DNA of 35,219 nucleotides. Origin: a virus (lineage: Duplodnaviria; Caudoviricetes). Location: positions 1-35,219 of IMG/VR virus record IMGVR_UViG_3300013005_000095; one strand, given 5' to 3'. The notes under the pieces are model-generated. The model was not told the origin of the DNA. It was given only the letters and a program-made list of their open reading frames with translations, and searched no databases. Positions 1-35,219 of the stretch are shown one piece after another; the stretch's first letter is position 1, and each line of letters starts with the position of its first letter. A program made the translations under genes and the position numbers.

Positions 1-593
1 GCAGAGTAGTAAACATAGATCGTACCTACGGCGGAATTACAAATGGGCTTGTAACTGCTACAAATTCTAATAGCTATAGCGGTATTACTGCTTCTACATT
101 TGCTGGAACAATTTACAAAATTGGAAAGGCGTCCGGTACCGGAACAGATACATTTAAGATGGATGCCATGTCTTATGGCTCTCTTAGAGAAAAAACAATT
201 GATACCGGCACTGGAACAATTGCATATAATTTAGTGGATAAAGCTGCGGGAGTTTCTGTTGCTACTGCTCCTATAAATTACTCTAGAACTTCTGCAGATG
301 TAGAAGCAGCATTAGCTGGATTAGATTTATCTCTAGGTGCAAATAAAAGAATACCACATAAAGAAACTAAAACTATTACAGCTATAGACATTACAAATGG
401 GTATATAAATTTAACTAGATTAATTATTGCAGAAAGTATGCAAGTTAGTATTTCAGGCACGGTTCAATATGAGGGCGAAGACTATAGTATATCTACTGTA
501 GGCGGAGTCAGCCGTGTTTCTTTTTTGGGAGATTTATCTTCTACTTTAGCTGTAGGGGATAAGTTATATTTTCATTATTGGTCACTTACATAG
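1..593 (+). CDS. 3' part of a virion structural / tail-fibre-like protein (5' end outside window)
   Basis: Frame of ORF 159..593 is open back to position 3, so the gene is truncated by the window edge. G/T/S-rich, beta-strand-like C-terminal domain (…VQYEGEDYSI…LAVGDKLYFHY). Confidence 0.6.
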   Translation, partial: RVVNIDRTYGGITNGLVTATNSNSYSGITASTFAGTIYKIGKASGTGTDTFKMDAMSYGSLREKTIDTGTGTIAYNLVDKAAGVSVATAPINYSRTSADVEAALAGLDLSLGANKRIPHKETKTITAIDITNGYINLTRLIIAESMQVSISGTVQYEGEDYSISTVGGVSRVSFLGDLSSTLAVGDKLYFHYWSLT

Positions 594-606
594 GAGAAAG
601 TAAAGT

Positions 607-654
607 ATGAATTTTAATTCACGTAATTACATTAACAATAGGAAGGAGGCGTAA
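607..654 (+). CDS. possible 15-aa mini-ORF (MNFNSRNYINNRKEA)
   Basis: AGGAG at 592-596, ATG 607, TAA 652-654, next ATG at 657. Not in the ORF track. Confidence 0.3.
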   Translation: MNFNSRNYINNRKEA

Positions 655-656
655 TT

Positions 657-1019
657 ATGCCAAATGGTTGGTCAGCAAAAAATGTAGCCCTAGCGGGCGC
701 TGCAGTATCTGGAACTCAGACAGCTGTAGTAACTCAAGAATTTCCTAACTCGGCAGGTGGTGCTCTCAATGGTATCATCAAATTAAAAGTTAGCGGCCTT
801 ACAGGTACGGTAACTGCCAAGCTACAGACAGCTAATGGAAGTGATTGGGTGGACGTAAAGAGTGCATCCGTGTCCGGAACGGATACATATATTCGTTGGA
901 ACATTGAAGTTTCAGGGGATCAGGCAGTATTGCCTCTACTTAATAAATGTAGAGTACAGCTTATAGCCGCAACTGGAACAGCTACTGTAGTAAGTTGCGA
1001 AGTTCTCGAAGAGTTGTAA
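657..1019 (+). CDS. small beta-rich protein, probably virion-associated
   Basis: 120 aa, strong SD (AAGGAGG) upstream, alternating hydrophobic beta pattern, ends 1 nt before the terminase start. Confidence 0.55.
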   Translation: MPNGWSAKNVALAGAAVSGTQTAVVTQEFPNSAGGALNGIIKLKVSGLTGTVTAKLQTANGSDWVDVKSASVSGTDTYIRWNIEVSGDQAVLPLLNKCRVQLIAATGTATVVSCEVLEEL

Positions 1020-1020
1020 A

Positions 1021-2496
1021 ATGTCGCAGGATAAGCTATTAGCTCTAGCCCTAGAGCGCCTTGAGGCTATTCGCCGCAAGGAAGCTTTCGATCCTGCACA
1101 TCTAGATTCTAGGCCCACGACTTCACAACAGCAGTTCTTCGACGATTTTGGTAAATATAAACAGTACTATTTAAGAGCAGGCAATCAGTCTGGCAAATCT
1201 CAGACAGCGGCTCGCATGCTTACCCAGATCTTATTGGAAGATCACGAGTTGGTTTCAAAAAGAAGAGCACAAGTCGGACAACAAGGGTGGGGCAGTGAGC
1301 CTATACTTGCTATTGTTGCTGGCCGTACCGGAAAGCAGTTGGAAGATTCGCTTCTCCCGAAGATTCGAAGCTACTTAGAGCCGGGCACATATAGAGAAGT
1401 ACGTATGGGTAATGCCATTCAGCGATTAGAGTTAGATAATGGTAACAGAATTGTGTTTCAGTCTCTAGAAAACCCAACCACAGCTAGGGAAAGGCTGCAA
1501 TCTTACGTAGCTCATATTACATGGGTAGACGAATTGCCTCCCACCTTGGATCTTATCCGAGAAGTGCTGGTTCGTACTCAAGCTCGTGACGGATATTCTA
1601 TATTTTCATTTACTCCGCTTACTATAAACGTAGGTATACAAAGGTTTGTAGATTCAATTGAGCCGCCCGAAGGCAAAGTATATAGATTTAAAATGTTGGA
1701 CAATCCTCTGTATTCAGATTCTCAGAGAAGAGAAGAATTGATTAAACGATATGCCCACCTTCCCGAATACCAGCGTAATGCTATTTTCGAGGGAGATTGG
1801 ATGACTGCCGAAGATCAAGTATATCACTTCGATTACGATACAATGGTTCGAATGCCAGAAGGATATAGCACTATGTGGCGTCATTTGGAAGCAGTAGACC
1901 CGGCCATTAGCTCTGCCACGGGGCTTACTATATGGGCAGAAGATCCACAAACTTCTGTCTGGCACTGTATACTAGCAGAATATATCAAAGGAATTCAAGT
2001 ACCTACGGATATTGTTAAGGCCGTACAGTATTATACCTCTAGGGTAAATATAGTTCGCAGAATCTCGGACTATGCCCCATGGTATGTAAATACTGCCTCC
2101 TCTATGGGAGTCAACTATATGACTGTAGATTCTAAAAATGCTAATAGAAAAGAAGAGTTAATTAAAGGACTGCAGCAAGATTTGGGTAACAAGATGATGA
2201 TATCTCCAAATTGTATGAATTTAATTGATGAAATTCAGAATTGCCGCTGGTCAGATAGAGGAATAGGAAAGATAATAAATTCAAGTAGTTATCATTTATT
2301 AGATTCTGCACAGTATGCACGAGATGTATTACCTCCGCCGGAGAAAAAACTCCAATCCTTTACAGTAGATCAGTGGTATGGTAAACTACTAGAAGCTAAC
2401 GAGACTCGAAAGAAGCTCGAAGAAAAGGCGGCTTCTCCAAATTCTCGTAAGTCTCTGAAACCTATGAGAATTAAAAGGGGTTTTCTATGGCGGTAG
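1021..2496 (+). CDS. terL: terminase large subunit
   Basis: 491 aa; Q motif (SQQQF), Walker A AGNQSGKS, Walker B-like ITWVDE, coupling motif FTP, DNP motif, nuclease-domain acidic residues (AVDPA, HLLDS); upstream of portal. Confidence 0.93.
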   Translation: MSQDKLLALALERLEAIRRKEAFDPAHLDSRPTTSQQQFFDDFGKYKQYYLRAGNQSGKSQTAARMLTQILLEDHELVSKRRAQVGQQGWGSEPILAIVAGRTGKQLEDSLLPKIRSYLEPGTYREVRMGNAIQRLELDNGNRIVFQSLENPTTARERLQSYVAHITWVDELPPTLDLIREVLVRTQARDGYSIFSFTPLTINVGIQRFVDSIEPPEGKVYRFKMLDNPLYSDSQRREELIKRYAHLPEYQRNAIFEGDWMTAEDQVYHFDYDTMVRMPEGYSTMWRHLEAVDPAISSATGLTIWAEDPQTSVWHCILAEYIKGIQVPTDIVKAVQYYTSRVNIVRRISDYAPWYVNTASSMGVNYMTVDSKNANRKEELIKGLQQDLGNKMMISPNCMNLIDEIQNCRWSDRGIGKIINSSSYHLLDSAQYARDVLPPPEKKLQSFTVDQWYGKLLEANETRKKLEEKAASPNSRKSLKPMRIKRGFLWR

Positions 2497-2618
2497 CATG
2501 GATTTATTTATTTACTATATTAATGCCAGTAAATTTTTTAATTACTTACAGAGCCATACAAGAACGAAAGAAAAATAAAAAGATTCTCCTCGCCCTTTGG
2601 CGATATACAAAGAGGTGA
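2487..2618 (+). CDS. 43-aa single-pass membrane protein (MAVAWIYLFTILMPVNFLITYRAIQERKKNKKILLALWRYTKR)
   Basis: Own translation; fills the gap between terL and the 91-aa ORF, purine-rich AAAAGGGG upstream, hydrophobic N-terminus followed by a basic cluster. Confidence 0.6.
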   Translation: MAVAWIYLFTILMPVNFLITYRAIQERKKNKKILLALWRYTKR

Positions 2619-2621
2619 TCT

Positions 2622-2897
2622 ATGAAAATAAAGGTAATGCTAGACCTAGACACTCCTTCTTCTGAAAAAACTAAGCAAGCGGTTGCAAACGAGGAGCCTT
2701 CGGTAGAGGAACAAGTTCGACAAGCTATAGAAATGATTGACTCCGGACACGATTCCTATGTAGAATGGAAGTTGCTAAATAAACTAGCCAAGGAACTAAG
2801 GCTACGTAAGGATGCTAGGAGCAAGAATCTAATGGAAATAATTGATCCCGTGCTACAGAAATATGGCATGCATGGGGTTTCCGAGGAGAGTGATTAA
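2622..2897 (+). CDS. hypothetical protein (91 aa, helical)
   Basis: SD GAGGTG upstream; stop overlaps the portal start (TAATG). Confidence 0.7.
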   Translation: MKIKVMLDLDTPSSEKTKQAVANEEPSVEEQVRQAIEMIDSGHDSYVEWKLLNKLAKELRLRKDARSKNLMEIIDPVLQKYGMHGVSEESD

Positions 2898-4885
2898 TGG
2901 CTCTGAAGATAAGCATCTGGAATGACGACAAGGCTCGGGCTGAAATCCTTAAACGGTGGAACAATGCCGTTAGGGATCGTTCAGTCCATGAAGCTATTTG
3001 GCGTCAGAATGAGCGCACTATTTATTCTTCTTTAGGTACTCGTAATTCTCTATCTACGAATATGACGTTAGATTTCCCGCTTACAGAAGTCTTATCTAAT
3101 ATCGACCAATCAAATGCAGACGTATCAACAAGCTATGTAATGAAGAATCTACGTTTCATTCATGCACAAATGTCTTCTAACCCGCCAATGATTGCTGTTC
3201 GTCCACAGACTTCCGATCAAGATGACCAACGTAAAGCAGATGCGGCGGATCGTATTGTTCGCTGGGCACTACGTAAATATCAACTTCAGGAAAAGTTTGA
3301 CCAAGTAAATTTGATGTCCCTAGTCTACGGGACTGGGCTTATTAAAACTATTTGGGATTCATCGAAGGGTGATATTGTAGAAGCTAATCTGGAAACAGGA
3401 GAGCTTACATTGGAAGGAGATATAGATATTACTATTCCTTCCACATGGAATGTATTTATAGATCCAGATGCCCGCAGTTGGGACGACGTTAAGTGGGTTA
3501 TTGAGCGTATTTATATTGATTACGAAGAAGCTATATCTAGGTGGCCCGAGAAACGAGATGAATTAGACCAAGCTCGTGTACAGGAAAAGACTCCAACTTC
3601 TACAGGAATGCAAACCGAGTTGCGAGACATGCATTACAATTCTGTAGAGCTATTAGAGTACTGGGAAACCGGTCTACCGACAAACGGATATCTAGGCCGT
3701 TATTGTATTACTACAGTTTCTGGAGAGATTATTGAATCCCCACGTCCAAGCCCGTTTAGATTTAGGCGTCAGGGAGCTGCATCTAAAATAGAGATGTCAG
3801 ATCTTCCAGAGGAAGTAAAACAAACTAAAATTGAAAAGCTACCAGAACAAGCAAGTCTTCCATATCACTTTATTACTGATCTAGATGTACCTAATACTTT
3901 GTGGGGCAAGTCTGCAGTTGAATATGCAATGACTTTGCAAAACAATTTAAATCGCCTTGATGCTACACGACTTGATAATATTCAAGCTCACGGCGCAGCT
4001 CGTATGATTCTGCCGGAGTCTGCAGAAATTTCAGAAGACGCACTGGGTAACAGTCCGTGGGATATTGTAAAGATTACAGGAAATCAGCCTCCATACTTTA
4101 TGTCAGCTCCACAACTACTTCCGGAGCTATCTAGCGAGCGAGTTAATTATATTCAGGGCATCAATGATGTCATGGGCGTAAATGAATCCATGTTTGGTCA
4201 GCAATCTCGTGAGCAATCCGGTGCATCCATGCAATATGCTACCAATCAAGGTAACATGATTCGTCATCGTCTGTTTAATAAATATGTAGCCTGTGTAGAA
4301 TCTGTATATAAAGCCCTACTTAATCTTGTACGTAAGCATTGGTCTATTGGCCGCACTATTCACGTACTAGGTAAGGAGCAAGCTCTGGAAGCTACGGATG
4401 TTAAGGGTATGGATATTGACGGAGGCTTTGATGTAGTAGGCGAGTATGGTACTACATTGTCTCTTGATCCAATTACTCGTCAACAACAAATCATTACACT
4501 ACAGCCTCTCTTTGAAAAAGCAGGGGTAGATAGTCGAGTACTTCTTAAGAAGCTACGACTTAATGATCTCGAAGGTATCTTTGACGCTTTCGAACTGGCT
4601 GGACATAGACAGAAAGAAATCTTCGACGAAATGATTGCAACGGGAATCTATATTGCTCCCGAAGAACAAATGGATCATGAAAATATGATTGCATGGTCTC
4701 TTCGTTATTTTATGACACAGGAATTTACAGCCTTGCCCGCAGAAACTAAGGCATTACTCAAACAGCACAATAAGGACAGGGCAGCATTAGCAGCTCAAGA
4801 AAAATCTTCTGGAGCAGCTCCTGCGGCAGAAGAAGTACCTCCCGGAGCCCCAGCACCTGCACCAATTCCCGGACAACCAGTATAA
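2897..4885 (+). CDS. portal protein
   Basis: 662 aa, follows terL; podovirus-portal-like segments (VYGTGLIKTIWD, WNVFIDPDAR, LWGKSAVE, VMGVNESMFGQ, SGASMQ) and Pro/Ala-rich C-terminal tail. Confidence 0.88.
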   Translation: MALKISIWNDDKARAEILKRWNNAVRDRSVHEAIWRQNERTIYSSLGTRNSLSTNMTLDFPLTEVLSNIDQSNADVSTSYVMKNLRFIHAQMSSNPPMIAVRPQTSDQDDQRKADAADRIVRWALRKYQLQEKFDQVNLMSLVYGTGLIKTIWDSSKGDIVEANLETGELTLEGDIDITIPSTWNVFIDPDARSWDDVKWVIERIYIDYEEAISRWPEKRDELDQARVQEKTPTSTGMQTELRDMHYNSVELLEYWETGLPTNGYLGRYCITTVSGEIIESPRPSPFRFRRQGAASKIEMSDLPEEVKQTKIEKLPEQASLPYHFITDLDVPNTLWGKSAVEYAMTLQNNLNRLDATRLDNIQAHGAARMILPESAEISEDALGNSPWDIVKITGNQPPYFMSAPQLLPELSSERVNYIQGINDVMGVNESMFGQQSREQSGASMQYATNQGNMIRHRLFNKYVACVESVYKALLNLVRKHWSIGRTIHVLGKEQALEATDVKGMDIDGGFDVVGEYGTTLSLDPITRQQQIITLQPLFEKAGVDSRVLLKKLRLNDLEGIFDAFELAGHRQKEIFDEMIATGIYIAPEEQMDHENMIAWSLRYFMTQEFTALPAETKALLKQHNKDRAALAAQEKSSGAAPAAEEVPPGAPAPAPIPGQPV

Positions 4886-5265
4886 TGATATCTCGTGATG
4901 AAATCCTAATGGGCCGAGATAAGCAAGCTCCTCTTACTGGGCCAATGGAAGTAAATCTAGAAAAGCTCCTGAAGGCTATAAATAAGTTTAGGGCCGTATG
5001 GGGTAAGCCCATGAAGGTAACTTCGGGCTACCGTCCCGCAGCCATTAACGCTACCGTTAAGGGAGCAGCTAAAAAATCCAATCATATGGAATGTTTAGCT
5101 GTTGACTTTGCAGATCGTGACGGAAAACTGGCGGAATACTGTCTTAACAATTTAAAATTATTAGAAGAATTTGGCATTTGGATAGAAGATCCTGCCCATA
5201 CAAAAGGTTGGGTGCATATGCAGGTAGTCCCTCCTAGATCCGGTAATAGGGTGTTTAAGCCTTAA
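4885..5265 (+). CDS. endolysin, peptidase M15 (Zn peptidase) family
   Basis: Motifs VTSGYR, SNH-x4-AVD (H…D Zn ligands) and GWVH; 126 aa; TAATG coupling to portal. Confidence 0.85.
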   Translation: MISRDEILMGRDKQAPLTGPMEVNLEKLLKAINKFRAVWGKPMKVTSGYRPAAINATVKGAAKKSNHMECLAVDFADRDGKLAEYCLNNLKLLEEFGIWIEDPAHTKGWVHMQVVPPRSGNRVFKP

Positions 5266-5288
5266 CTAGCGGCTCTCCGGGGAAGACC
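5265..5288. repeat. 24-bp element, copy 1; inverted copy at 22048-22071
   Basis: Reverse complement GGTCTTCCCCGGAGAgccGCTAGT vs GGTCTTCCCCGGAGAaatGCTAGT: 21/24 identical with a 15-bp perfect core. Confidence 0.8.
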
Positions 5289-5317
5289 TTGACTTTTTTG
5301 TTTACATACTGTATAAC
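5289..5317 (+). promoter_or_regulatory. sigma70-like promoter P1 upstream of scaffold/capsid genes
   Basis: TTGACT (5289-5294), 17 bp, TATAAC (5312-5317). Confidence 0.7.
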
Positions 5318-5320
5318 GTA

Positions 5321-5349
5321 TTGACAGGCGACATAAGTACGTGTACTCT
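5321..5349 (+). promoter_or_regulatory. sigma70-like promoter P2 (tandem with P1)
   Basis: TTGACA (5321-5326), 17 bp, TACTCT (5344-5349); palindrome AGTAC-gt-GTACT (5336-5347) overlaps spacer and -10. Confidence 0.6.
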
Positions 5350-5350
5350 A

Positions 5351-5426
5351 TAGATAAGTTTTCGGATTGTCCGGAAATGGAACATCTAATGGCCTATCCC
5401 TATCCAATGTGACGGGACGGCAGGAG
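5351..5426 (+). promoter_or_regulatory. structured 5' leader of scaffold gene
   Basis: Stem TTTTCGGA (5359-5366)/TCCGGAAA (5370-5377) closed by TAGAT/ATCTA; second stem GCC..TCCC/GGGA.GGC (5392-5421) ending directly before SD AGGAG (5422-5426). Confidence 0.5.
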
Positions 5427-5434
5427 AAAGTATA

Positions 5435-6559
5435 ATGAGTACGGGTAATTCGGGCGCTCAACAGGGTAACAAATTTGCGGATGCTTTCGGGGATACGCAA
5501 TTGGTTGCCGACTTCGGAACACTAAGCAATGCGTCAGAGGACGATGACATTGTAGTTCGGGCCGAAGAATCTACGCAGGACGGAATTGAATTGGAAGGAG
5601 AAGGTGGAGACACCCTTCAGGACTCCAAGGAGACAGTTACAGCTGGTAAGGCTACCAGTAAAGCTGAGGCCACTCCGGGGACATCTGGTGAGAAGGAAGT
5701 AATCACTGTAACAGACGAAACAGGACGTAAGCGTAAAGTAGAAATTGACTACTCTAACCGTGAGCAAATCAAGAAGATGGCTGCTGCGGCTGCGGGTATG
5801 AGAAAGTTCCAAGCAGAACGTGATCGTGAGATCTCTTCTCGTAAAGAACTGGAAGCCAAGCTAAAGGAACGTGAATCAGATTGGGCTAAATTAGAAGATG
5901 CGTTTTCTAAGGGCCATGAGCATTTGATTGATACCTTAAGCGGACGGCAGGGTGCATGGCAGGAGCTAATCAGTAAGGAAATTGAGAAGCGTGAATTCCT
6001 GAAAAATGCTACCCCAGAAGAACTCCAAGCTATTAAGGCACAGGAGCAGGCTGATCTAACACGCAAAGAACTTGATAAAATCCGTAAGGAAAATGAAGAG
6101 TTTAAGGCGAAGGTTCAGCAGGAAAGAGAGGAAGCCGAGCTTCGCTCGATGGAATCTCGAGTACATCCAGTCTTTGAGAAATATCGTTTTGCCGATCGTC
6201 TAGGCAGTGCACAGGATGAGCACCTATTCGACGAAATGCTGTGGAACAGCAGCTTGAAAAGATTGGAACAATATGAGGAGAAAGGGTTGGAACTCTCTCC
6301 GGAATTGATTGACCGTGAATTTAGAACCGTTGCTACCGCATTACGTAATCGTATCGGAGTACAGGCTCAGAAGAAGGCCAGTCAAGTAGTTGCACAGAAA
6401 AAGCAGGAAGCTATTGAAAATGTGCAGTCCAAAGTTAAGTCTAGTTCAGCTTCAAGCAGTGATGCAGAGAAACTGAAAAAGGCCATCGAGTCCGGCGATA
6501 CCGGAAGTATTTTCAAAAATTGGTCCACTTTCAGTAAAGTATTAAGTGGCAAAAGATAA
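5435..6559 (+). CDS. capsid scaffolding protein
   Basis: 374 aa, acidic low-complexity N-terminus then long charged coiled-coil; directly upstream of the capsid gene; strong SD. Confidence 0.8.
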   Translation: MSTGNSGAQQGNKFADAFGDTQLVADFGTLSNASEDDDIVVRAEESTQDGIELEGEGGDTLQDSKETVTAGKATSKAEATPGTSGEKEVITVTDETGRKRKVEIDYSNREQIKKMAAAAAGMRKFQAERDREISSRKELEAKLKERESDWAKLEDAFSKGHEHLIDTLSGRQGAWQELISKEIEKREFLKNATPEELQAIKAQEQADLTRKELDKIRKENEEFKAKVQQEREEAELRSMESRVHPVFEKYRFADRLGSAQDEHLFDEMLWNSSLKRLEQYEEKGLELSPELIDREFRTVATALRNRIGVQAQKKASQVVAQKKQEAIENVQSKVKSSSASSSDAEKLKKAIESGDTGSIFKNWSTFSKVLSGKR

Positions 6560-6581
6560 TCTAATAGAAAGGATTAAATAA

Positions 6582-7940
6582 ATGAGTTTTAGTAATATTG
6601 ACATTCCAGCACTCGGTAATTTGCTCCAGATCAAATTCTCTGATGGTATCAGAAATCAGATCTCAAAAGATTTCCGTGACTGGGAAATGGTTCTTAAGGC
6701 AAAAGTATCCAACTCGGCAGCTCGTGAACTTCGCTTCATGCTGTTGACAGCGTTTGGTGTTGATGCAATCAACTATGCAAATCCGGGTACAATTGACTCT
6801 ACATTCCCATCGGCTGATCGTTCCAGCCTACAAGAGTATACAGCTAAGTTTAAAGAGATTCGTGCTACTATCGAAGTACAATACGACCTCTTCGAACGTG
6901 CTATCATGTCTCCAGAGAAGTATGGTGAGCCAATCAAAGTTGAGATGGACTCGAAGCTTTCAGCTTCCAAGCGTCGTCTCGCTGCAGACTTCCATGCTGA
7001 CGGTACTGGCGTCCTCGGTACAGTAGCTTCGTCTACTCTTACCAGCCCATGTGCAGTTACTTTGGATGCCTCTGACTCTGCTCGTGGCCATGTAGGTCTA
7101 TTCGAGTATGGCCAGAAAGTAGTGCCTAAAACTGCAGCTGGCGGAGCTTCTGCTGCTACTGCTGTTACTGGTACTTTCTCTCACTTTGTAGTTGTTCAGA
7201 AAGATCGTGACAATCAGATTCTTACTCTTCAAGCTGTCAACACTGCAGGCGCTAATACCGCTCTAAGTGCAGGTCCAGCGGCTACTGAAGTATTGTACCG
7301 TAAGGCACAAACAGATGCAGGCGACGTTCCTAACCTAAGCTCTATCTCTGACTACGGTACAGCTACACAAGTTATGGCAGGTTTGCCATCTCTAGTTGCT
7401 GCTGACGGTCGTACAGTTCATGGCATGACCATGAGCGGCGCAATCGCAAGCTCCGAGTTTGATGCAGGCGGAAACCCAATTGACGTTCGTCACATTCAAC
7501 GTGCAATGAGTCAAGTAAAAGTCAAAGTTGGTCAGGATCAGTACAGCTGGAAAATGATGGTACAAGCTCCTGAGACTCTCGACTCCTTGATCGAAAGCCG
7601 TGAAACTGATCGTCGCTTTATGTCTATGGAAGACGGCGCTCGTGGTACGAAGAAATTCGTATACCAGCACCAGAACGATTCTCTCGAGTGCTATACTTCC
7701 GAGTATTGCCAACCTAAGAGAATCTACATTCTTCCAGAATCTAAAGCTGGTCAGAAGGTTCTCGAGTTCCACGGATCCGACTTTAAGACAGTCAAGGCTC
7801 CGGGCGGCGGCGACTTCCACCTTAAGCCAAGTGCTTCTGGTTTCGTAGCAACCGTTGTAAGTTACATGCAAGCTATCGGCGTAGTTATCTGTAAGCACCC
7901 AGCTTCGGTTGCGGTTATCAGAAACTTCTCCAACAGCTAA
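6582..7940 (+). CDS. major capsid protein
   Basis: 452 aa after scaffold; codon pattern suggesting high expression (many GCT/ACT/CGT/GGT/AAC/TTC); capsid-like segments (EIRATIEVQYDLFERA, RRLAADFHADGTG, C-terminal CKHPASVAVIRN). Confidence 0.85.
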   Translation: MSFSNIDIPALGNLLQIKFSDGIRNQISKDFRDWEMVLKAKVSNSAARELRFMLLTAFGVDAINYANPGTIDSTFPSADRSSLQEYTAKFKEIRATIEVQYDLFERAIMSPEKYGEPIKVEMDSKLSASKRRLAADFHADGTGVLGTVASSTLTSPCAVTLDASDSARGHVGLFEYGQKVVPKTAAGGASAATAVTGTFSHFVVVQKDRDNQILTLQAVNTAGANTALSAGPAATEVLYRKAQTDAGDVPNLSSISDYGTATQVMAGLPSLVAADGRTVHGMTMSGAIASSEFDAGGNPIDVRHIQRAMSQVKVKVGQDQYSWKMMVQAPETLDSLIESRETDRRFMSMEDGARGTKKFVYQHQNDSLECYTSEYCQPKRIYILPESKAGQKVLEFHGSDFKTVKAPGGGDFHLKPSASGFVATVVSYMQAIGVVICKHPASVAVIRNFSNS

Positions 7941-8200
7941 TCTCCCCGCCTAGTCTTCCTATCGTCCCTGCTCCCACAGGGACAGGTGGATTCACAAGAG
8001 GGCTCCCGACACCTTGGGAGAGGCAAGTCTACGACGTAATAGCCTGAGTGCAGAGTGGTGTGACCCGGGGGGAGAGACCCCCACCAATCTAGTCACCTGA
8101 GTTATGTGGTGAGTTCGGGGCAGGCTTGCCCCACCAATTAACCTGAGGGCTAGTCACCCCTTGCTCGAAAGAGATAGATGACTTACTAATCGAAAGGAAA
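7941..8200 (+). ncRNA. candidate structured non-coding RNA / cis-element with two tandem units ending in hairpin-ACCA
   Basis: GC-rich intergenic region with no long ORF. Stems GTCCCTG/CAGGGAC (7964-7983), CTCCCGA/TTGGGAG (8003-8020), GGGGG/CCCCC (8067-8082), TCACC/GGTGA (8093-8112), GGGGCA/TGCCCC (8117-8132), AGTCA/TGACT (8152-8183) enclosing CTC-GAAA-GAG. Confidence 0.65.
8043..8147 (+). repeat. ~50-nt imperfect tandem repeat: CCTGAGT..GTGGTG..CGGGG-N8-CCCCACCAAT
   Basis: CCTGAG at 8043, 8096, 8142; GTGGTG at 8055, 8106; CGGGG at 8066, 8116; CCCCACCAAT at 8079, 8129. Confidence 0.75.
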
Positions 8201-8206
8201 TAAATT

Positions 8207-8533
8207 ATGTCAGCACCTAATCTAAGAACAGAAGCGGCAGCAGCCGGTAATTACCCAGAACAACGTTTTAACCAGCGTGAACGCAAGATGCTTCAGTCTG
8301 TAGCAGAATATGCACAGGCAGGTAAGCATCAGACTGCAGGCGGCGACGCTACGGAAGTTATTTCTGTACCCGGCGCTACGTCGGCAGACATTGCGCTTGT
8401 TACTCTGCAGACTGCAGGAGCAGTTCCACGCACGGTTCTAAGAGCCGCTGCAGGTACCGACTCTATCACAGTTACATTGAGCGGCGATCCTTCAACAGAT
8501 CACGTTCTTTGCTGGGCATTGATTAAAGGATAA
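8207..8533 (+). CDS. small virion protein, possibly head decoration
   Basis: 108 aa, Ala/Thr/Gly-rich beta domain, first gene after capsid, SD AAAGGA. Confidence 0.55.
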   Translation: MSAPNLRTEAAAAGNYPEQRFNQRERKMLQSVAEYAQAGKHQTAGGDATEVISVPGATSADIALVTLQTAGAVPRTVLRAAAGTDSITVTLSGDPSTDHVLCWALIKG

Positions 8534-8549
8534 TATAACCCACCCGATG

Positions 8550-8573
8550 GCCTGCCTCCGGTGTGAGGCAGGT
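8550..8573 (+). promoter_or_regulatory. GC-rich intergenic hairpin without U-tract
   Basis: GCCTGCCTC-cggtgt-GAGGCAGGT (9 bp); CTCC at 8581-8584 could pair with the SD GGAG at 8592-8595. Confidence 0.55.
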
Positions 8574-8601
8574 ACAGGGCCTCCCTCTCTAGGAGAACGA
8601 A

Positions 8602-9813
8602 ATGGCGACAACCCTAACTCCCAACTTAAAACTTCGAGTTGACAGTAATCTTACTGCCAATGCGAAATATAATTTAACTCAAATCGACCTTCTCGGATCT
8701 ACCTTTCTCGTAGATTCAACCAGCACACTAAATATAAGATCGCAAACAGGAATCATTATTGATCCCAATTCTCCGGATTTAGGAGGATCGGGACAAGGTA
8801 CTGTTACGATTGGAGATATAGCTAGACAATTATCAGCTCTTACTATCTATGCAGATGAGATAGTATTAACTGGACTTCTTACGTCTTCTGAACCGATTAG
8901 AACTTCTTCTACATTGGAGCTTGATAATGGGACATATACAACGGCGTTTGCCCCGGCGGAAAGCGGGCAGACGGAAAACCTTACATTTAAGCTACCTAAT
9001 AGTTACGGGTCTGAAGACCAACTCTTGGCGACCGATGGCGAGGGTAATCTCACGTGGGTTGACTCCTCCGGCGTTGGTACAGTCACAAGTGTGGATCTTG
9101 CGGCTCCAGTCGAATTCATTGTATCAGGCAACCCGGTTACGACCGACGGCACCCTTACACTTACAAAAGCTAATCAAGCAAGTAATGAAGTCTATGCAGG
9201 CCCAGCAACAGGAGCAGCAGCAGAACCTACGTTCCGTGCTCTTGTACCTGACGATATTCCAACCTTGCCTTCGACCAAAGTTGGCTTGGGAGACGTTCCA
9301 AATGTGGACGCTACAAACCCCGCAAACATAATACAATCCAGCAGTTACAGATTTGTGACTGATACAGAAAAGTCTTCATGGAATGGTAAAGAAGATGCAG
9401 CAAATAGAGACGTACCCAATGGTTATGCACCGTTGGACGGCTCTGCATTACTTCCGACAGCTAATTTACCTCCTATAACTAATTCAGAAATTTCAGCTTC
9501 GGCAAATATTGATGTATCTAAGCTAGCAAATGGTACGGAAGATTATGTACTTACGGTATCTTCTGGAATACCGAGCTGGCAACCCGTGCCGGTCCAAGCA
9601 TATAAAACCGATTGGATTACGGCGGATGGAATCGTTAAGACGGTTGTGCATAATTTAGGCACTACTGATGTAATGATTCAACTTTTTGATAAATCTAATG
9701 GCGAGTCGATTGGTATTGACACGACGGTTAGAACAGACAATAATACTGTAGTCTTAACCGCTAGTGAAACTCCGGGAGTTTCGGGCTGGCGAATACTTAT
9801 TCTTGCAATATAG
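8602..9813 (+). CDS. tail fibre / fibre-adapter protein
   Basis: 403 aa; fibre-type segments (LATDGEGNLTWV, GTVTSVDL, VYAGPATGAAAEPTFRAL, RFVTDTEKSSWNGK, NGYAPLDGS) and a C-terminal VHNLGTTDVMIQ domain. Confidence 0.75.
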   Translation: MATTLTPNLKLRVDSNLTANAKYNLTQIDLLGSTFLVDSTSTLNIRSQTGIIIDPNSPDLGGSGQGTVTIGDIARQLSALTIYADEIVLTGLLTSSEPIRTSSTLELDNGTYTTAFAPAESGQTENLTFKLPNSYGSEDQLLATDGEGNLTWVDSSGVGTVTSVDLAAPVEFIVSGNPVTTDGTLTLTKANQASNEVYAGPATGAAAEPTFRALVPDDIPTLPSTKVGLGDVPNVDATNPANIIQSSSYRFVTDTEKSSWNGKEDAANRDVPNGYAPLDGSALLPTANLPPITNSEISASANIDVSKLANGTEDYVLTVSSGIPSWQPVPVQAYKTDWITADGIVKTVVHNLGTTDVMIQLFDKSNGESIGIDTTVRTDNNTVVLTASETPGVSGWRILILAI

Positions 9814-9826
9814 GAGTTAGATACGG

Positions 9827-10045
9827 ATGACTAATGAACAGATGCAAGCTTTGAAAAAAATTGAGCAAATGCTAAAAGAAGGTAAAATTTCCTCAGTAGG
9901 GGCTCATGCTAGGCGCAATGCTATCGGTGCAGGTATTCAAGCATTTAGAGAACAATTTCCAGATGAAGCAGATTCTGTTGCACCCAAGTCTGCACTTAAT
10001 AAAATGAAGATGCCTCCTGCGGCAGCAAAGCAGGAAGAAGAATAA
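9827..10045 (+). CDS. small hypothetical protein with KMKMP motif
   Basis: 72 aa, SD AGGAG upstream. Confidence 0.65.
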   Translation: MTNEQMQALKKIEQMLKEGKISSVGAHARRNAIGAGIQAFREQFPDEADSVAPKSALNKMKMPPAAAKQEEE

Positions 10046-10047
10046 TA

Positions 10048-10084
10048 CCCGAGGCAGGTCGGGACAAACAGCCAAACCAATGGC
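10048..10084 (+). promoter_or_regulatory. two short hairpins in leader of the 658-aa fibre gene
   Basis: CCCGA-ggcagg-TCGGG (10048-10063) and GCCA-aaccaa-TGGC (10071-10084). Confidence 0.4.
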
Positions 10085-10102
10085 ATAGAAGGAACAACGT
10101 AA

Positions 10103-12079
10103 ATGAAGTTATTTGGATCAATAAAGGAATTAGTTTCTGCCGTATTTCGTAAGAACTCACAAGAGATTACGTTGCGTCCGAATCAATCCGTAACCTATAC
10201 AGCTGCTCGAGATGTACAACTTCCTCCGGAAAATACAGACAGCGTACTTATGTCGGCCACCTCACAGGCCACAATGACTAATAAGACGTTTGATGCAAAT
10301 GGTACAGGGAACTCTCTCAGTAACGTAGAGCCTGCTGACTTTAAAACAGAACTATTAGATGCAGATAAAGCTTTGGTTAGAAATGCATCAGGTGCAGTAA
10401 TCTCTGCTAAAATTGCTAACGTTAATGTAGATAGTGCTGCAGGAATTGATGCTACTAAGATTGCAGACGGATCTGTAACTAATACAGAATTTCAATATAT
10501 AAATGCTTTGGGAAGTGCAGCAGTTGGCGTATCCGACAATCAGATTCTTACAAATAAAACAATTGATGGAGACAATAATACTTTATCTGATATAGCAATT
10601 TCTTCTCTTAAGACAGTACTTGCTGATGCCGACAAAGTAATTAGAAGAGATGCAACCGGAGCGGTTGTTTCTGGAAATTCCATACCTAACTCTTCGGCAC
10701 TTGTTACAACAGACGCATCTCAATCTCTTCTCAATAAAACAGTATCTAGTACAGCCTTGACAACAGGAGCACTTACTCTACCTGCCGGTACAGAAGCAGA
10801 GAGACCGGGAACTCCTACAAATGGAATGGTTCGATATAATAGCACTTCTGGTTCCTTCGAAGGATATGCAAATGCTGCATGGTCTGGAATTGGTGGCGGC
10901 GGTACTACTGATTTAATTAATCAAGCAAGCCATGGGTTTATTGTTGGAGACGTTCTATATATTAATGGATCTACATATACTAAGGCCCGTGCAGATTCTG
11001 CTCCAACGGCAGAAGTTGTCGGTATGGTTAGTAGATATATTGATGCCAATAATTTCGAATTAACTCTATCGGGAGAAGTAAAGGGACTAACTGGATTAGT
11101 CTCGGGAGAGATGTATTTTCTTTCTCCTACAACAGCAGGCGCAGTAACTATAACAGAGCCTACAGTTGTTGGACAAATTAGCTTACCTGTAGGTATTGCA
11201 TCTAGTACAACTACAATGTATGTAGCTCCCAAGCGTGGGGTAGTTGTTGGTTCTGCAAACGTACAGACAGTGATTCCTCTTGCAAATAATACTACTACTA
11301 CTGTACAAAACGTTTCGGCATATAGTGCAGGACAGCTTACGGGCTGGATAGAAATCAGTGCTACAACTCCACTTAGATTTTATATATCGGCACAGTTTAG
11401 TAAGAATGGAGCTGCCACGAATTGGAACCTATCCTATCAAACGTCGGGAGATACGCCCCCTACTTCCTTTAGTATGACTATTACATCGGGCGGATTGATT
11501 CAAGTAATATTACCGAGTATTACAGGATTTGTATCTTCCAGTATTAGTTATTCTCTAAATGCTCCAGCAGTTGGAACTACATTACCTCTTAGTATAGATG
11601 CCGGAAGCATTCAAACCGGAACAGTAGCTGCCGCAAGACTTCCAGAGGCAACTTATACTGTAATTGGAGCGAGCAGAAGAAATAGGATTCAGAAAAAAAC
11701 ATTAGCAGTAACAGTAACAGCTTCAAGTGGAGCAACTGTTGCTCTTCCTACTCTACAACTTAACAACTTGGTAGTAGGAAGAAATTATAGGCTTGTGATG
11801 CATGGATATTTTAGTTGCTTTGTTAACGCAACTGGAGCCGCATTTTCTGCTGTTCATAATGCGTCTCAACTGGCTCTACTCTATTATGAACCTGTCGTAG
11901 CTGGTAGTAACAGATTTATGGCTGCCAGTGCAGAACAAATATTTACTGCTGCAGCAACAACAATTACTTTTCAATTTGCAAATACAAGTGGAGCTAATGG
12001 ATGCGCTCTAGCTGGTGGACTAAGCTGGGTAATTCTAGAAGAACTAAATGGCATTGATTTAGTTACAGACTTTACTTAA
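10103..12079 (+). CDS. tail fibre protein
   Basis: 658 aa, T/S/G/A-rich; three Q-x(2-3)-[LM]-x-NKT-like repeats, LPAGTEAERP…GMVRYN…FEGY fibre module, HGFIVGD domain, beta-rich C-terminal tip. Confidence 0.8.
   Translation: MKLFGSIKELVSAVFRKNSQEITLRPNQSVTYTAARDVQLPPENTDSVLMSATSQATMTNKTFDANGTGNSLSNVEPADFKTELLDADKALVRNASGAVISAKIANVNVDSAAGIDATKIADGSVTNTEFQYINALGSAAVGVSDNQILTNKTIDGDNNTLSDIAISSLKTVLADADKVIRRDATGAVVSGNSIPNSSALVTTDASQSLLNKTVSSTALTTGALTLPAGTEAERPGTPTNGMVRYNSTSGSFEGYANAAWSGIGGGGTTDLINQASHGFIVGDVLYINGSTYTKARADSAPTAEVVGMVSRYIDANNFELTLSGEVKGLTGLVSGEMYFLSPTTAGAVTITEPTVVGQISLPVGIASSTTTMYVAPKRGVVVGSANVQTVIPLANNTTTTVQNVSAYSAGQLTGWIEISATTPLRFYISAQFSKNGAATNWNLSYQTSGDTPPTSFSMTITSGGLIQVILPSITGFVSSSISYSLNAPAVGTTLPLSIDAGSIQTGTVAAARLPEATYTVIGASRRNRIQKKTLAVTVTASSGATVALPTLQLNNLVVGRNYRLVMHGYFSCFVNATGAAFSAVHNASQLALLYYEPVVAGSNRFMAASAEQIFTAAATTITFQFANTSGANGCALAGGLSWVILEELNGIDLVTDFT
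10340..10672 (+). repeat. internal protein repeat in fibre
   Basis: KTELLDADKALVRNASGAVIS (~10340-10405) vs KTVLADADKVIRRDATGAVVS (~10607-10672). Confidence 0.7.
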
Positions 12080-12097
12080 TAGGAAGGAACTTAATAT

Positions 12098-12370
12098 ATG
12101 AAAATTAAAATACTACCCGGAGAATATATGTGGTCTGAACAGGGCTATCATGTTCTAGATTCTCGTGGATTTGCTGCAGTGGCTGCAGAAGAGTGCGAAG
12201 TAGAAGTCACTAATGAGGAGCAGCTTGCACTTATTCAATCCTATCAGGAAGAAGTTAGACCTAAACCTGTTGAAGTTGTAGAAGAACAACAAGTAGCTAC
12301 AGAAGAGCAACAGCCTGTAGCAGAAGAGCAGGCCGAGGTAGCTGTACAGGAGGAAACTACAAATGGCTAA
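12098..12370 (+). CDS. acidic hypothetical protein (possible fibre chaperone)
   Basis: 90 aa, EEQ-repeat C-terminus, SD AGGAAGGA, between fibre genes. Confidence 0.6.
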   Translation: MKIKILPGEYMWSEQGYHVLDSRGFAAVAAEECEVEVTNEEQLALIQSYQEEVRPKPVEVVEEQQVATEEQQPVAEEQAEVAVQEETTNG

Positions 12371-12959
12371 TTCAGCAATTGGAAGTCAGGCACTGACAAT
12401 GTTATCCCTTCCTTCGGGAATGCTGGTAGACTATGCTGGAACAGTAGAGCCGTCAGGATGGCTAATGTGTGATGGTAGGGCGGTAAGCCGTACAGTATAT
12501 GCTTCATTATTTTCTTCTATTGGAACTTCTTATGGCAGCGGAGATGGCAGTACTACATTTAATCTGCCAGATTTTCGAGGACGATTTGCTCGCTATAATG
12601 ACAATATGAATACCTCTGCAGGTGCGGCTGGTCGAGATTCAGGACGGGCTCACGGATCTGCTCAGAGTCAGGCAACAGCTAAGAACGGATTAACTAACTC
12701 AAGTAGTTCTGTTTCTGCGAGTGGCGGTACATCAACAGATGGAAACCACAGGCATACGGTTGATATGTGGAACTCTGGTGGCGGAGTCGGTCATCCTGCG
12801 ACAACTGCTCTGGCCGATGCGGCTGATGACTGGACTGGATACGCTGGATCTCATAGTCACAGTGTATCTGTTTCTGGAACCGCTGCCGCCCAGACAATAA
12901 CTGGCGATGCAGAAACTCGCCCAATTAACTTATCATGCAATAAGCTTATCAAGATTTAA
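12363..12959 (+). CDS. phage tail collar domain protein
   Basis: Canonical collar motif PSGWLMCDGRAVSRTVYASLF…IGTSYGSGDGSTTFNLPDFRGRF, HxH repeats (HRH, HSH) and terminal ETRPIN…IIK-like motif. Confidence 0.92.
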   Translation: MANSAIGSQALTMLSLPSGMLVDYAGTVEPSGWLMCDGRAVSRTVYASLFSSIGTSYGSGDGSTTFNLPDFRGRFARYNDNMNTSAGAAGRDSGRAHGSAQSQATAKNGLTNSSSSVSASGGTSTDGNHRHTVDMWNSGGGVGHPATTALADAADDWTGYAGSHSHSVSVSGTAAAQTITGDAETRPINLSCNKLIKI

Positions 12960-13003
12960 ATCTGGCGATTTGAAATCTAGTATAACAACGGAGGTAATTT
13001 CAA

Positions 13004-13417
13004 GTGACACAAAAAGCATTACTACAGGCAGCAAATGATGGTACTGCGGTACCGGCTGGATATGTAAATGAGGTTAGATATTCTTCAAATACAACAAACA
13101 CAAGTTCTAGCGGAGTAACAGGGCCTTCTTTAACTCTTTCTCCGGGAGTTTGGTTAGTTTCCGGGCAAATGGCTATTTCTGGTACTGGACCAACAAAAGC
13201 AACTCTTGTCGTAGAAATTGTATCTGGAGCAACTTCTCTTGCTTTTAGTCCAATTGCAAGTTATGCGGGAGGAGATGGGGCAACTATTGCTAGGTTAAAT
13301 GCATCAGGTTTAATTATTCAAGTACCTTCTAGTGGAGTAGTTAGAACTGCTGTATCACAAACTGTAGCTGCAGCATCAACCGTAGATCAGTATATATCTG
13401 CCGTAAGATTAGCGTAA
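13004..13417 (+). CDS. short fibre tip / receptor-binding-like protein
   Basis: 137 aa, GTG start with SD GGAGGT; GTAVPAGYVNE, LTLSPGVWLV and terminal AVRLA segments resemble fibre C-terminal domains. Confidence 0.65.
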   Translation: MTQKALLQAANDGTAVPAGYVNEVRYSSNTTNTSSSGVTGPSLTLSPGVWLVSGQMAISGTGPTKATLVVEIVSGATSLAFSPIASYAGGDGATIARLNASGLIIQVPSSGVVRTAVSQTVAAASTVDQYISAVRLA

Positions 13418-13418
13418 T

Positions 13419-14252
13419 ATGACTCAAGCAGAAGTCTACAAACAAAAAGCCGCAGATCCCGACTACTTCCGTAGTTCCGGAGACGGACTGCTATTTGCCT
13501 GTCTACAGGCAGTAGCCACTGATAAGGACTTTGCAATAGAAGAATACATTCGTGAGGATGGACAAGTATTCCGCAATCCGGCAATGGCTGCAGGTACCCA
13601 TAAGTTGGGACCTAGAGAATCCACTATAAGCCGAGATATGTTTACAGGTTTACTGTGCTATTGTTTACATTTTAAAAGACTAGACATTCTAGAAACAGTC
13701 TGGTCCTACGGCTGGAAACATTTCTGGAAAATGGGACAAGAGAATCAAATAATACAAATACCTGTCTGGAAATGGACACTTAGAATTAGAAACAATCGGG
13801 TATATTTTACACCCGGATTAATTATATTACTGGCCGCATTAATAGCTCATCTTCGGGGAAGACCTAAATTAGCTACTTTGCTGGTCAATATTTGGCAGCC
13901 TTTGGGTACCACGCCGGGATATCCGTCGCATCTAACAATGCTACATATCTATTTAAATCGACGACTTAGAGGAGAAACAAGTTCCTCGGAGTATAATGTG
14001 CTTCACGATATCTTAAAACATTCTCCATGCAATGCTCTAGCCCTAGCTTTATTCGGGGCCAAGCGCCGGGCACGGGAAGAACTATTGGCCCAGTGGCCAG
14101 TAGATCGCCTACCTACTATGGAAGATTGGACAGAAGAGTGGCGCACTCAGAGACAAGACGACGACTCGGGCCTAGTTAGCGGTCGCCCGGGAGACACTAG
14201 AAAACATTCTGGAGGAGACTTGCTTTTTGTTGAGCACGTATTAGCCTTATAA
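13419..14252 (+). CDS. hypothetical protein, helical and Trp/His-rich
   Basis: 277 aa, 1 nt after previous stop; hydrophobic stretch PGLIILLAALIAHL; no family recognised. Confidence 0.7.
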   Translation: MTQAEVYKQKAADPDYFRSSGDGLLFACLQAVATDKDFAIEEYIREDGQVFRNPAMAAGTHKLGPRESTISRDMFTGLLCYCLHFKRLDILETVWSYGWKHFWKMGQENQIIQIPVWKWTLRIRNNRVYFTPGLIILLAALIAHLRGRPKLATLLVNIWQPLGTTPGYPSHLTMLHIYLNRRLRGETSSSEYNVLHDILKHSPCNALALALFGAKRRAREELLAQWPVDRLPTMEDWTEEWRTQRQDDDSGLVSGRPGDTRKHSGGDLLFVEHVLAL

Positions 14253-14264
14253 GGATAACAGATT

Positions 14265-14513
14265 ATGGATAGTCGTTTCGATAGGATTGAGGAAAAATTA
14301 GACAAATTGACAGAGGTACAGACACAGATTCAGGTGGATGTCGCCGAGCATATTCGTCGAACGGCTATTGCTGAGGAAAACATTGATAAACTTTCTGAAG
14401 CATTACAACCAATTAAAACCCACGTTACTATGGTTCAGACCGTTATAACAGCATCAGCATGGGTAGTAGGAATTATTGCAGCAATTGCAACAGTTTACGG
14501 TGCACTTAAATAA
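14265..14513 (+). CDS. coiled-coil protein with C-terminal TM helix (XhlA-like/holin-like architecture)
   Basis: 82 aa: RFDRIEEKLDKL heptads then AWVVGIIAAIATVYGAL. Confidence 0.6.
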   Translation: MDSRFDRIEEKLDKLTEVQTQIQVDVAEHIRRTAIAEENIDKLSEALQPIKTHVTMVQTVITASAWVVGIIAAIATVYGALK

Positions 14514-14516
14514 ATA

Positions 14517-14545
14517 TTTACAATCTGCCCCAAAAAGGGTAGAAT
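14517..14545 (+). promoter_or_regulatory. sigma70-like internal promoter
   Basis: TTTACA (14517-14522), 17 bp, TAGAAT (14540-14545); SD AGGAGG before ATG 14568. Confidence 0.65.
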
Positions 14546-14567
14546 ATACAAGACTGTAGGAGGTCAT

Positions 14568-14846
14568 ATGATGTTAGGTAAACTTAAGAAAATGAAAATG
14601 CCGGAGTCTAAAAAGGCAGCTCCGGAAGCTGAAGCAGAAGCAGGCGAAGAAATGGCAGAAGCGGAAGCAGAAGAAATGCCGCTTGAACTTCCAGAGCTTG
14701 AGGCCGAGGAAGGCGAAGAGCTTGCTGAAGAAGGAGAAGAGATGGAAGCTGAGGGCGAAGAAATGGAGCCTCTGGATCTATCAGCACTTTCCGATGAAGA
14801 GCTTATGGCAGAACTTAAAAAACGTGGATTGATGGCGAAACTCTAA
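14568..14846 (+). CDS. highly acidic small protein with basic termini
   Basis: 92 aa, 29 Glu + 2 Asp by hand count; N-terminus LGKLKKMKMP; C-terminus LSDEELMAELKKRG. Confidence 0.8.
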   Translation: MMLGKLKKMKMPESKKAAPEAEAEAGEEMAEAEAEEMPLELPELEAEEGEELAEEGEEMEAEGEEMEPLDLSALSDEELMAELKKRGLMAKL

Positions 14847-14861
14847 TATCCGAGGCGGCCT

Positions 14862-15854
14862 ATGCCGAGGTTAAATTACACTGTTAGTAATCTCGTAGAA
14901 GAGGTTAGACAGCAGCTGGATGAGATGAATAGGGATTCTGTTTCTACGGAGGCAGACATACTCCCCACGCTCAACCGTGCTTGGGACTTTGCTGCGGATA
15001 TATTAACACGTAAATATCCAGAGCCCCTACTTAAATATACTACTCTAGATCTACAGGCTGGTGTTTTCGAATATGATATTCCAGAAGATGTTTTCGAGGA
15101 TAGAATCCTCAAGTTGGAAACAATGGTACCTGTTGGAACAGGTCGAGCTAACTATATTGAAATTCAGCGCATCAGCTACCGGGATATTACTAATTATGAA
15201 TCCGCAGCTATTAGCTCTTTTCCTCTATATTATTGCATAATCGGTAGAAAGATTCGAATTGTGCCACAACCGTCCGGCTCCTACGACGCCCGTATGTGGA
15301 TGATTAGAAATCCCGAAAAGCTAGTATTGCCTCAGGGCAAAGTTACTGTTGTAAATTCTGATCCAAATCAAAACTATATTATTGTAGATCAGGCCGACGG
15401 GAATCTTACTACACAGTCAGATCAACTAGCTTCTTATGTAAATGTAATTGATGGACAAACTGGAGAGATTAAAGGATCCCTTCAGATTCAATCTATTGTA
15501 GACAATAAAATTACATTTCGTACACATCCCGCAAGAACTACAGTATTTAATAGAGAAATTAGTACAAGCTTACAAGATATTGAAATTCAACTAGATGACT
15601 ATATATGCCCTATAGAAGGAATATGTGTCCCCTATTTCGGTCGTCCTACAAGTAATTTCCTTATTCAATATGCAGTATCTGAGATTACTCGTAAGCTCGG
15701 CGGGCAGGCAGAAACAGAAGAGACTATTCTTAAGAAATTTGAACAGCAGGTTGAGAGAACTTGGGCAGGTCGTCAGCAGGAACTTCGTGTTAAGAAAAAA
15801 TCAAATGTTTGGGGAACTAATACCCGACGTTACTGGTGGTATTGGAGTCGATAG
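14862..15854 (+). CDS. head-tail adaptor (tail tubular protein A-like)
   Basis: 330 aa; adaptor-like N-terminus (TVSNLVEEVRQQLD…ILPTLNRA), YDIPED, PLYY…IRIVPQP, FLIQYAV; upstream of the nozzle-like gene. Confidence 0.7.
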   Translation: MPRLNYTVSNLVEEVRQQLDEMNRDSVSTEADILPTLNRAWDFAADILTRKYPEPLLKYTTLDLQAGVFEYDIPEDVFEDRILKLETMVPVGTGRANYIEIQRISYRDITNYESAAISSFPLYYCIIGRKIRIVPQPSGSYDARMWMIRNPEKLVLPQGKVTVVNSDPNQNYIIVDQADGNLTTQSDQLASYVNVIDGQTGEIKGSLQIQSIVDNKITFRTHPARTTVFNREISTSLQDIEIQLDDYICPIEGICVPYFGRPTSNFLIQYAVSEITRKLGGQAETEETILKKFEQQVERTWAGRQQELRVKKKSNVWGTNTRRYWWYWSR

Positions 15855-15857
15855 AAT

Positions 15858-15983
15858 ATGGCTGTTATACAAAAAATGAAAGATAAAATGCCTTGCTGGA
15901 AAAACTACGAAATGGTAGGAATGAAAGAAGGCAAGGGCGGAAAAAAAGTACCTAACTGTGTACCTAAAAGCAAAAAAGGTTAA
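15858..15983 (+). CDS. 41-aa basic protein with CWKNY…GxK…GKKVPNCVP motif
   Basis: Own translation MAVIQKMKDKMPCWKNYEMVGMKEGKGGKKVPNCVPKSKKG; fills the gap; motif recalled from small proteins of aquatic phages. Not in the ORF track. Confidence 0.8.
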   Translation: MAVIQKMKDKMPCWKNYEMVGMKEGKGGKKVPNCVPKSKKG

Positions 15984-15991
15984 ACATATTT

Positions 15992-16240
15992 ATGGCAGTT
16001 GTTGGTAAACTAAAAGACAGAATGCCGTGTAACAAACCTCGTCGGGATGTTAAGGGCGGTAAAAAGTCTGTAGTAAAAGCTTGCGAAGACGGAGAAGAAA
16101 AGATTATCCGCTTTGGAGATGCCAATATGTCTATTAAAAAAGATAAGCCAGAGCGCCGTAAATCATTTAGGGCCCGTCATAAATGTGATGAAAAAAAATC
16201 TAAATTATCAGCGGGCTATTGGTCCTGTAAGGCTTGGTGA
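15992..16240 (+). CDS. basic small phage protein with FGD…RRKSFRARHxC…YWSC..W motif
   Basis: 82 aa; motif recalled as a widespread phage family of unknown function. Confidence 0.8.
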   Translation: MAVVGKLKDRMPCNKPRRDVKGGKKSVVKACEDGEEKIIRFGDANMSIKKDKPERRKSFRARHKCDEKKSKLSAGYWSCKAW

Positions 16241-16243
16241 TTT

Positions 16244-16669
16244 ATGGCATTAGAAAAACTTGCTACAGTACTTAGGGCTCTTCAGCTATACGGGCAACAT
16301 GCACATAACAACTGTGCGGGCAAGTCTTTTATTCCAGATCACGATATGTTTGCTTCTTCTTATCAAGCCGCCGCCGATGCATACGATTCTGTAGTTGAAC
16401 GTATAATTGGTAGTACTGGAAAGCCTGTAGATACTATGGAAATTTCACTACAAGCTATTAAACTTACTGCATCTTGTAGTAGAAATCCCGGAGAATGTAA
16501 TACAGAATTCTTGCGTGGAGTTCTTAAATTAGAATTAGCTACGTGCGTACATATAGATCAGCTGTGTGAGTCTCGTTCTCTTCCCGAAGGAACCCGTCAA
16601 TTGATTGGCGATATTGCTGATAAATCCATGTCAAGACAATACAAACTTAAGCAGCGTCTTAAGGAGTAA
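16244..16669 (+). CDS. Dps/ferritin-like protein
   Basis: QHAHNNCAGKSFIPDHDMFASSYQAAADAYDSVVERIIG matches the Dps signature H-W-N-x2-G-x2-F-x3-H-x14-D-x3-ER (H,H,D,E retained; W replaced by N); 141 aa fits a four-helix bundle. Confidence 0.78.
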   Translation: MALEKLATVLRALQLYGQHAHNNCAGKSFIPDHDMFASSYQAAADAYDSVVERIIGSTGKPVDTMEISLQAIKLTASCSRNPGECNTEFLRGVLKLELATCVHIDQLCESRSLPEGTRQLIGDIADKSMSRQYKLKQRLKE

Positions 16670-16671
16670 TC

Positions 16672-19600
16672 ATGGCCTTACAATATACCAATATCCCAGA
16701 ACAGGATTTCGGGCGTGGTATAGATGCACGTTCTGCTGAAAATCAAATTGGCGAAGGCTTTGTTCGTGATCTATTAAATGCCGATGTAATTGAAAAAAGA
16801 GTTAGAAAGCGAACAGGATATCAGTCTTATGCGGGCAATGTACCAGTTCGAACAACCCGTATGGATTACGACACTAACGTAGATCCATCTAAACGAATGA
16901 TATGTTTTACCTTAGATTCCATAGTATCCCTCAATACTACAATTTCTCTGGAATCTGTTAGATCCTCCCCCCTAGTCATATATGGAAGATCCTCTACCTT
17001 TACTACAGGTCAGGGACCTATTACAACTTCCGGCGATGTAGCTTTGTATTATGACAGATTTACTATTCCCATTAGAAAAGAACTATTGGCCCCGTCTGGC
17101 ACCTTAACAATTGCCGGAACAGAACACGGTCTAGGTACAAGTCAGTTCTTTTGTAATGTAGTAGAATCTGATTCAACTCTAAATAATTCGTATTCAGATA
17201 TATTAACAGATGCCGTTAGAATAAATACTTCTACGTATGATATTAATATTGACTATACGGTATATCAAAATACAAACGCTATTGTTTATTATTTAAATAA
17301 ACCAACTACGGCGGGAGATGTATACGTTCAAACTTGGAATCATCCGGGCGGAACGGATACATTACCTATTCCTACAACTACTCACAATCTTACTAATTTT
17401 AATATTGTATCTAAAATATATGAAGATACTCTTAGCGAGTGGACAGAAATTGAAGAAGATGATTTTACTTTAGACAATGCTGGAAATGTATCTATTACAA
17501 TTACTGCAGCCGTCCCAACAGTATATCAGATTGTTCTTTCAGCAGCCCCAACTACAAATGTAAAAGAGGGGCAAATTGGTCCTTTACTTGCTCAACAAAA
17601 TGTAACTATAGAAAATTTATCACACCCGTGGGTATTCTATAATATCTATGTTAAAAAACCAAGCAGCTCTGATTACGAAAAAGTTGAAGCAAATAGTGTA
17701 AGTTATGACAATTTAAATAATTCTATTACATTTAACTTTGATACATATGCTGCTGAATCATATAAGATATTTTACGAATATGGAGATATTCGAAGTAACG
17801 TACTGTGTGTATATGACTCCTCTGTAACAGTAGACGGAACAGATGTTTCACCGCAAGTCACGATCTGGGGATTAGATCATTCAGAAATTTATACAGATAA
17901 AACAAATAGAGAGGGTTGGGTAACTCATATAGATACTTACCGTCGAAGCGGAGAACAGCGTGTTGTTTGCGGCCTCGGTGGAAATTTATTTATTGCAAGA
18001 GATTTTGGAGAAATATGGAATTCGGATACAGCAGAAACTTATGATTCTGAATACCTGTATCCCACCTTGTATCCTTCTTTATATTCTAGAACTTCTGCCG
18101 AACTTAGGATAGGTCCTGTATTTTATGATAGCACAGACTCTCCCGCCCGTACCAGAGGCTATATTAGAACTACCGGAGGTGGTACAAGTAAAGTATTGAT
18201 AACTTCCGTAGTATATGATTCTAGTAATAATGGCTGGACTAAGTATACTTTATCCGTACCAAATATGGATATTCAAGGAACGCTATCTACAATTATTAGT
18301 ACTACTGTCGGACTAGAGGATTGGTTGACGGTTAGTAATATGTCTTACAAAAGACATGAGGGCACTTTTAAAATTAAACAAGTTACTCCCGGAACTAATC
18401 AGTTAGAAATTTGGGTAGAAAATAATAGTAACTCTGTGGACTATAATGATTTAAATACGGGAGGATATGCTGGAATATTTACAGATCAAATTACATGGTC
18501 TGCAAATTGTTCTTATATTCCAAACGACACCCTTCTTCTTTCTGGACAAGAACTAACTGCAGTATACTCTAGCTCACAAACTACAACAGTGTGTGGCCCG
18601 TTTAATGATTTAGTTGATTTAGCCAACGGCGTACTTATAACTGCAAAAAGAACATCATCAGTTATTCCAATGCGACTTGGGCTTCCCTCATTAACAGACT
18701 CCGTAACAAACTTAGTTAGAGGAGACATGCTTTCTTATACCGGACTTAATAGACAACTTCGAGTACTGTCTATTAATGCTGGACCTGATTATACAATTAC
18801 ATCTATTGTTGGGGATGGTCAGATTGCTACAGTAACTCTTGCTGGTGGCGGCACTACAGAGTATTTATCTGGAGATCAGAAGGTAATATTAATTAGTGCA
18901 GGACCTTATTCTGGACTTCAGACAGTAACAGACATCTTATCTTCTACAGTATTTACTATTTCTAGTGAACTTACTGAGGCGGTAGGTACTGCAATTCTTT
19001 CGGGGAAAACCATTGAAGTTGATGAAAACTTAGAATGGCAAGATACTGCTGGGGATCAAACTAAATTTCAAGTAATTAGAAGATGGATTCCTGTTGAGGC
19101 TCCGGACGATTCATGGGCTCTTACTCCATTCACTCACGTAAGATATTTCGAATCTGATGAATATTCCGATCAATCATTTATTAGATCTACCACGGTATCA
19201 GATAACTTATATTTGACTAATGGTAAAGATGAGGTAATGAAATTTGACGGTCAGAATATATACAGGGCCGGATTACCCGCATGGCAGCCTGCATTATTTA
19301 TTACTCAGGACACTTCCGCAACAGCAAAGATTGTATTACCTAAGCCTAGAAGTATCCCATATACTGTAAGTTCTGGCCTAGCAAATTATTTGACCCGAGG
19401 CGAACTTCCTATAAACGCTGCAGATATACAGGTTATTCCTGTTGGAACTAAAGTAATTGTAGATGGATATACTGCTGCTCCTTATATAGTTCGTAACTAC
19501 GTAGATAAAAGCTCGGGCGGTGGAAACCATGTTATTCAATTTGATCGAGGATTAGATACCAGTATAGTTAGCTCCGGTACTATTTACGAAATTCCCGGCA

Positions 19601-21879
19601 CGTATAAATATTACTTTAGACTAAATGCTGTAGATGCCAATAATAATATAATAGCTTCTGCTATGACTTCCTCAGACGACATGTCTATAGAGATGACAGC
19701 TAATGCGGCAATTAATATTAAATTAGTAGGGCTGCCTACTTTTGATAATTATGATTATGATAGAATTGAAGTTCAGATATATAGAACTAAATTGTTGACA
19801 GGAACAGTGGCTCCCGTATTTTATTTAGTGGATACAATTGCTCTGAATTTTAATAACACAAATGGATATATTTTATATACAGATACAGCTTCGGATTCTG
19901 ATCTAAATCAATTAGATGTTACTTCTGCTATTGCTGGGGCAGAACTTGGTATTAATTGGTCAGACCCCCCACGAGCAAAATATATTACAACAACTTCAAA
20001 TCGTTTAATTTTAGGAAATGTAAAAGATTATCCTGAATTAGATATGCAAATTTTTGCTCCCCCAACTTTGAACAATTCTCAAATTACAGGCAATACTGTA
20101 TTTTTTAAACGAGATGCTTCTGATGCTGGATTAACTTCTAATGTGGTAGACCGTATTAAGTTTCAGTGGAGAAATGGTGCGGATAGAATTACTGTTACTG
20201 GATTAACTGGAGTATTAAATACCTCATTCACTGTTACTGTAAATAATACAGCAGCGATTGGAGACTGGGTATATTTAACTTATGATACTGTAGCTACTTC
20301 CGGTAGACCACTAAAATATTCCGGCTGGTGGCAAATAGCTTCTCGCACTCCAACTTCTATTACCATAAACTTTAATCAAGCAGATTCCGGAGCGGTGGCT
20401 ACTTATCCAAACAGGGCTGTCTTTAGTTCTATTGCAGGAACTGTGCCTGTATTATTAAACACTGACGGAAATTTGGGGCAGTTAAATGGAGATACTTTTG
20501 ATATCTTCGATGCCACACGTCGTTTAGCTCTTGCTATAAATTGTGTAATGAGACAAGTAGATGTCACAATTTCTGGGATGTCTGCGTTCCGACCGTGGTT
20601 ATCTGCCCGAAGCGGTAATGATCTTGCTTCCGGCGGAAGAATTGTAGTAAGGTCTACAGAGGCCGTAGATGTATTTCCGAGTGTTCAATGGACATTTTCT
20701 AATTATAATGTATTTATTAACTCAATTCAGGTAGCCTCGAATGAAAGTGTGCAGGCAGCTCAAAAGATATTTCCAAGCCGTGTACTTATTAGTTACCCTA
20801 ACTACCCTGAAATATTCGACAATCCTACATCCATACTGGATATCGACAGTCTTTCGGCTATTGATATTAACCCTGCGGACGGCCAAGAGATTACTGGCAT
20901 AATCCCATTCTTCGGGGAAACAGCCTTTACTGCAGCACAACAAGAAAGTGCACTTGTCGTATTTAAAACAAATTCTATATATTTAGTAAATATTAATCAG
21001 AAAGCATCTGGAGGCAGTCTTGTCGTACAGCGCCTAGAAACTCAGGGATTAGGGTGTACAGCCCCATACAGTATTTCTGTAACTAGAAATGGCATAATGT
21101 TTGCTAATAACTCCGGCATCTATGCCTTAGGTAAAGATCAAAATATCAGATATATTGGCAAGTTTATGGAACGTAATTGGGTAGGTAGAGTAGATTCGAA
21201 TGCGTTGGAATTAGCTCAGGGTCATCACTATGCTGTAGGAAGGATGTACAAACTATCTATTCCTTTGACAAATAACGCCAATGCTACAACTGGATATCAG
21301 GAACCTACGGAAGTTTATGCCTATAACCATACTCAGGAAGACGAGCAGGGGGCCTTAGGGGCGTGGAGTAGGTATGATAACCACACTGCAATAGGGTGGG
21401 CAAATCTTGCTTCTGACGCATTCTGGGCGTCTACCGGAGGGAACGTATATATCCTTCGAGCAACGGGCACTGTAAGCGATTTTAGAGATTCTAATCAACC
21501 CATCGTATTCCGTTTAGATACCCGACCTAACAGCTACGGCAACTCGGGAATACGTAAAGTGCTAGATAAAATAGTAGCTAGTTACAGAACCGCTACCGGC
21601 ACCTCCTCGAATTTACTATACTATTCTACAGATCTAGAACAAGAATATTCATTAACTACTCCGTTTAATGTTAAGGGAACCGCCGCTCTTACGGGCTTGA
21701 GTGATATAATCGGCAAGGATATTGTAACCTTACGACATTCTCTGGACAGACGTAAAGGCGTTTATTTCTCTATTCGTATAGAAAACAATAACTTAGATGA
21801 GAATGTAGAAGTAGCGGGCTTAGATTATAGGGTAGGGGCGCTGGATAGTAAGGGCATTCTGTCAGCAGAGAAGACTTGA
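16672..21879 (+). CDS. large tail nozzle / tail tubular protein B-like protein with inserted beta domains
   Basis: 1735 aa; N-terminal GID…ENQI…LLNAD…VRKRTG, and NRLILGN, GQEITGI, LVVFKTNSIY, GLGCTAPYSI, GIMFANNSGIY, GAWSRY segments typical of podovirus nozzle beta-propellers; between adaptor and ejection genes. Confidence 0.75.
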   Translation: MALQYTNIPEQDFGRGIDARSAENQIGEGFVRDLLNADVIEKRVRKRTGYQSYAGNVPVRTTRMDYDTNVDPSKRMICFTLDSIVSLNTTISLESVRSSPLVIYGRSSTFTTGQGPITTSGDVALYYDRFTIPIRKELLAPSGTLTIAGTEHGLGTSQFFCNVVESDSTLNNSYSDILTDAVRINTSTYDINIDYTVYQNTNAIVYYLNKPTTAGDVYVQTWNHPGGTDTLPIPTTTHNLTNFNIVSKIYEDTLSEWTEIEEDDFTLDNAGNVSITITAAVPTVYQIVLSAAPTTNVKEGQIGPLLAQQNVTIENLSHPWVFYNIYVKKPSSSDYEKVEANSVSYDNLNNSITFNFDTYAAESYKIFYEYGDIRSNVLCVYDSSVTVDGTDVSPQVTIWGLDHSEIYTDKTNREGWVTHIDTYRRSGEQRVVCGLGGNLFIARDFGEIWNSDTAETYDSEYLYPTLYPSLYSRTSAELRIGPVFYDSTDSPARTRGYIRTTGGGTSKVLITSVVYDSSNNGWTKYTLSVPNMDIQGTLSTIISTTVGLEDWLTVSNMSYKRHEGTFKIKQVTPGTNQLEIWVENNSNSVDYNDLNTGGYAGIFTDQITWSANCSYIPNDTLLLSGQELTAVYSSSQTTTVCGPFNDLVDLANGVLITAKRTSSVIPMRLGLPSLTDSVTNLVRGDMLSYTGLNRQLRVLSINAGPDYTITSIVGDGQIATVTLAGGGTTEYLSGDQKVILISAGPYSGLQTVTDILSSTVFTISSELTEAVGTAILSGKTIEVDENLEWQDTAGDQTKFQVIRRWIPVEAPDDSWALTPFTHVRYFESDEYSDQSFIRSTTVSDNLYLTNGKDEVMKFDGQNIYRAGLPAWQPALFITQDTSATAKIVLPKPRSIPYTVSSGLANYLTRGELPINAADIQVIPVGTKVIVDGYTAAPYIVRNYVDKSSGGGNHVIQFDRGLDTSIVSSGTIYEIPGTYKYYFRLNAVDANNNIIASAMTSSDDMSIEMTANAAINIKLVGLPTFDNYDYDRIEVQIYRTKLLTGTVAPVFYLVDTIALNFNNTNGYILYTDTASDSDLNQLDVTSAIAGAELGINWSDPPRAKYITTTSNRLILGNVKDYPELDMQIFAPPTLNNSQITGNTVFFKRDASDAGLTSNVVDRIKFQWRNGADRITVTGLTGVLNTSFTVTVNNTAAIGDWVYLTYDTVATSGRPLKYSGWWQIASRTPTSITINFNQADSGAVATYPNRAVFSSIAGTVPVLLNTDGNLGQLNGDTFDIFDATRRLALAINCVMRQVDVTISGMSAFRPWLSARSGNDLASGGRIVVRSTEAVDVFPSVQWTFSNYNVFINSIQVASNESVQAAQKIFPSRVLISYPNYPEIFDNPTSILDIDSLSAIDINPADGQEITGIIPFFGETAFTAAQQESALVVFKTNSIYLVNINQKASGGSLVVQRLETQGLGCTAPYSISVTRNGIMFANNSGIYALGKDQNIRYIGKFMERNWVGRVDSNALELAQGHHYAVGRMYKLSIPLTNNANATTGYQEPTEVYAYNHTQEDEQGALGAWSRYDNHTAIGWANLASDAFWASTGGNVYILRATGTVSDFRDSNQPIVFRLDTRPNSYGNSGIRKVLDKIVASYRTATGTSSNLLYYSTDLEQEYSLTTPFNVKGTAALTGLSDIIGKDIVTLRHSLDRRKGVYFSIRIENNNLDENVEVAGLDYRVGALDSKGILSAEKT

Positions 21880-21903
21880 CAGATTCGTAAAACCCGATAC
21901 AAT
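21876..21903 (+). promoter_or_regulatory. sigma70-like promoter P3
   Basis: TTGACA (21876-21881), 16 bp, TACAAT (21898-21903). Confidence 0.6.
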
Positions 21904-21990
21904 TGGCTTACTAAGCCATTAAAAGGGTGGAACATATTATGTTACTATGTAAGGCTACAAGTAGCATACTGGACAGGAGCCGTTACTTAT

Positions 21991-22020
21991 TTGACATAAG
22001 GCCCCGATATGTGGTAAGAT
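21991..22020 (+). promoter_or_regulatory. sigma70-like promoter P4 with extended -10
   Basis: TTGACA (21991-21996), 18 bp, TAAGAT (22015-22020) preceded by TGG. Confidence 0.6.
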
Positions 22021-22047
22021 TTACACGATATGGGCCGACCTCTAAAC

Positions 22048-22071
22048 GGTCTTCCCCGGAGAAATGCTAGT
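22048..22071. repeat. 24-bp element, copy 2 (inverted relative to 5265-5288); overlaps SD of next gene
   Basis: GGTCTTCCCCGGAGAaatGCTAGT; includes GGAG upstream of ATG 22075. Confidence 0.8.
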
Positions 22072-22074
22072 AGT

Positions 22075-24267
22075 ATGGCGACGTTGCAACAAACATTAAG
22101 AGGATTGCCACAGGCAGACGACCAAATTAGTCGTGGGCCGGGTGGAGTATTGCAACAAAAAAAGACATTGCAACAAGCTACTCAACAATTAGGAGCACAA
22201 GTAGCGCCTACTACGCCACTTGGAGCTGAGATTGCGGGAGTCGGTCCACAGTCTGCAAAGATGGCTGGAACTCCGCAACAGTTAGGTGCTGCCCTTAAAG
22301 CAGCTGGTGAGCCCGCCCCGGATTTACAAACTGCCCTTCGACGTAAGCAGGCTAGAAAAGAAGCTACTGCAGAAGAGCAACAACGTATTACTAAGTCTGC
22401 CGACATGCAAAAGCTTGGAGGCTTAGGAGATAGAGTTACTAATTTTATTGACGATCAAATGCAAAAACTTGCAGTCACTCAAGAGCAGGCAGCAATAGCT
22501 CCGGCAGCTGTAGGTACTGTACAAGAATTTGAAGGTAAGCCGGTAGCAGCTGTAGCTGATACTCTTCAGAAATTACGTACTGCTACTCCCGGCACAGAAG
22601 AATATAATCAATTACTTATAGACGTAAATACTCATTTTGGTAGAGATCAACAAGGTAAGCTTCCATTAAGTGCTACAGAGTTGGCTTCATTATATCAATC
22701 GGCAGATCAAACAATTGGCGCAGCTGCTGGCAAAACAATTGAAGATCTATCCGTAGAAGATCTACTACAGGATCCACAATTTGGTTACGATACAAAACAA
22801 TTATCAGAACTTCTTGGAGTTCCAGAAACCGAAATAGCCGGTCTTACAGTAAAACAGTTATCAGATAAAGTGAATCAAGTTGCTTCTACAGAGTTTGGAC
22901 AAGCACAAGCTCTTAGACAAAAAGCAGTATCTCCTCTGGCTGGAGCGGCGGAACGTGGTCTTGCTCGAGAGGCGGGACGTGAATTGTCTGCCGTTGGTGT
23001 TAGAGCCAGTGAAGCTGATGTTCAGAGAATTGCTGAGGCTGTTAGTAGGGCAGATCAGGTTACATTTGCCGGTCAGGTCATGTCTGCTGAAGATGCTTTA
23101 TCTGACGATAATATATCTGCAGTCGTTAAGGACTATTTGGAGTCTCCAGAAGACTCAGATATTAGAAAAGAACTACGAGAGTCAGAACCAGAACTTGCTA
23201 AATTTATTGATTCACATCAGGCAGTTCTTACAGAAGCTGCTAAGAGAATTGATACTGGCGCTACCGAATTTAAGAAAGTACAAGAAGATAATAAAAAACT
23301 TATTTCTGATGCTATGGGCGGAATTCCCCTCGATCCAGCAGTACAGAAAGCTCTCTTTCCGGGATCTACTGGACTTGCTAAAAAGCGATTTACAACTCAA
23401 GACAGTCCTATACTTACTCATCTACAAAATAAAACTCCAGATGAAAAGAAAACATTTGCTTCTCAAATTTCAGAAGTCGCTTCTATTAATCCTTCTACTT
23501 CCGAAGAAATATCTAAACTTACTCCAGAACAGCTTGCAACTCTTAATATTGAAGGAAACGGTAAGAGGTGGAAATCTTATAAAAATATATTAGACGACAA
23601 TATAACTGCCTCTAACTTAGAACCAAATGAAACAGAATCTTTACTGGCTCTATATTCTCCGTCAATTATTTCTCCAGAGCAAGTTAATACTGACATTCAA
23701 AATAATACTATTATGTCAAATCTAGGATTCGGTGACTCCGCATATACGACTGGAACTCTTCCTGTTGTGGATGGAAAACTTAATACAGAAACTTTAAAAG
23801 ATACTTTCTTAAAAAATAACCCCAAACCTACCGTAGCGGAAGCTGCTGAAGGTACGGCTAAGGCTGCTGAATTTAAATATGCGGGGCCAAAAATTCCAGA
23901 ATTCAATACACCACAGGCTAGGGTATTAGAGGACTGGGGCGATATTGGTAAGTCAGGTCAAACTCCAGATATAAATACTGTAAGTGATCGTATAAGTAAT
24001 TTAGTCTACGGAACAAGAGCACAAACTCCTTTGTCTGTAGTTTTAGGTACGGGAACAGAAGTATCGCCTGTAGATATTTTTTGGTGGAAAAAATCTGTTA
24101 TTGACGATTTAAAGGCATCTGGAACTTGGTCTAAATGGGGATTAACTGATGCTGATGCAAACCGAATTAATCCCGACCCACTAGCAAATATAAACATAGG
24201 GGAAATACGAGTTGACCCAATGGACATAAATTTAGGCAATCTTCCCGGCTTGGATATAAGGGTATAA
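22075..24267 (+). CDS. probable internal virion / ejection protein
   Basis: Start at MATLQQ (22075) preferred over 22030, which lies just after the P4 -10 box and lacks an SD; Q/A/E-rich helical protein following the nozzle gene. Confidence 0.65.
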   Translation: MATLQQTLRGLPQADDQISRGPGGVLQQKKTLQQATQQLGAQVAPTTPLGAEIAGVGPQSAKMAGTPQQLGAALKAAGEPAPDLQTALRRKQARKEATAEEQQRITKSADMQKLGGLGDRVTNFIDDQMQKLAVTQEQAAIAPAAVGTVQEFEGKPVAAVADTLQKLRTATPGTEEYNQLLIDVNTHFGRDQQGKLPLSATELASLYQSADQTIGAAAGKTIEDLSVEDLLQDPQFGYDTKQLSELLGVPETEIAGLTVKQLSDKVNQVASTEFGQAQALRQKAVSPLAGAAERGLAREAGRELSAVGVRASEADVQRIAEAVSRADQVTFAGQVMSAEDALSDDNISAVVKDYLESPEDSDIRKELRESEPELAKFIDSHQAVLTEAAKRIDTGATEFKKVQEDNKKLISDAMGGIPLDPAVQKALFPGSTGLAKKRFTTQDSPILTHLQNKTPDEKKTFASQISEVASINPSTSEEISKLTPEQLATLNIEGNGKRWKSYKNILDDNITASNLEPNETESLLALYSPSIISPEQVNTDIQNNTIMSNLGFGDSAYTTGTLPVVDGKLNTETLKDTFLKNNPKPTVAEAAEGTAKAAEFKYAGPKIPEFNTPQARVLEDWGDIGKSGQTPDINTVSDRISNLVYGTRAQTPLSVVLGTGTEVSPVDIFWWKKSVIDDLKASGTWSKWGLTDADANRINPDPLANINIGEIRVDPMDINLGNLPGLDIRV

Positions 24268-24273
24268 TTTTTT

Positions 24274-25071
24274 ATGGCAAACTTATTAGAAGCACTACAA
24301 CCTCAAATGCAAGATACAACCTCTCAGTTGTCTACTTTACTTCGAGCTAAGACAGGCAAAGCCGGTGCAGCCCCCACAGGAACCACATCTACCCAGCAAG
24401 AGCAGGCAGCTGTAGCGCAAACTGCTCAAGCTATGGAGCCTGTAAAACAGGCGGCAGCTACTCAACAGGTAGCACAAGAACAACAAGCTCGTGAAATTGT
24501 TCAGAAAACCCAACAACAACAAGCTCAGATTCAACAACAACGTCAGGCTAATGCCGTACAAACTCAACTCCGTACTAATGAACTTCTTCAGGGTTTAGAA
24601 CAAGGTAAGGGACGTATTGATTTAGCTAGATATCAGGCAGGGTTAGAGCAAGTAGGGCAGAATTTACGCTTGAGTAATCAGCAATATATTGATAATCTAC
24701 AACGTGAAGGCGCTCGAGCTAGACTTAATGTTGATCTGCAATTTAAAGAACAATTAGCACGGGCTACTCTAGAAGATAATAAACAATTATTAGAAAAACA
24801 ATTAGGTAATAAATCAATACTTGCGGCAAGTGATAGGGAATTTTCTAAGAGAATGGCAGAGATGGGCTTAAATAGTGCTTGGGAAATGTTTAGAAATGAT
24901 GCTAAAGCAGCTAAGGACACGGCTGTATTTACTGGAATTGGCGGATTAATAACCACAGGTATTGGAGCATATGGAACTTATGAAGATGCTCAGGAAAAGA
25001 AAGCACTTAGACAGTCTGTAAAAAATCAAGAACTTGCTATGTCTCGTTCTAACTTTTATGATGAGAATTAA
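24274..25071 (+). CDS. probable ejection protein (Gln-rich coiled coil, Gly-rich hydrophobic C-terminal segment)
   Basis: 265 aa; QQ-rich; AVFTGIGGLITTGIGAYG. Confidence 0.65.
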   Translation: MANLLEALQPQMQDTTSQLSTLLRAKTGKAGAAPTGTTSTQQEQAAVAQTAQAMEPVKQAAATQQVAQEQQAREIVQKTQQQQAQIQQQRQANAVQTQLRTNELLQGLEQGKGRIDLARYQAGLEQVGQNLRLSNQQYIDNLQREGARARLNVDLQFKEQLARATLEDNKQLLEKQLGNKSILAASDREFSKRMAEMGLNSAWEMFRNDAKAAKDTAVFTGIGGLITTGIGAYGTYEDAQEKKALRQSVKNQELAMSRSNFYDEN

Positions 25072-25073
25072 TA

Positions 25074-25928
25074 ATGGCAGCACCAACCGGACAATCACCT
25101 AGAATGACAGCTCTGCAAAACTTGCAGAATCAATTGCCTGCAGCTAGTTCCCGGGTGGCGCAGGGACTTCAGGCAGCTCGTGATATTCAGTTACAGCAAG
25201 CCGTAGCTAAAGCTCCAACTCCGGCAGCAATAGCTCCCGTAGCTCAACAAACTGCAGCTGCGGCTACTCAACAGATGGGACAACAGCAGGTTGGTCAAGC
25301 AGAGCAAATGGTTCAACAGGCTGGAAGATTAGGTCAGTTGCAATTAGGTGAGCAACAGATGGCTGCACAGAAGTCAATATTCGGCGCACAACAGGCTGCC
25401 CAAAAGCAAGAATTAGATAATGTTCAAAGGCTTGCTCAATTAGATATGTCAGCTAAAAAAGAATTATATGATAATGAAATACAATTTAAACGAGACGAAG
25501 CTGGTCGTACTCTTTTTAATCAAAGACAATTAGCGGACTATGCAAGACAGAATGCAGTTTCTGATGAGCAATATAAAAATTATGCCCAACAAGCCGACCA
25601 GTTAAATAGACGTAAATTGCAAGCAATGGAAACTGCATATAACCTTGTGATGGAAGATTTAAAACAACGTTGGGCAATGGCAGAACAAGTTAAAGATCAA
25701 AAAGCTAAAGAACAAATTGTTAATATTGAAAATGCAATAAAGAAAAGAATGGCTAAAGCTAGGGCTAAAGCCGCTAACAATGCTGCTATGTGGCAGGCAG
25801 GCGGTATGATTGTAGGGGCGGCTATTGGTACTATGGTAGCACCGGCGGGCGGAACAGCTATGGGAGCAATGATCGGTGCTCAGGTGGGCGGAGCTGCCGG
25901 AACTGCAGTCGGATCGCAACAGGAGTAA
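25074..25928 (+). CDS. probable ejection protein with C-terminal glycine zipper
   Basis: 284 aa; Q/A-rich; AGGMIVGAAIGTMVAPAGGTAMGAMIGAQVGGAAGTAVG (GxxxG repeats). Confidence 0.7.
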   Translation: MAAPTGQSPRMTALQNLQNQLPAASSRVAQGLQAARDIQLQQAVAKAPTPAAIAPVAQQTAAAATQQMGQQQVGQAEQMVQQAGRLGQLQLGEQQMAAQKSIFGAQQAAQKQELDNVQRLAQLDMSAKKELYDNEIQFKRDEAGRTLFNQRQLADYARQNAVSDEQYKNYAQQADQLNRRKLQAMETAYNLVMEDLKQRWAMAEQVKDQKAKEQIVNIENAIKKRMAKARAKAANNAAMWQAGGMIVGAAIGTMVAPAGGTAMGAMIGAQVGGAAGTAVGSQQE

Positions 25929-25931
25929 TAT

Positions 25932-27737
25932 ATGGCACTTATAAATAAACTATCTGCGGCATTGCAAAAAGAAGCTCGAGAATTAGCATCCAAAGCTGGA
26001 ATTAGTTTAGAGCAAGCTGCTGAAGAGGTTATAGAAAAAGAGGGGCAGAAAGTATTTGGTCTTACTGCTAAACCTGCTATTCAAGATTTTCCAACAAGTC
26101 CTGCTCAATTTTTAGGCAAAGGAACTGAGGCAGAACAAGCTAGCCTAAGACAACGGGTAGCTCCTCAAGTAGAAGAAAGTATTACAGCACGAGAGGCTTC
26201 TAAGTTTGGAAGATTTCAACCTCCACCTAAAGGCGAACTTGTGCCTGTAGGAGAAGTAAAAGACTTGTCAGGAATACCTATGCTTCCTCCGGGATATGAA
26301 GCAATCCCTAAACAGGGCGGCGGTTATAAAGTAATTCGTATTACACAAGAAAAAGGAACAGCTGCCGCTCCCAGTACCAGCTCTCTTAAAGAAGCCATAG
26401 GTCAAAATGTGCCCGCCCCTAAAGTTTCTGAAGATCTAGAAAAATTTAGTCCAGTAATGTATAAGGGAGAAGAGACTCGTATAATAGATTCTAGTGGGGA
26501 TGAAGTTCTTATTAACTATGGCGGGCCTAAGTGGGTCAAACGCTCTGAAATAGAAACAACTTCTTCTGCCCCAACAACAGCCACAAAGGCTGAACAAGTT
26601 GCAGAACCCGCTAAAGAATCGCTGTCTTCTCGTGTAAAAAAACTAACAATGCCATGGCTTGCTCCCCTTACTGCAGGCACAGCTATGACTTCCGATACAC
26701 GTCAACCGGCTCCAGTCAAATTGCTCGACAGTAAGGGCAAAGAAGTAGAAATTTCTTTTGCAGAAAATTTACAAGATAAACCTACTGAAGAGATTAAAAA
26801 TCAAACTAAAAAAGCACTAGAACAATCTACTCAGCTTGTAAAGAAAGAACCAGCTAAGGAAGATTCAAGCGCCGCCGCAGCTATTGAAGAAGCTAAAGAT
26901 CAGCCTAAACAACCAGAAGCCTTAGATAGATTTAAAGAGCAACGAGATCGAGCCTACGACTTGTATGAAAAGGCTAAGACTCGTAACGAGTGGTTAGAAG
27001 TTGCTCAATTACTTGGACAGGCTTTTACCCAATATGCCGCCGCCCAAGCTGGAATGCGTTCAGGTCGCCCCATGGCCGGACTTCAAATACCTAGCATAGA
27101 CTACGGAGCCCGCACAGAACGAGAAGCTAGAACTTTAGAAAGAACTTTAAAAGATATTGAATCTCAGCGTGAGCAAGAACAACGATTAGAGGATCGTTTA
27201 AAACGTGAAGGAATGGAGCAGGAGCGTATTGGCCTTGAGAGAAGACGGGTTGAGCTAGCAGAAAGAGAAGCACGTACTCCAAAAGAGTCTACTGAAGATA
27301 GAGAGATTCGCAGGGAAACTCGTCGAGGATTACAAAAAAAATTGGATGAGCAAGAACAATCTCTACAAAAAGCTATAGGTGCACAACAAGTTATTATCTC
27401 TGGAGATATTAGTAAGAAGCAAAAAGAGAAAGCACAGGAGACTTTACTTACGGAAGCAGCTGCAGCTGGAGTAGATTTAGAACAAGTTATTGCTAAGTCT
27501 CAAGTTCCGGGAACAATATATGGAACTAATACAGATCAAAATCTGGTATTAACTAATCTTAAAGCAGCCTTAGCTGATCTACAAAAACGAAAACAGGGCG
27601 GAGCCGTATCAGAAACGCCAGTTACTTCTGCTCCAAAACAAGATTCTCAAATATTAAACTATGCAAAACAGTATAACTTAGATTATAATCAAGCTAGGGA
27701 TATTCTAATTAAGCGGGGCTATACTCCGAAGGAATAA
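25932..27737 (+). CDS. probable internal virion / ejection protein
   Basis: 601 aa, low-complexity Pro/Ala/Glu N-terminal half and R/E coiled-coil C-terminal half; in the ejection cluster. Confidence 0.6.
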   Translation: MALINKLSAALQKEARELASKAGISLEQAAEEVIEKEGQKVFGLTAKPAIQDFPTSPAQFLGKGTEAEQASLRQRVAPQVEESITAREASKFGRFQPPPKGELVPVGEVKDLSGIPMLPPGYEAIPKQGGGYKVIRITQEKGTAAAPSTSSLKEAIGQNVPAPKVSEDLEKFSPVMYKGEETRIIDSSGDEVLINYGGPKWVKRSEIETTSSAPTTATKAEQVAEPAKESLSSRVKKLTMPWLAPLTAGTAMTSDTRQPAPVKLLDSKGKEVEISFAENLQDKPTEEIKNQTKKALEQSTQLVKKEPAKEDSSAAAAIEEAKDQPKQPEALDRFKEQRDRAYDLYEKAKTRNEWLEVAQLLGQAFTQYAAAQAGMRSGRPMAGLQIPSIDYGARTEREARTLERTLKDIESQREQEQRLEDRLKREGMEQERIGLERRRVELAEREARTPKESTEDREIRRETRRGLQKKLDEQEQSLQKAIGAQQVIISGDISKKQKEKAQETLLTEAAAAGVDLEQVIAKSQVPGTIYGTNTDQNLVLTNLKAALADLQKRKQGGAVSETPVTSAPKQDSQILNYAKQYNLDYNQARDILIKRGYTPKE

Positions 27738-27740
27738 GTC

Positions 27741-30700
27741 GTGGCTACTAATAAACTATTTGCTCCACCCACACAAGATGAACTTTCTACTTCTGCTGTA
27801 CAAAAAAAGCAGGTGGATTTATTTGCGCCCCCAACAGAGTCAGAACTATTTGCTCCTCCAACTTTGGAAGAATTACGTGCTCCACAATTAGATTCAATAC
27901 AAAAAGAAATACAAGAGCGTGGCGCTTTTGATCGTCCAGCTATAATACCCCAACAAATTACAGACGAAGAACTAAGTAAGATTGCTACAAAGTATGGCAC
28001 ATCTTCCGAAGATTTGCGTTCAGCTCTACCTTTCCTTGGCGGTATGCCAGAAAATGTTAAGGCGTCAGATGTACTTAAGGGTGCTGCTGGTTTTGCGGGA
28101 GAAGCTGTTGGTCTAGGTGTTCCACAAAAACTATACAGAATGGCTCAAGATCCTAAACAAGAGGCGGCATTAGATGAGCTTAAAGAATTAGTATCTGGCC
28201 GTAAATCCTACGTACAATATGGAGCAGAATTTCTTGCCCCCGGAATAGGTTTAGCTAAAGTGGCTAAGGCTGCTGGCGGCGGACTTAAAGGAGCCACGGC
28301 TGCAGGCGCAGTACTTGGGGCTGCCGGAGGATTTGGTGCATCCAAAGCTGGAGAAGAAGTTTCACAAACTCTTATGGGCGCAGGCACAGGAGCCGCTTTA
28401 GGATTTGGAGTACAAAAATTAGCAAGTCGATTAAGCAATAAAGGGCAGAAGGTTCTTACTCAAACAGAACAAAAAGCCATACAAGAAGTATCTGCAGATG
28501 TAGAAAAGCTGGAACAACAAACAGCTAAACAAATGCAAGAAAATCCCGGCAATGCACTTATTGAACAATATGCAATAGGTACAAAAAATGCAGACAATAT
28601 TACTTTTGAAGATGCCGATCGTATTATAAAAGCAGAATTAGGTGAAGAAGCTCAACGAGCTTATTTATCTCAAGGTAGTTCAGAAGGTAAATTATTGCTA
28701 AGTAAACTTGATGAAAACTATATTAAACAAGTAGGATATAATCAAGCAGCTACTGAACGTTTGGCTCGAGATATAATAGAAGCAGAACAGTCTTCTTATA
28801 TTCAGTCTGTTACTGGACAAAAATATACAGACTCTTTTGAAATAAAACAAGCATGGAAAGAACAGCTTCGTCAAGGAAAACAATTTGTAGCTGAAGAATT
28901 TAATAAATTTAGACTAGGACAAAAAGTAGATCAAGCAATAGAACAGCGGGGTTTACATGATATATCTCCCGAATCTAAAGTTGGTCAAATAATTAACAAA
29001 GTAAGTGATGCTCGTTTTGCATTACGAACTATAGATGAAAAATTTAAAACCTCTTTAGAGCCGACATTGGATGAGCTGTCTAAAAATAGAAACCTAATGG
29101 GAACAGTTAGGGAGACCCATAAAAAAGCTTTAGACTCTTTATATGATTTGGCAGAAAAAAGCGGTAGTTTAGAAGCAGCTAAGAATGGAAAACTATTTAA
29201 TGCCCTAGATACTGGGGACTTTAGTAAATTAACTAACAATGAAAAAACAGTAGTCGAAGCATTTAAAAAAGAATATCAAGATCTGTATAAATTTGTAACT
29301 ACTGGAATACAGGAAAAAGGAATTAAAGGATTAGATATTCCTAAGGTTGAAAATTATATTTCTCGAATGTCGGTGCCGGTTCCAGAAGCTATTGCTAAAG
29401 TTGAGATGGAACTTAGAAATGCAGTTACTGAAGCAAATAAAATATTAGGAACATCTTATTCTAATATATCTCAAATATCAAATGAACAACTTACAAAGCT
29501 AGCTAACCAGCCCGCATTTAAAAACTTACAATCTTATTTAAATTGGATTACTGGACGCCCTGTACAAATACAAAATGGCGCTCAATTAAATAAAGCCATA
29601 CAAGATTCTACTAGATCGGAAAGCTCTATACGAATGTTAGATAAAGTAGCACGAGGATCTATGGAAAGGGATGCTAAACTTGAAGGCATACCGGACTTTA
29701 TTAAAGAGAAAAATATATTTAAAGCCTTAGATAGATACTCTCAAGATATGTTGTCTAGTTTATATCAACGAGATTCATTGTCTAAAATGAAATTTTATGC
29801 GGACAGATTAGATAAACTCAACGCTAAAAACGAAGCCGAGTATGTTAGAAACATAGTAGAAGATACGTGGGGAGTTCGTAAGGGGACAGTGGCTCATTAT
29901 ATGAGAGACGCTAGGGCACAAATAGCTAGAGCATTAGATCCAAAAATTGATGAGGCTATTAAGAGGGGCAATACTACTCGAGCCTTTATCCTTAATTCTA
30001 TTAAAGGAATGGAAGATCTTCCCGGCTTTTTTGCAAAGCAGATCTACCCAAACGTATTAGGCTGGAGACCAGTACCTATTATTCAAAACGTATTTTCTGG
30101 TATTGCTCGTACTGCTCCCGAACTTGGAACTAAGTATGGATACACTACGTATATTAGAGGCCTAACCTACGCTCTAAAAAACTGGGCACAAGTCAGTGCA
30201 GAAATAAAAGCTACCGGACTTATCCCAGAATCCTTCACCCGTACAGGACAACGGGCTATAGCTGATGGCATTCGGGCCAGCAAAGCAGTAGATACAAATC
30301 TTCGGGGACTAGACGCTATATCCCAGTGGGGCATGGCTTTATATGAAAAGTCGGAACAATTAAACAGAGCAAGTATTTTAGGCATAGCTAAGATGATGAC
30401 CTACGATTTAACTCGTGGAAATAAATTAGCACAAGAAGCCCTAACTAAATTCCCCAGCTCAGTACAACGAGCAATTACTAGGGCAGGTAATAACCCTAAA
30501 CAAATTGAATCTATTCTTGCAACACACTTGAATGGCTCAACAGCGTTTAACTACAACCGCCCCTCGCTATACGAATTTGGCAGAACTATGGGCCCTATGT
30601 TTGCGACCTTTGCGAAATGGCCCACAGCAATTGCGGGAGAAATGGCATCAGAGATTAGAACTAAGGGTCTTCCCCGAGGTCTCGCTAGGTCGGCAGAGAG

Positions 30701-31109
30701 ATACGCCGCCCCGCTGCTGGCCTTCGCTGCGATAGATTATATGCTTCAGGAGCCTATAAAAGAAGTAGCAGGAGAAGACAGAGCAACGGCATTCATAGGC
30801 AAAACAGGTCTTACTAAGGCAGCTCCAGTATCTTCTCTTGCTGGATTTGTGGCGGGTGATATATTCACTCCCCCAATGATTGACACTCTGATGCAGGATA
30901 TAGTTGTTCCTGCCACTAAAGCAGAGGGCGTTAAGCTGGTTCGTGGTTTAGACCGAGCTGCATTTATGTATGCTCCCGGCGCTGGATTTATTAAGTTTGT
31001 TACAGACTTTATGCCTACTGCAATTTTTGGAGAACGTCCAGAAGGTGGGACTCAGACTGAAAGAACTGTAAGTGGGGCTGAAATGTTAAAATCTAAATTA
31101 GTTAAATAA
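27741..31109 (+). CDS. large internal virion / DNA-ejection protein
   Basis: 1122 aa, GTG start; glycine-zipper segment (GATAAGAVLGAAGGFGA…GAGTGAALGFG) and a helical C-terminal region with TAFNY…FATFAKWP as seen in large phage ejection proteins; last large gene of the arm. Confidence 0.7.
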   Translation: MATNKLFAPPTQDELSTSAVQKKQVDLFAPPTESELFAPPTLEELRAPQLDSIQKEIQERGAFDRPAIIPQQITDEELSKIATKYGTSSEDLRSALPFLGGMPENVKASDVLKGAAGFAGEAVGLGVPQKLYRMAQDPKQEAALDELKELVSGRKSYVQYGAEFLAPGIGLAKVAKAAGGGLKGATAAGAVLGAAGGFGASKAGEEVSQTLMGAGTGAALGFGVQKLASRLSNKGQKVLTQTEQKAIQEVSADVEKLEQQTAKQMQENPGNALIEQYAIGTKNADNITFEDADRIIKAELGEEAQRAYLSQGSSEGKLLLSKLDENYIKQVGYNQAATERLARDIIEAEQSSYIQSVTGQKYTDSFEIKQAWKEQLRQGKQFVAEEFNKFRLGQKVDQAIEQRGLHDISPESKVGQIINKVSDARFALRTIDEKFKTSLEPTLDELSKNRNLMGTVRETHKKALDSLYDLAEKSGSLEAAKNGKLFNALDTGDFSKLTNNEKTVVEAFKKEYQDLYKFVTTGIQEKGIKGLDIPKVENYISRMSVPVPEAIAKVEMELRNAVTEANKILGTSYSNISQISNEQLTKLANQPAFKNLQSYLNWITGRPVQIQNGAQLNKAIQDSTRSESSIRMLDKVARGSMERDAKLEGIPDFIKEKNIFKALDRYSQDMLSSLYQRDSLSKMKFYADRLDKLNAKNEAEYVRNIVEDTWGVRKGTVAHYMRDARAQIARALDPKIDEAIKRGNTTRAFILNSIKGMEDLPGFFAKQIYPNVLGWRPVPIIQNVFSGIARTAPELGTKYGYTTYIRGLTYALKNWAQVSAEIKATGLIPESFTRTGQRAIADGIRASKAVDTNLRGLDAISQWGMALYEKSEQLNRASILGIAKMMTYDLTRGNKLAQEALTKFPSSVQRAITRAGNNPKQIESILATHLNGSTAFNYNRPSLYEFGRTMGPMFATFAKWPTAIAGEMASEIRTKGLPRGLARSAERYAAPLLAFAAIDYMLQEPIKEVAGEDRATAFIGKTGLTKAAPVSSLAGFVAGDIFTPPMIDTLMQDIVVPATKAEGVKLVRGLDRAAFMYAPGAGFIKFVTDFMPTAIFGERPEGGTQTERTVSGAEMLKSKLVK
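27756..27875 (+). repeat. three LFAPPTxxEL peptide repeats
   Basis: LFAPPTQDEL, LFAPPTESEL, LFAPPTLEEL within residues 6-45. Confidence 0.9.
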
Positions 31110-31131
31110 TTACAATGAGTTATAAAATAAT

Positions 31132-31371
31132 ATGGACCTATCAAATATTAACTTGACATCATTTATGGACTTGCGTAATATATTACTTATGGGGCTGGGG
31201 TCTGCGGTACTAGCGATTCTAACGGGGAAGACCTTACGTAGACTCCTGCTCCTCCCCTTCAAACTAATATCCAGAAAAACTAAAACCAAAGAAGACGACC
31301 TCATCGTTCAAGAGGCCGCCCGAGATCTGGGCATATCGGAGGAACAAGATGTTACCGAAAGAAAAGAGTAG
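31132..31371 (+). CDS. small membrane protein, holin-like
   Basis: 79 aa; TM segment ILLMGLGSAVLAILTG then basic/amphipathic part and TKTKEDDLIV motif. Confidence 0.55.
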   Translation: MDLSNINLTSFMDLRNILLMGLGSAVLAILTGKTLRRLLLLPFKLISRKTKTKEDDLIVQEAARDLGISEEQDVTERKE

Positions 31372-31372
31372 A

Positions 31373-31654
31373 ATGAATCTTAAAATACTTGGGATGCTTC
31401 GAGATAAAGGAGCACCGTCTATGACTCCATTTCCCGGGGAGCAAGACTTCGAAGCTACGGATGTAGATTTGGACCAGATGGGCGATGTGTTGCTAGCAAA
31501 TAATACTGGGATAGAAAAGCCTAAACTTCCTATGCCGGAAGCTAAGAAGAAAAAGAAGAAGCCTGCGTCTAGCGGACGTACTGCAGAAGAGCAGGAAAGT
31601 GCTTTAGAGTTTGTTCCCGCAGACGAGACAATACAGATTGCTGGAGTAAATTAA
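31373..31654 (+). CDS. hypothetical low-complexity protein
   Basis: ATG 31373 (1 nt after upstream stop) preferred to 31349; poly-Lys run; stop overlaps the convergent stop (TTAA). Confidence 0.6.
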   Translation: MNLKILGMLRDKGAPSMTPFPGEQDFEATDVDLDQMGDVLLANNTGIEKPKLPMPEAKKKKKKPASSGRTAEEQESALEFVPADETIQIAGVN

Positions 31655-31923
31655 GGTTTCTTTTCCGGCTGGGCGTCAGGTATGCGGCTGGCTATATTAG
31701 ATAGGGCCTTGACTAGAAGTCTGTTTACTCGTGCATGATTGTTTATAATGTAATCTAGATCTGCCAGACTATCTATGATTCGAATCAAATCTGCCTCTAG
31801 TTCAGCTACTCGCTGTTCTAGGGGCAAATATGTTTTTCGGGCCTGATCGGTTTTCTTCTTGCGCTTATCTGCAAGAGACATGATCTTAGACTTTACGTCA
31901 TTATCTTCATTGTCCTTCGACAT
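31651..31923 (-). CDS. hypothetical coiled-coil protein
   Basis: Start MSKDNED at 31923 with SD AGGAAG; LEQRVAELEADL heptads. Confidence 0.65.
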   Translation of the reverse strand: MSKDNEDNDVKSKIMSLADKRKKKTDQARKTYLPLEQRVAELEADLIRIIDSLADLDYIINNHARVNRLLVKALSNIASRIPDAQPEKKP

Positions 31924-32083
31924 TTGTAACTTCCTGTTGTTCTGATTGTTGAGCAGTTGCATGTGCTTCTTGGATTCGTCGGAATAACATAGCTACTCCT
32001 TCGGCTCGCTGTCGATTATGTTGCTCTTCTACTAAAAGCTCATCAATTAATGTTTGTGCAATTTCTAGGATATTAAGTTGCAT
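31907..32083 (-). CDS. 58-aa hypothetical protein
   Basis: Own translation MQLNILEIAQTLIDELLVEEQHNRQRAEGVAMLFRRIQEAHATAQQSEQQEVTNVEGQ; SD GAGGT; fills the gap. Not in the ORF track. Confidence 0.7.
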   Translation of the reverse strand: MQLNILEIAQTLIDELLVEEQHNRQRAEGVAMLFRRIQEAHATAQQSEQQEVTNVEGQ

Positions 32084-32091
32084 ATGTTACC

Positions 32092-32499
32092 TCATGCTGG
32101 CATATAAATTCTAACGGCATAATCTAGTAGAGTCAAGTCTGTATCTTTTCTAGCAGTAAACCAGAAACCTAGTTCTTTCTTTCCCGAGTCTGGATGAATT
32201 CTATATAGTCCCTGAATCTGTCCATACTCTGCAAGGATGGGATTGGGCTCAACTTCAATAAAGTTTCTACCCTTCATATCGACGTGGGCTGCGCTTAATA
32301 TCCATACATGTTGATTTCTTTTTACACTTAGACTTACCTGAACTACTTCACTACCTTCGTCAATGACTGCGCCAATAAGTGGTATATCCAGATATAGATA
32401 GTTTTTACCTAGTATTGGTTCTACGCCGGGAGCCATCTCTAACCGCATATAGTTAGTGAGTCGGCTGCCTTTCATTAATTTAAGATAGCTAGTCTCCAT
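32092..32499 (-). CDS. hypothetical protein, possibly degenerate trimeric dUTPase fold
   Basis: 135 aa, SD AGGAG; spacing of YLDIP, VEPNPILAEYG, RIHPDSGKKELGF and DYAVRIY resembles dUTPase motifs 1-4. Confidence 0.45.
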   Translation of the reverse strand: METSYLKLMKGSRLTNYMRLEMAPGVEPILGKNYLYLDIPLIGAVIDEGSEVVQVSLSVKRNQHVWILSAAHVDMKGRNFIEVEPNPILAEYGQIQGLYRIHPDSGKKELGFWFTARKDTDLTLLDYAVRIYMPA

Positions 32500-32707
32500 G
32501 AGAATCTCCTTCTGGTTTTTTAGATAACAAAGCTAGATCGTGCAGTATACTGTCGATCCGTTCAATAGCTTCCGTTACTCTTTTTCTAGATTCTATAATT
32601 TCTGTAGTACTTATAAGGGGTACAAATGTTTGTCCGGAAGGGCCCTGATATCCGCTAGTAACTTTCTTATTAACAAAATCTACGACAAGAATTTTACTTA
32701 CTTCCAT
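32489..32707 (-). CDS. hypothetical protein
   Basis: 72 aa, short overlaps with both neighbours in a tightly packed operon. Confidence 0.6.
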   Translation of the reverse strand: MEVSKILVVDFVNKKVTSGYQGPSGQTFVPLISTTEIIESRKRVTEAIERIDSILHDLALLSKKPEGDSHGD

Positions 32708-32888
32708 TATTAGATTTCCCTATATTAGAAACGGCTATAATTAGTTCGGCCCAGAATCTGCATAGTGCTTTACGTTCTTCGTCTTCCATTTCTGCAAGAC
32801 ATCGTTTACAGTATATATCAGCCCCTATCCAAAAAGCAAGTAGATTATGCTTGGGACAAGGCTGATCTGCAAACAGTCTTAACTTCAC
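32694..32888 (-). CDS. small putative Zn-finger protein
   Basis: 64 aa, CPKH…CKRC; abuts the upstream stop. Confidence 0.6.
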   Translation of the reverse strand: MKLRLFADQPCPKHNLLAFWIGADIYCKRCLAEMEDEERKALCRFWAELIIAVSNIGKSNNGSK

Positions 32889-33119
32889 TTACAATTCCTT
32901 GCCGCCCGGATGATTTAAATCTGTTGCTTCTATTACTAGGTTTTTAGTTTTGGCTTCTAATTCTTCCAGTCTAGAATTAGCTACTGCCGTAGCCATTGCT
33001 TGAGATCGCATCAAGGCAGTCAGTGCTTGCTGTAGTTCCCCGATTACCTCCGAAACTTCCTTCTGCATTACTAGCAATTTCTGTTCTGTTACCTTGAGTC
33101 GATGTTCTAGATGTTCCAT
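32889..33119 (-). CDS. coiled-coil hypothetical protein
   Basis: 76 aa, strong SD AAGGAGGAG. Confidence 0.7.
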   Translation of the reverse strand: MEHLEHRLKVTEQKLLVMQKEVSEVIGELQQALTALMRSQAMATAVANSRLEELEAKTKNLVIEATDLNHPGGKEL

Positions 33120-33252
33120 TTGTCTCCTCCTTGCATGTACAAGACTTTACATGTTTACTTATATTATAAATTATTTTATTACAGTTGTCACAGTAATAGG
33201 CATGTAGGGAATTGCATCCGTGTATTGTAATACTGTAACCTAATGATTTCAT
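32977..33252 (-). CDS. Cys/His-rich small protein
   Basis: ATGA overlap with upstream gene; C-x3-H, CDNC, H…CTC in the first 45 aa; 3' end overlaps the next gene by 143 nt. Confidence 0.45.
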   Translation of the reverse strand: MKSLGYSITIHGCNSLHAYYCDNCNKIIYNISKHVKSCTCKEETNGTSRTSTQGNRTEIASNAEGSFGGNRGTTASTDCLDAISSNGYGSS

Positions 33253-33704
33253 TTAAATATTCCCCTCCCTACCTTTTCTTCTACAATTTTAAATCTAATT
33301 CCAATGGCATCTTCTACTGGGAACTGACTAAGGGGTTCTTCGTAGAACTCAACTCCATGCTCATCTAATATATGCCTACTGTGATGTCCCCAGTAAATAG
33401 ATATACTGTCTAATATCCTGACACCAAGTTCATACTTCCAGCCTACAGTCTTTACAGTAGTAGGATTAATCATTTCCATGTGCATATTGTTATCCCAATA
33501 TACAGCTTCTAGCATATTGACTCGCCAATCTAACTCGGACTTCGTATACCATGATCCCGTATACCACGGAGCATATGGGTCTCGAGTGCCGGGAGCCATC
33601 TTAGAATGTTTAATCTCTAACTTTTCTATATCAAATAAAGTATAGTTTCCCTCAGCCATAGCAGTAGAACTTAACATGAATGCTAACAATAATAGGTATT
33701 TCAT
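33249..33704 (-). CDS. exported protein with signal peptide, beta-rich
   Basis: MKYLLLLAFMLSSTAMA (A-x-A site); alternating aromatic strands (WKYELGVRI, ISIYWGH, AIGIRFKI); HHSRHILD. Confidence 0.65.
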   Translation of the reverse strand: MKYLLLLAFMLSSTAMAEGNYTLFDIEKLEIKHSKMAPGTRDPYAPWYTGSWYTKSELDWRVNMLEAVYWDNNMHMEMINPTTVKTVGWKYELGVRILDSISIYWGHHSRHILDEHGVEFYEEPLSQFPVEDAIGIRFKIVEEKVGRGIFK

Positions 33705-34009
33705 ATAGGCTCCTTATTGAAGTTGTATCCGATCTTCTTCTGCTCTGCCTGTAGCTCTTTCTTCTCTTGCTCATTGGAAGTTTCAGCTGCCGCCTTATTA
33801 AGCTTGCTGGCTTCTCGCAAGTCCTGCCACTGTTTCTTTCTCTGACCATCTAGATAGCTGGCCTTCAATACCACCGGGGCCCTGAGCTGGTAGTTAGCTA
33901 TGCCTCCGCATGACTGACATCGGAGGGTATCGGGCCGGGTTTCTTTCAGAGTATAAAAAGCGTCTTGTGCTGTCTCACAATCAACGCAATAATATACATA
34001 GGTAGGCAT
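33701..34009 (-). CDS. FmdB-family zinc-ribbon protein
   Basis: MPTYVYYCVDC…CQSCGG signature. Confidence 0.85.
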   Translation of the reverse strand: MPTYVYYCVDCETAQDAFYTLKETRPDTLRCQSCGGIANYQLRAPVVLKASYLDGQRKKQWQDLREASKLNKAAAETSNEQEKKELQAEQKKIGYNFNKEPI

Positions 34010-34146
34010 TAATTACCCCCAAGTTTCTTAGCCAATTCCAATTCTCGCAGATCCATAGCTGCATCTGCCACAGCATGCCAGTCTCCAAGCTCGGTTTTCA
34101 TCTTCAAGTAATCAATCATTAGTGCGATTCTTTCATCTAGATTCAT
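34009..34146 (-). CDS. 45-aa phage protein (DWHAVADAAMDLRE)
   Basis: Own translation MNLDERIALMIDYLKMKTELGDWHAVADAAMDLRELELAKKLGGN; ATGA and TAATG overlaps with both neighbours. Not in the ORF track. Confidence 0.75.
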   Translation of the reverse strand: MNLDERIALMIDYLKMKTELGDWHAVADAAMDLRELELAKKLGGN

Positions 34147-34754
34147 TTTAATTCTCCCATCATTTTATCTAGTTTACTATATAACTCAGGAATTGTTCCG
34201 TCGTTATGAATAATATAATCGAATCTATAAGTATCTAAATTACGTTCCGATGGATCTTGTGTAGTAATTTCATGACCTGCCCTCTGAATTCTAACTGTCT
34301 TAATAGAAGGCACCATGATCTTTAATGTATCTGCTTCGTTGGCGTACCGCATATCTGTTATGACATAGTTATTATGTTCGTCCTTAAGAATATGTTCTAC
34401 TACTTTTTTTACCCAATAGTTTGCATGCACAGATCTTTTAACTGAACCTTCGAGAATACATAAAGCCCGGGGAGTCCAGTATCCGCTAGATAATTCGTCG
34501 GCAAGTAGATTGTGCACAGCTTCAGAAAAAGGGTCAGTAGGAATTGCTGGCATATTTACAAGCGGCATATCCTTTTTAGTGCGATCATCCATCCAGAATC
34601 TATGGACTCCATACATCTCAGATACCATATTCTTTAGTTCATAGGCAAAAGAAATAGGGCGATATCTATACTCCTGAACTAGATGTAGTCCAGCCGTATC
34701 CTTGCCTGCACCCTTCCACCCGCTGATTGCAATTAGTTTCGGCAGTTCACCCAT
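34143..34754 (-). CDS. deoxynucleoside monophosphate kinase (T4 gp1-like)
   Basis: P-loop ISGWKGAGKDT, SFAYELK, TPR, VITDMRYANE, DPSE, IIHNDGT. Confidence 0.9.
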   Translation of the reverse strand: MGELPKLIAISGWKGAGKDTAGLHLVQEYRYRPISFAYELKNMVSEMYGVHRFWMDDRTKKDMPLVNMPAIPTDPFSEAVHNLLADELSSGYWTPRALCILEGSVKRSVHANYWVKKVVEHILKDEHNNYVITDMRYANEADTLKIMVPSIKTVRIQRAGHEITTQDPSERNLDTYRFDYIIHNDGTIPELYSKLDKMMGELK

Positions 34755-34959
34755 TGTTCATCTCCTTACGTGCATTGTTAATCTTGTCTACCAGTTCCCT
34801 AAATGGGGAATTAACTCTCCACACTTTCTCTCCCATATACGCTAGACACATAGTGATGTCTTCTACCGCAGGCTTAATTGCCTGTATTGCCTTTGGATCT
34901 ATTGCTATTGTTACTACGGTTCGGGCCTGTGAATCAAATACATCAAGCAGCATGAGCAT
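34747..34959 (-). CDS. hypothetical protein (70 aa)
   Basis: Start MLMLLD at 34959 with SD CAGGAG, preferred to 35019. Confidence 0.65.
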   Translation of the reverse strand: MLMLLDVFDSQARTVVTIAIDPKAIQAIKPAVEDITMCLAYMGEKVWRVNSPFRELVDKINNARKEMNNG

Positions 34960-34978
34960 TATATATCTCCTGTTCAGT

Positions 34979-35007
34979 ATATTATATATCGGCATTCTAT
35001 TCTGCAA
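34979..35007 (-). promoter_or_regulatory. possible sigma70-like promoter
   Basis: Minus strand TTGCAG, 17 bp, TAATAT (overlapping a TATAAT). Confidence 0.35.
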
Positions 35008-35219
35008 ACTGTAATGCATCTAGAAAGTACTTAGGAAACTGAGACTTAGCTTCTGTAATTAAACGCATAAATGTTTTGTCCGGTATGAATGTGGCTCCGA
35101 AGTCATCAGGAGTTCTGCATATTCTACCCGCCGCCTGTACCAGAGTCTTAATGGTTTCCCAGTTAAACCATTCCGGATCTAATTCCGCTAGATGTTTAAT
35201 AGCGGGATTGCCTAGAGAC
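34997..35219 (-). CDS. C-terminus of DinG/YoaA/XPD-family helicase (5' end outside window)
   Basis: Own translation …ETIKTLVQAAGRICRTPDDFGATFIPDKTF…FPKYF…; Q-x2-GR-x2-R-x3-D-x-G is motif VI of this family. Not in the ORF track. Confidence 0.85.
   Translation of the reverse strand, partial: SLGNPAIKHLAELDPEWFNWETIKTLVQAAGRICRTPDDFGATFIPDKTFMRLITEAKSQFPKYFLDALQFAE

Follow-up and report, generated by a model that had tools for sequence, protein, structure and literature searches.

The DNA analysed here, referred to as the window, is a stretch of 35,219 nt (a 35-kb tailed-phage fragment, 58% complete) in which PHROGs recognised terminase and portal genes, followed by a gene for a protein of 452 aa. 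PHROG, Pfam and PDB sequence searches with this gene returned no match, and the AlphaFold model of its product is of low confidence (mean pLDDT 56); because that model best matches phage capsids (top Foldseek matches, E 2e-4 to 8e-4), the gene at 6582-7940 is taken as the putative major capsid gene. Between it and a gene for 108 aa lies a gap of 266 nt, which holds the two hairpin units singled out in a preliminary description of this DNA. The features of the locus are listed below.

6582-7940, plus strand: putative major capsid protein gene (452 aa), given as context; identity through AlphaFold and Foldseek.
7964-7983, plus strand: upstream hairpin, present in the closest relatives only; stem changes compensated in L003, L004 and L134.
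8003-8020, plus strand: module 1 (type B), stem S1 (8003-8007 with 8016-8020) and its loop GACACCTT (8008-8015); pairing backed by covariation.
8021-8053, plus strand: module 1, optional L2 insert (hairpin 8021-8045) and linker, missing from minimal modules.
8054-8064, plus strand: module 1, A-G-U (8054-8056), S2 partner GGTGT (8057-8061, pairing with 8009-8013) and GAC linker.
8067-8082, plus strand: module 1, 3' hairpin with GAGAGA loop, the first minihelix of the preliminary description.
8083-8088, plus strand: module 1, tail ACCAAT, complementary to the invariant TGGT and not conserved family-wide.
8089-8113, plus strand: module 2 (type A), loop GTCACCT (8092-8098), damaged S1 and partner GGTGA (8108-8112).
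8117-8138, plus strand: module 2, 3' hairpin with GGCT loop and tail ACCAAT, the second minihelix of the preliminary description.
8146-8161, plus strand: separate hairpin with a 7-nt C-Y-R-R-Y-C-A loop, before the ribosome-binding site (8192-8198).
8207-8533, plus strand: next gene (108 aa), no family match; in many relatives the module lies behind this gene instead.

The two units are laid out as had been claimed, with CCTGAG at 8043 and 8096, GTGGTG at 8055 and 8106, ACCAAT at 8083 and 8133, and hairpins exactly 50 nt apart at 8067-8082 (5 bp, loop GAGAGA) and 8117-8132 (6 bp, loop GGCT). The string CCCCACCAA occurs exactly twice in the window, both times within the units; allowing one mismatch raises this to 8 matches where 3.8 are expected, which is only a mild enrichment for the word by itself. 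The third CCTGAG reported at 8142 exists, but as the start of the separate hairpin at 8146-8161 and not of a third unit, and its position reads AACTGAG in the relatives L013, L014 and L134. The element does not begin at 8043, where its start had been placed, but upstream at 8003, and the units are not free-standing minihelices, each being the 3' half of a module made of a pseudoknot and a hairpin. That they are not tRNAs held true, since ARAGORN called 0 genes and Rfam gave 0 matches at gathering score in the region (3 chance-level matches at E up to 10), and both a tRNA and a tmRNA were ruled out on these negatives. Searched as a pattern in IMG/VR, the consensus of the preliminary description retrieved 2 stretches, the same phage and a chance match inside a gene, which was the first sign that it did not describe the conserved unit. 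The folding energy of the feature is unremarkable (z -0.8 and -1.1), and we hold the feature to be real because of covariation and of a strict descriptor, which finds 1 match in the window and 0 in 300 mononucleotide shuffles.

Relatives of the capsid gene were fetched, and the DNA behind the gene was read in 99 distinct cases. The module consists, in this order, of hairpin S1 with a G-NN-ACC-U loop, an optional insert, A-G-U, GGU-NN-G and a second hairpin at a near-fixed distance, and the knot arises where the loop of the first hairpin pairs with GGU-NN behind A-G-U (S2). In an alignment of 24 capsid-clade members, chosen for carrying the motif and with loci found by protein homology, 240/240 cells pair and 7/10 pairs show compensatory change (5/5 in S1 and 2/5 in S2), a level that 0/500 shuffles reach and against which slid controls pair at 31-57%; three S2 pairs are invariant and by themselves uninformative on pairing. 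The G, the U and the G-U are invariant in 24/24 clade members, and the A before G-U is present in at least 90%. Among the matches listed, the second S1 pair is G-C in 108/112 modules found through their 3' half, A-C stands at the outer end of S2 in 26/112 type B modules, which makes that pair optional in type B, and the linker ranges from 5 to 54 nt, with 5-6 nt in 94/240 modules. In S1, G-U/U-G pairs (14) only modestly outnumber A-C/C-A (9); the strand assignment rests mainly on neighbouring genes and tRNAs. On this evidence the pseudoknot-plus-hairpin structure is very probably correct. Of the window's two modules, the type B one (8003-8082) is complete, and the type A one (8089-8132) is damaged by an A-G mismatch at the closing pair of S1; the strict descriptor passes module 1 and fails on module 2, for which the closest type A relatives are L094 and L106.

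Several familiar elements were considered for this site and set aside. A stop-codon readthrough signal was rejected, several capsid genes ending in double stops and the spacing keeping no frame; likeness to a group I intron, hammerhead, twister or HDV-like ribozyme, the SRP Alu domain or an anti-Shine-Dalgarno element was dropped by eye against their consensus sequences; and for a CsrA site the GGA is present in type B only. No intrinsic terminator or sigma-70 promoter was called at the module.

Other small elements accompany the module. The hairpin at 7964-7983 has the loop CTCCCA in the window and TTCCCG in L003, L004 and L134; by sequence, this loop is the complement of S1's 3' strand, so that the hairpin could be a competing anti-S1 switch. 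Hairpins of the kind found at 8146-8161, with the conserved loop, occur in L004, L013, L021, L029 and L096, and also in L049, which lacks the module; this hairpin is a possible candidate for a translational operator. A different G-C-rich stem with an internal loop lies 3' of the 108-aa gene (8540-8585), and in many relatives a similar G-C-rich hairpin and the module exchange places between the two gene gaps.

Type statistics were drawn from 240 of 361 raw matches, kept for an A or U before GUGG and for a hairpin. Among the matches listed, GACACCU goes with a GAGAG loop in 73/87 cases (type B) and GUCACCU with a GC loop in 134/145 (type A), and in 106/112 type B modules 4-5 nt separate the GAC linker from the loop. 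Knot, linker and 3' loop therefore change jointly, and the near-identical clade members L044 and L028 differ only in type. Because three separate places change together, and given the fixed spacing, the 3' hairpin loop would dock onto the knot or be read together with it. The joint change, the type B spacing and the L044-L028 pair also speak for a binding scaffold, for a conserved host or phage protein, a small signalling ligand or the module's own second copy, with the two types as two specificities. Such a scaffold is nevertheless unlikely: no constant partner gene was found among the neighbours scanned, the bases flanking the GC of the type A loop are not consistently self-complementary, and a ToxI-type G filling the helix junction would leave little room for a ligand. 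The family appears to be wider than the descriptor, as the Pseudomonas phage Itty13 (L696, 2470-2530), L605 and L650 carry a type B 3' half with a different upstream loop that can still pair.

Close relatives carry different numbers of copies, as the preliminary description had suggested, and so do even near-identical phages. L134 and L004 have a single copy; the window, L013 and L014 have two 3' halves, the latter two phages repeating the 3' half only, and L029 and L055 repeat the whole module. In unrelated phages, arrays of 3-5 modules stand behind the capsid gene, each copy with a different insert. In L351 (2390-2860), L375, L378, L417 and L422, the array consists of 3-5 type B modules and follows a capsid gene of phrog_1328. 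Insert hairpins, for example one with the loop GGCTCCATGCC, recur across phages and array positions, like swappable payloads.

The two hairpins had been interpreted as mimics of the tRNA acceptor end. A tRNA minihelix has a 7-bp acceptor stem or a 12-bp acceptor-T stack with a T loop, and the hairpins of the window resemble it in being followed by ACCA; they differ from it in that their stems are too short (5 and 6 bp in the window, mostly 4-5 bp in type B, 4-7 bp overall), the T loop is absent and the 5' side, including the upstream GGTG, is taken up by the covarying pseudoknot. The ACCA is enriched within the capsid clade and is not conserved family-wide: among the listed modules, which were found regardless of their tail, ACCA directly follows the stem in 4/112 and CCA occurs within six bases of it in 13/112, whereas in the capsid clade ACCA directly follows the stem in 5/24 and (N)CCA is present in 12/24 by script and 16/24 by eye. 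This clade enrichment is the best evidence for acceptor mimicry, to which the ACCA ends of both window hairpins and the location of some modules inside tRNA clusters may be added. However, CCA is complementary to the invariant UGG and to the second GUG in the linker of the capsid clade, so that pairing or descent is as good an explanation as mimicry; family-wide, pairing of the tail with the A-G-U region is not above permutation (p 0.08). With the knot and not the tail as the conserved part, acceptor-end mimics are a very improbable explanation.

The strict descriptor recovered at least 268 distinct modules from all loci collected, in phages and prophage-like regions of several phyla. Pattern scans of IMG/VR returned at least 120 stretches each (estimated totals about 410, 500 and 520, chance matches included) and a GTDB scan 122 of about 200, many of them chance matches inside genes; the convincing GTDB cases belong, by record titles of bins that may be contaminated, to Gamma- and Alphaproteobacteria, Verrucomicrobiota, Actinomycetota, Patescibacteria and one Nanoarchaeota bin. 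The latter, L489, has a textbook type A module at 2500-2545, and the module would reach archaeal viruses if the bin is right. When only the 3' half was used as the pattern, an upstream hairpin lay within 90 nt in 112/133 distinct matches listed, against 2% in shuffles; all of these 112 hairpins carry the loop GACACCU, and the other 21/133 have none or a variant. The module is carried by hundreds of phage sequences that are unrelated to one another. Within the family of the capsid gene, for which 85 distinct loci had at least 750 nt downstream, a looser pattern found the motif in 28/39 relatives of at least 50% identity (the window's own contig included) and in 2/46 below; the module follows either the capsid gene directly or the small gene after it, and in L004 an inserted 199-aa ORF. 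Cultured phages and E. coli gave short partial matches only, and the pattern found the full module in 0/5 records examined. In lake RNA libraries the phage and its relatives are present as contigs. Metatranscriptome contigs of the window strain, in which DNA may be present, span both the capsid gene and its neighbour downstream (depth 2-4) with a gap at 7949-8132 in four runs, and those of relatives run through the module, as contigs that carry no ends, strand or level and in which DNA may likewise be present.

The genomic neighbourhood of the module is consistent with a role in cis or with the slot of a small RNA gene. Upstream genes include 7 major head proteins and one SSB among 37 scanned (of 64), and downstream genes include primases, a helicase, a methylase and ParB among 41 scanned (of 69). 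Among the matches listed, 28/114 modules from outside the clade start 0-20 nt after a same-strand stop codon, against 19/684 control positions, a contrast that is inflated because the controls lie mostly inside genes. Any tRNA in the available flanking DNA accompanies 21/213 modules (among the matches listed); in 12 modules a tRNA follows within 150 nt, always on the same strand, 10 of them at 3-15 nt and none flush. The nearest upstream tRNAs end 14-104 nt before the loop, the downstream ones lie at varied distances, and modules fill slots inside tRNA clusters. One phage contig (L275, 1960-2310) has an RNase P class A RNA (145 bits) in its tRNA cluster, with the module between two tRNAs.

The position behind stop codons, the head and SSB genes upstream and the downstream neighbours named above, and the 12/12 tRNAs on the same strand all favour a cis-acting nuclease roadblock or processing mark, which would protect against 3'-5' decay (PNPase, RNase R) or 5'-3' decay (RNase J) and set the levels of capsid, SSB, tRNA or downstream mRNA. 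Near-invariance across phyla would also suit such an intrinsic physical job, and exonuclease-resistant RNAs built as hairpin, spacer and hairpin exist. For example, the coremin xrRNA-C, as far as described in the available part of PMC10520033, combines a small hairpin, a spacer and a second hairpin in intergenic or 3' untranslated regions. On the other hand, its first loop follows YGAD or YGNNAD, a consensus not found in the module, whose G-NN-ACC-U loop forms covarying Watson-Crick pairs, and it belongs to eukaryotic RNA viruses, whereas the module is found in DNA phages. A roadblock would, moreover, have no need of arrays of up to five copies with different inserts, of sites between tRNAs, of swaps or of frequent loss. 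We consider this explanation possible, and nearly as likely as the decoy discussed below. The insert at 8021-8045 resembles the printed coremin sequence (a short GUC/GAC stem, then GUAAUA), with a 3-nt loop that is not YGAD.

Searched with Rfam, 40 module loci (gathering score) and 2 minimal modules (E up to 10) returned only neighbouring tRNAs and the one RNase P RNA, and no ribozyme, pistol included. A new self-cleaving ribozyme, which would cut polycistronic phage RNA into units, is favoured by what may be a pistol-like order of the helices and by the invariant bases, the compact fold and the tolerated inserts. Sites next to capsid genes and tRNAs are likewise typical of small phage ribozymes in the accessible text of PMC10879173, and the theta ribozymes treated there, minimal HDV-like RNAs, share with the module that they are small pseudoknotted phage RNAs next to tRNA genes. 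Unlike them, the module is a single H-type knot plus a hairpin with no nested double pseudoknot, is not flush with tRNA 3' ends and lies in most copies away from tRNAs; theta-like processing was ruled out, no module end being flush with a tRNA (gaps 14-104 nt). In addition, the ToxI-type tertiary contacts described below would account for the invariant bases, and two unrelated 3' loop classes would be odd for one active site. Self-cleavage is therefore distinctly unlikely, more so than the binding scaffold.

The closest structural parallel to the module is ToxI (RF02519), the RNA antitoxin of type III toxIN systems, whose toxin is ToxN. In the ToxI knot, as given in the part of PMC8860590 available, loop 1 turns at G5, U12, paired with U22, also binds G21, and A19/A20 contact two S1 G-C pairs, while ToxN binds the single-stranded A-rich tails and A6, U7, U8, C27 and U28. 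These tails contain the site that ToxN cleaves, and ToxI stands upstream of a terminator and a toxN gene. The module is likewise a small H-type pseudoknot of two short stems, its G opens loop 1, its closing U faces the U of A-G-U, and S1 has the G-C pairs; judged on sequence, the conserved G, U and A-G-U match the bases that build the ToxI pseudoknot, and a U-U-G triple and A-minor contacts as in ToxI may form. ToxI repeats are regular tandems of 31-46 nt, and repeats of the same build include one whose corresponding loop has taken up a hairpin (PMC3401426, available part), a tolerance in loop 2 that recalls the module's optional insert. The module differs in a longer S2 (4-5 Watson-Crick pairs) and a shorter L1 (one or two unpaired bases), in having a 3' hairpin with a conserved loop where ToxI has an A-rich tail, in being mostly single and, in arrays, having inserts of different length in place of regular 31-46-nt repeats, and in a nearly invariant sequence with no toxN gene beside it. 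The shared bases may also be just what any tiny stable pseudoknot needs. The accessible portions of two TenpI papers (PMC12283969, PMC13682666) hold no closer match.

For comparison, toxN loci were collected from the class of a Faecalibacterium genome, in which 16/201 genomes were positive for PF13958 (24 loci); 16 loci were examined and 8 partial or broken matches left out. A tandem repeat stands beside toxN in 11/16 of the loci examined, and the A-G-U descriptor fits this repeat in 4/11 (L705, L710, L712, L719), L701 fits the A-A-U form, as do, by eye, L715 and L717, and 4/11 repeats fit neither. Because controls also matched (22/640 shuffled regions and 3/16 downstream 800-nt regions), the descriptor is loose, yet its match to toxN repeats is well above chance. 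It fits 97/118 short phage modules among the matches listed, partly by construction, and, by eye, the B. thuringiensis and E. rectale repeats in the available supplement of PMC3401426. PF13958 was found in 0/1 own record, 0/5 complete phage records, 0/5 host genomes carrying the module and 0/301 genomes of the Pseudomonas entomophila class, with the positive control recovered; AAAT or AAAA stands on both flanks in 1/213 modules among the matches listed; and in 5 records the Rfam ToxI model had no match at the module, its best hit (E 0.017) lying antisense within the capsid gene. The module is thus not a member of ToxI, having no toxN, no A-rich tails, no Rfam ToxI match and no regular repeats. 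PADLOC found one HicA-like protein and two weak CARF matches among 67 downstream proteins and none among 46 upstream. In the sole case that resembles an RNA-plus-toxin locus (L232, 2500-2890), a type A module and a long hairpin directly precede the gene of a HicA-like RNase (E 6e-19), next to which no HicB is obvious.

We favour a product that acts in trans, since the module turns up in different gene gaps, has often been lost, takes up slots within tRNA clusters, occurs in varying copy number and surrounds inserts that differ. For a ToxI-type core the simplest job would be that of a decoy for a host RNA-binding defence nuclease, as for the pseudo-ToxI of Pectobacterium phage PhiTE. According to the available part of PMC3475682, this RNA is also phage-borne and intergenic, has no toxin gene and varies in copy number among close relatives, but it occurs in a single phage and nearly copies a single host antitoxin. 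By comparison, the module occurs in unrelated phages and in two types, carries inserts and has no known cognate host antitoxin. A stable decoy RNA against host defence ribonucleases is our best guess, and a tentative one; the preliminary description had proposed decoy RNAs at capsid-level abundance, an idea that we keep in this general form and not in its tRNA-end form. The module would probably be trimmed from the abundant capsid transcript as a stable small RNA, and the released RNA would bind a ToxN-like or other host RNA-binding defence ribonuclease. Counted in its favour are the distribution among capsid relatives (28/39 against 2/46) and copy-number shifts like those of PhiTE pseudo-ToxI. 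Its target is the weakest step: the bases that ToxN contacts (A-rich tails and loop bases) appear to be missing in the module, and its near-invariance sits badly with cognate specificity. ToxN-ToxI pairs are cognate-specific (PMC3475682, available part), the module hardly varies and ToxN was not found in hosts, so classical ToxN is a doubtful target. Also against the decoy, the descriptor missed 7/11 toxN-linked repeats and matched 3/16 downstream controls, and the stop-proximal starts (28/114 among the matches listed) fit a role in cis.

As the preliminary description had proposed, the locus behind the putative major capsid gene thus holds a real, structured RNA that appears to be undescribed. 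The module has no match in Rfam 15, and topic searches and full-text searches for motif strings found no description of it in the literature; the strings were also not found in the supplements of PMC8040213 (8 files) and PMC8632094 (1 file), whose gapped alignments or figures may still contain the motif. A search for further cases of RNA counter-defence returned reviews and a protein mimic. PhiTE is, to our knowledge, the only phage in which an RNA is known to counter a toxin-antitoxin system; with a ToxI-like module in hundreds of phage contigs, such counter-defence would be common. It is conceivable, though rather doubtful, that phages of many phyla share a mobile counter-defence RNA of ToxI fold, with a self-protecting knot, capsid-level amounts, two specificity classes, arrays and swappable payloads; such an RNA would serve as a general sponge for antiviral ribonucleases and could be the stock that gave rise to type III antitoxins. 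Should the decoy idea fail, the module is still a phage RNA of 45 nt that is very widespread, covaries strongly and has no entry in Rfam, and for which ToxI offers a solved structural template.

Extra ORFs were also seen behind the capsid gene. In L004 the 199-aa ORF between capsid gene and module (4416-5015) has no Pfam match, and its start looks like a GIY-YIG homing endonuclease by its motif. L064, L108, L132 and L060 have an extra endonuclease-looking ORF directly after the capsid stop, and together with L004 these ORFs suggest an insertion hot spot. Elsewhere in the window, among the structural genes, a 141-aa gene (16244-16669) matches the DNA-binding family phrog_3636 (E 2e-7) and appears Dps-like by eye.
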